Shown one piece after another: positions 1 to 64,000 of a stretch of DNA of 64,000 bases (position 1 is its first letter; each line of letters starts with the position of its first letter). The position numbers and the translations under genes were made by a program. Source of the stretch: an uncultured Gemmatimonadales bacterium (GTDB lineage: Bacteria; Gemmatimonadota; Gemmatimonadetes; Gemmatimonadales; GWC2-71-9); NCBI GenBank assembly GCA_963795085.1, contig CAWCFX010000002.1:384001-448000 (forward strand), read 5' to 3'. The notes beneath the pieces were generated by a model. The model was not told the DNA's origin, searched no databases, and worked only from the letters and a program-made list of their open reading frames with translations.

Positions 1-450
1 GTGCCCGCCTGGGACCAGCAGGAGACCCGGGTGCCCGGCCTCGATGAGGTGCCGCTGACCTGGATGGACCGGGCCCTGAGCAAGTACGGCGGGATCGAGG
101 ATCCGGCGCGCTGGGTGGACGACGGTCTCGAACTCGCCCGGACCGCCGAGGCGGAGCAGGGTCTCTGGGTCGGGCTGTGGCATCCCAACCTGACCGAGGC
201 CCTCGGCTTCCCGGGCGCACTCGCGGAATACCGCCGCCTGGTCACCCTGGTGCAGGAGCGGGCACCCTTTGTTGCGCCCTTGAATACCATCGTCGCGTGG
301 CGCCGGGCCCGGCGGTCGCTCGTGGCGCGCGAGGTCTCCGCCGCCGGGGCACCCCGGCTGGCCGCAACGATACGAGGCCACTGGGACGTGACCCTGGAGG
401 ACGGATGCGGCAATCCCCTGGAGCGCCTCTCCTGGCCGGACGCCGCATGA
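1..450 (+). CDS. C-terminal part of a putative polysaccharide deacetylase-like protein (5' truncated by window)
   Basis: EVPLTWMD and GLWHP motifs resemble CE4-like deacetylase C-termini; stop overlaps the next ATG (ATGA). Confidence 0.55.
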   Translation: MPAWDQQETRVPGLDEVPLTWMDRALSKYGGIEDPARWVDDGLELARTAEAEQGLWVGLWHPNLTEALGFPGALAEYRRLVTLVQERAPFVAPLNTIVAWRRARRSLVAREVSAAGAPRLAATIRGHWDVTLEDGCGNPLERLSWPDAA

Positions 451-1373
451 CCGCCCGGCGCTGGTGGCACCTCCTCCAGGTGGTGGCGGGATTGGCCGTC
501 CTGTTCTTCGCGGCCCACCATTTCTGGGAAGACTGGGACCAGTTCCGGACGGTGAACATCGACTGGGAATTTCGCCCGTCGCTGATTGCGCTCAGCATGG
601 CGACCACCCTGGTGATGTATGCCCTGCTGATCACCGCGTGGCGGCTCTTCCTGGAGGACTGGGGTCAGACCCTGGGCCGCTGGCAGGCCGCACGGATCTG
701 GACCGTCGCCAACCTGGGCAAATACATCCCGGGAAAGATCTGGGCCATCGCCGGCCTCGCCATCATGGCCCAGCGACAGGGCGTGGCCCCCTGGGCGGCC
801 ACCGCGTCGGCCGTGATTCTCCAGGCCCTCGCCGTCGGCACTGGTGTGATCATGGTGGCGATGGCCGGCCCCGGCGTCCTGGCCGTTAGGCACCCCTGGA
901 CCATCCTGGCCCTGTGGCTGCTGGCGGGCCTGAGCGCGGTCGCCGTGGGGCTGCTGATCAACCCCGGGATCAATCGCTGGCTTACCCGGCGGGTCCTGGG
1001 CCGGGACGACCTGGGCTCCCCCCGGTCCCGTACCGTCGTCCTCGGCATCGGCGTCAACCTCCTGGCCTGGGCCGGGTACGGGCTCGCCTTCTGGCTGCTG
1101 CAGCGGGGAACGATTCCCGCGGCACCGCTGACCCTTGGCACCGCCATCGGCGCCTTCACAGCCTCTTATCTTGCCGGCCTGCTGTTCCTTCTTGCCCCGG
1201 GCGGATTACTGGTGCGGGAGAGTATTTTGGTCCTCATGCTGGAGGGGTCGATCGGCCTGGGGCCGGCCGGCGCCCTCGCGGTTGCCTCCCGGCTCATGCT
1301 GACATTGACTGAAATCGGAGTCGCGGTGCCTTTCCTTGTAATACCTACGGAGCAGAGACGTGTCGCCAGCTGA
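447..1373 (+). CDS. UPF0104/lysylphosphatidylglycerol synthase TM-domain membrane protein (putative flippase)
   Basis: ATG at 447; multi-TM; NLGKYIPG and APGGLLVRE motifs typical of this family. Confidence 0.75.
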   Translation: MTARRWWHLLQVVAGLAVLFFAAHHFWEDWDQFRTVNIDWEFRPSLIALSMATTLVMYALLITAWRLFLEDWGQTLGRWQAARIWTVANLGKYIPGKIWAIAGLAIMAQRQGVAPWAATASAVILQALAVGTGVIMVAMAGPGVLAVRHPWTILALWLLAGLSAVAVGLLINPGINRWLTRRVLGRDDLGSPRSRTVVLGIGVNLLAWAGYGLAFWLLQRGTIPAAPLTLGTAIGAFTASYLAGLLFLLAPGGLLVRESILVLMLEGSIGLGPAGALAVASRLMLTLTEIGVAVPFLVIPTEQRRVAS

Positions 1374-3717
1374 GTCCCCGACCTATCAACCCCGGCATCC
1401 CACCCTGGTCGCCGGCCTCATCTTTGTCCTGGCCGCGCTGGCCATATGCGCGCCCATGCTGGCCGGCCGGTTTCTCCTCGGCAACGACCAGTTCCACGTC
1501 GGTTACGGGTTCCGGGCCTGGGGGGCGGAAATGTTCCAGCAGACCGGCCATATTCCCCAGTGGAACCCGCTCCAGTTCGGCGGCATGCCGTTCATTGCGG
1601 CGATGCACGGCGACATTTTCTACCCCACCGCGTGGCTCCGCTGGTTCCTGCCCATCGATACGGCGATGAACATCGGCCTGGCCCTGCACATCGTGTTGGC
1701 GGGGATCTCCATGTTTTTCCTGCTCCGGGGACTCCGGCTCAGCTGGACCGCAGCCATCGCCGGCGGCGTAGCCTACGAACTGAGCGGCATCGTGGTCTCC
1801 ATGGTCAACCCGGGCCACGATGGCAAGCTCTACGTGTCCGCGCTCGCGCCCCTGGCGTTCCTGGCCCTCCTGCGGGCGATTCGCGGGCGACGGATGGGAT
1901 CCTACGGGTTCCTGGCCGTCGTGGTCGGCCTGTGCATGCTCACGCCGCACTACCAGATGACCTATTACCTCCTCGTGGCGTGCGGCCTCTGGACCCTGTT
2001 CCTCGTCTTCTTCGATCCCGAACGACCGGCGGACATCCGTTGGCCGGTCCCCCTGGCCCTGGCGGGGGTGGCGGTCGTCCTCGGCATCGGCATTTCCGGC
2101 CTGCAGGCCATCCCCTTCCTGGAGTACATCCCGTTTTCCCCGCGCGGCGCCGGCGGCCCCAGCGCCGGGTGGGAGTACGCGACCTCCTATGCGTTTCCGG
2201 TCAAGGAACTGCCGACCATCGTGCTGCCCCAGTTCAACGGGTTCATGGCGAGCTACTGGGGCGGCAACTTTCTCAAGGATCACACCGAGTATCTCGGCGT
2301 GGCCGTGGTCACCCTCGCGACACTGGCCTTCGGGGCCCCGGGCCAGAAACGACTCCTCTGGGGATTGGGCGCCATTGCCATCCTGTTCCTGCTGGTGGCT
2401 TTCGGGGCCCACACCCCGTTCTATCGGGCCTGGTACGAAGTCATGCCGATGATGAAAAAGGTCAGGGCGCCGGGAATGGCGTTCTACCTGGTGGCGCTGG
2501 TCGTGTGCGTCTATGCCGCGATCGGCGTGGACCGTCTGCTCAAGGGCGAGATCCCGTGGAAACGGATCGCCATGGTGACCGGGGTGCTGGCCGCCTTCGC
2601 GCTGCTGGGCATCCTCGGCGCCCTCAAGACGGTCGCGGAGGTTTTGGTGGTGCCGGAGCAGACCGGCCGTCTCGCGGCCCAGGCCGACGCGATCCGGGGC
2701 GGGGCACTCCGCATGCTGCTGGCCGTCGGGGCCACCGCGCTGGTCCTCTGGGTGGTGCATGCCGGACGGATCCGCGGCCTTGCGGCCGCCGCCGCCCTCG
2801 CCGTGGTCATCGGCGCCGACCTGTGGAGTATCGACCGGTTGTTCCTCCAGTACCGCGCGCCCGCCGGGGAACTGTTTCGGTCCGATCCCATCATCGAAGC
2901 CATGAAGGCGAAGAAGCTGCCGTTCCGGGTCTTCGACACCGGGCAGATAAGCGGTGGTACGGTGTACGATTACTCCCTCATGATGGCCCATGGGATTCCC
3001 TCCTTGCTGGGCTATCACGGCAACGAGGTCCGTTTCTATGATGATCTCATGGGGGGGAAGAATGTCTGGCAGAACGCCCTCAACCTCGGCCTCTGGGACC
3101 TGATGGCCGTCCGCTACCTGATCGTCAGGGATTCGCAGCCGATTCCCGGCTTTCACATTGCAGTGGGGCCCGTGGCGACCGCCGGGGGAGAGACAGCCTA
3201 CCTCTACGAGCAGGATTCGGTGCCACCATACGTGCGGGTGACGGCCGCGGCCGCCACCGTCCCCGAAGAGCGGCTGGTCGCCACGGTGTCCGACCCCCGG
3301 TTCCCGGTGGAAAGCCTGGTACTGTATTCAGATACGGCCTCCGTCAGGCCCGAACCCATCCAGGGCGCCTTCATTCCGCCGGCCCCGGTGACGGCTGAGC
3401 TGACCGAGTGGGCCCCCGGCCGAATGACCATCCGCCTCACCGGGACCTCGCTCAAGCCGACCTACCTCCTGGTGAGCGAAACCTGGTATCCCGACTGGAG
3501 CGCGACGGTGGACGGCAGCCCGGCGCCAGTGCTGCGCGGCGACCATGCCCTCATATCGGTAGTTGTGCCGCCGGGGGCGAAAGAAGTCGCCCTCGCCTTT
3601 GACGACGACGGCTACCGCACGGGCAAGCTCGTCTCCCTGGTGTCGAGCCTGCTCGCGCTGGGCCTCGTGGTCGGGCCCGCCGTCCGCCACCGCAAGCGAG
3701 AGGCGGCGGGTGTTTAA
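1360..3717 (+). CDS. YfhO-family (GT-C fold) membrane glycosyltransferase
   Basis: PQWNPLQFGGMPF, many TMs, C-terminal SETWYPDWSATVDG motif plus final TM. Confidence 0.8.
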   Translation: MSPAESPTYQPRHPTLVAGLIFVLAALAICAPMLAGRFLLGNDQFHVGYGFRAWGAEMFQQTGHIPQWNPLQFGGMPFIAAMHGDIFYPTAWLRWFLPIDTAMNIGLALHIVLAGISMFFLLRGLRLSWTAAIAGGVAYELSGIVVSMVNPGHDGKLYVSALAPLAFLALLRAIRGRRMGSYGFLAVVVGLCMLTPHYQMTYYLLVACGLWTLFLVFFDPERPADIRWPVPLALAGVAVVLGIGISGLQAIPFLEYIPFSPRGAGGPSAGWEYATSYAFPVKELPTIVLPQFNGFMASYWGGNFLKDHTEYLGVAVVTLATLAFGAPGQKRLLWGLGAIAILFLLVAFGAHTPFYRAWYEVMPMMKKVRAPGMAFYLVALVVCVYAAIGVDRLLKGEIPWKRIAMVTGVLAAFALLGILGALKTVAEVLVVPEQTGRLAAQADAIRGGALRMLLAVGATALVLWVVHAGRIRGLAAAAALAVVIGADLWSIDRLFLQYRAPAGELFRSDPIIEAMKAKKLPFRVFDTGQISGGTVYDYSLMMAHGIPSLLGYHGNEVRFYDDLMGGKNVWQNALNLGLWDLMAVRYLIVRDSQPIPGFHIAVGPVATAGGETAYLYEQDSVPPYVRVTAAAATVPEERLVATVSDPRFPVESLVLYSDTASVRPEPIQGAFIPPAPVTAELTEWAPGRMTIRLTGTSLKPTYLLVSETWYPDWSATVDGSPAPVLRGDHALISVVVPPGAKEVALAFDDDGYRTGKLVSLVSSLLALGLVVGPAVRHRKREAAGV

Positions 3718-4429
3718 GCGCATTCTCGTGGTAGTGCCCACCTATAACGAGCTCATGAACCTGCCCCACCTGGTGCCGGTGATACTGAGCCAGGACGCCC
3801 GCCTGCAGGTCCTGGTGGTGGACGACAACTCCCCCGACGGCACCGGCGCCTTCGCCGACCGGCTCGCCGAGATCGAGCCCCGGGTCCACGTGTTGCACCG
3901 GACCGCCAAGGAGGGCCTGGGGAAAGCCTACATTGCCGGCTTCCGGTGGGCGCTGGCCCGCGACTACGAGATCATCTTCGAGATGGACGCCGATTTCTCC
4001 CATAACCCGGAGCGCATCAGCGATTTCCTCCGGGCGCTGGAAGATGCGGACCTGGTCCTCGGATCCCGCTACGCCAAGGGTGTCAACGTTATCAACTGGC
4101 CCATATCCCGGCTGCTCCTGTCCCTGGGCGCCAACCTTTACGCCCGCTGGGTCACCGGACTGCCCCTGACCGACGCCACCGGGGGATACAAGGCATTCCG
4201 CCGCCAGGTCCTGGAGGCCATTGAACTCGACCAGGTCCGCTCGAACGGGTACGCCTTCCAGATCGAGATGAGCTTCCTGGCATGGAAGAAGGGGTTCCGG
4301 CTCAAAGAGATTCCGATCGTCTTTACCGACCGCGCCGAGGGGCAGAGCAAGATGAACAAGCGCATCGTGCGGGAGGCGATCTGGATGGTCTGGTGGCTCC
4401 GCCTCCGGGCGATCTTTCGGCGGATATGA
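3710..4429 (+). CDS. Polyprenol-monophosphate glycosyltransferase (Dpm1/Ppm1-like, GT2)
   Basis: VPTYNE, VDDNSPDGT, MDADFSH, GYAFQIE motifs; GTG at 3710 overlaps the upstream stop. Confidence 0.9.
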   Translation: MFKRILVVVPTYNELMNLPHLVPVILSQDARLQVLVVDDNSPDGTGAFADRLAEIEPRVHVLHRTAKEGLGKAYIAGFRWALARDYEIIFEMDADFSHNPERISDFLRALEDADLVLGSRYAKGVNVINWPISRLLLSLGANLYARWVTGLPLTDATGGYKAFRRQVLEAIELDQVRSNGYAFQIEMSFLAWKKGFRLKEIPIVFTDRAEGQSKMNKRIVREAIWMVWWLRLRAIFRRI

Positions 4430-4433
4430 CACC

Positions 4434-5249
4434 ATGAGATTCTGGAAAATGACGGGGTCCGGTAACGATTTTGTCATGCTGGACGGGCGCCATACCCGGC
4501 CGGCCGACTGGCCCGCCCGCCGGATCGTGGACATCTGCCATCGCCGCAACGGGGTCGGGGCAGACGGCCTCGTCATCCTGACTCCCGAGGCCGGCTCCAT
4601 CGTCCGGATGACTTTCTTCAATTCCGACGGGTCCGAGGCCTCCATGTGCGGCAATGCCGCCCTCTGCAGCACAACCCTCTCCGGACTCCTGGATTTGGCG
4701 CCGGCAGAGGGAATGCTCCTGGCCACCGGGGCAGGCACCTTTCCCACCCGGCGGACCGGCCAGCTCGATGAATCCTCCCTCAACCTCCCGGACTTCCCGG
4801 TTCCGGTGGCTCCAGCGATCCGCCCCGGCCCGGGGGAGCGGGGAATCTGGCTGGGGACCGTCGGCGTCCCCCATCTCACCGTGCTGGTTGACGATGTGGA
4901 TAATATCGACATCCAGGGGCGGGGGCGGGCCCTCCGCTTTGACCCAGCCGCAGGACCAGGGGGGGCAAACGTCAATTTCTTGACAGTACGCCGGCAGGGG
5001 GATCAGCCGGAGTGGCTGATGCGGACCTATGAACGAGGTGTAGAAGGGGAAACCCTGGCATGCGGCACCGGCGCGGTCGCCTCGGCGGTCGCCTTGAGTC
5101 GCTTCGCCAAGGCCGCGCTGCCTCTGAGCATCACCACGAGGGGGGGAAAGCCGCTCTCAATCCGTGCCCGTCTGAGCGGCGAAATGGCCACCGATGTCTG
5201 GCTGACCGGGGAAGGACGGCTCGTGTTCGAGGGCAACCTTTCCGAATAG
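4434..5249 (+). CDS. dapF: Diaminopimelate epimerase
   Basis: KMTGSGNDF, MCGNA and ERGVEGETLACGTG catalytic Cys motifs. Confidence 0.95.
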   Translation: MRFWKMTGSGNDFVMLDGRHTRPADWPARRIVDICHRRNGVGADGLVILTPEAGSIVRMTFFNSDGSEASMCGNAALCSTTLSGLLDLAPAEGMLLATGAGTFPTRRTGQLDESSLNLPDFPVPVAPAIRPGPGERGIWLGTVGVPHLTVLVDDVDNIDIQGRGRALRFDPAAGPGGANVNFLTVRRQGDQPEWLMRTYERGVEGETLACGTGAVASAVALSRFAKAALPLSITTRGGKPLSIRARLSGEMATDVWLTGEGRLVFEGNLSE

Positions 5250-5333
5250 CGCTGTTCAACAACCTCCATAATCCACCGGCTGCTGCTGCGAGGGATCGGG
5301 TAGGCCCACTTATCAACAGTTACTAACATTGCT

Positions 5334-5361
5334 ACTTAACATAACATATCTTATACGACCT
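5334..5361 (-). other. dif-type XerC/XerD chromosome dimer resolution site
   Basis: Minus strand AGGTCGTATAA-GATATG-TTATGTTAAGT: 11-6-11 layout; XerD arm 10/11 identical to E. coli TTATGTTAAAT; lies where gene orientation flips. Confidence 0.85.
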
Positions 5362-5401
5362 AGCGTGTCAGGCCACTGTCAGCTTGCTGCCCGATACACG
5401 A

Positions 5402-5431
5402 ATCGCCCCGGAACTGACGTCCCGAGGCGAT
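5402..5431 (-). terminator. Hairpin downstream of the TPR gene, probable terminator
   Basis: ATCGCCTCGGGAC-loop-GTTCCGGGGCGAT stem with G-U pairs; weak U tract. Confidence 0.4.
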
Positions 5432-5453
5432 CTTACGACTGGGCTCTCGAAGC

Positions 5454-6116
5454 CTAGAGGCTGCCCCGCGTCATTTCGGCCAAGCGAACCTGGGCCTCCA
5501 CGAACGGTCCGGTCTTCGAATACTTCTCGATGACGGTCCGGTACGCAGCCTCGGCTTCCGCGGTCTTTCCTCCGATCCGGTAGGCTCGGCCGGCCTGCAA
5601 CAGGTAATCCGCCTTGAGATAATCCACTCCGGCGGCGTCGGCGGCCCGCTGGTACGCTTCGCCGGCTTCCACCGGCCGGCTCACGTTCTCCAGGGCGGCG
5701 CCCAGAAGACCATAGGCGGCCGCAGCGTACCTGGCATCGGGGTTCGCCGCCACGAACTCACGGAGCCGGACCACGGCCAGCTCGCTCTGGCCGCTGATCA
5801 GCCGCATCTGGTTCAGCGCAATCTCGGCCTCCTGGGCGGCCGCGCTTCCGCTGTAGGTGTCAATAATCTTCTGAAACTCCCCCGAGGCGGCGGGAATATT
5901 CCCGGTCTCGGCGATATTCCGCGCCTGGCCCAGCGCCCGGGATGCGAAGTCTTCCCGGCGCGTCCTGGCGGTTGTCAGGAACCAGACAGCGGCGACCACG
6001 GCGATAAGGATGCCGCCCGCGATGAGCAGGAGCTTGCGGTGGGCCTGGGCCCAGGCGATGGTGCGGTCCGCGGCGGTGTCTGAAGTGTGCGGTTGGGCTG
6101 TCAATGTCGAGGCCAT
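5454..6116 (-). CDS. Membrane-anchored TPR protein (YfgM-like)
   Basis: Single N-terminal TM then TPR-like helices; start moved to ATG 6116 because the longer ORF overlaps the tRNA. Confidence 0.7.
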   Translation of the reverse strand: MASTLTAQPHTSDTAADRTIAWAQAHRKLLLIAGGILIAVVAAVWFLTTARTRREDFASRALGQARNIAETGNIPAASGEFQKIIDTYSGSAAAQEAEIALNQMRLISGQSELAVVRLREFVAANPDARYAAAAYGLLGAALENVSRPVEAGEAYQRAADAAGVDYLKADYLLQAGRAYRIGGKTAEAEAAYRTVIEKYSKTGPFVEAQVRLAEMTRGSL

Positions 6117-6141
6117 GAAGATCCTGAAACGGTTCGCGAGG

Positions 6142-6215
6142 TGCCCCCGGCGAGACTCGAACACGCAACCCTCGGTTTAGGAAACCGATGCTCTATCCAG
6201 TTGAGCTACGGGGGC
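6142..6215 (-). tRNA. tRNA-Arg(CCT)
   Basis: GCCCCCG/CGGGGGC acceptor stem, anticodon loop TTCCTAA, TTCGA T-loop; CCA not encoded. Confidence 0.95.
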
Positions 6216-6255
6216 AGAACCCGGGAAATAACGCCGTTCCGGCACGCTAAGTCAA

Positions 6256-6789
6256 TTAGACAGTGACAATTGCCTCCACCGGCACCCCTGCCCCCAACCG
6301 GGCCCGGCCAGCGAGCGCGCCGATCTCCAGGAGGAAACTCCAGCCCGCCACCGTTGCGCCCAGTGCCTGGACCAGGCCGGCGGCCGCCGCCGCGGTTCCC
6401 CCGGTGGCCAGGACATCGTCCACGATGAGAACCCTCTCGCCGCGCTCGAAGGCATCCTCGTGGGCTTCGACTACGTTGGTGCCATACTCGAGCACGTACT
6501 CCTGGCGGATCGTCCGGTATGGAAGCTTGCCAGGTTTGCGCACCGGTACAAACCCCGCCGAGAGCTCCAACGCCACCGTTCCGCCCAGGATGAACCCCCG
6601 TGCCTCGATACCCACGACTTTGGTGATTCCGCTCCCGGCGAACGGGCGGGCCATCGCGGCACTGACCTCTCGAAGGAGGTCGGGATCCCCCAGGACAGGG
6701 GTGATATCCTGAAAGAGAATCCCCGGCTGGGGGTAGTCGGGGATGGCGCGAAGGCGGTTGCGAATCAATTGGTCGAGCGATGCAGTCAC
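6256..6789 (-). CDS. apt: Adenine phosphoribosyltransferase
   Basis: IPDYPQPGILFQDITP, EARGF, VDDVLATGGT. Confidence 0.95.
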   Translation of the reverse strand: MTASLDQLIRNRLRAIPDYPQPGILFQDITPVLGDPDLLREVSAAMARPFAGSGITKVVGIEARGFILGGTVALELSAGFVPVRKPGKLPYRTIRQEYVLEYGTNVVEAHEDAFERGERVLIVDDVLATGGTAAAAAGLVQALGATVAGWSFLLEIGALAGRARLGAGVPVEAIVTV

Positions 6790-6819
6790 GTGCTAGTCCG
6801 GTGGATGTGGATAAAGCAA

Positions 6820-7092
6820 TCACATAATATCAAAGGAGTTATACCTGATCTCTTCATCCAAAATCTCTGTCCTGTCAACCTGTGTAACCCGAGCATGGGC
6901 GGGGCCGGCGACGAGCAGCTCGCCCAGTTCCCGGAGGGATTCCTCCGCACCCCTGACCACCACCTCAACCCGACCATCGTTGAGGTTTCTGGCCAGCCCG
7001 TGAAGACCAAGTCGGCGGCTGTGCCGGGCCACGAACCAGCGGAACCCGACCCCCTGCACCTCCCCGCTCACCAGGAACTTGGCGGCGGTCAT
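6820..7092 (-). CDS. acyP: Acylphosphatase
   Basis: VSGEVQGVGFR and ARNLNDGRVE motifs; ATG at 7092 overlaps the dedA stop. Confidence 0.9.
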   Translation of the reverse strand: MTAAKFLVSGEVQGVGFRWFVARHSRRLGLHGLARNLNDGRVEVVVRGAEESLRELGELLVAGPAHARVTQVDRTEILDEEIRYNSFDIM

Positions 7093-7718
7093 TCCGGGCG
7101 GGGCCGGCGCCGCCGGTGCCAGATGATGTAGAGCGCGATCAGGATCAGGGTCCCCGGAAGCACGTAGCGGACCAGGACATCGTGCGCCATGGCCTCGTAG
7201 GCGGTGCTCTTGAGCTGGTCCTCGTGGGTGCCCACGAACCACCCGATATAGGTGAGAATGGCGCACCATATCCCGGCTCCCAGGCCGGTGAAGAGGACGA
7301 ACCGGGCCAGGTTCATCCGGGCCATGCCGGCCGGGATCGAGATCAGGTGCCGGATCACGGGAAGCAGCCGTCCGACGAAGGTGCTTATCTCGCCGTGCCG
7401 GAGAAAATAGGCCTCGGTCCGGTCCAGCGACTTGTTGGAGAGGAGGATGAACTTCCCATAGCGCCGGAGGACCGGTTCTCCGATCCGGACCGCCAGCCAG
7501 TAGTTGGCGAGGGCCCCGAGAATGCTCCCCAGGGTTCCCGCGAGCACGGCGAGCACGGGATCCATCCGGCCCTTCGCCGCCAGGTAGCCCGCCGGCGGCA
7601 TGACCAGCTCACTCGGGAGAGGTACCACCGAGGACTCGATCGCCATGAGGAGAACGATGCCGGGATACCCCAGGGTGGAGACGGTTTCGATCAACCAGTT
7701 AAACAGGTTACCCAGCAT
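7089..7718 (-). CDS. DedA family membrane protein
   Basis: ESSVVPLPSE, GRLLPVIRHLISIPAG; ATG at 7718. Confidence 0.9.
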   Translation of the reverse strand: MLGNLFNWLIETVSTLGYPGIVLLMAIESSVVPLPSELVMPPAGYLAAKGRMDPVLAVLAGTLGSILGALANYWLAVRIGEPVLRRYGKFILLSNKSLDRTEAYFLRHGEISTFVGRLLPVIRHLISIPAGMARMNLARFVLFTGLGAGIWCAILTYIGWFVGTHEDQLKSTAYEAMAHDVLVRYVLPGTLILIALYIIWHRRRRPRPE

Positions 7719-8379
7719 TCGCGTTTCCGGTATCCAAGGGGTGAAAGCCGAACTGTCCCAGCAGGGGAACAAACCGGACATCGCCGAGGGAGGTCCGGGC
7801 AAATTCGCTCCCGGTCCGCTGGACCAGTGTCAGGGTCTGGTACTCGCGGTCGCCGAGGGGAATGACCAGCTTGCCTCCATCGGCCAGCTGCTGTTGCAGC
7901 GGCAGCGGCACATCGGGCGATGCCGCCGACACGATGATCGCATCGTAGGGGGCGAAAGCGCTCCACCCCAGGGTGCCGTCACCCACGAACACGGTGACAT
8001 TGCGGATTCCGGCCTGAGTGAGCGAAGCCCGGGCCGCCCGCGCCAGGGTGTCCACCCGCTCCACGCTGAACACCATGCTGGCCAGCCGGCCCAGCAGGGC
8101 GGTCTGGTATCCTGACCCGGTGCCGATCTCGAGGACTTTCTCGCGGCCGGTCAGGCCGGCCACTTCGAGCGACCGGGCCTGCACGTAGGGTTGGGAGATC
8201 GTCTGGCCGCTGGCAATGGGAAGGGCCGAGTCCTCATAGGCCCGGTGCCGCACGCCTTCCGGGACGAAGAGGTGCCGGGGGACGTCGCCCACTGCCTTGA
8301 GAACCCGCTCCTCCCGTATGCCCTTGCCGCGGAGCGCCTCGACCAGTTGCGCCCGGTACCCTCCGTAGCTGTCGGCCAC
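7708..8379 (-). CDS. pcm: Protein-L-isoaspartate O-methyltransferase
   Basis: VPRHLFV, QTISQP, LEIGTGSGYQ, FVPL. Confidence 0.95.
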   Translation of the reverse strand: MADSYGGYRAQLVEALRGKGIREERVLKAVGDVPRHLFVPEGVRHRAYEDSALPIASGQTISQPYVQARSLEVAGLTGREKVLEIGTGSGYQTALLGRLASMVFSVERVDTLARAARASLTQAGIRNVTVFVGDGTLGWSAFAPYDAIIVSAASPDVPLPLQQQLADGGKLVIPLGDREYQTLTLVQRTGSEFARTSLGDVRFVPLLGQFGFHPLDTGNANAG

Positions 8380-9131
8380 TACCCCTCCAGGTTCCAGCCC
8401 CGCACGGTCTCGAAGAGCTGGTAGTTGGTCAGGTCCATGTGCAACGGAGTGATCGAAATATATCCCTCCGCCACCGCGCTGTGGTCGGTGTCGTCGCCGC
8501 CGGTCCAGGTGATGGTCCCCCCGCCGATCCAGAAGATCTCCCGGCCCCAGGGATCCTGCATCCGGGTCAGTGACTCGGAGAAGTACCGGCTGCCCAGCTT
8601 GGTAACCTTGATCCCCTTGACCGCGCTCGCGGGGATGGCGGGAAGATTGACGTTGAGCAACGTCTGCGGCGGGAAATCCTTCACCGCCGTGATCCGCCGG
8701 ATCAGCTGCGCGAGCGTCCCCCGGTAGGTGGCCATGGTCATCGGGTCATGGCCGGTAAACGAGATCCCGATGCCCGGCACACCCAGCGTCACCGCCTCCA
8801 TCGCCACCGACACGGTGCCCGAGTACAGGACATCTTCGCCCATGTTGGGGCCGTGGTTCACCCCGGAGAAGACGAAGTCCGGTTTCCCTTCCTTGATGAG
8901 CGCCCCGAAGGCAAGCAGTACGCAGTCGGTGGGCGTCCCGTCTACCTGGTACGCACCGTCGGGCCGGTGGGCTGCCCGGATGGGACGGTGCAGCGTGAGA
9001 GAGTGGGAGGTGCCACTCTGCTCCCGGTCCGGCGCCACCACCGTAACGCTGGCAACCTCGCGGCAGGCGTCCGCCAGGAGCGCCAGCCCGGGGGCCAGGA
9101 TACCATCGTCGTTACTCACCAGGATATGCAT
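8379..9131 (-). CDS. surE: 5'/3'-nucleotidase SurE
   Basis: SNDDG, GTPTDCV, SGVNHGPN, YSGT. Confidence 0.95.
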   Translation of the reverse strand: MHILVSNDDGILAPGLALLADACREVASVTVVAPDREQSGTSHSLTLHRPIRAAHRPDGAYQVDGTPTDCVLLAFGALIKEGKPDFVFSGVNHGPNMGEDVLYSGTVSVAMEAVTLGVPGIGISFTGHDPMTMATYRGTLAQLIRRITAVKDFPPQTLLNVNLPAIPASAVKGIKVTKLGSRYFSESLTRMQDPWGREIFWIGGGTITWTGGDDTDHSAVAEGYISITPLHMDLTNYQLFETVRGWNLEG

Positions 9132-9137
9132 GCCGGG

Positions 9138-9143
9138 AGTATA
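9138..9143 (-). promoter_or_regulatory. -10 element (TATACT) of a probable leaderless surE promoter
   Basis: TATACT lies 6 nt before the surE ATG; no SD present. Confidence 0.55.
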
Positions 9144-9159
9144 AGGGAGATGGGGATAC

Positions 9160-9245
9160 GAATTGAAGGAATTGAGGGAATTGAAGGAATTGAGGGAATT
9201 GAAGGAATTGAAGGAATTGAAGGAATTGAGGGAATTGAGGGAATT
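9160..9245. repeat. 9-bp tandem repeat (GAATTGARG) x9 plus a partial unit
   Basis: Counted directly; intergenic between merR and surE. Confidence 0.95.
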
Positions 9246-9280
9246 TGAAGATCCCGGTGAATGGAGGGCGCTCCGTCCAG

Positions 9281-9661
9281 CTAGTCAATGGATTCGGGCT
9301 TCTTTACCGGCTTGCCATCCAGGATATCCATCACGTCCTGCAAGGCCGACCGGAGCTCGGTGACCGCTTCGCCGGCCAGCACTTTGCGCGCGCTGCTGCG
9401 GAGTTCACCGGTGCGCCGGTAGTGGTCGATCCGCTGCCGGGCCCCCTCGATGGTGTACTTCTCCGTGTAGAGCAGGTGCTTGACCAGCATGATGAGCTCG
9501 ACTTCCCGGCTCTTGTAAACCCGGTTGCCGGACCGGTTCTTCGCCGGGTTGAGAAACCGGAACTGGCTCTCCCAGTAGCGCAGGACATGCGGCTTGAGAT
9601 CGGTGAGGGTGCACACCTCGCCGATCGAAAAGAATTCCTGCGCCTGCCGCGCCATCGTCAC
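9281..9661 (-). CDS. MerR-family HTH transcriptional regulator
   Basis: FSIGEV...HVLRYWE...NRSGNRVY...YTIEGA; start is GTG 9661 or ATG 9655. Confidence 0.9.
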   Translation of the reverse strand: MTMARQAQEFFSIGEVCTLTDLKPHVLRYWESQFRFLNPAKNRSGNRVYKSREVELIMLVKHLLYTEKYTIEGARQRIDHYRRTGELRSSARKVLAGEAVTELRSALQDVMDILDGKPVKKPESID

Positions 9662-10656
9662 CGCCAGAGCTCCGGCTTGAGCGTTCGGTCCATCAGGTCA
9701 CGTACCCCCTGGGTTGGCGATTTACCATCGAACAGGACGGCCGACACCTGCTCGGTAATAGGTAGTTCAACGCCATGCCGCCGGGCCAGCAGCGTGGCGG
9801 CGCGGGCGGTGTTGACGCCCTCGGCGACGGTCCGATGGGCGGCCTGGTACTGGTCCAGGCTCTGCCCCTGGGCCAGGGCGATACCGAGCGCCCGGTTCCG
9901 GCTCAGGGCCCCGGTGGTCGTGAGGATCAGGTCCCCCATGCCGGCCAGTCCGGCGAAGGTCATCGGATCCGCTCCCATCGCTACCCCAAGGCGGGTCATC
10001 TCCGCGAGGCCGCGGGTCACCAGCGCCGCGCGGGGATTGTTACCCAGCCCCAGGCCCTCCAGGATGCCGGCGGCGATGGCGATGACGTTCTTGAGCGCCC
10101 CGCCCAGTTCCACCCCGACCATGTCCTGGTTGGAATAGACCCGAAACCGGCTGGTGGCGAAGATCTGCTGCACCTCCCGAGAGGTTTCCGCCTCCCGGGC
10201 GGCAGCCACCACCGCGGTCGGCTGATGCTGGCACACCTCCTCCGCGAAGCTGGGACCCGAGAGCACCGCGACCCGGGGACGGGCCAGGGTTTCCTCCAGA
10301 ACGGACGACATCAGGGCCAGCGACTCCGGTTCGATCCCCTTGGTGGCGCTGACGACCAGCATCTCCGGGGGCAGGATGCCGGCCAGCCGCCGCACCACGG
10401 ACCGCACCGCGTGGCTGGGCGCCACCGAAAGCACGACATTGGCCCCCTCGACTGCGGCGGGCGGATCGCCGAAGGCGCGGAGCTCCGGCGCCAGCACCAC
10501 GTTGGGCAGGAACACCGGGTTGCAGTGCTGCCGGTTGATGGCCTCGACCACCTCCGCCTCATGGGCCCAGAGCCGGACCGCGTGCCCCTTGGTCGCCAGC
10601 AGGTTGGCCAGGGTCGTTCCCCAGCTCCCCGCCCCCAGTACCGCCACGGTGGTCAT
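9658..10656 (-). CDS. gpsA: NAD(P)H-dependent glycerol-3-phosphate dehydrogenase
   Basis: GAGSWG, SGPSFA, GGALKN, GLAGMGDL..T, SRN. Confidence 0.95.
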   Translation of the reverse strand: MTTVAVLGAGSWGTTLANLLATKGHAVRLWAHEAEVVEAINRQHCNPVFLPNVVLAPELRAFGDPPAAVEGANVVLSVAPSHAVRSVVRRLAGILPPEMLVVSATKGIEPESLALMSSVLEETLARPRVAVLSGPSFAEEVCQHQPTAVVAAAREAETSREVQQIFATSRFRVYSNQDMVGVELGGALKNVIAIAAGILEGLGLGNNPRAALVTRGLAEMTRLGVAMGADPMTFAGLAGMGDLILTTTGALSRNRALGIALAQGQSLDQYQAAHRTVAEGVNTARAATLLARRHGVELPITEQVSAVLFDGKSPTQGVRDLMDRTLKPELWR

Positions 10657-11279
10657 GAGATGGTCGGCTCCGTCCGCCGCCGGGTCCGGAACCGGTTCTC
10701 GGTTCCCTTGAGCAAGCGCTGCACGTTGGTGCGATGCTTGACGATCAGGAACGCCGCCAGCAGGATGTCAAACCAGAGCGGTTCGGGCCGCTCCGGATGC
10801 AGCAGCATGGCGGCCGGCGGAAAGAGCGCCGCGGCGGTAATGCTGGCCAGCGATACATATCCCGTCAGCCAGAGCACCAGCCCCCAGGCCGAGCCCACCG
10901 CCAGCAGGGCGAGCGGGGCCAGCCCCAGCACCACGCCGGCCGCGGTCGCGACGCCCTTGCCGCCCTTGAACCCCACGAATACCGAAAACACGTGGCCGGC
11001 CACTGCGGCGATGCCGCAGTACACCGGGAACATGGCCACGTCCGGTACTCGCGCCCCGAAGACCACCACCGGCACCGCGCCCTTCGCCACGTCGAATAAT
11101 CCCACCGGAACCGCGTACTTCCAGCCCAGCGTCCGGTAAAGGTTCGTGGCGCCGAGATTCCGGCTGCCGTGCTCGCGAAGGTCGATGCCCCGGAACATCC
11201 GTCCCACCAGGTAGCTGGTGGGAATCGCCCCCAGGAGATAGGAGGCCAGGATCCAGCCAGCGAACTCCGCGCTGATCAC
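10653..11279 (-). CDS. plsY: Glycerol-3-phosphate acyltransferase PlsY
   Basis: GSRNLGATN, FKGGKGVAT, KHRTN; GTG start at 11279. Confidence 0.95.
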   Translation of the reverse strand: MISAEFAGWILASYLLGAIPTSYLVGRMFRGIDLREHGSRNLGATNLYRTLGWKYAVPVGLFDVAKGAVPVVVFGARVPDVAMFPVYCGIAAVAGHVFSVFVGFKGGKGVATAAGVVLGLAPLALLAVGSAWGLVLWLTGYVSLASITAAALFPPAAMLLHPERPEPLWFDILLAAFLIVKHRTNVQRLLKGTENRFRTRRRTEPTIS

Positions 11280-11284
11280 AGGGG

Positions 11285-12649
11285 CTAACGCTCTCGAGTG
11301 ATCCGGCCGTCGTCCCCCCGAGCCTTTGCCCGGGCGCCCCGGCTGGTGAACTTGATCCTGAGCGGCGCCCCGTCGAAGTGCCACGCCGCTCGAAATCCGT
11401 TGACCAGGTAGCGCAGGTACGACTCGGGGACATCGTCCGGCCGGTTGGTAACGATGGCGATCTCCGGCGGCCCCGTCCCGATCTGCGAGGCGTAGAGAAG
11501 CTTGACCTCCTCGCCCGGCTTCTGCGGAGGCGCCGCCCGCTGGATCAGTTCTTCCAGCACCCGGTTGACCTCCGCGGTGGGTACCCGCCGCTCCCGTCCC
11601 TCCGCGACCTCGAGTATCAGGTCCAGCAGCTTCCGGGCTCGCTGGCCGGTAAGCGCGGAGAGATACAGAAACGGGACATACCGAAGGAAGGGCGCCTTTT
11701 CCATCAGGATCTCCTGGCCCCGCCGCGACGTATTGGCGTCCTTTTCCTCTACCATGTCCCACTTGTTTACCGCCACGATCAACCCGCACCCGGCGTCCCA
11801 TGCCTGGGTCGCGATACGCAGGTCCTGGGCGTGCATTCCCAGCGCCGCATCTACCACGAGCACGCAGACCTGGGCACGGTCGATGGCTCGCTCGGTCCGC
11901 AGGCTCGAGTAGAACTCCACGTCATCTTCTACTTTAGATCGTCTCCGTAAACCTGCTGTATCAATGAAGTTGAGAACTTTCTCATGATACCGCAAGGGGG
12001 AGTCGATCGCGTCCCGGGTTGTCCCCGCCTCCGGGGCCACTACGTGCCGGTCCTCCCCCAGCAGCCGGTTAATCAGGGACGATTTACCCGCGTTGGGCCG
12101 CCCTACGACCGCGACATCGATGGTCGGTTCCTCGGGCAGCGGGGGTTCCGCGGGCATTCTTTCTACCACGGCATCGAGCAGGTCCCCGCTCCCCTTCCCC
12201 ACCTGGGCCGAGACGAGGATGGGATCGTCGAAGCCGAGCTGGTAGAACTCGTACTGGGTGGTGGTCCGCGGAAGGTCGTCGAGCTTGTTGATCGCCAGGA
12301 TGACCGGACGGCCGGACTTCCGCAGCTTGGCGGCGATCTCGCGGTCCACCGGGCTCAGCCCTTCCTTGCCATCCACCACGAAGAGGATGACGTCCGCCTC
12401 GTTCAGCGCGATATCCACCTGCTCCCGGATGGCCCGGTCGATCGATGCCTGGGACGAAGGCACCAGTCCGCCCGTATCCACGACCCAGAAGTTCCGGCCG
12501 CCCCACTCGCCGTCGCCGAAGTGGCGGTCACGGGTGGTCCCGGGCTGGTCGGCGACGATGGCCCGGCGGCCGCCCAGCAGCCGGTTGAAGAGCGTGGACT
12601 TGCCGACATTGGGCCGGCCGACAATCGCGACGGTGGGTTTGGATGCCAT
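11285..12649 (-). CDS. der: Ribosome biogenesis GTPase Der
   Basis: Two GTPase domains (GRPNVGKS, GRPNAGKS) plus KH-like tail. Confidence 0.97.
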   Translation of the reverse strand: MASKPTVAIVGRPNVGKSTLFNRLLGGRRAIVADQPGTTRDRHFGDGEWGGRNFWVVDTGGLVPSSQASIDRAIREQVDIALNEADVILFVVDGKEGLSPVDREIAAKLRKSGRPVILAINKLDDLPRTTTQYEFYQLGFDDPILVSAQVGKGSGDLLDAVVERMPAEPPLPEEPTIDVAVVGRPNAGKSSLINRLLGEDRHVVAPEAGTTRDAIDSPLRYHEKVLNFIDTAGLRRRSKVEDDVEFYSSLRTERAIDRAQVCVLVVDAALGMHAQDLRIATQAWDAGCGLIVAVNKWDMVEEKDANTSRRGQEILMEKAPFLRYVPFLYLSALTGQRARKLLDLILEVAEGRERRVPTAEVNRVLEELIQRAAPPQKPGEEVKLLYASQIGTGPPEIAIVTNRPDDVPESYLRYLVNGFRAAWHFDGAPLRIKFTSRGARAKARGDDGRITRER

Positions 12650-12670
12650 GGCGCTACCGGGTCATCGGGT

Positions 12671-13978
12671 TCATGAGAACTCCCGGGGGCGCACGACGCC
12701 GGCCACAGCGGGTTGATCGGCGAGCGCATCCACGAACCAGTACGAGGCCCGGACCTCCATGGGCGCCGCGCTCGTGAACTGCTCCCAGGTCAGGTCATCC
12801 ATGAAGAGCCCGTGGTCATTGAGTGCCTCGGCGGGGATGAGAGCAAGGTCCAGATCGGTCCGCTCCGCGAGGGCCGCCTGAAAGGCTGCGCCTGGCAGGA
12901 GCCCGGCGCAGGTCACCGTGGAGCCGAAGAGGGTATTGACGAGCGGCAGCAGCTCAAAGTGCGCGCCGGTGGCCGCGGCCAGGGGCGCCAGGACCTGGGG
13001 CATGAGTTCGGCCATCGAGGGGCCGGTGAGGACGCCAATCCGGCGGCCGCTCCAGAGGTCCAGCCCCTCCGGGTGCTCCGCGATCTTCTGCTGAAGAAAG
13101 CGGACCGAACCTACCCCATTCTCCACCTGCTGGAAATCGTCGTAGTTCTCCGCCGGGGGCAGCGGCAAACCGGCCCGAAGATACAACTCGTCCGCGCCGA
13201 ACGCCCAGGTGATCCCCCGCTCCCGCCTGGCCAGGTGTGCCCGTTCTTCCAGCAGGTGGATCGCGCCCCGGCATTCTTCCGCGGTCGGCTCGCGTACCAT
13301 GTGATGCTTGCTGAACTCGGTGAGTCCCACCGGGACCACCGAGACATTGAGCACCGACGTCCCCATCCCATACAGGTCCTCCAGCGTCTGCCGCAGCACC
13401 GAGCCATCGTTGACCCCGGGCGACATCACCACCTGGGTGTGAAACTGGATGCCGACGGAAGCGAACTGCCGCAACTGCTCCAGGATGTCCGGCGCCAGCG
13501 GATTGCGAAGCAGGTAGCGGCGGGCGACCGGGTCCGTCGCATGGACGGACACATAAAGAGGGGAAAGCCGGTACTCGATGATCCGGTCGACGTCCCACGG
13601 CTTCAGATTGGTCAGGGTGGCGAAGTTGCCGTACTTGAACGAGAGGCGATAGTCATCGTCACGGATGTAGAGCGTTTCACGAAGGCCGGCCGGCAGCCCG
13701 TCCACGAAGCAGAAATCACAGCGGTTGGCGCAGCGGCGAACCCGGGGCGGTTCCACTTCAACGCCCATCGGAAGACCTTCGGGCCGCTCGATGTCAAACT
13801 CGATCTCCTCCCCGCCTGGCTGCCGGACGTGCAGAAGAAAGAGGTCGTCCGCCGTCAGGAACTCCCAGTCCAGAAAATCTTCGATCTCCCGGCCGTTGAC
13901 GCTGATCAACTCGGTGCCAGGCACCAAGCCCAGCTCCATTGCCAGCGTTTCCGGGTACACCGATGTCACCTTGATCAT
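12671..13978 (-). CDS. DUF512 radical-SAM-like protein with N-terminal PDZ-like domain
   Basis: CANRCDFC motif, DDDYRLSF, ENGVG. Confidence 0.85.
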   Translation of the reverse strand: MIKVTSVYPETLAMELGLVPGTELISVNGREIEDFLDWEFLTADDLFLLHVRQPGGEEIEFDIERPEGLPMGVEVEPPRVRRCANRCDFCFVDGLPAGLRETLYIRDDDYRLSFKYGNFATLTNLKPWDVDRIIEYRLSPLYVSVHATDPVARRYLLRNPLAPDILEQLRQFASVGIQFHTQVVMSPGVNDGSVLRQTLEDLYGMGTSVLNVSVVPVGLTEFSKHHMVREPTAEECRGAIHLLEERAHLARRERGITWAFGADELYLRAGLPLPPAENYDDFQQVENGVGSVRFLQQKIAEHPEGLDLWSGRRIGVLTGPSMAELMPQVLAPLAAATGAHFELLPLVNTLFGSTVTCAGLLPGAAFQAALAERTDLDLALIPAEALNDHGLFMDDLTWEQFTSAAPMEVRASYWFVDALADQPAVAGVVRPREFS

Positions 13979-14119
13979 GCCAACCCGTTCTGGACAAAAA
14001 GCGGGAGACTCAGGCGGAGCCCCCCGGTATAAGCGCTAAAATATTGTCAGGGAACGAGTTAAAAGCAAGACATGAAGCAGTTTCCATCCCTTTGTCGATG
14101 GGGACCCAGGGTGGAAGCC

Positions 14120-14152
14120 AAGAAAAAGGGCCCGGTTACAAGGACCGGACCC
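14120..14152 (-). terminator. Intrinsic terminator of the pilin gene
   Basis: GGTCCGGT...ACCGGGCC hairpin followed by TTTTTCTT on the minus strand. Confidence 0.7.
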
Positions 14153-14182
14153 CTTCCCTTTCCACCCCACCCATGGTGTTCG

Positions 14183-14593
14183 CTACCAGCAGGCCGGTGC
14201 GGCCTCCTGGACGACCACCGCGTTTGGCGAGTTGGCGGCGGGACCGACATAGATCCCGCAAGTGGTTGGGGCCACTGTCAGCGCCCCGTTGGTCATCGTT
14301 GCCGTGTATCCGTTTATGCTGACGTTGGCCAGTGCGCCGAGCACGTTGCCGGGAGTCGCGTTGAACGCCACCACCCCGGGACCCTGCACCGCGCCCACCG
14401 CAGGGGCATAGCCGGCGTAGTCGAAGTAGTAGCCCTCCTGCGCCGTGGCCAGGTTCCGCAGGTCAGTCTTCATCGAGGCCAGGATACTCTTGGCCTTGGT
14501 GTTGGCGAACTTCGGAATGGCGATCGCGGCGAGGATGCCGATGATCACCACTACGATCAACAGTTCGATGAGGGTGAAGCCGCGCCTGGTCAT
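14183..14593 (-). CDS. Type IV pilin
   Basis: Class III signal MTRRG|FTLIELLIVVVIIGILAAIAIP; C-terminal Cys pair; ATG at 14593. Confidence 0.92.
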   Translation of the reverse strand: MTRRGFTLIELLIVVVIIGILAAIAIPKFANTKAKSILASMKTDLRNLATAQEGYYFDYAGYAPAVGAVQGPGVVAFNATPGNVLGALANVSINGYTATMTNGALTVAPTTCGIYVGPAANSPNAVVVQEAAPACW

Positions 14594-14656
14594 CGGAAAG
14601 ACACCTTCCGTCAGAGTACCCCTGTCCGCCTGGGCGGCAAGGTACCCGCTGGAAAG

Positions 14657-14671
14657 GCAACACACATGCCA
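14657..14671 (-). promoter_or_regulatory. Sigma54 (-24/-12) promoter of the pilin gene
   Basis: TGGCATGTGTGTTGC = GG-N10-GC, about 64 nt upstream of the pilin ATG. Confidence 0.75.
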
Positions 14672-14783
14672 TTTTCCTTCTGGCGGGGGAAGTCTCTGAG
14701 GCACAACCATTTACGAACGGATGCGAAGAATTCTGCAGACCACCCTCCCGTGCCTGACAGGTGATCTTTGCAAGAAAACCGGA

Positions 14784-15851
14784 TCAACCCTCCCAGATTC
14801 CACCCCACGACTGCAGGAGAAGGTTGGACAGCGATTCCGGCTCGGCGCGGCGGGGATTAGGGTAGGAACGGCTGAGGACCATGGCGGTCACGCCGGGGAT
14901 ATCGGCCCGGGCCAGGCCCAACCCCCGCAGGGAAACCGGGTACCCCGTGGCGGCGCCAAGTGATCGCACGAGGTCGAAGAGCAGTCCCGGCAACTGACTC
15001 GGCATGATCCCCCCTGGCTGACGCGGCCAGACCTCGGCCAGGCGTTCCATGGCCCCGGCTGCGGCCTCCGCATTGTAGCGCAGGACGTATGGCAGCAGGA
15101 CCGCGTGAACCCCGGCGTGGTCCAACCCGTAACTGCCGCCCAGGACATGGCAGAGGTTGTGGTGCAGGCCCATTGAGGCGTCCGAAAGCGCCCGCCCCGC
15201 CAGCCAGGCCCCCTTGAGGACCCCGGTGCGCACAGCCACATCGTGAGACTGGAGGACCAGCGAGGGCAGATGCTGCATGAGGAGGGAGAACCCTCTCAGG
15301 GCAGCGCTGGCCGTGCCCGGTCCTGGTGCGACCGCATAGACCGCCTCACAGCAGTGCGCTGCCGCGTTGAAGCCGCTGGGTATGGCGAACCGGGGCGGAA
15401 AGCTCAGCATCAGGTTCGGGTCATAGAGCACCGCCCGGGGACGCACCCTCTCGTCCCGTCCGGTAATCTTGGCTCCATCATTGGTGATGCCCCAGATCGG
15501 CGTCATTTCCGAGCCGGAGTAAGTAGTGGGGATGGCGAGAATGGGCGGCCCGCCCTGCAGGGCACAGGCCTTGGCGAGACCGATGGCCGAGCCGCCCCCC
15601 AGCGCAATGGCCAGGTCCGCTCCCGCGGCGGCCATCCTGGCCGCCGTTTCGGCCCCGGCGTCGGCCTGGACATGCATGGATGTCCGGGTTTCGAATCCGG
15701 CGAGCGAACCGAGCAGTTCCTGAATTCGCTCCGCCGGCGCCCGGCGCCCGGGGCTGGCGATCAGAAAGGGATGCCTGGCGCCGGTCCGGGCGACCAGTTT
15801 GGGGAGTTCTTCGAGTGCGCCGGCGCCGAAGATCACGTCCGGAACAGTCAC
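14784..15851 (-). CDS. Maleylacetate reductase-like iron-containing alcohol dehydrogenase
   Basis: GGGSAIGLAKA, PTTYSGSEMT, LHHNLCHVLGG. Confidence 0.85.
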   Translation of the reverse strand: MTVPDVIFGAGALEELPKLVARTGARHPFLIASPGRRAPAERIQELLGSLAGFETRTSMHVQADAGAETAARMAAAGADLAIALGGGSAIGLAKACALQGGPPILAIPTTYSGSEMTPIWGITNDGAKITGRDERVRPRAVLYDPNLMLSFPPRFAIPSGFNAAAHCCEAVYAVAPGPGTASAALRGFSLLMQHLPSLVLQSHDVAVRTGVLKGAWLAGRALSDASMGLHHNLCHVLGGSYGLDHAGVHAVLLPYVLRYNAEAAAGAMERLAEVWPRQPGGIMPSQLPGLLFDLVRSLGAATGYPVSLRGLGLARADIPGVTAMVLSRSYPNPRRAEPESLSNLLLQSWGGIWEG

Positions 15852-16501
15852 CCGATCACGCCCCGGACCATCGCCTGGACCGCCGCCATTTCGTCCTCGT
15901 TCACGATGTGGCCCATGCCCGGATAAAGCCGCATGGTGACATCTCCCCCCAGCAGCTGGAGAACCGCAGCGGTTTCCTGCACCCGCGAAGCGGGAATGTG
16001 GCCGTCCACGTCACTGCAGCCGAGGAAGACCGGAGTGCCTGAGAGGGAGCCGGCGTATTCACGCGAGGTCCCCACCGGACCGATGAGCCCTCCGCTCAGT
16101 CCGGCGATGCCGGCGTACCGGCGGGCGTGGCGCGCCGCAAACTCGGTGGCCAGGCAGGCTCCCTGCGAGAACCCGAGGAGAATGGTCCGCTCGGGGGGAA
16201 TGCCTGCCGTTGCGACCTGGTCCAGGACTCGTTCGAGGGCCCGCATGGCCGAGGAGATCCCCGGCTCGTTATCGGCCAGCGGGTTCAGAAAGCTGTAGGG
16301 ATACCAGGTGTTTCCTGCCGCCTGCGGCGCCAGTGCCGCTACCAGTCCCCTGTCCTGGGAGGGCAGCAGGGAGAGGATGCTCCGGGCCGTGGCACCCCTC
16401 CCGTGGACCATGACCATCGCGACCTGCGCCTCCGCGAGCGCGGCGCCAGCGCTGAGGACCGGCTGTCCGGCATGGGGATCGGCTTCCGGCCCGGCGCTCA
16501 C
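15848..16501 (-). CDS. Phospholipase/carboxylesterase (MhqD-like alpha/beta hydrolase)
   Basis: HGRG, TWYP, GFSQG nucleophile elbow, D and GMGH triad residues. Confidence 0.85.
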   Translation of the reverse strand: MSAGPEADPHAGQPVLSAGAALAEAQVAMVMVHGRGATARSILSLLPSQDRGLVAALAPQAAGNTWYPYSFLNPLADNEPGISSAMRALERVLDQVATAGIPPERTILLGFSQGACLATEFAARHARRYAGIAGLSGGLIGPVGTSREYAGSLSGTPVFLGCSDVDGHIPASRVQETAAVLQLLGGDVTMRLYPGMGHIVNEDEMAAVQAMVRGVIG

Positions 16502-17496
16502 CGCGCGACTCCGCTGGCAATGACCACCGGCTGGCCATCGGGGTCGTGAGTCGCGATGGCTTGGAAGCGAAGCCGGTCGGGGCCGAATTCTTCGGCCCGG
16601 GAAACCGGCACTCGCGCGGCGGTGAGCGCCTCAGCCAGAGTGGGAAGATCTCCCGCCGACGTGAGACCATAGTGCGCGACCTGGCCCGATCCCATGCGCA
16701 CCGGTTGCTCCCGCTCCGGCCTTCGCTCGAAGTAGGTGACCAGGGTTCCCGGGGCTCCCTGCCCCGTCCCCCAGTACCAGTGAGAGGATTGGGCATCATC
16801 GAAGTTGCTGGTGCGCTTCACCCTCCGCATCCCGAGGCGGCGGCCGAGGAACTGATGGATCCGCTCGATATCGGCTCCGATGGCGGTGACGTGATGGAGC
16901 CCTTCGATCCGCATGGCCGGGAGAATCTCAGGGACCGCATCCGGCCAGTTCTCCGCCGCCACCCGGGCCCGGTCTCGGTTGGTATTGAGCATTTCCGGCG
17001 GCGGCGGACGGTGGCTCTCGCCGAGACAACCGGGCGCTTCGTCGATGGTCCAACCGGGCCCCACGGTCGCCAGCTCGACGATGGTTCCGTCCGGATCCCG
17101 GGTATATATCGATTGGAAGTAGTGGCGGTCCAGAATACCGTTGACAGGATAACCGGCGTCCAGCAGTCGGCGTTTCCATCGAAGCAGGATTTCCCGGTCC
17201 GCCACCGCCAGCGCAAAATGATGGGTGCCGCCGAGTCCGGGCGCACCGGGCGGCGCCGCCGGCTGGTCGAGCACGGCGAGCACGCTGCGGGATCCGCCTC
17301 GGCCGTCTCCGAAGTACACCGCGGGCGACGGAGCCAGCACGCCGGCCTGGCCTGGCGCGGTAAAGGGGGCCGCGCCGTCACCCAGTGACGCCAGCCCGAG
17401 TACGCGGCCGTAGAACTCCGCAGCACGGGGCAGTTCCCGGCTGACCACGGCGATATGGTGGAGCCCGTCGAGTCCGGCGTGATCTGTCATCGGCAT
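16498..17496 (-). CDS. VOC-family ring-cleaving dioxygenase (MhqO/PcpA/LinE-like)
   Basis: LHH, THHFA, DRHYFQSIY..DPDG..ELAT, NFDD motifs. Confidence 0.8.
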   Translation of the reverse strand: MPMTDHAGLDGLHHIAVVSRELPRAAEFYGRVLGLASLGDGAAPFTAPGQAGVLAPSPAVYFGDGRGGSRSVLAVLDQPAAPPGAPGLGGTHHFALAVADREILLRWKRRLLDAGYPVNGILDRHYFQSIYTRDPDGTIVELATVGPGWTIDEAPGCLGESHRPPPPEMLNTNRDRARVAAENWPDAVPEILPAMRIEGLHHVTAIGADIERIHQFLGRRLGMRRVKRTSNFDDAQSSHWYWGTGQGAPGTLVTYFERRPEREQPVRMGSGQVAHYGLTSAGDLPTLAEALTAARVPVSRAEEFGPDRLRFQAIATHDPDGQPVVIASGVAR

Positions 17497-17523
17497 CCCC
17501 TTGAAACGAAGCTGGTGTGCCTG

Positions 17524-17564
17524 AAGAAAACGACCCGCTCCAAGTCTAGGCCGGGGAGCGGGTC
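17524..17564 (-). terminator. Intrinsic terminator after the amidohydrolase
   Basis: GACCCGCTCC/GGAGCGGGTC stem followed by GTTTTCTT on the minus strand. Confidence 0.7.
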
Positions 17565-17589
17565 AGGGGTAGCGAGCTGGCCAGGCGGT

Positions 17590-18918
17590 TCAGTTCGATG
17601 GGACCCATTGGGAACGGGCCGCTTCCATGCGGCTGGTCAGTTCCTCCCTCGAGAACCAGCGTCCGTCCCGCATGACGCCGGCCGGCCGGGCAAGGGCGGA
17701 AAGATTCTCGAGAGGGTTGACCTCCAGAAGCAGCAGATCCGCCACCGCCCCCACCGTGACCGTGCCGAACTCACTCGGGTGCCCCATGAAACGAGCCGGG
17801 TTGCTGGTCGCCGTTTCCAGCGCCTCGTAGGGGCTCAATCCACCGCGCACGAAGGCCAGCAGCTCCGGCAGAAGTGCGAACCCGGGGACCAGGGCCGGAA
17901 CGGGCGCGTCCGAACCTGCGAGGAGCCGGACACCGGCCCGGTGGAGGGCTGGAATCAGATGCTGTTCGAAGAACCCAACGGTCCGCTCGAAGCGGGCGAT
18001 CGCGCGGGAATTCTGGGACCATCCATCCCCCGTCTGCTGCCAGCCCCACATCTCCGCCGTCGCCGGATTGAGGTATCGCATCTCCGGGCGGGCCCGGATG
18101 GAGTCCATGTTCCGGGCCTGCCCCAGCGCGCTGCGATGAACAGTGACGGTAGGAGTGACCCAGACACCCGCGTGGGCGAGCCTCGCGGCCATCGCGCCCA
18201 GTCCGGCGGTATCTCGTCCATCCTGAAAAAAGGGCAGCAATTCCTCCAGGTGTTCCACCGCCGACTGGCCGCCGATCTCCAGCAGGCCGGCGATTCCCAC
18301 CGGTGTGGGCACGTGGCCAACCAGGGGCATTCGCGCTGCCCCGGCCTCACGGACGAGGGCGAGGTAGAGGTCCCGCGGCAGATTGTCGTACACCTTGAGC
18401 TGGTCGTATCCCGCCCGTTTCTGCGCGGCCACCTCCCGGGTTACGTCTTCCGGGGTGCGCAGCACGGTATTGGTGCCCCGGCTGGGAGGATCCCCGTCCA
18501 GGATTGGTCCGGAGGTGAACAGCCGGGGGCCGATCAGGGTCCCCCGCGCGATGCTGTCCCGCCAGGCCAGGTGCCGGGGCAGTCCGTGGAGATTGCGCAC
18601 CGTAGTGATGCCGTTGGCCAGGTAGAAGATCAACTCGGTTCGGTCGAGCAGGTGCACGTGCATGTCGGCGAGACCGGGCATCAGCCAGCGCCCGTTCCCC
18701 GGGATGACGGTGACACCGTCGAGATCGGCAGCCTGGTCGGCGGCAAAGATGCCGGCGATACGGCCGCCCCGGACCACGACGGTACGATGGCGGAGGACCG
18801 TATCCCGGTCCATGGGAACGACGTGGACATCCACGAACGCGATGGTCGCCGCGCTCTGACCGGCCACGGGGGTAGCGATGGCGACCCAAAGGAGTCCAAG
18901 AAGGCTGGCTTTGCCCAA
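17590..18918 (-). CDS. Secreted amidohydrolase-family metallohydrolase
   Basis: PGLADMHVH, LKVY, GHV, EH, GSD metal ligands; signal peptide; TTG at 18918 has an upstream GAGGA (the longer ORF overlaps the tRNA). Confidence 0.8.
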   Translation of the reverse strand: MGKASLLGLLWVAIATPVAGQSAATIAFVDVHVVPMDRDTVLRHRTVVVRGGRIAGIFAADQAADLDGVTVIPGNGRWLMPGLADMHVHLLDRTELIFYLANGITTVRNLHGLPRHLAWRDSIARGTLIGPRLFTSGPILDGDPPSRGTNTVLRTPEDVTREVAAQKRAGYDQLKVYDNLPRDLYLALVREAGAARMPLVGHVPTPVGIAGLLEIGGQSAVEHLEELLPFFQDGRDTAGLGAMAARLAHAGVWVTPTVTVHRSALGQARNMDSIRARPEMRYLNPATAEMWGWQQTGDGWSQNSRAIARFERTVGFFEQHLIPALHRAGVRLLAGSDAPVPALVPGFALLPELLAFVRGGLSPYEALETATSNPARFMGHPSEFGTVTVGAVADLLLLEVNPLENLSALARPAGVMRDGRWFSREELTSRMEAARSQWVPSN

Positions 18919-19024
18919 TGGGCCGTTCCTCGGTGGAAGGAGGGGTTCTCTACGGAATGGCAGAGGGGCTGTTTCAGGAAGCCAGAGCGCCCCGGCACCC
19001 ATGGGGTGACGGAGCGCAAGGGAG

Positions 19025-19096
<72 letters not shown>

Positions 19097-19107
19097 GACG
19101 GAGGCGA

Positions 19108-19136
19108 AATATGCCCTCGGGAGTAGCCGGCAGCAA
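19108..19136 (-). promoter_or_regulatory. Sigma70-type promoter of tRNA-Gly
   Basis: TTGCTG-17 nt-CATATT just upstream of the tRNA. Confidence 0.45.
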
Positions 19137-19155
19137 GTAGCGCATTCCGGCCCAA

Positions 19156-19190
19156 CGAAAAGCCGCCCGCCTGATGGCGGGCGGCTTTCG
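19156..19190 (-). terminator. Intrinsic terminator of the TPR gene
   Basis: AAAGCCGCCCGCC-loop-GGCGGGCGGCTTTT. Confidence 0.85.
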
Positions 19191-19205
19191 TGATCCCCAG
19201 CGGCG

Positions 19206-20627
19206 TTACTTCTTCTTGTAGCGCCAGGCCACGATGCCGGAGCCCTGAGAGGCAAGGGTAATCTCCTGCACTTCAGCCTCCGGTAGGGGCTTGATCGATA
19301 CCTCCTGGGTATCAACCACCTTTCCGGTGGCATCGAGAAACTCGAACACCAGGGTCATGGCTACCGGCTTGATCGGCTGGTCGGCGGAGTTGCGCGCCGC
19401 CCGGCCGGTAGCGCTGCCGTTCCAGTTGGCCGATGCGGCGCCGGTCTGGAAGCCGGTGACCGAGATGTTGACCGGCATCTCGGTGACCAGCAGCGCGTAC
19501 TTGATCATCTGGTCCTGATTCTTCTTGAGCTGATAGCCCCCGGCCAGCAGGCGGATGTTGTTGTCGTTCATCGGGTCGATCGCCAGCAACCGTTCGCCCA
19601 CCGCGATCAGGCTGTCACCGTTATTGAGGGCGTAATAGGTGCTCGCCAGGTTGTAGAGTGCATCGCGGGATCGCGGGTTGGACGCCAGGTGTTCCTGGAA
19701 GGCGCGAGCCGCGGTTTCGTACTCCTTGGCATTGAATGCGTCAATGCCGCGATTGAAGGCGCTGTTATCGGGGCCCCCGCTGGAAACCGGGCCGCTGGTG
19801 ATGGTCTTCTCGATCGCGGCGGCACTGTCCGCCATGCCGGTGGCGCGGAATGAATTGGCCAGGGCCCGGCGGGCGTCGTCGTCCGCGGTGTTGTAGCCCA
19901 GGTACAGGCGCAGCGCAGTGATCGCCTCGGCGTGCTTACCCGCGTTCTGATACACCGCCGCCATGTTGAAGAGCGCCTGGTTCCGGAAGGCGGCATAGGC
20001 GCTGTCCGTCTTGGCACGCTCATCGGTGGCGGCCACCGCCCGCTGGAACGCCACGGAGGCGCTGTCAAACTGCTTCTGGGTGAAGTAGATCACGCCCAGT
20101 TCGTAGTTGGCGTTGGCGTTGTCGGGCTGGAACCCGATCACCTGCCTCAGCAGGACCAGCGCCGAATCGAGCTTTTCGGCCTCGCGATACTGGGTGGCCG
20201 GCCGCATCAGGGCGTTCGCCGTAAGAGTCTTGATCAGCCGCATGTCCGCGGCGCATTCCGGGGCGAGGGTCTCGGCGCGCCGGAACGACGAATCGGCCCC
20301 CGGGACGTCACCACGGTACAGGTACACCCGGCCGAGCCAGTACCAGGCCATGGGGCTATCGCCCTGCCCGTCGTTCTGGATCGCCTCGCGCAGCACCCGG
20401 TCGGCGTCGCCCAGCAGCCGCTCCCGGTTGCTTTCCGATTCCAGGGCCGACTTCACATAGGTGGCGCCGCTCTTGACCTTGAAATGCCCGCTCCGCAGCG
20501 GTTCACACTCCGGGGTCTGGTACTGGGTGGGCTGGGCGGCTATCACCGCCTGGTTCTGTGCCTCTGCACCGCCCGGCACTGCCAGCACCGCGGCCCCGCA
20601 GAGGATCATGATTCGCTTCAACATCAC
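19206..20627 (-). CDS. Exported TPR-repeat protein
   Basis: Sec signal (AEA-Q), multiple TPR motifs, beta-rich C-terminal domain. Confidence 0.8.
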   Translation of the reverse strand: MMLKRIMILCGAAVLAVPGGAEAQNQAVIAAQPTQYQTPECEPLRSGHFKVKSGATYVKSALESESNRERLLGDADRVLREAIQNDGQGDSPMAWYWLGRVYLYRGDVPGADSSFRRAETLAPECAADMRLIKTLTANALMRPATQYREAEKLDSALVLLRQVIGFQPDNANANYELGVIYFTQKQFDSASVAFQRAVAATDERAKTDSAYAAFRNQALFNMAAVYQNAGKHAEAITALRLYLGYNTADDDARRALANSFRATGMADSAAAIEKTITSGPVSSGGPDNSAFNRGIDAFNAKEYETAARAFQEHLASNPRSRDALYNLASTYYALNNGDSLIAVGERLLAIDPMNDNNIRLLAGGYQLKKNQDQMIKYALLVTEMPVNISVTGFQTGAASANWNGSATGRAARNSADQPIKPVAMTLVFEFLDATGKVVDTQEVSIKPLPEAEVQEITLASQGSGIVAWRYKKK

Positions 20628-21946
20628 TGCTCCTTGTTCAGAGATAAGCCGCCACCGGATGGTACTCCGATGAGGGCGACCGCACGCTCGTGAACCTCGA
20701 GCGCCACCTCCTGGATGGGCCGGCCCTGCGCCCGGGCTACGGCTTCCACGTCATCAAACTCGGGTTTGAACCGGGGGCCGCCGGGCCCCTCCAGCACCTT
20801 GACCCGGACCAGCACGCCGCCGACCGGGACACTGATCATCCGGCGCGGCAGGGTGACCCGCTCTCCCCGCCACCGGCGCACGCCCGCCGTGCTGCTATGG
20901 CGGAAGAGGGCCTCGGTTACCCCAGCGGCCTCCGATTCCGCCGCCACCGCTTCGATCCGAAACCCGGTGCGCCCCTTCTTCATCTGGCTCGCCCACACCT
21001 GGACGTCGAGCGCCCCGGCCTGCATCAGCGCCTCCCGGAGCGGCTCCAGATACTCCGGGTTCAGGTCGTCAATATCGGTGGCGAGCATCACCACTTCGGC
21101 CGTCTCCGCCGCCGCTTCCGCCAGGATCAACCGCAGGGCATTCGGATACCCTTCCGGATTCCGGCCTCCGGCTCCCCATCCAGTGGCCACCGCCCGCCAG
21201 CGAACCGGGGGCCGGCCTTTCGAGAGCACCCGGAGGAGCACAGCGCCGGTGGGTGTCGTGGCCTCTCCGGTGACTGGCCCGTTGGGTCCGATATCCAGCC
21301 CTTCTACCAGGATCCCGGTGGCCGGGGCCGGAATGGGCATGACCCCGTGGGCCGCACGAACCCATCCGCTTCCCAGCGCGAGCGGACGGTGAAAGATCTC
21401 CTGGATCTCCAGCCGCTCAAATCCCTCGATGGCGCCGACGATGTCCACCAGCGCATCGAGCGCGCCCACTTCGTGGAGCGGGACCTCGGTGGCCGGAAGA
21501 CCGTGGATCCTGCCTTCGGCGGCCCCGAGCAGCTGGAACGCCAGGATGGCGCGCTCCCGTACCCACTCCGAGACATCGGCCTGCTCGACCAGCCCGATCA
21601 ACTCCCCGATGTGGCGATGCGGGCCGAGATGGTGGCCACCGTGATGGCCATGGTGTCCCCCGGTTTCGCCGAGGGCGTGGCCCTGCCCGCCATGATCATG
21701 GTGACTGTGCACCAGTTCGGCCGGCGCTTCGACCTCTCCGCCGGGCAACGTCACCGTTACTTTGGCGGCATTGACGCCGCACCGGTTCACTCGTTCGATG
21801 GCAACCGACATGTCGGGAAACCCGAGCCGTGCCGGCAATCCCTGCAGCCACCCGGGCGAAGCCCCCGCGTCTATCAGGGCGCCGAGCAGCATATCCCCGC
21901 TGATCCCGGCCGCGGGATCGATGATGGCTATCCGGGGTGTCTCCAT
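20624..21946 (-). CDS. larC: LarC-family nickel insertion protein
   Basis: GISGDMLLGAL, His-rich insert, LHEVGALD, TTPTGA, TDIDD, MKKGR, KPEFDD. Confidence 0.9.
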   Translation of the reverse strand: METPRIAIIDPAAGISGDMLLGALIDAGASPGWLQGLPARLGFPDMSVAIERVNRCGVNAAKVTVTLPGGEVEAPAELVHSHHDHGGQGHALGETGGHHGHHGGHHLGPHRHIGELIGLVEQADVSEWVRERAILAFQLLGAAEGRIHGLPATEVPLHEVGALDALVDIVGAIEGFERLEIQEIFHRPLALGSGWVRAAHGVMPIPAPATGILVEGLDIGPNGPVTGEATTPTGAVLLRVLSKGRPPVRWRAVATGWGAGGRNPEGYPNALRLILAEAAAETAEVVMLATDIDDLNPEYLEPLREALMQAGALDVQVWASQMKKGRTGFRIEAVAAESEAAGVTEALFRHSSTAGVRRWRGERVTLPRRMISVPVGGVLVRVKVLEGPGGPRFKPEFDDVEAVARAQGRPIQEVALEVHERAVALIGVPSGGGLSLNKEQ

Positions 21947-21967
21947 GACGTCAAATATGCCCGGATC

Positions 21968-23128
21968 TCAGACCCCGGGCAAATGCGCGGGGGTCCGGTA
22001 GAGCCATCCTGCTCCGGTATTGAAGACCACGACGGAGTCGCCTTCGGCGATCGTTCCATCCGCCCGGAGTGCCCGGGCCGCCGCCACCGCCGCCCCTCCC
22101 TCGGGCGACATGTCCACCCCTTCCGCCGCCGACACCGTAGCCGCCTCCCGGCTGAGTTCCTCGTCCGTAACCATCACCGCACCGCCCTGGCTGTCCCGAA
22201 GCGCGGCCAGCATGAGCCGGTCTCCCAGGGGCGCCGGGACCCGGAGTCCGCTGGCGAGCGTCCAGGGATTCGGCCACGGCGACGCGCTCGACGCACCTTC
22301 GTGAAACGCTTTGACGACCGGGGCACACCCGGTGGACTGGACGACGAACATTCGGGGAAATTGCGCCGGGATCCACCCGGCGGCGGCCATTTCCTGGAAC
22401 GCTTTCCACATGCCGATCAAGCCGGTCCCGCCCCCCGCCGGATAAATGATGACATCGGGAAGCGTCCATCCCATGGCATGGGCAAGTTCAATACCGAGCG
22501 TCTTCTTTCCCTCGATTCGATACGGTTCCCGCAGCGTAGAGAGGTCTACCGCCCCGGTTTCGGCGGCGAAGGCGCGGGCGGCCTTGCCGCAATCCCCGAT
22601 ATGTCCCTCCAGCCGGACAAGGTCTCCCCCGAAAGAGACAATCTGGGCCAGAATCGCGGGCGGTGTCGTGGCCGGGGCAAATACCCGCACCGGGACTCCG
22701 GCCCGGGCCGCATAAGCGGAAGCCGCAACGCCGGCATTGCCGGCGGTGGGAATCACAAACATGCGAGCTGCCTGGGCCACGGCCCGCGTCACGGCGGCAC
22801 TCAGTCCCCGGGCTTTGAACGAGCCGGTCGGATTGGTCGCCTCGTCCTTGACGCGGAGCCCGGGGAGGCCGATTCGGGCGCCGGTCCGGACCAACGGCAG
22901 CAGGGGCGTGCCGCCTTCGCCCAGGGTGACCGGTTCCTCGCCCGGCTCGATCGGAAGGAGGGCCCGGAAACGCCACATGCCCTGCCCCGCTCCGCCATCC
23001 CGCGCGTCCGGGCCGGTGCGCCGTTCCGGATAGCGCACCAGCCACGGCTGGCCGCAACGGCATACACCGGGGAGTCCTTCCGGGCTGCGGGTTTCGCCGC
23101 AGGCGGAGCATTCGAGAATCCAGTCCAT
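21968..23128 (-). CDS. thrC: Threonine synthase (PLP-dependent)
   Basis: LGEGGTP, NPTGSFKARG PLP lysine, EGKKT, GGGTG. Confidence 0.85.
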   Translation of the reverse strand: MDWILECSACGETRSPEGLPGVCRCGQPWLVRYPERRTGPDARDGGAGQGMWRFRALLPIEPGEEPVTLGEGGTPLLPLVRTGARIGLPGLRVKDEATNPTGSFKARGLSAAVTRAVAQAARMFVIPTAGNAGVAASAYAARAGVPVRVFAPATTPPAILAQIVSFGGDLVRLEGHIGDCGKAARAFAAETGAVDLSTLREPYRIEGKKTLGIELAHAMGWTLPDVIIYPAGGGTGLIGMWKAFQEMAAAGWIPAQFPRMFVVQSTGCAPVVKAFHEGASSASPWPNPWTLASGLRVPAPLGDRLMLAALRDSQGGAVMVTDEELSREAATVSAAEGVDMSPEGGAAVAAARALRADGTIAEGDSVVVFNTGAGWLYRTPAHLPGV

Positions 23129-23133
23129 CGGGG

Positions 23134-24960
23134 TTACCCTTTGACCCCTTCGCGGAGCCGGTTGAGAAGCGTTTCGGCCTGCCGCAGGGAAAACCCGGGC
23201 AGCGCGGCGACCTCGGCCGGAGAGGCGGACCGGACTCCCGCCAGGCTGCCGAACCGTTCCAGCAGGCGTCGGCGCTTGGTAGCGCCGACGCCGGGAATCT
23301 CCAACAGTTCCGAGGTGATGGTCCGGGCCGACCGCCGCTGCCGGTTGTATGCCAGTCCAAACCGGTGCGCCTCGTCCCGGGCCCGCTGCAGCAGGCGCAG
23401 AGACGGGCTGCGCCGGGAGAGTCGGATACTCGCCGACCGGCCGGGAAGGAACACTTCTTCATCCCGCTTGGCCAGGCTGATGATGGGAATGTCCGTGATG
23501 CCGACGGCGCGCGACGCATCGAGCGCGGCCCCCAACTGGCCCTTCCCACCGTCGATCACGATCAGGTCGGGCAGTGGCTTGCCTTCGTCCCGGCGGCGGG
23601 TGAGGTAGCGGGTGATAACTTCGGAGATCGCCGCGAAATCGTCCTGCTGCGCCACGCCCTTGATCTTGAACTTGCGATACTCGCTCTTGCGGGGCCGCCC
23701 CGCTTCGAACCAGACGAGCGAGCCCACGGTGTCGCGGCCCTGGTTGGTGGAGATGTCCACGCAGATAAAGCTTCGCGGGACGGCGTTCATACCCAAATCG
23801 CGGCCGAGGGCATAAACCGGATCCTCGGAGCGCTCATCGGTTTCGAACGATTCGATCAGGAGGCTTTCCAGCAGGTGGCGGGCGTTCTGGTCGGCCAGTT
23901 CCATCAGGCGGTGGGACTTGCCGCGTTGCGGAACGCTCCACTGGCTCTCCGGCAGCAGCGCCTGGAGGCTCTCCAGTTCGGCGGGGGGAAAGGGCAGGAT
24001 GACGGCCCGCGACCGGTTCTCCGAGGGGACGTAGTAGCGGACCAGGAAGGCGCCGAGGATGGCCTCGTCCGGCTCGCCCTCCACGTTCTCGAGGAATCGA
24101 TGTTCCCGGCTGATGACCCGGCCTTCGCGGACCCGGATCACGGTGCCGACCGCGTCGTCCCGGTCGCGGGCGAACCCGATGGCGTCGGCCTCGCCCAGCC
24201 CCACGGTTTCGACCGCCGCCGGCGCCTCCAGCTGTTCCAGCCACTTGAGCGTGTCGCGGAGGTCCCGGGCGCGCTCGTAGTCCTGCCGGTTGCTGGCCCC
24301 CAGCATCATGTCGCGAACCCGGGCCCGGACATCGTGCGTGCGGCCGCCCAGCACGTCGAGCACGTCGTCGATCATGCGGCGGTATTCGTCCTGCTGGTGC
24401 CAGCCGACACAGGGCGCCAGGCAGCGGCCGATATGGAAATCGAGGCAGGGGCGGTCGCGCCGGTCAGCCGGGATATCGTCCTGGCAGGACCGCACCGTGA
24501 AGATTCGCCGGATGAGCGCCAGCATCCGCCGCATGTCGGCGACGTCGGTGTAGGGACCGAAGTAGCGGGCCCCCGCGATGTCGCGGTTGCGGGTGACCAG
24601 GACGCGGGGAAACGGGTCCCGCAGGGTGACGGCAATCGACGGATAGCTCTTGTCGTCCTTGAGCCGGACGTTGAACCGGGGCTGGTGTTCCTTGATGAGG
24701 TTGTTTTCCAGGAGCAGGGATTCCGGCTCCCGGGGCACCACGATGGTCTCCACGTCGGCGATGAGCCGCACCAGCAGCTGGTTGCGGGGGCTGCCGTCAT
24801 AATCGGCCGTGAAATAGTTACGGACCCGGGAGCGGAGCCGCTTGGCCTTGCCGACGTACAGCACCTCGCCCCGCGCGTCCTTCCACAGGTACACGCCCGG
24901 CGAATCGGGGAGACTGTCGATGGTGCGCTGGAGACGCTCGGAAACGCGGGGTTCGCTCAT
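23134..24960 (-). CDS. uvrC: Excinuclease ABC subunit C
   Basis: GVY..YVGKA GIY-YIG domain, UVR domain, IDGGKGQ, RDEAHRF, HhH; ATG at 24960. Confidence 0.97.
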   Translation of the reverse strand: MSEPRVSERLQRTIDSLPDSPGVYLWKDARGEVLYVGKAKRLRSRVRNYFTADYDGSPRNQLLVRLIADVETIVVPREPESLLLENNLIKEHQPRFNVRLKDDKSYPSIAVTLRDPFPRVLVTRNRDIAGARYFGPYTDVADMRRMLALIRRIFTVRSCQDDIPADRRDRPCLDFHIGRCLAPCVGWHQQDEYRRMIDDVLDVLGGRTHDVRARVRDMMLGASNRQDYERARDLRDTLKWLEQLEAPAAVETVGLGEADAIGFARDRDDAVGTVIRVREGRVISREHRFLENVEGEPDEAILGAFLVRYYVPSENRSRAVILPFPPAELESLQALLPESQWSVPQRGKSHRLMELADQNARHLLESLLIESFETDERSEDPVYALGRDLGMNAVPRSFICVDISTNQGRDTVGSLVWFEAGRPRKSEYRKFKIKGVAQQDDFAAISEVITRYLTRRRDEGKPLPDLIVIDGGKGQLGAALDASRAVGITDIPIISLAKRDEEVFLPGRSASIRLSRRSPSLRLLQRARDEAHRFGLAYNRQRRSARTITSELLEIPGVGATKRRRLLERFGSLAGVRSASPAEVAALPGFSLRQAETLLNRLREGVKG

Positions 24961-24983
24961 GGCGGGTCGCTTCGGGCCTGGCG

Positions 24984-26522
24984 CTACCGTCCCCGCCTCG
25001 CCAACCGGCCGGCGAGCGCGGCGGCCTGGGGAATTCGCAACGCGAAGGTGACCACCCAATATACCAGCCCATACAACCCGAGGACGGCGGCGGCCGTGGT
25101 GACGGGATGGAGCAGCGGCATCAGCCGGTATAGCCCCCACGCGGCCGCTGCGGCCAGCCCCGCAGCGCCCCAGAGGCGCACAACCAGTCCGGCCGCAAGC
25201 CCGGTGGGCCCTAGCCGCCGGTTCAAGGTTTGCCGGAGCAGCACGAATTCCACCCACCCGGCCAGTCCGGCCGAGGCGGTCAGGCCGGCGGCCCCCCACT
25301 TCGGAGCCAGCCCGAGCAGGCCGGGGAGGGGAAAGGCGAACAGGTAGCCCAGGCCGATGGTCAGCGTGACCCGCAGGAGGGCGAAGCGGAGCGGCGTCCG
25401 GGTGTCTCCCAGGGCATAGTAGGTCGAGGCGTAGAGCCGCCCCAGCGTGCTGGCAAGCAGGCCCACCGCCGACCCGGCCAGGATGCCCCAGACATACTCC
25501 GCGTCATGGGCGGTAAAGCGACCGCTCTGATAGATGGCGCCCGCGATGACGTGCCCCAGGGCCGCGAACGCCATGGCGGACGGAACCACGAAGAAGGCGA
25601 TCTGGCGCAGCCCGGCGTTCAACCGGTCGCGGAGATAGTTGCTGACCGAGGCCTCGTCTCCCACTGCGCTGGACATGGCCGGGAGCTCCGCTGCCGACAC
25701 CGCCATGCCGAAGAGGCTCACCGGGAGGGTGTAGAGCGTCTGGGCATATCCCATGGCCGCCACCGCCCCCGCCGGGAGCAGGCTGGCGAGCACCTCATCG
25801 ACATAGGCGCTGATCTGCACCACGCCCCGGCTGATGAACGCGGGAACGAAGTTCCTGGCCACGGTGCGAACATGGCTGGACGACGCGGAGACCGCGAGCC
25901 GAAACGGGCCCAGCACGCGAAGCACGGCCGGAACCTGAACTGCTACCTGCAGGAGGCTGCCGAGCACCGAGCCCCATGCCATCCACTCGGCCAGGGCCGG
26001 CAGGCTGCTCCGGGGTCCGAATCCGAGCAGGGCGGTAATGATTGCCGCATTCCAGATCACCGGCGCCGCGTAGGAAAGGAAGAAGCGGCGGTGGCTGTTG
26101 AGGATCCCCAGGCACCAGGCGGAGAACACGAGCAGGCCCGCCCCGGGAAACAGGATCCGGACCAGCCGAACGGTGAGGTCACGCTTGGCGCCATTGAAGC
26201 CTGGCGCGATCAGGTCGACCAGGACCGGCGCGGCGAGCACTCCCACCAGCACCAGCGCCGCCACCAGGAGCCCCAGCAGGCCCGCCACGGCCCCCGCGAC
26301 CCGCCGGGCGCCCTCCTCGTCGCCCCGGGCCCGGAGGCCGGCATAGACGGGGATGAACGAGGCCGAGAGGGCGCCTTCGCCAAAGAGATTCTGCAGCAGG
26401 TTGGGAATCCGGAAGCCGGCCGCGAACGCGTCGGCGGCATCGGAGGTCGCAAAGTAGTGGGCGAAAACGCGCTGCCGGACGAGCCCCGCGATCCGGCTTA
26501 GAAAGATCCCGGCCGCTACCAT
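24984..26522 (-). CDS. murJ: Lipid II flippase MurJ
   Basis: SRIAGLVR, FRIPN..FGEGALSASFIP; true start may be slightly upstream. Confidence 0.93.
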   Translation of the reverse strand: MVAAGIFLSRIAGLVRQRVFAHYFATSDAADAFAAGFRIPNLLQNLFGEGALSASFIPVYAGLRARGDEEGARRVAGAVAGLLGLLVAALVLVGVLAAPVLVDLIAPGFNGAKRDLTVRLVRILFPGAGLLVFSAWCLGILNSHRRFFLSYAAPVIWNAAIITALLGFGPRSSLPALAEWMAWGSVLGSLLQVAVQVPAVLRVLGPFRLAVSASSSHVRTVARNFVPAFISRGVVQISAYVDEVLASLLPAGAVAAMGYAQTLYTLPVSLFGMAVSAAELPAMSSAVGDEASVSNYLRDRLNAGLRQIAFFVVPSAMAFAALGHVIAGAIYQSGRFTAHDAEYVWGILAGSAVGLLASTLGRLYASTYYALGDTRTPLRFALLRVTLTIGLGYLFAFPLPGLLGLAPKWGAAGLTASAGLAGWVEFVLLRQTLNRRLGPTGLAAGLVVRLWGAAGLAAAAAWGLYRLMPLLHPVTTAAAVLGLYGLVYWVVTFALRIPQAAALAGRLARRGR

Positions 26523-26551
26523 CAGCGCCGGTCGGGGACGGAGGGACTCGG

Positions 26552-26833
26552 TCAGGGCGCGGAGGGTGGAGGCAGCCGGGGCCGGGACGGGGCGTCTTCG
26601 ACCAGCTTCTGCAGAAAGGCCGTCTCCTCCTGGAGCGACTGCACCAGCCGGGTCAGGTCATCCACTTCGCTCTCCAGCAGGTCGACCTTCTTGCCCAGCA
26701 ATGCCACATCCGGGGCAATCGGCTCGGGACCTTCAATGCGTCGGCCCACGGCCTTCCCGATCGGGGAATCGGCCACGATGCTCACGATGGGGATGAGCAG
26801 CGCCACGAGGATGATGATGCCGAGGAGGACCAT
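26552..26833 (-). CDS. Small membrane-anchored coiled-coil protein of unknown function
   Basis: N-terminal TM plus heptad repeat; fills the gap between bshC and murJ. Confidence 0.65.
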   Translation of the reverse strand: MVLLGIIILVALLIPIVSIVADSPIGKAVGRRIEGPEPIAPDVALLGKKVDLLESEVDDLTRLVQSLQEETAFLQKLVEDAPSRPRLPPPSAP

Positions 26834-26841
26834 GGTCGAGT

Positions 26842-28371
26842 TTAGGAGGGCGGAGGCTCGGCTTCAAGGGCCTGGGCATACCAGTGCGTGATGGTCTGGT
26901 TGAGCTGGTCCATCACCAGGGGCCCATACCGGGAAAGATAAGGCACGATCCCGAATACGCGCTCCTGGGGCTTCCCCTCGGGGAAGACGGCGAGCCGCGC
27001 CCGTTCGATCTGGGCCATCTCGGTTTCGTGGCGGCGGCGGAGATGGGCCACGACCCGCTTTTCCAGGTCGCGGCTCTCGGACAGGGCATGCCGACGGGCA
27101 TTGTCCACCGGACGCGCCAGGTTGGGATCCACCTCCAGGGCAAGGGGCTGCACCCGGCCGTACAGCCTCTCCACCGAGCGGCGGAGGTCCTCCAGCCCGG
27201 ACACCAGTCCCGGCGGCAACTGGGAGCGGACCACCCGGGTTTCGAGGGCGCGCGCCGGCGCAAGCAGGTCCTCCAGAGTCGCCTCGTACTTACCCAGGGT
27301 GCGATCGACCCGGGGCTCCACCAGGATGCCCGACCACCGGGGTACCGGCAGCTGCCGGTGGACCCGCATCCGGTCGTAGACCGGCGCGGCGAGGGGGAGA
27401 TAGCGCAACTCTCCCGGGCCGGCGACATAGGCGACGGTCGGCAGCAGGGCGCTCTCCAGCACCGGCCGCAGGAGCACGTTGCCCGACAGCCGCTCCGGCT
27501 GGTCGGCGGCGACCCGCTGGAGGTCGGCCATCGAAAACCGTTCTCCGCTTCGCCGGGTCACGAACCCGTTCCCGTCCAGGACCAGCCGGTCCCGGCCCAG
27601 CCCGCTCTCGAGCATCACCAGGGTGGCGCCGTCGCCGGCGGTGACGCCGGCGTCATGGCCGGCGCCGGCCAGTTCCCGGGACCGCCCGGCCAGGTCGTGA
27701 TCGAGATCGCGGGCCAGCCCCAGCGCCTTGATGACGTGACGGGCCGTGGCCCGCTTGGCGGCCCGATGGGTGTTGTCGAAACAGAGCACGCCGAACGGAG
27801 CCAGGAGTTCGGCCAGCGCGCCGGCAAAACTGCCCGCCACCGTCGCGTCCGGCCGGTAGTAGCGGGCCAGCCAGGCGAGGGCATCCTGTTTGAAGTCCGA
27901 ACCGGGCAGATCCCGCTCCAGCCGGGTCAATGCGGCGGTCACCTCGGCTCCGAGCAGCTCCCGGTACATCGGGGTCAGGTCGGCATCGGCCGGTCGCTCT
28001 CGCAGGGTGGCCCGCGCCACCCTGCCCTCGACATCGGGCCAGGCCGTATGACTGGCTTCGGTAAAATCGTGATCATCGCCGGCGATCCAGAACACCGCCT
28101 GGACCGGGCGCTGCCAGCGTTCCTCCAGGTGCCTGGCAAGTGCCGCGGCGGAGAGCGCCTTGTGGATCGTGTAGAGCGGGCCGGTGAACAGCGCCGGCTG
28201 CTGGCCGGTGGTGACCATCAGGGTATCCGGCGCCAGCGCCTTGTCCAGCAACTCCGTCGCGGGCGACCCGGGCGGCGCGAGGAATGCCTCCCGTAATTCG
28301 GCGAGCTGCTGGGGAGGCCGGGCGGGGGGCCACTCCAGCGGAGCGGTGATCGGCGTGGTGACGATGCGCAC
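26842..28371 (-). CDS. bshC: Bacillithiol biosynthesis protein BshC
   Basis: TGQQ...GPLYTIHK, FWIAGDDHD, NVLLRP, YVAGPGE..Y, PQER. Confidence 0.92.
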   Translation of the reverse strand: MRIVTTPITAPLEWPPARPPQQLAELREAFLAPPGSPATELLDKALAPDTLMVTTGQQPALFTGPLYTIHKALSAAALARHLEERWQRPVQAVFWIAGDDHDFTEASHTAWPDVEGRVARATLRERPADADLTPMYRELLGAEVTAALTRLERDLPGSDFKQDALAWLARYYRPDATVAGSFAGALAELLAPFGVLCFDNTHRAAKRATARHVIKALGLARDLDHDLAGRSRELAGAGHDAGVTAGDGATLVMLESGLGRDRLVLDGNGFVTRRSGERFSMADLQRVAADQPERLSGNVLLRPVLESALLPTVAYVAGPGELRYLPLAAPVYDRMRVHRQLPVPRWSGILVEPRVDRTLGKYEATLEDLLAPARALETRVVRSQLPPGLVSGLEDLRRSVERLYGRVQPLALEVDPNLARPVDNARRHALSESRDLEKRVVAHLRRRHETEMAQIERARLAVFPEGKPQERVFGIVPYLSRYGPLVMDQLNQTITHWYAQALEAEPPPS

Positions 28372-28373
28372 GG

Positions 28374-29090
28374 TCAGGCCCGGCGGGAAAAGATGATGCA
28401 GCGGGGGGAGTCGTCTCCCAGGGGTTCACCCCGGTAGGAGCCCCGGGTCTCCATGATCTCGGCGCCGGCCCGCCGGATCATGGACTGAAGCAGCGGAGGA
28501 TCGAGGAGGCGCACCCGCTCCATGAACTTCCGGCCCTCGGGGGTTTCGATCACCTTGACCACGTAGGCTCCCTCTGAAGAAAGCCGGCGGCTCACCCGCG
28601 CGGGCCCGGTGCCGAGCGCGATGGTTTCCTGGGGCACCAGGTCCCGGGCCACCCGCGCGGCGTTGAGAAAATCGAGGACGAACCAGCCACCGGGGCGTAC
28701 ACTCTCGACCATGCCGGCCAGCGCGGCGTCGTGTTCCTCATCATTGGAAAAGTACCCGAAACTGGTGAACAGGTTTACCGTGAGGTCCATGCTGGCGGGG
28801 CGAACCGGGAGCGAGCGCATGTCGGCACGAATGAGGGGCGCTTCGGTTGCCAGCCGAGCCCGGCGGAGCAGGCTCATCGAGAGATCGAGCCCGTAGACCC
28901 GGGCACCGGCCGCGGCCAGGGCCCGGGCATGCCGCCCTGCCCCGCAGCCCACATCGAGCGTCCGCCACCCGTCCCGCCAGGGGATCACCCGCCGGATGAG
29001 GCCCACCATGGCCTCGGCATCGGCGTCATTGCGGTGGGGATAGAGCTGGAGGTACTCCTCCCCGAACCACTCTTCGAACCACTCCGTCAT
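28374..29090 (-). CDS. Class I SAM-dependent methyltransferase
   Basis: LDVGCGAGRH, ADMR, NLFTSFGYF; ATG at 29090. Confidence 0.9.
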   Translation of the reverse strand: MTEWFEEWFGEEYLQLYPHRNDADAEAMVGLIRRVIPWRDGWRTLDVGCGAGRHARALAAAGARVYGLDLSMSLLRRARLATEAPLIRADMRSLPVRPASMDLTVNLFTSFGYFSNDEEHDAALAGMVESVRPGGWFVLDFLNAARVARDLVPQETIALGTGPARVSRRLSSEGAYVVKVIETPEGRKFMERVRLLDPPLLQSMIRRAGAEIMETRGSYRGEPLGDDSPRCIIFSRRA

Positions 29091-29121
29091 CGGGTCCCTT
29101 CGGCTTGCGGGCGGCCGGCTC

Positions 29122-29589
29122 TCAGCGCCGGCCCTTGTGGTACGGTTCGCCCCGCAAAATGGTAAAGGCTCGGTAAAACTGTTCCCAGACGACGACCCGG
29201 GCCAACTCGTGCGGAAGCGTGAGCGGCCCCAGGCTCCAGGCATGCTGGCAGCGCGCGATGAAGTCCTGGTCGAGTCCCGTGGAGCCGCCGATCGCCAGCG
29301 CCAGCGGCCGCGCCTCCAGCTGCCATCGCTCCAGCCGCCGGGCCAACTCCGGGCTGGACCATGGAGAACCCTGGCGGCTCAGCGCGATGACGGTCGCCCG
29401 GGCGGGCAGTTTCGACTCGATCAGCCGGGATTCATCGAGGTTGGTTTCGGCAGGAGACCCGGTGCGGCGGGACTCCCGGATCTCGATTTCGGACACCGAC
29501 GCGTATCGGCTGAGCCGCTTCTGGTACTCATCGCACGCCTGGCGGTAGCAGGGGCGCAGCTTGCCGACCGCCAGCAGGATGATCTCCAT
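29122..29589 (-). CDS. rlmH: 23S rRNA pseudouridine1915 N3-methyltransferase
   Basis: AVGK, IGGSTG, SLGPLTLPH, EQFYRA..I..G.PYH. Confidence 0.95.
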   Translation of the reverse strand: MEIILLAVGKLRPCYRQACDEYQKRLSRYASVSEIEIRESRRTGSPAETNLDESRLIESKLPARATVIALSRQGSPWSSPELARRLERWQLEARPLALAIGGSTGLDQDFIARCQHAWSLGPLTLPHELARVVVWEQFYRAFTILRGEPYHKGRR

Positions 29590-29604
29590 CAGGCCGCGAC
29601 GGGG

Positions 29605-30912
29605 CTATGCGTACATGCCCCGCAGCCGGTGCACGGCGGCGACCCGCTCGATGGAAAGCATATAGGAGGCGGTCCGCATGTTCACGCCGTGCTTGTCGGC
29701 GATCGCCGCGACTTCGGCGAAGGAACGGACCATGATCCGCTCCAGCCGGTTGTTGACGGTGTCCTCGTCCCAGAAGTACCCGCCCCGGTCCTGCACCCAT
29801 TCGAAGTAGCTCACCGTGACCCCACCGGCATTCGCCAGAATATCGGGAATGACGAAGATCCCCTTCTTGTCGAGGATCGGGTCGGCGGCCGCGGTGGTGG
29901 GGCCGTTGGCCCCCTCGCAGATGATGCGGGCCCGGATATCGCCTGCGTTCTCGCTGGTAATGACGTTCTCGAGGGCGGCCGGGACCAGTACGTCGCAATC
30001 GAGAGTAAGCAACTCTTCGTTGGTGACCCTGGTCGCGCCCTTGTACCCTTCCAGGAACTTGTGGTCCCGGGTGTGCTTGATCACATCCTCGATGTGGAGC
30101 CCCTTGGGGTTGTAGATGCCGCCGGTCTTGTCGCTGACGGCCACGATGGACAGGCCGGCCCGTTCCATCAGCAGCGCGGCGATCGACCCGACATTGCCGA
30201 AGCCCTGGATCGCCACCCGGGTACCCTCCACCGGCATCCCCAGTTTCCTGAGCGCCTCCACCGTCACGATCATGCAGCCCCGCCCGGTGGCCTCCCGGCG
30301 GCCGAGGGACCCACCCATCTCAACCGGCTTTCCGGTCACCACCGCGGTCACCGTGTGCCGGTGGTGCATGGAGTAGGTATCCATGATCCAGGCCATTACC
30401 CGCTCGTTGGTGTTGACATCGGGGGCCGGCACGTCGGAGTCGGGACCCAGGGTCTCGATGATTCCCGCCGTGTACCGCCGGGTCAGTCGCTCCAGCTCCC
30501 GGTCCGACATGCCGGCCGGCTCGCAGATCACGCCCCCCTTGGCACCGCCGAACGGGATATTCACCACCGCGCATTTCCAGGTCATCCAGGCGGCGAGCGC
30601 GGTGACTTCGTCCAGGGTCACATTCATGTCGAACCGGATGCCGCCCTTGGCCGGCCCCCGCGAGGTGTTGTACAGCACCCGGTATCCCGTGTAGACCTCG
30701 ACCTCGCCGTTATCCCGCAGGACCGGCACCGAGATGATGATCTGCTTTTCCGGGCTCCGCAGCACTTTGTACAGGCCGGGATCCAGTTTGAGCCGTTCCG
30801 CCGCGTCGTCGAACCGCGACATCATGGCCTCGAACGGGTTCTCCTCGCTGGTGAAGCGGGTGTCCCGGTCGGGACGGATCAGTTTCTGGGGTCGGCCACT
30901 GGTGGTCGTCAT
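29605..30912 (-). CDS. gdhA: Glutamate dehydrogenase (Glu/Leu/Phe/Val family)
   Basis: [32 protein letters not shown]. Confidence 0.9.
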
Positions 30913-30937
30913 AGTGAGAAATAGGCTCCAGGTACAG

Positions 30938-31987
30938 TCATGGTGAGAGTCGGGACACCGGGGTTACCACGGCATCCAGTCCAGCGGAAATCTCCTCCTC
31001 GCCCTCTTCCCAGGTGAGGTCGAGCACGGCGACCAGGGGTTCGGGCGCATTATTGGGCCAGCGGTCCCGCAACTTTACCGCGTCCTTCTCGGTGATGACC
31101 ACGTGGTCCGCGCGGCGCGCCGCGTGGGCCAGCCAGGCGACGTCCTCGTCGCGGTAGTCGTGGTGATCCCGCCAGGTGGCCACCTGGACGGCGGCGCCGG
31201 TCGCCTTGGTCTGGGCCACGAACGCTTCCGGGTCGGCGATGCCCGACGCGGCCACTACCCGGCGGCCCCGAAGGTCGCTGGCCGGCACCCCTCTCCCCGA
31301 CACCAGCCCCTCCAGCCGGCTCAGGCCGAGATGGGCGATGGCGACCGGCCCGTCGATCCGGCCCAGCATTTCTTTCGACAGCTGAAGGGCGGCCTCGGCA
31401 CTGGCCCGCTTGCGGGTGATGATGATCGCATCGGCGCGGTCCAGCGCATTGACGCTCTCCCGCCAGGGCCCGGCCGGCAGGGGCCAGCGCACCGCCCGGG
31501 TGGTCTCCGCGCTGATCAGCACGATGTTATAGTCCCGGCGGACATCCAGGCGCTGGAACGCGTCATCGAGAATCAGCACATCGGCACCCCGGGCCAGCGC
31601 CCGTTCGGCGCCGGCGGCGCGGTCCGGGTCCGGCACAACCACGCTCTCCGGCACCGACCGGGCATGCACCCTGGCCTCGTCTCCCCCGATACCACGCAGG
31701 AGAATGCCCGGTGTGAGTCCGCGAGCCGCATAGTATCGGGCGATCCAGATCGCGACCGGCGTCTTGCCAGACCCGCCCACCGTCAGATTCCCGACCGCGA
31801 CCGAGGGCAGCGGCAGGTCGTGGGTCTCGAACCAGCCGCGCCGATAGGCGGTGGTGCGCACGTTCATCGTGACCCTCCACAGGGCCGACGCGGGCAGCAG
31901 CGCCAACCGCGCGAGTCGGGCATCGATCCGCCGGCTGGTCCACAGCCAGCGGATTACGCGGTGGGTATCGCCCCGCCGTCCCGGCAT
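30938..31987 (-). CDS. lpxK: Tetraacyldisaccharide 4'-kinase
   Basis: [27 protein letters not shown]. Confidence 0.92.
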
Positions 31988-32610
31988 GCATCCTCCACGA
32001 CCTGGTTCATTGCGCTCCTGGTCATCTCAAGTCCCCGCGCCAGCCCTTCATCTCCAGCCGCCACGAGGAAGGGCTCCCCGTACGTGATCCGCACCCGGGC
32101 GAACGGTTTCGGCAGCATGAACCGGTCCCATGACGCGAAACGCCAGGCCCGCCGAGCCTCGGCATGAATGGGCAGGATGCGCACCCCTGCCCGTTGCGCC
32201 GCCGCCACCACGCCCGGCTTGAGTTCCCGTCGCGGCCCCCGGGGTCCATCGGGCGTGAACGCCACCGGATGACCGGCTTTGAGGACTCGTACCGCGCCAA
32301 GCAGGGCCCGGGCTGCTCCCCGGGTACTGCTGCCCCGCACCAGCCGGTAACCGATCGTTTCGGCAAAGCCGGCGAGATACTCGCCATCGCGCGCCTCGCT
32401 GACGACGATCGCGATGCCCTGCCGACGGTGCTGCCAGAGCAGCGGGAGCAGGGCCTCGTGCCAGAGCACGAAGAGATACGGCTCCCCCGAATCGCGCAGC
32501 CGGAGCCAGTGATTTTCGTGCGCCACCTGCATACGCCAGGTCCGGGCCAGCAGCGACGCCAGCGGGCCACCCAGCCGCCGGCCGAGGGGCCGGAGCCAGC
32601 GCAGTTTCAT
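31954..32610 (-). CDS. DUF374 lysophospholipid acyltransferase-like protein (LpxJ-like)
   Basis: LWH, S..RDGE, RGSSTRG, TPDGPRGP, SWDRF.LP.PF; ATG at 32610. Confidence 0.85.
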   Translation of the reverse strand: MKLRWLRPLGRRLGGPLASLLARTWRMQVAHENHWLRLRDSGEPYLFVLWHEALLPLLWQHRRQGIAIVVSEARDGEYLAGFAETIGYRLVRGSSTRGAARALLGAVRVLKAGHPVAFTPDGPRGPRRELKPGVVAAAQRAGVRILPIHAEARRAWRFASWDRFMLPKPFARVRITYGEPFLVAAGDEGLARGLEMTRSAMNQVVEDACRDGGAIPTA

Positions 32611-33731
32611 CGGCCGATAAGCTGGGCGGCGATTCCGGCCACCCGCCCGGCGGCACCCGGCACGCCCAGCCGCGTCCGCACCAACCGCATCCCGTCGCGC
32701 TGGGCAATGGTCTTCGGGTTCCCGGGATCGAGCAGCGGCCGGATCTCCTCCGCCAGTCGGCGGACCGTGACCGCCTGCTGGGCCAGTTCGGGAACGACTT
32801 CGCGTCCGGCGACCAGGTTGACCAGGCTGATCCACTCCACCCGGAGAAGGCGCCGGGCAATTTCGTAGGTCCAGGGGTGCGTCCGGTAGGCCACCACCAT
32901 GGGCGTATCGGCCAGCGCGGCCTGCAACGTGGTCGTTCCCGATTTCGCCAGCACGGCATCGGCAGCGGACAAGACCGTCATCGGGTCGTCCCGGTGAATC
33001 AGCACCGGCCCGGGGTCGGGGTAGTCCCCCGCCGGGGTGGCGGCCATGATGACGTGCTCGCAACGTCCCTCGGCCAGCATGAGCAGAGCCGTGTCGCGGA
33101 ACCGGGGCCAGTGGTTGCGTACCTCCTGCGCCCTGCTGCCCGGAAAGATAGCCAGTACCCGCGCCGCACTGGGGAGGCCCAGGGTGCGGCGGGCGACAGC
33201 CCGGTGGTCGGGTCCCGGCGCATGGTCCACCAGCGGATGTCCCACGAACTCCGCGACCAGGCCCAGCCGGGCGAAGGCCTGTTCTTCGAAGGGGAGAATC
33301 ACCGCCAGCCGGTCCACGATGCCGTGCAAACGGCGGGCCCGGCCGGGGCGCCAGGCCCAGAGCTGGGGAGGGATGTAGTAAAGGACGCGGGCGCCGGATT
33401 TCCGCGCCAGGGGGGCCAGCCGGAGGTGAAAACCAGGATAGTCGATCAGGAGGACGAGGTCATACGCCTCCTGCGTGAACCGCCGCCGCAGGGTCCGCAG
33501 CAGCCGCAGGTGGGCCGGCAGCGACTCGATGACCTCGATGAACCCCATGGCGCTGTATTTTTCCATGGGGTACAGCACGTGCGCCCCGGCCGCCGCCATC
33601 GCGGGGCCACCGAAGGCGTCGATGCGGGCCCCGGGATACCGCTGTCGCAACGCCTCGACGACCCCCGCGCCGTGCAGGTCGCCGGAAGGTTCTCCCGCCG
33701 AAACGAAGATCCGGACCGGCCCAGCGGTCAT
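32607..33731 (-). CDS. lpxB: Lipid-A-disaccharide synthase
   Basis: GEPSGD, IDYPGF, PQLWAWR, LPFE, VGHP, PGSR, SGT. Confidence 0.95.
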   Translation of the reverse strand: MTAGPVRIFVSAGEPSGDLHGAGVVEALRQRYPGARIDAFGGPAMAAAGAHVLYPMEKYSAMGFIEVIESLPAHLRLLRTLRRRFTQEAYDLVLLIDYPGFHLRLAPLARKSGARVLYYIPPQLWAWRPGRARRLHGIVDRLAVILPFEEQAFARLGLVAEFVGHPLVDHAPGPDHRAVARRTLGLPSAARVLAIFPGSRAQEVRNHWPRFRDTALLMLAEGRCEHVIMAATPAGDYPDPGPVLIHRDDPMTVLSAADAVLAKSGTTTLQAALADTPMVVAYRTHPWTYEIARRLLRVEWISLVNLVAGREVVPELAQQAVTVRRLAEEIRPLLDPGNPKTIAQRDGMRLVRTRLGVPGAAGRVAGIAAQLIGR

Positions 33732-34708
33732 GGCTTGCGGATGACCGGGACCGGCGACCGGTAAACGGCCTCCGCCACCTCGAGCGCCAGTGCCACGGCC
33801 GCCCTCCCTTCCCGCCCGGAGACGCCGGCCTGTTCGCCGCCCCGCACCGCGCTGACGAAGCTCTCCAGTTCCAGCTTCAGCGAGTCCGCTTCCGGGGCAT
33901 CCAGGACGACCCGCTCGAGGATGTCTTCCAGTTTGATGCCGGGACTGGGCTGCCAGTCCGGTTTCAGCCGCATATACTCGCCGGTTCCCAGCGCCAGGTC
34001 GAGCGAGAAGTACCCGGTGGTCTCGAAGATCCGAAGTTTGCGGATGCGGTCCCGGGCCATCCGTGAGGCGGTCACGTTGGCGACGGCGCCGTTAGCGAAC
34101 TCCACTCGCGCATTGGCCATGTCGAGGTGGGGCGAGAGAACCGCCACGCCGGAGGCGCGCACGTCGGAGGCGATGCTGCCGCCCACCAGGTGCAGCACCA
34201 GGTCGAGGTCGTGGATCATGAGGTCCAGGACCACGGCGACATCGGTGCCCCGGGGCTGGAATGGCGCCAGCCGCATGCTCTCCATGTAACGGGGCTCGCC
34301 CAGGTAGGGCATGGCCGCGCGGATGGCCCGGTTAAACCGCTCGATATGGCCGACCTGGAGGATCCCGCCGCCGCGGGCCCCCGCGGCCAGGAGGGCATCC
34401 GCCTCGGCCAGCGTGGCGGCGAGGGGCTTCTCCATGAGGACAGAAACGCCGGCTTCCAGGGCCCGAACGCCGACCGCGGCATGGGCCGGCGTCGGGACCG
34501 CGACCGTCACTGCTTCCACCCGGCCGAGCAGTTCGTCCAGGCCGGCCACGGCCACCGACCCCGAGGCCGCCGCGATTTCCGCAGCCCGGGCGGGATTGAT
34601 GTCATGCACCCCGACCAGCTCAACCTCGGGTAGCGCGGCAAGGTGGCGCGCGTGGTGGGCGCCCAGCGCCCCCACGCCGATGACGCCCATGGGCAGCCGG
34701 GCCGTCAT
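33728..34708 (-). CDS. Gfo/Idh/MocA oxidoreductase (GnnA-like)
   Basis: GVGALG, EKP, GHIERFN, DLMIHD; lies between lpxA and lpxB; ATG at 34708. Confidence 0.85.
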   Translation of the reverse strand: MTARLPMGVIGVGALGAHHARHLAALPEVELVGVHDINPARAAEIAAASGSVAVAGLDELLGRVEAVTVAVPTPAHAAVGVRALEAGVSVLMEKPLAATLAEADALLAAGARGGGILQVGHIERFNRAIRAAMPYLGEPRYMESMRLAPFQPRGTDVAVVLDLMIHDLDLVLHLVGGSIASDVRASGVAVLSPHLDMANARVEFANGAVANVTASRMARDRIRKLRIFETTGYFSLDLALGTGEYMRLKPDWQPSPGIKLEDILERVVLDAPEADSLKLELESFVSAVRGGEQAGVSGREGRAAVALALEVAEAVYRSPVPVIRKP

Positions 34709-35481
34709 GCCGGCACGCCGCGCTCGGAGGACTCGACGAAGGTGATGAAGCGCTCGACTTCCGGGGTCGGCGGCAGCTCGGTGCGGGCCCGCTCCGCGGC
34801 CTGGGAAAGGTTGAAATCGGAATTGAAGAACAGCCGGTAGGCCCGTTTCAGCGCGCCGATGATCTCGCTGGAGAACCCGGCCCGCTGGAGCCCGATGGTG
34901 TTGAGGCCATAGAGTTCCATGGGGTTGCCCACCGCCTTGACATAAGGCGGAATATCCTGGCTCACCCGGGTCATCCCGCCGACGAAGGCGTGGGTCCCGA
35001 TGGTCACGAACTGGTGCACCCCGGTCAGGCCGCTGATCTGGGCCCGGTCCTGGACCGTCACGTGGCCGGCCAGGTTGGTGGTGTTGGCGATGATGACGCC
35101 GTTGCCGACGTGGCAGTCGTGACCGAGATGCACGTACGACATGAGGAAGGTCCGCTCTCCGACGGTCGTCTTCCCGGTGGCCTTGGTGCCCCGGTTGATG
35201 GTCACGTACTCCCGGATCGTGGTCTCGGCGCCGATCTCGACCCAGGTCTCCTCGCCGGCGAACTTGAGATCCTGGGGCGGGCCGCCCAGGATACTCCCGT
35301 CCCCCACGTACACATCGGCGGCCAGCCGGACATTGCGCTCCAGGGTGACCCGGGGCCCGATCCGGCAACGGTCGCCAATGAACACCGAGGGTCCCACGAT
35401 GGTCCAGGGACCGACCTCGACGTCCTGCCCGAACACCGCGCCGGGATCCACCAGCGCCGTGGGGTGGATGCGGGCGGTCAC
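34705..35481 (-). CDS. lpxA: Acyl-ACP--UDP-GlcNAc O-acyltransferase
   Basis: Hexapeptide repeats, PQDLK, HLGHDC, LAGHV, HQF. Confidence 0.95.
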   Translation of the reverse strand: MTARIHPTALVDPGAVFGQDVEVGPWTIVGPSVFIGDRCRIGPRVTLERNVRLAADVYVGDGSILGGPPQDLKFAGEETWVEIGAETTIREYVTINRGTKATGKTTVGERTFLMSYVHLGHDCHVGNGVIIANTTNLAGHVTVQDRAQISGLTGVHQFVTIGTHAFVGGMTRVSQDIPPYVKAVGNPMELYGLNTIGLQRAGFSSEIIGALKRAYRLFFNSDFNLSQAAERARTELPPTPEVERFITFVESSERGVPA

Positions 35482-36746
35482 CGGTCGACGACCCTCGCCA
35501 TCATTTCGGCCTCCGCCACCACCTGCCCTTCCACGAAGGCTACGCCCTTCATCCGCGCGGTTTTCCCGCGGAACTGGACCATCTCCACCTCACAGCGCAG
35601 CTGGTCGCCGGGAAGCACCGGCCGGCGGAACTTTACTTTGTCCAGCGACATGAAGTACACCACCTTGTCGCTGATATCTTCGGTCCCCAGCACCAGCATG
35701 CCCCCGACCTGGGCCATCGCCTCGATGATGAGAACCCCGGGCATGATGGGATGGCCGGGGAAATGGCCCTGGAAGAACGGCTCGTTGATGGTCACGTTCT
35801 TGATGCCCACGATGCGGGTCTTGCCTTCGATCTCGACGATCCGGTCCACCAGCAGGAAAGGATACCGGTGCGGCAAGACATCCTGGATCCGTCCGATGTC
35901 AATCACGGAAGCCCCCGTCTTGCTGCTGGTCCGGGCGATTCCCCGGGCCAGGGTAATGTTGCCCTGGTGACAGGGCCGGGTCGCGATCACGTGCGCCTGC
36001 ACCCGCCCGCCCAGCAGGGCCAGGTCGCCGACGATATCGCCGGTCTTGTGGCGCACGAACTCGTCGGGCCATCGCAGGGTTGTGTCGATGGCCGCATCGT
36101 CCGACAGCACCACGGCGTTGGCGGTGGAAGCGCCCCGAATCAGGCCCCGGGTCCGCAGCGATTCCACTTCGCTGGCGAACCCGAAGGTACGGGCGCCGGC
36201 GAGGTCCGCCGCAAAGGCATCGGGGGTGATGTCGAAGGAGCCGACCTGACGCCCGATCAGCGGATGCTTCCATTCGATCGTGGTGGTGAGCCTCAGGTTC
36301 CGGGCCGGTGACACCACGTAGGTCGCCTCGCCCTCGGTGACCTGGAACGGCGCCGCCACCTTGAACACGAGGGGATCGCCCGGCTGACTGGTCTCCCCGG
36401 CACCGCGAAGCAGCTCCACGTAGGGCGCAAAGGAGCCGTCGGCAATCGGGGGTTCCGGTCCATCGATCTCGATGGTGAGGTCGTCGATCTCCAGCGCGGC
36501 GACGGCGGCCAGCAGGTGCTCGACCGTGTGAATGGTCTGCTCGCCCCGGCCCAGGGCGGTGCGCCGCTCGGTCTCGGCCACTTCCTCCAGGCGGGCCGGG
36601 ATCTCCGGAGCGCCGGGCAGGTCGGTGCGCCGGAAGACGAGGCCCCGGCCCGCGGGTGCCGGCCGACACGTCGCGGTGGTGGTGGCTCCGGTATGGAGGC
36701 CAACACCCCGCAACGAGACGTCCCGCTCAATCGTTTTTCTTGGCAC
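35478..36746 (-). CDS. lpxC/fabZ: Bifunctional LpxC-FabZ
   Basis: GVGLHTG, TVEH, RHK..D (LpxC) then LPHRYPFLLVD, GHFP..PIMPGV (FabZ); GTG at 36746. Confidence 0.95.
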   Translation of the reverse strand: MPRKTIERDVSLRGVGLHTGATTTATCRPAPAGRGLVFRRTDLPGAPEIPARLEEVAETERRTALGRGEQTIHTVEHLLAAVAALEIDDLTIEIDGPEPPIADGSFAPYVELLRGAGETSQPGDPLVFKVAAPFQVTEGEATYVVSPARNLRLTTTIEWKHPLIGRQVGSFDITPDAFAADLAGARTFGFASEVESLRTRGLIRGASTANAVVLSDDAAIDTTLRWPDEFVRHKTGDIVGDLALLGGRVQAHVIATRPCHQGNITLARGIARTSSKTGASVIDIGRIQDVLPHRYPFLLVDRIVEIEGKTRIVGIKNVTINEPFFQGHFPGHPIMPGVLIIEAMAQVGGMLVLGTEDISDKVVYFMSLDKVKFRRPVLPGDQLRCEVEMVQFRGKTARMKGVAFVEGQVVAEAEMMARVVDR

Positions 36747-37773
36747 GGTGCTTACGCTCGGTTGCGAGTGTTTCCAGTTCCTTCGCCAGCGGCGCCAGGC
36801 GGTAGAGTGCCCCCTGGGCCCGGAGGAAATCCCGGTGCGGGCGCGCGGGGTACCCACCGTGGACCGCCCCGTCGGGCACTTCGCTGATGACAGTGGACCG
36901 GGCACTCACCTTGGCGCCGCTGCCGACCCGCACGTGGTCCGCCACGCCCACCCCGCCGGCCAGCACCACCCAGTCGCCCAGGCTGGCGCTTCCGGCCATG
37001 CCCGACATGGCCATGATCAGGCAGTGTTCCCCGATCCGGATATTGTGGGCGATGTGCACCAGATTGTCGATCTTGGTGCCGCGCCCGATCACGGTGTCGT
37101 CGATGCTGCCCCGGTCCACGGTGCTGTTGGAGCCGATCTCGACGTCGTCCTCAAGAATGCAGCGGCCGGCGTGAGGGATCCGCTGGTGCCCCGCGGGGGA
37201 CGGGAGGAAACCGAACCCGGGACCGCCGATGACCGCCCCGGCCTTGAGCACCACCCGGTCGCCCAGCCGGGTGCCGGCGTGGCATACCACTCCGGCCCCC
37301 AGGTGACACTCCCGGCCTACTGTGACCCCCGGCTCCAGCACCGTGCCGGCCTCCAGGCGGCTGCCGGTCCCGATGGCGCACCCCGGGCCCACCACCACGT
37401 GCGGCCCCAGAGAGACGCCCTCGTCCAGTATCACTCCATCGGCGACCACCGCGGAGGAATGTATCCCGGTTGCGGTATCGACCGGCGCCACGAAGCGGGG
37501 CAGCAGGGAGAGGATCGCCCGGTAGGGATCCGGCACGACAATCCGGGTCGCGGGGCCCTCCGGCTGGTCGGCGAACTCCGGCGCCATCAGCACCGCGCCT
37601 GCTCGGGAGGACCGAAAATAGGAGAGGTACCTGGGGGATACAAGAAACGAGAGGCACTCCGGCTCGGCCCGGTGGAGGGACGCGATGGCGGAGACTACCA
37701 GGGTCCCTTCGCCGAGCAGGCGGCCACCGACCAGGTCGGCGACCGCCTGCGCGGTGAGGACGGGGGGAGACAC
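36727..37773 (-). CDS. lpxD: UDP-3-O-acylglucosamine N-acyltransferase
   Basis: Hexapeptide repeats, GFGF, TKIDNLVHIAHN. Confidence 0.95.
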   Translation of the reverse strand: MSPPVLTAQAVADLVGGRLLGEGTLVVSAIASLHRAEPECLSFLVSPRYLSYFRSSRAGAVLMAPEFADQPEGPATRIVVPDPYRAILSLLPRFVAPVDTATGIHSSAVVADGVILDEGVSLGPHVVVGPGCAIGTGSRLEAGTVLEPGVTVGRECHLGAGVVCHAGTRLGDRVVLKAGAVIGGPGFGFLPSPAGHQRIPHAGRCILEDDVEIGSNSTVDRGSIDDTVIGRGTKIDNLVHIAHNIRIGEHCLIMAMSGMAGSASLGDWVVLAGGVGVADHVRVGSGAKVSARSTVISEVPDGAVHGGYPARPHRDFLRAQGALYRLAPLAKELETLATERKHRAKKND

Positions 37774-37774
37774 T

Positions 37775-38344
37775 TTATCTGCCGGCTTGGAGGCGCCTGA
37801 CCACGGTTTCCGTGAGATCCAGACTCCGGTCCGCGGAGACGATTCCGCTCCCCAGTACGGCGATGTCGAAAATCATGTGATAATTGCCTTCCGCCCGGAC
37901 GCCGTCGATGACCGTCTGGATGCGGTTGGTGATCGGATCGAGCAGTTCCCGTTCCCGCTGGACACCCTTCTGCTGCAGTTCCGCCACCCGCGCCTCCAAC
38001 TGCTGCTGCTGGGTTTCCAGTTCCTTCCGCTTGGCCTCGCGCGCCGAGGGGCTGAGCAGGACGCCATCGCGGTTGAAGGCAGCCGCGGCCGAGTCGAGTG
38101 TGGTCTGCAGGCGGGTGGCTTCGGCGCGGTAGCCCTCGACTTCGCGGGTGAACAGCGATTCCGCCTGGGCGAATCCGGGCGCGGCCTTAAGCACCGCCTG
38201 GGAGTTGATGAACGCGATCCGCGTGGCCGTTGGCGGCGTCTGCTGGGCCGCACCGCGGGTCGGGAACAGGAGGCCAGCCGCCAGCAGAACGAATGCGCAG
38301 GTCAGCGAACCGGACAAGAATCTCTTCATTCCGAGCTCCATCAT
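37775..38344 (-). CDS. skp: Skp/OmpH periplasmic chaperone
   Basis: Signal peptide, IAFINSQ, coiled coil, DLT..V; start may be ATG 38329. Confidence 0.85.
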   Translation of the reverse strand: MMELGMKRFLSGSLTCAFVLLAAGLLFPTRGAAQQTPPTATRIAFINSQAVLKAAPGFAQAESLFTREVEGYRAEATRLQTTLDSAAAAFNRDGVLLSPSAREAKRKELETQQQQLEARVAELQQKGVQRERELLDPITNRIQTVIDGVRAEGNYHMIFDIAVLGSGIVSADRSLDLTETVVRRLQAGR

Positions 38345-38351
38345 GAGGTTC

Positions 38352-40805
38352 CTAGAAAAAGTTGCCTAGTTTGAAGTGCAGCTTCCACCCGGGGTCGGGG
38401 CGGCCGTTCACGTCCACCCGGTTGAATCCGTAGCCCATGTCCACACCGATGGGACCCAGCGGCGTGATGAGGGCGGCGCCAAACCCGGCCCCCCGGAACA
38501 GCCGGCTGGGATCGAACTGGCGCGCGTCGCGGTACACGTTGCCGGCGTCCATGAAGGTGCTCAGGTACACCGACTGGCTGACCCGGGCGCCGAACTCCAC
38601 CGTAAACGCGGCAAACGACTTGCCGAAGGCCCCGGGCTGGGCCCGCCCGGTCGAGGCTGAAGGATCAAACCCGTTGGGGGTGATGGAGAATTCGTCGTAT
38701 CCCCGGAGCGGGGTGCCGAACTGGGTGCCGCCCATGGAATACAGCTCCGTAAAGAACGGCCCCGCGTCGCCGAACACAAAGCCCGACTTGGCGGTGAATC
38801 CGAGGACCAGCTGCACCCCGGATCCGATCTGGGGATTGCCGCCCAGGGAACCCAGCGGCGCGTACCAGCGGCCTTCCAGTTCCAGCTTCTGGTAGCGGCC
38901 GGTGCCGCCGAGGATGCCGCCGTTCATCTCGACCTGGACATTGGTCATGCTGCCCGCGGTGGCGAAGGGCAGCCCGATCCGGGTGTCGCGCAACACCGTG
39001 GCGCCCAGCGTCGAGCGGCTGCAGTTATTGCAGTTAAAGCGCTCCCTCAAATCTTCAGAGCCCTCGGTGAACTTGATCCGCTGGAAGCCGTAGGAGGTGA
39101 AGACCCGGGTGAACCGGGAGCCCAGGAACGGGAAGCCCAGCTGGATACTGCCGCCTTCCTGCCGCCGCCGGCCCAGGTCGCCGACGACGAACCGCTGCCG
39201 CGAGTTGAACAGCGTAATGGTGCCGGAGATCCGGGAGTCCCGGATCGCCGGGTCGGTGTAGCTCAGGGTGAAATCATTGACGTTGCGGCCGAACTGCCAC
39301 TGGAAACGGACCCGTTTGCCCCGGCCGAAGAGGTTGGGCTCCTCGATGCCGAAGAATCCGCCCACGCCATACCCCTGCCCCAGGGACGCCCCGAAGTTGA
39401 AGTTGCCGGTCCGCCGCTCTTCGACCCGGAAGGTGACGTCCACGTCCACCCCGTTGCCGGCGCGGTCGATGTCAGGGAAGGCCATCGGCTGCTGGAAAAA
39501 CCCGAGATTGCCGATGTTCTGGTAGGAGCGGAGCAGCCGGTCCTGGCTGAACACGTCGCCGGGGAGCAGCATGATCGCTTCCCGGATCACCCGCTCGTGG
39601 GTCACGTCGTTGCCGACGATGTTCACCTTGTTGATGGTCGCAACCGAGCCCTCGCGGATGGTCCAGCCGAGGTCGATGTAGGGCGCGCCGCCGGGACCGG
39701 TCCGGCGGGTCTCGGTCGGGGTAATGTCGACGTAGATATAGCCGTTGTTGCGGTAGATGTTCCCGACTTTTTCCAGGGCCGCGTCCCAATCACTCCGGCT
39801 GAAGGGGGCCGGCGCCAGGCTGCTGTCCACCGGCTGGCCCGGTGCCCGGGGAATCCCGAACGGGTAGAACACCATCAGCTCGTCGCGGCTGTAATAGCGG
39901 TTGCCGTTGATCTCGAAGGTGCCGACATAGTAGGCCGGCCCTTCCTCGACACCCAGGCGGAGGATCGCCTTACCGGTCGTGGAATCCATGACCAGGGTGT
40001 CGGACCGGACCTGGAAATCGACGTACCCCCGTTCGCCGTAAAAGGCCGGCAGGCGTTCCCGGATGTCCTGGTCCAGCTTGTCGTCCTCGAAGCGGCCCTT
40101 CTGCCACCAGAAGAACCCCTCGGGCCGGGTGGCCATGTGCTTAACCACTTCCTTGTCGCTGAAGCGGGCATTGCCGTCGATGATTACTTCGCTGATGGCG
40201 ACCCGGCTGCCCTCGTTCACGTCGAAGACCAGGCGCACCGCGTTGTTGGGCTGGGGCAGCTCGTTGACGGTGGTGCGGGCGGTGTAGTAGCCCTGGGCCC
40301 GGTACATCGAATCGATGCCGGCCCGGGCCCGGGCCACTCCGGCCCGGTCGATGGGCTTGCCTTCGATGACCTTGATGCGGCCCCGCACGTCGGAGAGGGA
40401 GATCAGCTCGGGGCCCCGAAGCACCCACTTCTCCAGGATGGGCCGCTCCTTCACCGTCACGATGAGGACGAAGGATTCGTCGCCGGCGCGGAAATCGGTG
40501 CGGACGTCATCAAACTGGCCGGTCCGGAAGAGGGCAGCGATGGCCCGCTGGACATCGCGGAACCCGACCACCTGTCCCACCGCCAGCCCGGAGGTCCCCA
40601 TGATCTGGGCGGTGGTGACCCGTGCGTTGCCCTCGACGATGAGGCTGTCGAGGATGGGGGGCTCGGGCGGCGTTTCCTGCTGGGCCTGGAGGGCCATGCC
40701 GAAAGCCGCCCCCAGGAACAGGAGGCAGCTCAGGGCGCGCAGGAACCGGAGGCCGGGGCGTAACGCCGGGGCCACCGCCCGGCGGGCGGCGGCGGCTCGC
40801 ATCAC
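38352..40805 (-). CDS. bamA: Outer membrane protein assembly factor BamA
   Basis: POTRA repeats, LRGY, TPLGP, C-terminal Phe. Confidence 0.95.
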   Translation of the reverse strand: MMRAAAARRAVAPALRPGLRFLRALSCLLFLGAAFGMALQAQQETPPEPPILDSLIVEGNARVTTAQIMGTSGLAVGQVVGFRDVQRAIAALFRTGQFDDVRTDFRAGDESFVLIVTVKERPILEKWVLRGPELISLSDVRGRIKVIEGKPIDRAGVARARAGIDSMYRAQGYYTARTTVNELPQPNNAVRLVFDVNEGSRVAISEVIIDGNARFSDKEVVKHMATRPEGFFWWQKGRFEDDKLDQDIRERLPAFYGERGYVDFQVRSDTLVMDSTTGKAILRLGVEEGPAYYVGTFEINGNRYYSRDELMVFYPFGIPRAPGQPVDSSLAPAPFSRSDWDAALEKVGNIYRNNGYIYVDITPTETRRTGPGGAPYIDLGWTIREGSVATINKVNIVGNDVTHERVIREAIMLLPGDVFSQDRLLRSYQNIGNLGFFQQPMAFPDIDRAGNGVDVDVTFRVEERRTGNFNFGASLGQGYGVGGFFGIEEPNLFGRGKRVRFQWQFGRNVNDFTLSYTDPAIRDSRISGTITLFNSRQRFVVGDLGRRRQEGGSIQLGFPFLGSRFTRVFTSYGFQRIKFTEGSEDLRERFNCNNCSRSTLGATVLRDTRIGLPFATAGSMTNVQVEMNGGILGGTGRYQKLELEGRWYAPLGSLGGNPQIGSGVQLVLGFTAKSGFVFGDAGPFFTELYSMGGTQFGTPLRGYDEFSITPNGFDPSASTGRAQPGAFGKSFAAFTVEFGARVSQSVYLSTFMDAGNVYRDARQFDPSRLFRGAGFGAALITPLGPIGVDMGYGFNRVDVNGRPDPGWKLHFKLGNFF

Positions 40806-43267
40806 GTCTTGGACTCGGTCAGGGCCCGAAAGGCGAGTTTCTCGCCGTCGGGAGCCACGTCGACTTCGATTTCGTCCCCCCGGCCGAAGTCACCGGTGAG
40901 GATTCGCTCGCTGAGCGGGTCCTCGATGTACTTCTGAATGGCCCGCTTGAGCGGCCGGGCGCCGTAGTTCTGGTCGTACCCGTGGTTCACCAGGAACTCG
41001 ATGGCCGCCGGCGTCAGGCGGACTTCATCGCCCAGCCGCCGCTGCACCTCCTTGAGCAGGATCGTCACGATCTGGGCGATGTGCTCCTTGGACAGCGGAT
41101 GAAAGACGATGATGTCGTCCAGCCGGTTGAGGAACTCCGGGTTGAACACTTTCTGGATCTCGTCCTTGACCTTTTCCGCCATCCGGTCGAAGGAGGTCTG
41201 GCTATCGGCCCCGTGGAAGCCCAGGCTCTTGTTCTGGGTGATCTCGCGGGCGCCCACGTTGGATGTCATGATGACCACCGTATTCTTGAAATCAATGACC
41301 CGGCCGTAGTTGTCGGTCAGGTGGCCCTCATCCAGCACCTGGAGCAGGATGTTGAACACGTCGGGGTGGGCCTTTTCGATCTCGTCGAGCAGTACGACAG
41401 AATAGGGCTTCCGGCGGATGGCCTTGGTGAGCGTGCCGGAATCTTCGTACCCGACGTAGCCGGGGGGCGCGCCGATCAGCCGGGAGACCGAGAACTTCTC
41501 CATGTACTCCGACATGTCCACCCGGATGAGGGCAGAGGCGTCGGCGAAAAGGAACTTGGCCAGCGACCGGGCCAGTTCGGTCTTGCCCACCCCGGTGGGG
41601 CCCGAGAAAATGAACGACCCGATCGGGTGGTTGGGGTCCTTGAGCCCGGCCCGGGAGCGCCGGATGGCCCGGGAGATCGCCTTGATCGCCTCGTCCTGGC
41701 CCACCACCGACTCGTGCAGTTCGTCTTCCATCCGCAGCAGCCGGGCGGCCTCGGCCTCCTGCAGCCGGGTGACCGGGATGCCGGTCCACCGGGAGACCAC
41801 GAAGGCCACCGCCTCTTCGTCGATCACCGGACGGCGGATCTGCCGTTCCCGCTCCCATTCCTCGTTCTTGAGGCGGATCTGGTTCTGCAGGTCGCGTTCC
41901 CGGTCCCGCAGGCTGGCGGCCTTTTCGAAGTTCTGGTCGCGGACCGCGTCCTCTTTCTCGACGTTGACCTTTTCGAGGTCGGCCTTGAGCGTGGACACTT
42001 CGGCCGGCGGCACCTGGGAGGCAAGCCGCGCCCGGGCGCCCGATTCGTCGATGACGTCAATGGCCTTGTCCGGCAGGAACCGGTCGGTGATATAGCGCTC
42101 CGACAGCTCGGCCGACGCCTTGAGGGTTTCGTCGGGATAAGAGACCCGGTGGTGGTCCTCGTACTTCTTGCGCAACCCCTTGAGGATCTCGATGGTCTCC
42201 TCGATGGACGGCGGCTCCACCATGACCGTCTGGAAGCGGCGCTCCAGGGCGCCGTCTTTCTCGATGTATTTCCGGTACTCGTTCAGGGTCGAAGCGCCGA
42301 CGCACTGCAGCTCGCCCCGGGCCAGGGCGGGTTTGAGCATGTTGGAGGCGTCGATGGCCCCTTCGGCGGCGCCGGCGCCGACCAGGGTATGCAATTCGTC
42401 GATGAACAGGATGATGTTCTTGTTCTGGGCGATCTCGTTCATCACGGCCTTGAGCCGCTCTTCGAACTGGCCCCGGTACTTGGTACCGGCGATCACCGCG
42501 GCCATGTCCAGGGAAAGCACCCGGTGGTCGCGCAGCACATCGGGACAGGTGCCGCTGGCGATGAGGAGCGCCAGGCCCTCCACGATCGCGGTCTTGCCGA
42601 CGCCCGGCTCTCCGATCAGGACCGGATTGTTCTTCTTCCGGCGGGCCAGGATCTCCATGACCCGTTCGATCTCCTTGGCGCGGCCAATGGTCGGGTCCAG
42701 TTGCCCCTCGGCACCCAGCTGGGTAAGGTCGCGGCAGAAGTGATCCAGCGCGGGGGTCTTGGATTTCTTCTCCGACTTGGGCGGTTGGACGGGCTGGCTG
42801 CCGCCGGTGGGGGTCTGCGGCATGTCGCTGCCGAGCAGCCGCAGCGTTTCCGCCCGGGACTGTTCCAGGCTCACGCCCGCGTCGGTCAGGACCTGCGCGG
42901 CGATCCCCTTCTCTTCGCGGAGCAGGCCGAGCAGCAGGTGCTCGGTGCCGACGTAGGAGTGGTTGAGCTCCCGGGCCTCGGTCATCGCCAGTTCCAGCAC
43001 TTTCTTGGCGCGAGAGGTATAAGGCAGATCGGGACCCACCGCCGCGCTGGCTTTGCCCTTCTTGACCGTCTCCTCGATTTTCTGCTGGATCTCCTCGAGG
43101 TCAACGTTGAGATTGGTGAGGACCGCCGCGGCGACGCCCTCGCCCTCGCGGATCAGCCCCAGGAGGATATGCTCGGTTCCCACGTACTCGTGGTGCAGAC
43201 GGGCGGCTTCCTCTCGCGCCATCTGGAGCACTTTGCGAACCCGGTCGGTAAAGTTGTATCCGTTCAT
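40802..43267 (-). CDS. clpC: ATP-dependent Clp protease ATPase ClpC
   Basis: Double Clp-N with intact TDR/GTEH and TSR/GTEH, two AAA+ domains, UVR M-domain, LGF ClpP-docking loop. Confidence 0.95.
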
Positions 43268-43301
43268 CGAGGCTTCCTGCCCTGGAGAAGTGTGCGCCGG
43301 G

Positions 43302-44384
43302 CTATCCGCGCCGGGCCGCGTCTTCTTCCAAAAGTTTGCGTACGTAACGGGAACGCTGCACTGATAGCGAGGGATCGTCGACCTGGAGGCTGTGCGCGGC
43401 CGCCAGGTGGGCCGGCTGGCAGTACACCAGCAGCTTGTTCAAGGTATACAACCCCACCCCGCCGATCAGTTTCAAGCCCACGCCCAGCCGTACACCGCTG
43501 AGCAGGTTCATCATCTCTTCGAACGAGAGGGCCCGGGCGTAGCGAAGCAATCCGTAGGCCCGCCAGACCTTGTCCTCGACCGCGCCCGGCGCGTCGCGCA
43601 GCAGCACCTGCCGGGCCTGCTCTTCGTATTCCATGACCTGGCGGACGATCTTGCCGAGGTGATCCAGCAGGTCCTGCTCTGACTTGCCCAGCGTGGTCTG
43701 GTTGGACAACTGGAAGAAATTGCCCACCACTTCGCTGCCCTCGCCGTACAGCCCGCGAAACGTCAAGCCGACCTGGCCAAGCCCCTGCAAAACCTTGGAA
43801 ATTTCTTTGGTCAGGACCAGGCCGGGCAGGTGGATCAACACGGAGGCGCGAAGCCCGGTGCCGACGTTCGTGGGACAGGATGTAAGGTAACCAAATTCAG
43901 GATGAAATGCGAAGGGAAGTCGTTGTCCCAGTTCACTGTCCAGACGGTCCACAGCGGCATAGGTTTCGGCCAGCGCAAAGCCTGAGCGCATGCCCTGGAG
44001 CCGGAGGTGATCCTCCTCATTCAGCATGATCCCCAGCTGGTCCTGCACCAGCAGGGCGCCTCCCGGCCGCACCCGGCCGGCGGGATCCAGGGCCGCCAGT
44101 TCGCGGCTGATCAGATGGCGTTCATGAAGCAGCTGGCGGTCCAGGGGGTCCAGCCGGTCCATCCGGTAGCACACCGCCTGTCCCATCAGGGTGCCACTCC
44201 GCCCGGCCGCGTCCACCTCGCGGAGGATCGCCTCCCGGTCCTCCGGGGCATTCCGGGAGCCGAAGACCCGGTCGCCGAGGTTCCGGGCGAGCCGCACCCG
44301 GGTGGACAGGACGAGGTGGCCGGCGGGCCCGCTGGCGTCGAGCCAGCCCAGTCCTCCGTCGGCCAGCAGGCTCAGGTCGATCAC
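43302..44384 (-). CDS. mcsB: Protein arginine kinase McsB
   Basis: STRVRLARN, NEEDH, CPTNVGTGLRAS, RGLYGEG, SNQ.TLG; GTG at 44384. Confidence 0.93.
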   Translation of the reverse strand: MIDLSLLADGGLGWLDASGPAGHLVLSTRVRLARNLGDRVFGSRNAPEDREAILREVDAAGRSGTLMGQAVCYRMDRLDPLDRQLLHERHLISRELAALDPAGRVRPGGALLVQDQLGIMLNEEDHLRLQGMRSGFALAETYAAVDRLDSELGQRLPFAFHPEFGYLTSCPTNVGTGLRASVLIHLPGLVLTKEISKVLQGLGQVGLTFRGLYGEGSEVVGNFFQLSNQTTLGKSEQDLLDHLGKIVRQVMEYEEQARQVLLRDAPGAVEDKVWRAYGLLRYARALSFEEMMNLLSGVRLGVGLKLIGGVGLYTLNKLLVYCQPAHLAAAHSLQVDDPSLSVQRSRYVRKLLEEDAARRG

Positions 44385-44890
44385 TCTGCCACCTTGAGTT
44401 GATCGCGCAGCTGGGCCGCCCGCTCGAAATCTTCCGATTCGATGGCCCGCTTGAGCTGTTCCCGCAACTCGAGGCCGCCGGGGGCGCCAGCGGAAGGCTC
44501 CGCCGCGGCCCCCGCGAGGTAGCGTTCTCCCACATGGCGCGTGGCCCCGTGGAGGCGGCGCAGGAGGTCGCGGAGCGGCTCCCCCAGCGCACGATAGCAG
44601 TCGGGGCACCCCAGCCGCCCTGATTCCCGGAAGTCCGAAAGCGTCGCGCCGCAACTCCCGCAGGAGAAAGCCAATTCGCCCACCCCCGCAGGGGTTGCGT
44701 CCTTGAGCCCCTGCCCCATGGCGGCGATGTAGCTCGCCAGCGGCGACTTGCCGAGGGACGCGGCGTTCTCCAGGCCCCGCTCCGCGGCGCACTGCTCGCA
44801 CAGGTGGACCTTGGTCACCTGCCCCTCGGCCACCTGGGTCAGCTCCATCACGGCATCGCGTTCCTGGCACTGGCTGCAGATCATGCGCAC
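44381..44890 (-). CDS. mcsA: McsA activator (4 CxxC plus UVR domain)
   Basis: CSQC, CEQC, CGSC, CPDC; EDFERAAQLRD. Confidence 0.92.
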   Translation of the reverse strand: MRMICSQCQERDAVMELTQVAEGQVTKVHLCEQCAAERGLENAASLGKSPLASYIAAMGQGLKDATPAGVGELAFSCGSCGATLSDFRESGRLGCPDCYRALGEPLRDLLRRLHGATRHVGERYLAGAAAEPSAGAPGGLELREQLKRAIESEDFERAAQLRDQLKVAE

Positions 44891-44900
44891 TCGTTCCTTG

Positions 44901-45602
44901 TCACGGCTCGGTCCTCACCGCTTCATGCGGCACCAGCCGCCCCTCGTCCAGCATCAGGACCCGGTCGGCCCGGTTGGCCAGGCTCCAGTTGTGAGTCACC
45001 GCCACGAGCGCGGTCTCGAACTCCCGTGACAGGGTGGCGAACAGCCGGTGCAGGCGCTCGCCGTTGAAGTGGTCGAGGTTGCCGGAGGGTTCGTCCGCCA
45101 GGACCACGACCGGGTCGCCCACCAGGGCGCGGGCCACCGCCACCCGCTGCTGCTCGCCCCCGGAAAGCTGGCCCGGGCGATGGGTCATCCGCCCCGCCAG
45201 GCCCACCGCGGCGAGCAGCTCCTCCGCTTTGGACCGGGCCCGGCCTTCCGGCGCGCCCCCGATGAGCAGCGGCATCATCACGTTCTCCAGCGCGCTGAAC
45301 TCGCGCAGGAGGTGATGAAACTGAAACACGAACCCGATCTTTCGGTTCCGCATCTGGCCCAGCTCGGCGGCGGTGCGTTCCCGGTACCCGGCCCCTTCCA
45401 GCAGCACCTCGCCGCCGGTGGGGAGGTCCAGCGCGCCGAGCAGGTGCAGCAGGGTGCTCTTGCCCGCCCCGCTGGCGCCCATCACGGCCACGAACTCGCC
45501 CCGGGAGACGCGCAGGTCCACGCCGGCCAGCACCTCGATGAGGCTGCCATCGCCGCCGCGGTAGGTCTTCCGCAGCTCCCGGCATTCCAGGACGGCGGTC
45601 AT
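44901..45602 (-). CDS. lolD: Lipoprotein-releasing ABC transporter ATPase
   Basis: [30 protein letters not shown] at 45602. Confidence 0.88.
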
Positions 45603-46876
45603 TCGTGCCGGATGGCGTCCACCGGGGTCAGGCTGGCCGCCGACCGGGATGGATAAATGGTGGCCAGGATGGCCAGCGTAAGGCTCGCCAGCATCACGAC
45701 GATGACGTCCGACGCCTCGACATGGATTGGCAGCGCATCGATGTAGTACACCGCCGGATCGATGCGGATCCACTTCCAGCGGTCGAACGCGAAGGCGAGC
45801 CCCAGCCCCAGCACCATGCCGACCACGACGCCGACCAGGCCGATGATCGCCCCCTGGGCCAGGAAGATCCGGGCGATGGCCGGGGACGACAGCCCCATGG
45901 CCTTGAGAATCCCGATCTCCCGGGTCTTGTCGTTGACCACCATGGTGAGCGTCCCCACGATGTTGAACGCCGCCACGATCATGATGAAGAAAATGATCAG
46001 CCCCATCGCGACCTTTTCCAGCTTGAGCGCCCCGAACAGGGTCGAGTTCTGCTGCTGCCAGTCGAAGGCCCGGTAGGGATACCCCAGCCGGTCCTCCAGC
46101 CGCTTGCCCACTTCCGGCGCGCTCCAGGGGTCCGCGACCCGCACCGCCAGGCCGGAGACGGCATCGCCCAGGCCGGTGAACTCCTGGGCCACCTCCCGGG
46201 ACATGACCACCAGCTTATTGTCGTACTGGAACATGCCGGTGTCGAAGAGCCCCGTCACCTCGAACCGCCAGACCCGGGGCATCGCGACCCCGACGGCGGG
46301 ATTCACCTTGAGTCCCGAGGGGGCGAACAGGGAGACCGTATCGCCCAGGCTCACGCTGAGCCGGCTGGCCAGTCGCTGGCCCAGGAGAACCGCCCCGTCC
46401 AGGCCGGCCACCGTGGGCCGGAACTGCAGGTCGCCCCGGGTAATGGATGAGGGAAAAGTGGTGACCGCCGCCGTGCCGGTGTCGGCCTCGAACCCGACGA
46501 TCTGGACCCCCTCGAAATAGTCCGCTCCCGAATTGATTACGGATTCACTGAGCACCTCGGGCGTGACCGCGATCACCCCCGGCTCAGTGCGTACCGAGTC
46601 CATGACCCGGCGCCAGTCGTCCAGCCGGAGCCCGCTCCCGAAGGTGAGGATGCGGAGGTGCGGGCTGCCGACCAGGATCCGGTCCCGCAGGTCATCAACG
46701 AGGCCGTTCATCACGCCCAGCACACAGATCAGCGCCATCACTCCGACCGCGACTCCCCCGGCGGAGATCAGGGTGATGAGCGAGGCGCCCCGGCGGGACT
46801 TCCGGCTCTGGAGGTAGCGGCGGGCAATGCGCCGCTCCAGCGGCGTCGGCCAGAGGGCGCGGAGATCGATTCTCAT
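45599..46876 (-). CDS. lolE: Lipoprotein-releasing ABC transporter permease (LolC/E)
   Basis: MacB/FtsX architecture, VMNG, REIGILKAMG. Confidence 0.85.
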   Translation of the reverse strand: MRIDLRALWPTPLERRIARRYLQSRKSRRGASLITLISAGGVAVGVMALICVLGVMNGLVDDLRDRILVGSPHLRILTFGSGLRLDDWRRVMDSVRTEPGVIAVTPEVLSESVINSGADYFEGVQIVGFEADTGTAAVTTFPSSITRGDLQFRPTVAGLDGAVLLGQRLASRLSVSLGDTVSLFAPSGLKVNPAVGVAMPRVWRFEVTGLFDTGMFQYDNKLVVMSREVAQEFTGLGDAVSGLAVRVADPWSAPEVGKRLEDRLGYPYRAFDWQQQNSTLFGALKLEKVAMGLIIFFIMIVAAFNIVGTLTMVVNDKTREIGILKAMGLSSPAIARIFLAQGAIIGLVGVVVGMVLGLGLAFAFDRWKWIRIDPAVYYIDALPIHVEASDVIVVMLASLTLAILATIYPSRSAASLTPVDAIRHE

Positions 46877-48396
46877 GCCGGGTCCCCGTCCATTTCCGGG
46901 CGCATGGCCGGGAACAGGATGACGTCCCGGATGGACGGCTGGTCCGCGAGCAGCATGATCAGCCGGTCAATGCCCAGGCCGAGCCCTCCGGCCGGCGGCA
47001 TACCATACTCGAGGGCGCGCACGTAGTCCGCGTCGTACGGCTGGGCCTCGGCGTCACCCCTGGTGTGGAGCTCCGCCTGGGCTTCGAAGCGCTGCCGCTG
47101 GTCGGCCGGATCGTTCAGTTCGCTAAAGGCATTGGCGATTTCACGGCCCAGGATGAACAGTTCGAACCGCTCGGTCAGGAACGGGTCGGACCGGTGTTCC
47201 TTGGCCAGCGGCGAAAGCGGCTTGGGATAATCAATGACGAAGGTGGGCTGAATGAGGGTGGGCTCCAGGAACACCCGGAAGACCTCGTCCATCAGGCGGG
47301 CCCCGCTCAGCGCCGCGACCGCGTCGGCCGGCTCCCGGGCCGCCACCAGAGCCTCCCGCATGGCCGGCTCGGAGGCGACCCGGAGATCCAGCCCGGAGGT
47401 GTCCTGCACCCCGGCCAGGAAAGAAACCCGCCGCCACGGCGGAGTGAAGTCGAGCCGGTGGCCTCCCCGGTCGAGAAACAGGGTGCCGCAACAGTGCTGG
47501 ACCACGCCGCTCACCATCTGCTCGGCGGTGTCCATGACGTCCCGGTAGTCGGCGTAGGCCTGGTAGAACTCCAGCATGGTGAACTCGGGGAGGTGGGTCC
47601 GGTCCATCCCTTCGTTCCGGAAATCGTGGCCGATCTCGTACACCCGCTCGAATCCGCCCACCAGCAGCCGTTTGAGATACAGCTCGTCGGCAATCCGCAG
47701 GTATAGCGGCATGTCGAGCGCGTGGTGGACGGTGGTGAAGGGCCGGGCCGCCGCGCCGCCGTAGAGGGGCTGCAGGATCGGGGTCTCGACTTCCAGGAAG
47801 CCGCGATCGTCCAGGAAGCGGCGCAGCCAGGCGATGGCCCGGGCCCGCAGGGTGAACACGGCGCGCACATCGGGGTGAACCGCCAGGTCGGCGTAGCGCT
47901 GCCGGTATCGGAACTCCATGTCGGCCACCCCGCCGTAGGTCCGGGTCGAGCCGTCCTCCAGCACTTCCACTTTGGGCCGGGGCAGCGGCTTGACCGACTT
48001 CGACAGCAGGGTCACCTCGGCCGCCCGAATGGTGACCTCCCCGGTCTTCGTCTTCATGAGCCGGCCCCGCACGCCGATATGGTCGTCGAGGTCGAGCAGC
48101 CGGACCAGCTCCCAGGCCGGTCCCAGGTCATCGGCGCGGAGATACACCTGGATCCGGCCGCTCGCATCCTCTACGTGCCCGAAGGTGGTCTTACCCTTGG
48201 AACGCCAGGACTGGACCCGGCCGGCGACCGCCACCTCGGGCCCCAGGTCGCCCTGCTGGTCCTGGTACAGGGCGAGCGCCTCCCGGGCCATGTGGCTGGG
48301 CCGGTAGCCATAGGCATAGGGCCGGATCCCCAGCGCCGTGATGGCGGCCAGTTTCTCGCGGCGGTGCCGCTCCGGCTGGCTCAACTCGTCGCTCAC
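46873..48396 (-). CDS. lysS: Lysine--tRNA ligase (class II)
   Basis: RYRQRY, YGGAAARPF, FRNEG, GLGIDR. Confidence 0.97.
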   Translation of the reverse strand: MSDELSQPERHRREKLAAITALGIRPYAYGYRPSHMAREALALYQDQQGDLGPEVAVAGRVQSWRSKGKTTFGHVEDASGRIQVYLRADDLGPAWELVRLLDLDDHIGVRGRLMKTKTGEVTIRAAEVTLLSKSVKPLPRPKVEVLEDGSTRTYGGVADMEFRYRQRYADLAVHPDVRAVFTLRARAIAWLRRFLDDRGFLEVETPILQPLYGGAAARPFTTVHHALDMPLYLRIADELYLKRLLVGGFERVYEIGHDFRNEGMDRTHLPEFTMLEFYQAYADYRDVMDTAEQMVSGVVQHCCGTLFLDRGGHRLDFTPPWRRVSFLAGVQDTSGLDLRVASEPAMREALVAAREPADAVAALSGARLMDEVFRVFLEPTLIQPTFVIDYPKPLSPLAKEHRSDPFLTERFELFILGREIANAFSELNDPADQRQRFEAQAELHTRGDAEAQPYDADYVRALEYGMPPAGGLGLGIDRLIMLLADQPSIRDVILFPAMRPEMDGDPA

Positions 48397-49497
48397 GCCG
48401 GCTTTCCCCCGTATTGCTTGAGAAACGCTTCGATGAACCCGTCGAGGTCTCCGTCCATCACCCGGTGGACATCGCCCACCTTGAGCTCGGTCCGGTGGTC
48501 GTTGACCATGGTGTAGGGCTGAAAGACGTAGGACCGGATCTGGTTGCCCCAGGAGTTGTCGGTCTTGGTGGCTTCGACCAGGGCCCGGGCGGCTTCCTGC
48601 TCCTCCAGTTTCTTCTGGTACAGCGCGGCCCGGAGCATTTTCAGCGCGGTCGCCTTGTTCTTGCCCTGGCTCCGCTCCTGCTGGCAGCTCACCACGGTGT
48701 TCGTGGGGATATGGGTGAGGCGCACCGCCGAGGAGGTCTTGTTGACGTGCTGGCCGCCGGCCCCGGAGGCCCGGAAGACGTCCATCCGGATGTCCTCGTC
48801 CCGCAGTTCGATTTCGATGGTGTCGTCGATATCGGGATACAGGAACACCGATGCGAAAGAGGTGTGGCGGCGCGCCTGGGAATCAAAAGGAGAGATCCGC
48901 ACCAGCCGGTGGACGCCCTTCTCCGCCTTGAGGTACCCATAGGCGTACTGGCCCTTGATCTCGATGGTGGCCGACTTGATCCCGGCCTCTTCGCCGGGTA
49001 GCAGATCGAGAATGGTCACCTCGAAATCGTGCCGCTCGGCCCAGCGCACGTACATCCGAAGCAGCATGTCGGCCCAGTCCTGCGACTCGGTGCCACCGGC
49101 GCCGGGGTGAATTGTCAGGATCGCATCGCGCCCGTCATCGGGGCCACTCAGCATGGCCTGCAGCTCGAAGGCCGCGGTGCGCTCCTCCAGCGCAGCGGCC
49201 TCCGCCTCGAGGTCCGCCGTCATCCCCGCATCCGGCTCTGCTTCGAGCATCTCGGCCAGGCCGGCCGCTCCCTCGAGCCGGGACACCAGCTCCCGGTACG
49301 GTGCCACTATCGCCTTGAGCTGCTTGGCCTCCTGCACGACACCACGGGCCCGCTCCGGATTACTCCAGAAGTTGGGATCCGCCTGCCGGGCGTCCAGTTT
49401 CTCCAGTTGAGCTTCCTTGTCAGCCACGTCAAAGAAAGTCACGCAACTCGGAGAGGCGCCGATTGAGTTCGTCGAAACGTTCGGTCAAAGCAGACAT
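48393..49497 (-). CDS. prfB: Peptide chain release factor 2 with programmed +1 frameshift
   Basis: ATG 49497 gives MSALTERFDELNRRLSELRDFL then CTT TGA C (49434-49428); the +1 frame carries SPF and GGQ. Confidence 0.95.
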
Positions 49498-49531
49498 CGG
49501 ACTATCCTCGTCTGGGTCCGGAATGTGACTC

Positions 49532-49565
49532 GAGCCGCGCTCCCGGATGGTGCGGGAGGCGGCTC
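49532..49565 (-). other. GC-rich hairpin between the zinc-ribbon gene and prfB
   Basis: GAGCCGC(C)TCCCG...CGGGAG(C)GCGGCTC; no U tract, so role unclear. Confidence 0.4.
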
Positions 49566-49611
49566 ATGGTAAAATAAACCGTTGTCGCGATTGGGGATAC
49601 CTACTGCGACT

Positions 49612-50367
49612 TCACCAGAGTTTCTCGCCTCCCGCCAGGATATCGTTCAGGGCGTCATTGAAATAGGTGGTGGACTCGGCGATCTCGGCGCCGACCTGGT
49701 CGCGGTATTCCTCCCAGCTCTTCTTGATCTCTTCCCCGAACGCTTCCTTGAGGGTCCCGGAGCGAAGCCCCTCCTGCCGCCGGTCGGGGTAATAGACCAC
49801 GAGGTCAGAGATCAGGGCCCGCGCCAGGCGGCGTGCCTTCTGCTGCGGATCCTGCGACATGAACGGGTTGACCAGCCGGCGCCCAGCGGGCGGTGTGGCG
49901 GCCGCCGGCGGGGCCGGCCGTGGCGGCGGGGCCGGAGGAATGGCGGCTGCCGGACGCGCCGCTTCGGACCCGCTGGACCGGGTCGGTGCGGCGACCGGCG
50001 GAATCGCGACCGAAGGCCGAGGCTGCCCGGTCGTCACTCCCCGGGGCGCGGTGGTTCGAGGCAGGGGCGCCGGCTCAGGGGCGGGCCGGGACTCCGGCTC
50101 CTCAAACACCGGCGCAGGCAGGGGCGGCTCGGGCGCGGGCGGTGGGGGTGGCGGGGGCGGCAGCGGCGCGGCCTCCACGACCTCCCTGGGGGCCGGGGTG
50201 GGGACGGCCTCCTGGAACGGTTCGCTGGCCCGGGGCCGGGCATCTGCCGGGGCCGGCACCTGGAATACCGCGGCGCAACTACGGCAGCGCGCCCGTACGC
50301 CGCGCTCGGGGACCTTGGCGGGGTCCACCCGGTACACCGTGCTGCAACTGGGACAGATGACGTTCAT
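49612..50367 (-). CDS. MJ0042-type zinc-ribbon + Pro-rich linker + RomX-like helical domain protein
   Basis: CPSC..YRV..RARCRSC; C-terminal ARRLARALISD..Y...EEIKKS..EY...F.DALNDI..W; ATG at 50367. Confidence 0.75.
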   Translation of the reverse strand: MNVICPSCSTVYRVDPAKVPERGVRARCRSCAAVFQVPAPADARPRASEPFQEAVPTPAPREVVEAAPLPPPPPPPPAPEPPLPAPVFEEPESRPAPEPAPLPRTTAPRGVTTGQPRPSVAIPPVAAPTRSSGSEAARPAAAIPPAPPPRPAPPAAATPPAGRRLVNPFMSQDPQQKARRLARALISDLVVYYPDRRQEGLRSGTLKEAFGEEIKKSWEEYRDQVGAEIAESTTYFNDALNDILAGGEKLW

Positions 50368-50374
50368 GCTTCCC

Positions 50375-51352
50375 CTAGCGCTCAGGTCGTGGGGCGCCCG
50401 GTTCCGGCGGGTCACCGGAGGTCCGCCGGTCCACAACGAAGACAGACCCAGGCAGGGTCTTGGCGTAGCTCTTCATCTCGGTGGCCAACTCGCTCACCTG
50501 GGCCGGATGAGCGAACCGCCGGTTCCGGTTGGTAACGATGCCGATGGACAGCGTCATCAGGGGGACCCGGTGCAGCTGTCCCCGGCGGTCCTTTCCGAAG
50601 AAATACCCGGCCCGCCGGTCCTGGTCGTTGTACTGCAGCGGCATCAACGTGTCGAAGACGTTGAGGATTTCGGTGCAGACGACGCTGATATCGCCGGAGG
50701 GAATGATAAAGATGAAATCATCGCCCCCGATGTGGCCCACGAACCCGCGACTGCCGGACATGCCCTTGACCACGTCATGCAGCAGCCGGGAGACCAGATA
50801 GATGACCCGGTCGCCGTCGTAATAGCTGTACCGGTCGTTGAATTCCTTGAAGTGGTCCAGGTCGGCATAGCAGACGGCGAACTCGGTGCCCGCTTCCAGT
50901 TGCCGGCGGATCTCGCGCTCGATTTCGGTGGTGCCGGGAAGCCGGGTAGAGGGATGCACCGACACATCGCGCTGGGTGCGGACCAGCATGGCCTCGAGCC
51001 GGGCTCGTTGCTCGGCGGGCGAGAAGAGCCCGGTGATGACCTCGTCGGTCCCCGCCGCGAACCAGCTCTGCACCCGTTCGGCATCATGCGATTCGGAGAG
51101 CATGGCGACCGGGACGATGGCGGTAAAGGCGTCGCCCTTGAGCCGGGCCACCAGTTCGGTACCATCCTTGCCCGGCCGGTTGGCGTCCACGAACAGGATG
51201 CAGGGGAACCCGCGAAGAACGATGGACTCGACCTCCTCGGCCGATTCCAGGACCATCAGGGGGAACGCCTTGGCCTCCACCCACTGGCGCACCAGGGGGT
51301 GGACCGGGCGCGCGTCCGGCGAGTAATAGAGAATCGTCGGCCGAGTTCGCAC
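50375..51352 (-). CDS. Degenerate receiver + GGDEF (GGDDF) diguanylate cyclase-like protein
   Basis: DLDHFKEFND..GD, GHIGGDDF, TLSIG; N-terminal REC-like fold. Confidence 0.85.
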   Translation of the reverse strand: MRTRPTILYYSPDARPVHPLVRQWVEAKAFPLMVLESAEEVESIVLRGFPCILFVDANRPGKDGTELVARLKGDAFTAIVPVAMLSESHDAERVQSWFAAGTDEVITGLFSPAEQRARLEAMLVRTQRDVSVHPSTRLPGTTEIEREIRRQLEAGTEFAVCYADLDHFKEFNDRYSYYDGDRVIYLVSRLLHDVVKGMSGSRGFVGHIGGDDFIFIIPSGDISVVCTEILNVFDTLMPLQYNDQDRRAGYFFGKDRRGQLHRVPLMTLSIGIVTNRNRRFAHPAQVSELATEMKSYAKTLPGSVFVVDRRTSGDPPEPGAPRPER

Positions 51353-51432
51353 CCTCTACCCTCGTAAGAAGTGATAGGAAGCTAACTTACGGGCCTTGGA
51401 CAGAGAAGTCAAATGGGCCTCGGCTGAGAGAA

Positions 51433-51470
51433 ATTTCAGATTGACGATTTCAGATTTCGGATTGGTCATT
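51433..51470. repeat. Degenerate 7-bp tandem repeat (ATTTCAG-like) x5
   Basis: ATTTCAG ATTGACG ATTTCAG ATTTCGG ATTGGTC ATT. Confidence 0.65.
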
Positions 51471-51511
51471 CTCAGACCGCGGCATCCGGCCTCTGCAGTG
51501 CCCCTCGCGAT

Positions 51512-53272
51512 CTACAGGAAAAACGCCGCCACCCCGACCATCGCGTAGAGGGCCAGCAATTGGACGCCCTCGAACCAGTGAGACTCGCCGTCCAGGGTGA
51601 TGATGGCGGTCGCGATGGTGGACACCCCAATGGCTGCCACCTCGAAGGGGGTGAAGACCAGGTTCATGTTCTGGCCCAGGATCAGCCCGGCCAGCACCAG
51701 CAGTGGCGCCACCAGCAGGGCTACCTGGGTGCTGGATCCCAGCGCGATATTGAGCGCCAGGTCCATCTTGCCCTTGCGCGCCACCACGATCGCGGTGGCA
51801 TGCTCCGCGGCGTTGCCGATAATCGGGATTATGATCAGGCCCAGGAACATCTCGCTGAGGCCCAGCGTCGCGGTAACCGCCTCCACCGAGTGCACCAGGA
51901 TTTCGGACTCAAGGGCGACCCCGGCGGTGGCAACGCCCAGGACCAGGATGGCCTTGCCGATGCTCCAGGGCGTGCCCGCCTGCTCATGCTTTTCGCCCAT
52001 GAACAGGTCCTGGTGGGTCTTGAGGGCAAACAGCAGGGAAAAGAGATAGGTCACACCGAGAACGATGGCCACCCCTTCCGACATCCAGAGCTCCTGCTGG
52101 GCGGCTCTCGGGTGCAGCGCGTGAAAAATCGCGGGAAACAGTAACCCGGCCACCGCGAGGGCGAGCATCGCGGAACTCATGCCGGCCGCCGTCCGGTTGA
52201 ACCGGAGGATCGGGCGACCGCGCGATCCGGCAATCAGGGAGAGGCCCAGGATCAGCAGGAGGTTTCCGAGGATGCTGCCGGTGATCGAGGCCTTGACCAG
52301 TTCCACCAGCCCGGCCCGGAGCGCTACGATCGCGATGATCAGTTCGGCCGCGTTGCCGAAGGTGGCATTGAGAAACCCCCCCATCGCGGGGCCGGTTCGG
52401 TGGGCCAGGTGTTCGGTGGCCTCGCCCATGTAACCGGCCAGGGGAATGACGCCGAGGCAGGCGATCCCGAAGATCAGCACCGGCGAGGCGTGCATGGAGT
52501 TGAGCACGATGCTGGCCGGAACCGCCAGCAACAGGATGTTGCGCCAGGTGAAAATCGGATTGCGATGGGCGAGGATCGCGGGCCGCGGCGCGGACCGGGG
52601 CGACGGGAGAGCGTCGTCCCGCTCCGCGGAAGGCGTAGTCTCCTCTGTGCGAGGCCGGTCCCGGGCCGCACGCTCCCGAACCGGACGCTCCCGCTCGCTG
52701 CGTTCCTTGCGCTCCCGTCCCCGGCCTCTGGCTTCGGGTTCGCCCGCTGGCTGTCGCGCGGCGCCTGGTTCCCGAGGTTCCCTCGACTCCTTCGGTTCCC
52801 TGGGCTCCCGGGGCGCATCTGCAGGCGCGGGTTTCTTCTCGGCCGGAGGCGCCAGCAGAGAGCGGGCCCGGTCGGCACTCCCGCCGGCGGCCAGGGCCTG
52901 CTGGACCACGCCGCGCCGCTCCCGGAGCAACGCCAGCCACAGGTGTTCCGGCTCTACGGCCGGCTGGCCCTGCTGCCGAGCCTCGGTGGCGGCCAGGTCA
53001 AGGATCTTGCGGGCCCCCGACCGTACCCCCATGTCCGCCGCGGAAACCGTGCGGTCTCCCGGTTTGACGCTGGCATCGAGGTGAGCCCGGATCGCGGCCG
53101 AGTCCATCTCGGCCTTTGCCACCAGGGTATCGCCGTGGCCCGAAGGATCGGCCAGCAGCGCAAGGAGGAGATGCTCGGAGCCGATGAAATCGTGGCCCAG
53201 GCGCGCGGCCTCCGCCTTGGCCCCGTCCACCAGGCTTGCGGCCGCAGGGCTGAGGGTGTGGTTCGTCGTCAT
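51512..53272 (-). CDS. Ca2+/H+ exchanger (CAX/ChaA) with N-terminal Clp repeat domain
   Basis: Two Clp-N repeats (GSEHLLLALL, EPEHLWLALL), charged linker, alpha-1 FGNAAE and alpha-2 GNAAEH motifs. Confidence 0.88.
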   Translation of the reverse strand: MTTNHTLSPAAASLVDGAKAEAARLGHDFIGSEHLLLALLADPSGHGDTLVAKAEMDSAAIRAHLDASVKPGDRTVSAADMGVRSGARKILDLAATEARQQGQPAVEPEHLWLALLRERRGVVQQALAAGGSADRARSLLAPPAEKKPAPADAPREPREPKESREPREPGAARQPAGEPEARGRGRERKERSERERPVRERAARDRPRTEETTPSAERDDALPSPRSAPRPAILAHRNPIFTWRNILLLAVPASIVLNSMHASPVLIFGIACLGVIPLAGYMGEATEHLAHRTGPAMGGFLNATFGNAAELIIAIVALRAGLVELVKASITGSILGNLLLILGLSLIAGSRGRPILRFNRTAAGMSSAMLALAVAGLLFPAIFHALHPRAAQQELWMSEGVAIVLGVTYLFSLLFALKTHQDLFMGEKHEQAGTPWSIGKAILVLGVATAGVALESEILVHSVEAVTATLGLSEMFLGLIIIPIIGNAAEHATAIVVARKGKMDLALNIALGSSTQVALLVAPLLVLAGLILGQNMNLVFTPFEVAAIGVSTIATAIITLDGESHWFEGVQLLALYAMVGVAAFFL

Positions 53273-53325
53273 GGGATCGGGTGAACCGGGGCCCGCTCCG
53301 GAGCGGTCATCAGGCGGGGGCGCGG

Positions 53326-53493
53326 TCAGAGGGGTTTGGCTTCGTCAATCAGCATGATTGGGATCCCGTCTTCCACCGGGTACACCAGCCGGCACGCCAG
53401 GCATACCAGCGACTCGGGCTCTTGGCGATACTCGAGTTCGCCCCGGCACTTGGGGCAGACCAGGATCTCCAGCAGGTCGGGCGGCAGCGTCAT
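53326..53493 (-). CDS. Trm112/UPF0434 (YcaR-like) small protein
   Basis: 55 aa, [12 protein letters not shown]...[19 protein letters not shown]; below the ORF-track size cutoff. Confidence 0.9.
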
Positions 53494-54368
53494 GGGTCGC
53501 GGTGTTCAGGGAATCCGAACCGGGTCAGGGCCGCGGCATTCTTGCGCCAGTTCGGCAGCACTTTGACCCAGCAGTCGAGATACACGGGATCGCCGATCAG
53601 CGTCTCCAGCCGGCGCCGGGCATGGCTTCCGAGCGCCTTGATGGTCCGTCCGCCGGCGCCGATCAGGATCGCTTTCTGGGTCTCCCGCTCGACGTACAGG
53701 GTCACCCGAATGTACACGGGTCGGTCGTCCTCGCGGTACTCCTCCACCTGCGCATTGAAGGCATAGGGCACCTCCTCTTCCAGCAACTCGAAGGCCGCCT
53801 CCCGGAGGTACTCCTCCACGAAGAAACGCATGGGCTGGGTCCCGATGTCGCCGGAATCGTACTCGAAAGGCCGTTCCGGCAGCAGCGGCTCGATCCGGGC
53901 CAGCAGTTGGGACAATCCCGCCCCCTGCTCCGAGGTGACCAGGCTACCGCCCTCCATGAGCCGCGCCCGCTCCTCGGCGGACACGACGTCGCCCTTGGTG
54001 TAGACCGCCACCACCGGTGCCCTGGGCGGCCGAGCCAGCCGGGCAACCTCGTGGAAGGGCGGCGCCGGGGCTTCCGGGGCGGGATGGAGGTGGAGGATGA
54101 CGTCGGCCCGGTCCAGCTGGTCCAGCGCCGCCGCCCGCATCCGCTCCTGCATGAGGTAGGACGGCTCCAGGAGCCCGGGAAGATCGTGGAAAATGTACTG
54201 GGTCGAGCCCTCGGTCCGCAGTCCCACCACGGGAAGCCGGGTCGCCTGGGGCTTGGGACTCACGATGCCGAGGTGTTCCCCGATCAGCAGGTTGAGAAGG
54301 GTGGACTTGCCCACATTGGGCAGCCCGGTCAGCGCCACGTGGCCGGAACGGGTCGCGGGTTCGGTCAT
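53490..54368 (-). CDS. era: GTPase Era
   Basis: [16 protein letters not shown] domain EEVPY..ILIG.GG; ATG at 54368. Confidence 0.93.
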
Positions 54369-54385
54369 CGGAGGGAGTGCGGCAA

Positions 54386-55111
54386 TTACAGCGCGACGGC
54401 GCCCAGCCCGTACCAGACGCCGAACCCGAGGCTGATCACGCCGAGGGTGGGGATCATCCAGGCAAGCCGGCCGGACACGGCGGGGTGGGCCAGCAGGGCG
54501 CCGAAGAACGACGTCACCAGCAGCATGGAGACCGCCGTGCCCAGCGCAAAGAGCAGCAGCGCGACGATGGCCGCTGAAGGCGTTGGCGCCGCGCCCGCCA
54601 GGAGGACCCCCGCCGCCGCGGAACCGCCGATTCCGTGAATCAGCCCGATGCCGAAGGCCGCCACCGGCGAGCGGCCGAGGCCCTCGGCGTGGCGGTGCCC
54701 GTGCCGCTCCGGGTGCGGCGCATGGCGAGGGTGCTCGTGCATGTGGGGATGGGCGTGCATCTGTCCATCGTGGACGTGGGGATGGAGGTGGAAGTATCCC
54801 CGATACCAGCGAACCAGCAGCCGGAGCGCGAGCGCCACGATAACAGCCCCAATAGCCGCTTCCGCGACTTGCCGCACCACGGCGGGCAGGTGCTGCTGAA
54901 ACAGGACGATGGGGAGACCAAAGAGAAAGAGCGTCACCGCGTGGCCGAATCCCCATGCGGCGCCCAGGGTTCGGGCCCGGCGCAAACCGCCGGCGCGCGG
55001 ATCCAGCACCAGCGTGGACACGGCCGCGAGATGGTCCGGGTCGGTGGCATGCCGAAGACCCAGCAACATCGCCGCGACCATGGCCGTCCCCGCGCCGGCA
55101 CCCGGCATCAC
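54386..55111 (-). CDS. UreH/HupE/NiCoT-like nickel-cobalt permease
   Basis: GLRHATDPDH, WGFGH, His-rich loop, GLIHGIGGS. Confidence 0.8.
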   Translation of the reverse strand: MMPGAGAGTAMVAAMLLGLRHATDPDHLAAVSTLVLDPRAGGLRRARTLGAAWGFGHAVTLFLFGLPIVLFQQHLPAVVRQVAEAAIGAVIVALALRLLVRWYRGYFHLHPHVHDGQMHAHPHMHEHPRHAPHPERHGHRHAEGLGRSPVAAFGIGLIHGIGGSAAAGVLLAGAAPTPSAAIVALLLFALGTAVSMLLVTSFFGALLAHPAVSGRLAWMIPTLGVISLGFGVWYGLGAVAL

Positions 55112-55413
55112 GAGGTCCCCGAAAGGGAGGGAAGGGATGTCCTGGCCTGGAGGGCTTTCCGGATTTCGGCGGTGCCCGGGGCGCCCGCCAGACGGCAGGC
55201 CGAGGCGCCAGCCCGCGGCTCGCCGGTGATGTTCATGCCGTCCACCAGGATTGTTGGCGAGGGATAGCCGTCAAAGGGATCGTCGGGCCGTCCGGACAGC
55301 ACGTGCTCATGGTATTGCGGCTGGAGTCCCAGCGCCGCCATCTCGCGTACCAGACGCTCACGGGCAACGCCAGCATGGGGACAGTCGGGGACCAACACGA
55401 GGTCGATGGCCAT
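55108..55413 (-). CDS. Small thioredoxin-fold protein (CPH...SPT..VDG...CR; DUF2703-like)
   Basis: MAIDLVLVPDCPH, YPSPTILVDG, ACRL; ATG at 55413 preceded by TATCTT. Confidence 0.65.
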   Translation of the reverse strand: MAIDLVLVPDCPHAGVARERLVREMAALGLQPQYHEHVLSGRPDDPFDGYPSPTILVDGMNITGEPRAGASACRLAGAPGTAEIRKALQARTSLPSLSGTS

Positions 55414-55550
55414 GAACAAAAGATAGGGGATCGGCCCCGCCCGACCAACCGGGCGAGATGCCTCCCCGTTCCACGCTGCATACGGTCGGATCGGGGTGCG
55501 GGTCATCTGGGGTACCGGGGCACCTCGCCGGAGGCCTGGATGGCGGGACG

Positions 55551-58500
55551 CTATGTCGCGGCCGCCGCCGTCACCGCCTCCTTGACCCGGGCCGCCAGTG
55601 TCGCCGTGGTGAACGGCTTCAGCAACAGGGGGGTGTCGGCGTCGACCCTCCCCATCAAGGCAGTATCGTCCCGGGCGAAACCGGACATGAGAACGATGGG
55701 CAGTTCGGGGCAGAGTTCGGCCATACGCCCCTTCAGCTCAACCCCGTCCATCCCGGGCATGGACACGTCACTGACGACCAGGGTAAACACGGTTCTTCCA
55801 TCCACGATCAGACGGATGGCCTCACTGCCATCCCGCGCCTCCATGGTGGCATAGCCGATGTCGCGCAGGGTGCGAGCCGTCAACGACCGCACCCCCTCCT
55901 GGTCGTCCACGACAAGAATCGTCCCGCTGCCTTTTATCAGATCGGACGGTTCCGAGGGGGTCTTAACTGGGGAGGCGGATGACGCGACCTGGGGGAAATC
56001 AATCGTGAATGTCGTGCCTCGGCCCAACTCGCTTTCCACCCAGATCAACCCGCCGCTTTGTTTCACGACGCCATACACGCTGGCTAGTCCCAGCCCGGTG
56101 CCCTCGCCGATTCCCTTGGTGGTGAAGAAGGGCTCGAATACCCGGGCTTTGGTGGCGGGATCCATGCCGTGCCCGGAGTCGGTGACGATCAGACGGGCAT
56201 AGGTCCCTCGGGGTGCCACGGCGGTGTCTGGGTCGGTCGCCGAGAATCCGGCCGCATTCACGGTGGTCGTTTCGATCCGGATCTGCCCGGCCCCCTCGAT
56301 GGCATCCCGGGCGTTCATTACCAGGCTGACCAGCAGCTGCTCCATCTGTCCCAGGTCCGCATTGACCTGCCCCACCTGGTCGCCCAGCACGATGTCCAGG
56401 GCGATGTCCGGCCGGAGGAAGGGCCGAAGGTGCAATCGCGCCATGGCGATCAGCGCGTTCAGATCAAACTTGACCGGCTGGAGCATCTGGCGGCGGCTGA
56501 AGGCGAGCAGCTGCTGGCTGATCAAGGCGGACCGCTCCGCCGCCTTGAGAATGTGCACGGTATCGTCGCGGCCGGTTCCGGGGGGCGCTTCCCTCAGGAG
56601 GAAACCGGCCAGCCCGATCACGACGGTCATCTGGTTGTTGATTTCGTGCGCCACTCCGCCCGCGAGTTGGCCGATCGCCTGCATCCGGGACGTCTGGATG
56701 GCCGACTCTTCAGCCAGCTTCCGGGCCGTGATGTCCTTGAGCGCGAGGAGGATCCTTTGGGGCCCCTGCCACGTGATCATCCCGGCGCCGAGCTGAAAGA
56801 CCCGGCGGCCCAGCCGGCGGGAGACCAGCAGGATCTCCGGCCCCTCTACCGGTGAACTGGCTTGTGCGGCGCGGGCCAGGAAGCCATCAATGACCGCGGG
56901 GTCCCAGTCCTCGCCCCCCAGTTCACCGATGCTCAGCGACTCGAGCGAGGCGGCATCCGTGCCAAATGTCCGGTGAAACGCACGGTTGGCTTTCAACATC
57001 CGGCCGGTCTCATCCATCACCACCAGCGGATCGAGGATGGTCTCCACCACGGCCTCGCTATAGAACCGGGCGTCGCGAGCCTCGGCGACATTCGTTTTCA
57101 GCTTGTGAATATCCACGAAGGCGACCGCGACCGTTCCGCCGTCTTCGACCTGGTCAATCGGCCAGACCCGGAGCGCCCGCCAGCAGCCCAGCCGGTCCTG
57201 CAACTCCAACTCCTTGACCTTCCCGTCCGCGAAGGCGCCCTCGACCAGGGTTCCCAGATCTACCTGAATCAGCGGGAACATGGCGCGGCCCAGGGCCAGG
57301 CCGATGTTCGCCGGCGCCAGGTGAAAGTCGGCCGCGGCCCGTGAATTGTAGGCCCGGAGCCGGAGGTCCCGGGTGAGCAGCAATAACGGCATGTCGAGCG
57401 CTTCGAGCAGGCCGGTGACCTCGGCGCTCCGGGCCAGCAGTTCGGAATTGCGCTGCTGCATCTGTTCGTTGATCGTCGTCAGCTCTTCATTCAGCGATTG
57501 CAGTTCCTCCTTCGCCGACTCCAGCTCCTCGTTGGTACTCTGGTATTCTTCATTGACCGACAGGCTCGCCTCGTACGCCGCCTGGACCTCGGCGTTCGTG
57601 GTATCCTGCTGGTCAATGAACGCCTGAAGGAATTCCCGGCTCTCCGCCAATTCGGCTTCCAGTTCCGACCGGCCCGGGGCGCCGACCACCTTCTTCCGGC
57701 CCGTCCCGGTCTCGCCCTGCGGGGCTTCCTCGAAGACGACCAGAAAATGGCGCTCCTCGATGCCGTCAATCGGGACGGGTATCACACTCAGGTTCAGACG
57801 GCGTGCGCCCTTCCCTTTCCCGATTACCGCGCCCTGCTGCCGGACCGGCTGGTGGCCCTTCTTGACTCGCCGAAGGGTGCGGCCAAGGATCAGTTGCAGG
57901 TCAGGATGCGCCAGCCGAAGGAGCTGTGTGGTCGGCCCCCCGGTCGGTGCCTCGAGGAAGGCTCCGGTGAGGCCGTGATAGTGGAGAACCTCGAAATCCT
58001 GGTTCACGATCACGCTGGCGGACGGCTGGTGCGCGAAATAGGCCCGCTCAGCCGCCCGCAGAATTTCGGCGCTACTCCAGTGGCTGCGGGGCGGGTTGGC
58101 CGATGCCGCGCCACTGGAACCCTCGCTCCCCCCTTCGGCGGTTCGCGGCGGCCGCACGGTGTCCCGGGCGACCTGGAGCCGCGCCGGTCCCGGCCGGCGG
58201 AGGTAGATCTGGTGTTCCCGGTCAAAGGGCGTGAAGAGCCCTTCCACCCCGGTCACGGTTTCCGCCGGCCCCAGCACCAGGTACCCTCCTGGCTTGAGAG
58301 CATAGTGGATGTTCTGGAGCACTTTTCGCTGCAGCACGGGGTCGAGATAGATGAGCACATTGCAGCACAGGACCAGATCGATCTGGGGAAACGGCGGGTC
58401 ACACGTAGCATCGTGCCGGGCGAACACGCACAACTCACGCAGCCGCCGGGATACCTGGTAGCCATCGCTCACCGGGGCGAAGAAGCGAGTCAGTTCCTCC

Positions 58501-64000: not shown

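What the first reader, a model, noticed from the sequence alone, without database searches (positions are those of the whole stretch)
51512..53272. Clp N-terminal domain fused to a Ca2+/H+ antiporter
Seen: one 586-aa ORF with a double Clp-N repeat (about 140 aa), a disordered R/E/P-rich linker (about 100 aa) and a complete CAX with both GNAAE motifs. There is no obvious internal start before TM1. Compared with this genome's ClpC, the pArg-pocket residues are mostly changed (TDR to SPA, GTEH to GSEH, TSR to RSG, GTEH to EPEH). Known: Clp-N domains bind adaptors and substrates, and stand-alone ones (mycobacterial ClpC2) act as decoys or regulators. Inference: a transporter gated by, or a membrane anchor for, proteostasis components. 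The Arg-rich linker is a plausible McsB target, and mcsAB-clpC lies about 7 kb away. I know of no description of this architecture.
Basis: partly seen in the sequence, partly recalled or inferred. Interest (0 to 1): 0.75.

Follow-up and report, generated by a model that had tools for sequence, protein, structure and literature searches.

The report
Calcium antiporter carrying a Clp N-domain
One family of Gemmatimonadota bacteria has a calcium/proton exchanger with a chaperone-type protein-binding domain tethered to its inner end; the fusion is real and kept by selection, but it is often lost again and its role is untested.

Summary
ORF 51512..53272 (-) encodes 586 aa: a double Clp_N repeat (aa ~11-140), an R/P/E/A-rich linker (aa 141-242) and a complete CAX Ca2+/H+ antiporter (aa 243-586) with both GNAAE motifs.

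It is not an artefact. 118 of the best 120 database hits carry both Pfam domains. 40 of 97 sampled genomes of one Gemmatimonadota family have the fused gene at the same trm112-CAX locus.

The fusion arose once and was lost several times (fused rows as one exclusive clade rejected, p-AU 0.004). Within genera the N-domain is under purifying selection like the CAX part (median dN/dS 0.15 each). Between genera it is only 33% identical, against 60% for CAX and 95-100% for the same genomes' ClpC N-domain.

Canonical phospho-arginine pockets are not conserved (0 and 17 of 117). McsB is in 199 of 201 genomes of the phylum. The 8-kb distance to mcsAB-clpC also holds for unfused CAX genes. The proposed McsB/ClpC link therefore has no specific support.

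Best reading: a working CAX with a dispensable cytoplasmic regulatory or docking module, like the plant CAX1 N-terminal region in logic. No paper describing it was found.

The parts
51512..53272 (-). Whole fusion gene, 586 aa plus stop
   Evidence: ORF; domains; 118 of the 120 best hits share both domains.
52853..53242 (-). ClpC-type N-domain (double Clp_N repeat), aa 11-140
   Evidence: Pfam PF02861, 2 stretches. Aligns to solved ClpC N-domains over aa 11-138, E 1e-12 to 1e-15. 34% identical to this genome's ClpC N-domain. A22, G31, E33 and G121 are invariant and H34 is in 116 of 117 family members.
52547..52852 (-). Low-complexity linker rich in R, P, E and A, aa 141-242; presumed disordered
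   Evidence: Composition R21, P19, A16, E16 of 102. No in-frame start codon. In the family its length is 25-170 aa (median 98) and its net charge +2 to +14. Median dN/dS 0.33.
51515..52546 (-). CAX Ca2+/H+ antiporter core, aa 243-586; 11 membrane helices by my assignment
   Evidence: TIGR00378, 342 bits. End-to-end alignment to VCX1 (4k1c, E 4.3e-73), YfkE (4kjr, 1.5e-69) and plant CAX1 (9vsa, 4e-62). It is the only PF01699 protein found in the genome.
52343..52357 (-). First GNAAE motif (alpha-repeat 1), aa 306-310
   Evidence: Invariant in 61 of 61 aligned members.
51803..51817 (-). Second GNAAE motif (alpha-repeat 2), aa 486-490
   Evidence: Invariant in 61 of 61 aligned members.
53326..53493 (-). 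trm112-like gene directly upstream; marks the conserved locus (context, not part of the protein)
   Evidence: Pfam PF03966. Directly upstream in 39 of 40 fused loci, 10 of 16 unfused loci of the same family and 4 of 7 of family f2.
40802..44890 (-). mcsA-mcsB-clpC, 6.6-8.2 kb downstream on the same strand (context only)
   Evidence: The spacing is also conserved where the CAX is unfused.

Best explanation
The gene encodes a working CAX-type Ca2+/H+ antiporter. Its cytoplasmic N-terminus carries a ClpC-type N-domain on a flexible, positively charged tether of variable length.

Shown:
- The fusion is genuine.
- It arose once in one Gemmatimonadota family, at the trm112-CAX locus.
- It is kept under purifying selection and has been lost several times.
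- The transporter core has all family motifs and is the only CaCA transporter found in this genome.

Inferred:
- The N-domain is an accessory module and not part of the transport machinery.
- It keeps the Clp_N fold and the helix-5 and loop-1 patch (G31-x-E33-H34, S85, A87, R/K88, R/K89, E/D92) but has lost the canonical phospho-arginine pockets.
- It most likely acts as an N-terminal regulatory or docking domain. It would bind a lineage-specific protein or peptide ligand, or the transporter's own cytoplasmic face, and so tune Ca2+ efflux or the transporter's stability.
- In logic this matches the N-terminal regulatory region of plant CAX1, but it is built from a different, folded domain.
For: Real and conserved:
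- 118 of the 120 best hits have both domains.
- Two ESM Atlas clusters, of 76 and 101 members, carry PF01699 plus PF02861.
- Of 72 CAX loci fetched from 201 genomes, 37 are fused in one frame. Two more are fused with a frameshift inside the CAX part. One has a run of N inside the linker. All 40 lie in family f1, which has 97 genomes.

Single origin, repeated loss:
- The 37 fusion N-domains fall on one side of a branch (SH-aLRT 82).
- All 38 fused CAX rows lie in one clade of 49 rows (SH-aLRT 99), together with 11 unfused rows. The fewest changes needed are 7, and well-supported branches force at least 3.
- Fused rows as one exclusive clade is rejected, with a log-likelihood difference of 116 and p-AU 0.004.
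- Nested unfused CAX are 79-86% identical to their fused neighbours in genus g4.

Selection:
- In 12 within-genus pairs, dN/dS of the N-domain is 0.055-0.51 (median 0.15), of CAX 0.04-0.26 (median 0.15) and of the linker 0.20-0.63 (median 0.33).

Working transporter:
- TIGR00378 scores above its cut-off and both GNAAE motifs are invariant.
- The core aligns over its full length to YfkE, VCX1 and CAX1.
- It is the only PF01699 protein found in the genome.

Cytoplasmic side:
- The N-terminus is hydrophilic and there is no hydrophobic stretch before aa 239.
- K+R counts are 9 in the loops I place inside and 1 in those outside. The N-terminal 244 aa hold 41 K+R.

Accessory role:
- Unfused orthologues sit at the same locus.

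Precedent:
- Plant CAX1 is autoinhibited by a cytosolic N-terminal region. Protein partners and phosphorylation relieve this (PMC13591097, abstract and passages).
Against: - No direct evidence for any ligand or for regulation exists.
- Only one CAX column (T559) is conserved in at least 90% of 36 fused sequences and changed in at least 4 of 11 nested unfused ones. No docking patch on the transporter shows up.
- Mutual information between the domains gives only a weak lead. Pairs 115-355 (z 8.2) and 112-351 (z 6.4) point to the cytoplasmic loop between helices 3 and 4. The other top pairs fall in membrane or outer positions, as shared ancestry alone would give.
- The N-domain is only 33% identical between genera (521 pairs of 35 loci), against 60% for CAX. 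A fixed interface on a conserved transporter face would predict more conservation.
- Repeated loss shows the module is dispensable in some settings.
- In genus g29 it is degenerate, with 35-41 HMM bits and dN/dS 0.5.
- Many dS values are near 1, so the dN/dS figures are rough.
- Structure and complex prediction could not be run.
Confidence: 0.5

Rival explanations
1. The N-domain is a membrane-tethered ClpC decoy or anchor that reads phospho-arginine, or binds McsA/McsB/ClpC. The Arg-rich linker is phosphorylated by McsB. Ca2+ efflux would thus be coupled to the McsB-ClpC protein quality-control system.
For: - The N-domain is closest to ClpC N-domains.
- The genome has a canonical-looking mcsA-mcsB-clpC set. 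Its ClpC keeps FTDR, GTEH, YTSR and GTEH.
- MecA and ClpS were not found, so McsAB is the only known ClpC N-domain partner seen (genome 93% complete).
- E33 and H34 of pocket B are invariant or nearly so. The equivalents of S. aureus K85 and K86 are R or K in 117 of 117 members.
- Positions 32 and 84, which would face each other in pocket B, covary: A-T 37, S-R 26, T-R 25.
- Mycobacterial ClpC2 shows that a ClpC-like N-domain outside an unfoldase can bind phospho-arginine through a single retained pocket (PMC13345244, passages).
Against: - Pocket A (S/T at 8, S/T at 108, E at 109) is complete in 0 of 117 members. Pocket B (S/T at 32, S/T at 84, E33) is complete in 17 of 117. The window's own protein has R84 and P108.
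- In ClpC2, changing one pocket Thr to Ala abolished binding.
- 27 of 117 members lack the N-terminal start of helix 1.
- McsB is present in 199 of 201 genomes whether or not the fusion is there.
- The spacing to mcsB is the same for unfused CAX.
- Some members have a linker of only 25-45 aa.
- The fused N-domain evolves far faster than the near-invariant ClpC N-domain that serves the same partners.
Confidence: 0.15
2. A built-in handle for turnover. The exposed N-domain and the disordered tether make the transporter a substrate, or an adaptor-recruited client, of a cytoplasmic protease such as ClpCP, FtsH or Lon. CAX abundance, not its activity, would then be what is regulated.
For: - A long disordered segment next to a folded domain is what AAA+ proteases engage (established knowledge, not tested here).
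- The tether length is free to vary between 25 and 170 aa.
- The module is dispensable.
Against: - Nothing here tests turnover.
- A degradation handle does not need a folded, selected Clp_N domain with dN/dS of 0.15.
Confidence: 0.1
3. A nearly neutral passenger. A Clp_N cassette was captured once at the 5' end of the CAX gene, does nothing important and is decaying.
For: - At least 3, and most parsimoniously about 6, independent losses.
- 33% identity between genera.
- A degenerate copy in genus g29.
- No patch on the CAX part that changes together with loss.
Against: - Within-genus dN/dS has a median of 0.15, equal to the CAX core and half that of the linker.
- None of the 40 fused loci has a stop or frameshift inside the N-domain.
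- Fold-defining residues are invariant across 117 members.
- The module is kept in 12 of the 38 sampled genera of the family.
Confidence: 0.1
4. Artefact: a lost stop codon, a mis-assembly or two genes read as one.
For: None found. One relative (G186) has its N-domain and CAX parts in different frames.
Against: - The G186 case is a run of N inside the linker, that is an assembly gap.
- 37 independent genomes and 118 database proteins have one continuous frame.
- No stand-alone close relative of the N-domain under 322 aa was found. The best of 27 hits scores 71 bits at 36% identity.
- No Clp_N frame lies within about 1.4 kb upstream of any of the 32 unfused CAX.
- GC3 stays at 0.84 in the N-domain and 0.72 in the linker.
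Confidence: 0.01

Closest known systems
[quoted passage not shown]
   Same: Same transporter family: 9vsa aligns over aa 245-584 of the window's protein, E 4e-62. Both carry an extra cytosolic N-terminal extension that many homologues lack. In CAX1 the extension autoinhibits transport, and protein partners and phosphorylation act on it (PMC13591097, abstract and passages).
   Different: The plant NRR is a short segment of about 36 residues that is not a Clp_N domain. Here the extension is 242 aa: a folded double Clp_N repeat plus a tether. Autoinhibition is not shown here.
Bacillus subtilis YfkE and yeast VCX1 (solved CAX structures 4kjr, 4k1c)
   Same: The CAX core aligns end to end at E 1.5e-69 and 4.3e-73, with both GNAxE alpha-repeats.
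   Different: YfkE starts 8 residues before the aligned core and VCX1 45 residues before it. Neither has a Clp_N domain.
ClpC N-terminal domain (B. subtilis and S. aureus ClpC, M. tuberculosis ClpC1)
   Same: Best sequence match of the N-domain, E 1e-12 to 1e-15 over aa 11-138. The double repeat is the same. G-x-E-H is kept in repeat 1. The equivalents of F80, K85, K86 and E89 of the helix 1/helix 5 groove are kept as classes of residue.
   Different: No AAA+ modules follow. The phospho-arginine pockets are not conserved. The N-terminal Phe of the cyclomarin site is missing. It is 33% identical between genera, against 95-100% for the true ClpC N-domain.
Mycobacterial ClpC2 (ClpC1 N-domain homologue outside an unfoldase)
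   Same: A ClpC-type N-domain used outside a Clp ATPase. Only one of the two pockets is retained (PMC13345244, passages). PDB ClpC2 chains match at E 1e-8 to 1e-6.
   Different: ClpC2 is a soluble transcriptional repressor with a DNA-binding N-terminal part. It keeps a working phospho-arginine pocket and the cyclomarin site. The protein here is a membrane transporter whose better-kept pocket is the other one, and even that is incomplete in 100 of 117 members.
Clp_N repeats in non-Clp proteins (multi-repeat Clp_N proteins; vWA-ClpN fusions in conflict systems)
   Same: Clp_N is a promiscuous module. The N-domain hits 14784 cluster representatives at E <= 1e-3. I scanned the first 50 of the 150 listed hits; all 50 are proteins with 4-10 Clp_N repeats and no AAA domain. 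Four of them are fused to an alpha/beta hydrolase, GerE, TIR_2 or 23S_rRNA_IVP domain. ClpN repeats fused to vWA are noted in PMC7159879 (one passage).
   Different: None of the 150 best representatives has three or more membrane-like stretches. A transporter as the fusion partner was seen only in the Gemmatimonadota family.

Membership tests
CAX Ca2+/H+ exchangers (TIGR00378; CaCA superfamily, PF01699 x2) | Full-length match above the curated cut-off | tested here: met
   TIGR00378 at 342 bits against a cut-off of 211, profile positions 1-349 of 349. TIGR00846 at 329 against 317.
CAX Ca2+/H+ exchangers (TIGR00378; CaCA superfamily, PF01699 x2) | Two alpha-repeats, each with the GNxxE signature | tested here: met
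   GNAAE at aa 306 and 486. Both are invariant in 61 of 61 aligned members. Two PF01699 stretches.
CAX Ca2+/H+ exchangers (TIGR00378; CaCA superfamily, PF01699 x2) | Eleven-helix core colinear with solved CAX structures | tested here: met
   Alignment without large gaps to 4kjr (chain 9-350) and 4k1c (chain 46-402). Hydrophobic stretches run from aa 239 to 562. The helix count is my own assignment.
CAX Ca2+/H+ exchangers (TIGR00378; CaCA superfamily, PF01699 x2) | Ca2+/H+ antiport activity | not testable with these tools
   Needs vesicle or complementation assays.
Clp_N double repeat (PF02861, 'Clp R domain') | Two tandem Clp_N repeats forming one N-domain of about 140 aa | tested here: met
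   Two stretches, E 6.8e-17. Also matched in the genome search at 39.3 and 36 bits against a cut-off of 20.7. Aligned to solved N-domains over aa 11-138.
Hsp100/Clp unfoldase (ClpA, ClpB, ClpC) | AAA+ ATPase module(s) after the N-domain | tested here: not met
   No AAA family appears in Pfam or NCBIfam for this ORF. The ClpB, ClpA, ClpG and ClpK models match only aa 4-133, at 12-28 bits against cut-offs of 993-1900.
ClpC-type phospho-arginine reader | Pocket A: Thr at the start of helix 1 (S. aureus T7) plus Thr-Glu of the second G-T-E-H (T105, E106) | tested here: not met
   The window has S8, P108, E109. The full set is present in 0 of 117 members. The residue roles come from passages of PMC12583610 and PMC13345244. 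The primary paper was not held.
ClpC-type phospho-arginine reader | Pocket B: Thr at the start of helix 5 (T81) plus Thr-Glu of the first G-T-E-H (T31, E32) | tested here: not met
   The window has R84, S32, E33. The full set is present in 17 of 117 members. Binding itself is not testable here.
ClpC2-like stand-alone regulators | Soluble protein with a DNA-binding or dimerising N-terminal part, a ClpC-like C-terminal domain and one intact pocket | tested here: not met
   Here the Clp_N domain is N-terminal and is followed by a membrane transporter. Pocket status as above.

The most novel reading that the evidence does not exclude
The tethered N-domain is a sensor of cytoplasmic protein damage. 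Through its retained helix-5 and loop-1 patch it would bind unfolded or phosphorylated polypeptides, or McsB itself. Binding would release or impose inhibition on the transporter, so that Ca2+ efflux is directly coupled to the state of the proteome. That would be a link between protein quality control and ion homeostasis not described in bacteria.
Probability: 0.1. Interest if true: 0.8.

Novelty: new variant of a known kind. Interest (0 to 1): 0.45.

Why it matters
Bacterial CAX transporters are usually treated as unregulated housekeeping exchangers. N-terminal control is known mainly from plants. Here a bacterial lineage has independently put a folded protein-binding domain on the same end of the same transporter.

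Nature has also supplied controls: sister strains whose CAX is 79-86% identical but lacks the domain. This makes a clean test possible, comparing full-length, truncated and naturally unfused forms, of whether and how a Clp-type N-domain can regulate a membrane transporter.

It also adds a transporter to the list of non-Clp proteins that reuse the Clp N-domain. And it shows what is kept when that domain is freed from ClpC's many partners: the fold, G-x-E-H of repeat 1 and the basic start of helix 5. The phospho-arginine pockets are not kept.

Tried and rejected
Each retry came after the stated wait. No model, fold search or mapping of surfaces was possible.
- HMMER search of the N-domain against 1.84 billion representatives. 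The 150 listed hits are dominated by multi-repeat Clp_N proteins whose summed scores outrank single domains. It did not resolve the donor of the N-domain.
- N-domain tree. The fusion N-domains are not nested inside Gemmatimonadota ClpC N-domains. Their sister relation to ClpC plus multi-repeat proteins has only SH-aLRT 80-82 on 131 columns. The origin stays open, and duplication from the nearby clpC is neither shown nor excluded.
- ESM Atlas lead. The nearest non-CAX clusters are stand-alone Clp_N proteins of 142-152 aa. I did not follow this up.
- Search for CAX columns that relax when the N-domain is lost gave one column only.
- Mutual information between the domains gave a weak lead only.
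- CAX paralogues at 43-47% identity with long open frames upstream (G118, G198, G040, G151, G066). They have no Clp_N, and the long frames are not coding.
- Sequencing runs: no RNA holder was listed, and two DNA runs held 7-8% of the sampled words. I did not lay reads.
- Promoter and terminator scan of 51200..53700 found nothing on the gene's strand.
- Tandem repeats in the linker DNA: only a 12-bp unit x2.2 at 52577-52602.
- Earlier notes of this scan: nothing by place or by sequence.
- Literature searches that found no description of the architecture: 0 papers; 3 papers, none on it; no listed paper holds 'Gemmatimonadota'; 0 papers.
- The primary paper on the ClpC phospho-arginine pockets (PMC6640040) was not held.
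Full report
**1. Observation**

The ORF 51512..53272 on the minus strand encodes 586 aa from an ATG.

Pfam finds two Clp_N stretches (PF02861, E 6.8e-17) and two Na_Ca_ex stretches (PF01699, E 2.8e-39). NCBIfam places aa 247-584 in the CAX equivalog TIGR00378 at 342 bits, against a cut-off of 211. The Clp ATPase models touch only aa 4-133, at 12-28 bits. GNAAE stands at aa 306 and 486.

Residues 141-242 are 71% R, P, A and E. No in-frame ATG, GTG or TTG lies between codons 123 and 247, so no start could give a complete CAX-only product.

mcsA, mcsB and clpC lie 6.6-8.2 kb away on the same strand.

**2. Is the fusion real?**

Of the 120 best hits among 5.8 billion proteins, 118 carry both Pfam domains. 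This count includes the window's own protein. Lengths are 467-665 aa. The sources that name them call them calcium/proton exchangers of Gemmatimonadota or Gemmatimonadales. The two exceptions are proteins of 327 and 353 aa from contigs under 1.5 kb.

The ESM Atlas holds two clusters (76 and 101 members) with both families, commonest in Gemmatimonadota.

I searched 201 genomes of the phylum (a stricter first look was used, so counts are a floor). I fetched 72 CAX loci. I classified them with HMMs of the N-domain and of the CAX core, built from 117 of the fused proteins. Three short or truncated rows (P0019, P0027, P0038) were left out of that alignment.

Result of the classification:
- 37 loci are fused in one frame.
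- 2 are fused but have a frameshift inside the CAX part (G138, G045).
- 1 (G186) has the two parts in different frames. This is a run of N inside the linker, that is an assembly gap.
- 32 are unfused.

All 40 fused loci lie in one family (coded f1; 97 genomes, 12 of its 38 sampled genera). The unfused loci are 16 in f1, 7 in f2 (one of them, G157, is flagged unpublished), 6 in f6, 2 in f9 and 1 in f8.

Four further f1 genomes gave only a 43-45% paralogue with open frames of 418 aa or less (G007, G031, G034, G046; not fetched). The other 37 f1 genomes gave only ClpC-level matches.

No Clp_N frame lies within about 1.4 kb upstream of any unfused CAX. No short protein (<322 aa) closely related to the N-domain exists in the database; the best of 27 hits scores 71 bits at 36% identity. 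CAX paralogues carry no Clp_N. Two-gene and artefact readings are therefore excluded.

**3. History**

trm112 is directly upstream in 39 of 40 fused loci, in 10 of 16 unfused f1 loci and in 4 of 7 f2 loci. The fusion therefore formed in place.

In a CAX-core tree (70 rows, quick LG+G4) all 38 fused rows sit in one f1 clade of 49 rows (SH-aLRT 99), together with 11 unfused rows. A sister clade of 21 rows is entirely unfused. The fewest changes needed are 7, and well-supported branches force at least 3.

Holding the fused rows as one exclusive clade costs 116 log-likelihood units (p-AU 0.004; I named the group after seeing the tree). The 37 N-domains fall on one side of a branch (SH-aLRT 82), and their genus groups mirror the CAX tree.

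Hence one gain and several losses. Two of the losses lie inside genus g4, where unfused cores are 79-86% identical to fused neighbours. Their upstream sequence looks like a clean excision of the N-domain plus linker.

**4. Selection and rates**

In 12 within-genus pairs, dN/dS is:
- N-domain: 0.055-0.51, median 0.15.
- CAX core: 0.04-0.26, median 0.15.
- Linker: 0.20-0.63, median 0.33.

Many dS values are near 1, so these figures are rough.

Between genera (521 pairs of 35 loci) the N-domain averages 33% identity and the core 60%. In three genomes compared directly, the true ClpC N-domain is 95.5-97% identical where the fused one is 33-41% (a fourth, G045, had only ClpC data, giving the 95.5-100% range).

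So the module is maintained, but its surface is far freer than that of ClpC's N-domain. In genus g29 it is degenerate, at 35-41 HMM bits and dN/dS 0.5.

**5. What is kept in the N-domain**

Across 117 members, A22, G31, E33 and G121 are invariant. A18, L25, H34, L37, A87, A94, A98 and L127 are nearly so. S85 is in 103 members. Positions 88 and 89 are R or K in all 117, and position 92 is E, D or N.

By the alignments, these positions match S. aureus E32, A84, K85 and K86. They also match M. tuberculosis F80, K85 and E89 of the groove between helices 1 and 5 (PMC11791199, figure legend).

For the phospho-arginine pockets I relied on passages of two papers, because the primary paper was not held:
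- PMC12583610 names T7, E32 and E106.
- PMC13345244 describes a pocket made by the start of helix 1 and the loops after helices 2 and 5. It names T100 and T197, and reports that T99A abolishes binding.

Pocket A is complete in 0 of 117 members, and 27 members lack the start of helix 1 altogether. Pocket B is complete in 17 of 117. Positions 32 and 84 covary: A-T 37, S-R 26, T-R 25.

The family therefore does not conserve a canonical phospho-arginine reader. It does keep a patch around pocket B and helix 5. Whether R84 fills that pocket is my speculation.

**6. The McsAB/ClpC link**

McsB (PF00217) is in 199 of 201 genomes, one copy each. The ClpC N-domain matched in most genomes.

The spacing of 8-10 kb between CAX and mcsB/clpC holds for unfused CAX in f1 (G185, G068) and in f2 (G036, G047, G052, G157). 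So it predates the fusion.

The linker ranges from 25 to 170 aa, with net charge +2 to +14. MecA and ClpS were not found in this 93%-complete genome. Nothing ties the fusion specifically to McsAB/ClpC, and nothing excludes it.

**7. The transporter**

The core aligns end to end with VCX1, YfkE and plant CAX1. It is the only PF01699 protein found in the genome.

With my 11-helix assignment, loops on the N-terminal side hold 9 K+R and loops on the other side hold 1. The N-terminal 244 aa hold 41 K+R. The N-domain is therefore cytoplasmic (inference).

**8. Mechanism**

Shown: a complete CAX, plus a selected but dispensable ClpC-like N-domain on a variable tether.

Inferred, about even odds overall: an N-terminal regulatory or docking module, comparable in logic to the plant CAX1 regulatory region (PMC13591097, abstract and passages).

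Tests for a docking site on the core gave one column and a weak covariation lead to loop 348-360. The rivals and their odds are listed in the Rival explanations section.

**9. Novelty**

The architecture is present in databases under automatic names. Clp_N is a promiscuous domain. Four literature searches found no description of a Clp_N-CAX protein. The library lacks most subscription journals, and I did not consult supplements.

I file it as a new variant of known kinds: a CAX with an N-terminal regulatory extension, and a Clp_N domain outside an unfoldase.

**10. Limits**

No structure or complex prediction could be run. No RNA data were available. Genome counts are floors. The trees are quick searches. 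Related genomes are not independent samples.

Noticed in passing
window 49431-49496 (-): prfB (RF2) carries the classic programmed +1 frameshift site CTT TGA C. A short ORF0 starts at ATG 49496 (MSALTERFDELNRRLSELRDFL, then the stop). The listed ORF 48393..49442 is the downstream frame.
   Followed up: partly
window 40802-44890 (-); 201 genomes of the phylum: mcsA-mcsB-clpC looks universal in this Gram-negative phylum. McsB is in 199 of 201 genomes, against only B. subtilis among 14 control genomes. The ClpC N-domain is 95.5-100% identical across genera and keeps FTDR, GTEH, YTSR and GTEH. No paper listed holds 'Gemmatimonadota' together with ClpC or McsB.
   Followed up: partly
proteins P0121-P0170: A large class of proteins is made of 4-10 Clp_N repeats with no AAA domain, up to 1762 aa. 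A few are fused to TIR_2 (P0147), GerE (P0146), an alpha/beta hydrolase (P0128) or 23S_rRNA_IVP (P0157).
   Followed up: partly
L065 (G126) and L066 (G147): A second fused lineage in genus g31 has a very fast-evolving CAX core: 178-193 HMM bits against more than 430 elsewhere, and a branch length of 2.1. Its N-domains are sister to the N-domain of the ordinary fused gene of G190.
   Followed up: partly
L037 (G162), linker region: The linker holds a near-perfect run of PREPKE/PREPRE units. Linkers in this family seem to grow and shrink by short codon repeats. The window's own linker shows only a 12-bp unit x2.2 at 52577-52602.
   Followed up: no
window 43302-44890 (-): The mcsB frame stays open for 522 aa and overlaps the mcsA ORF (44381..44890), which lies in another frame. 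The real mcsB start is probably near 44402.
   Followed up: no
window 49612-50436 (-): This gene encodes an MJ0042-type zinc-ribbon protein with a long Pro/Ala-rich low-complexity stretch. GC reaches 0.82 at 49900-50199.
   Followed up: no
window 50375-51352 (-): A response regulator with a partial GGDEF match (profile positions 17-91 of 161) lies directly downstream of the fusion gene. It is found downstream in all 12 fused loci for which downstream flank was fetched. Unfused loci were not checked.
   Followed up: partly
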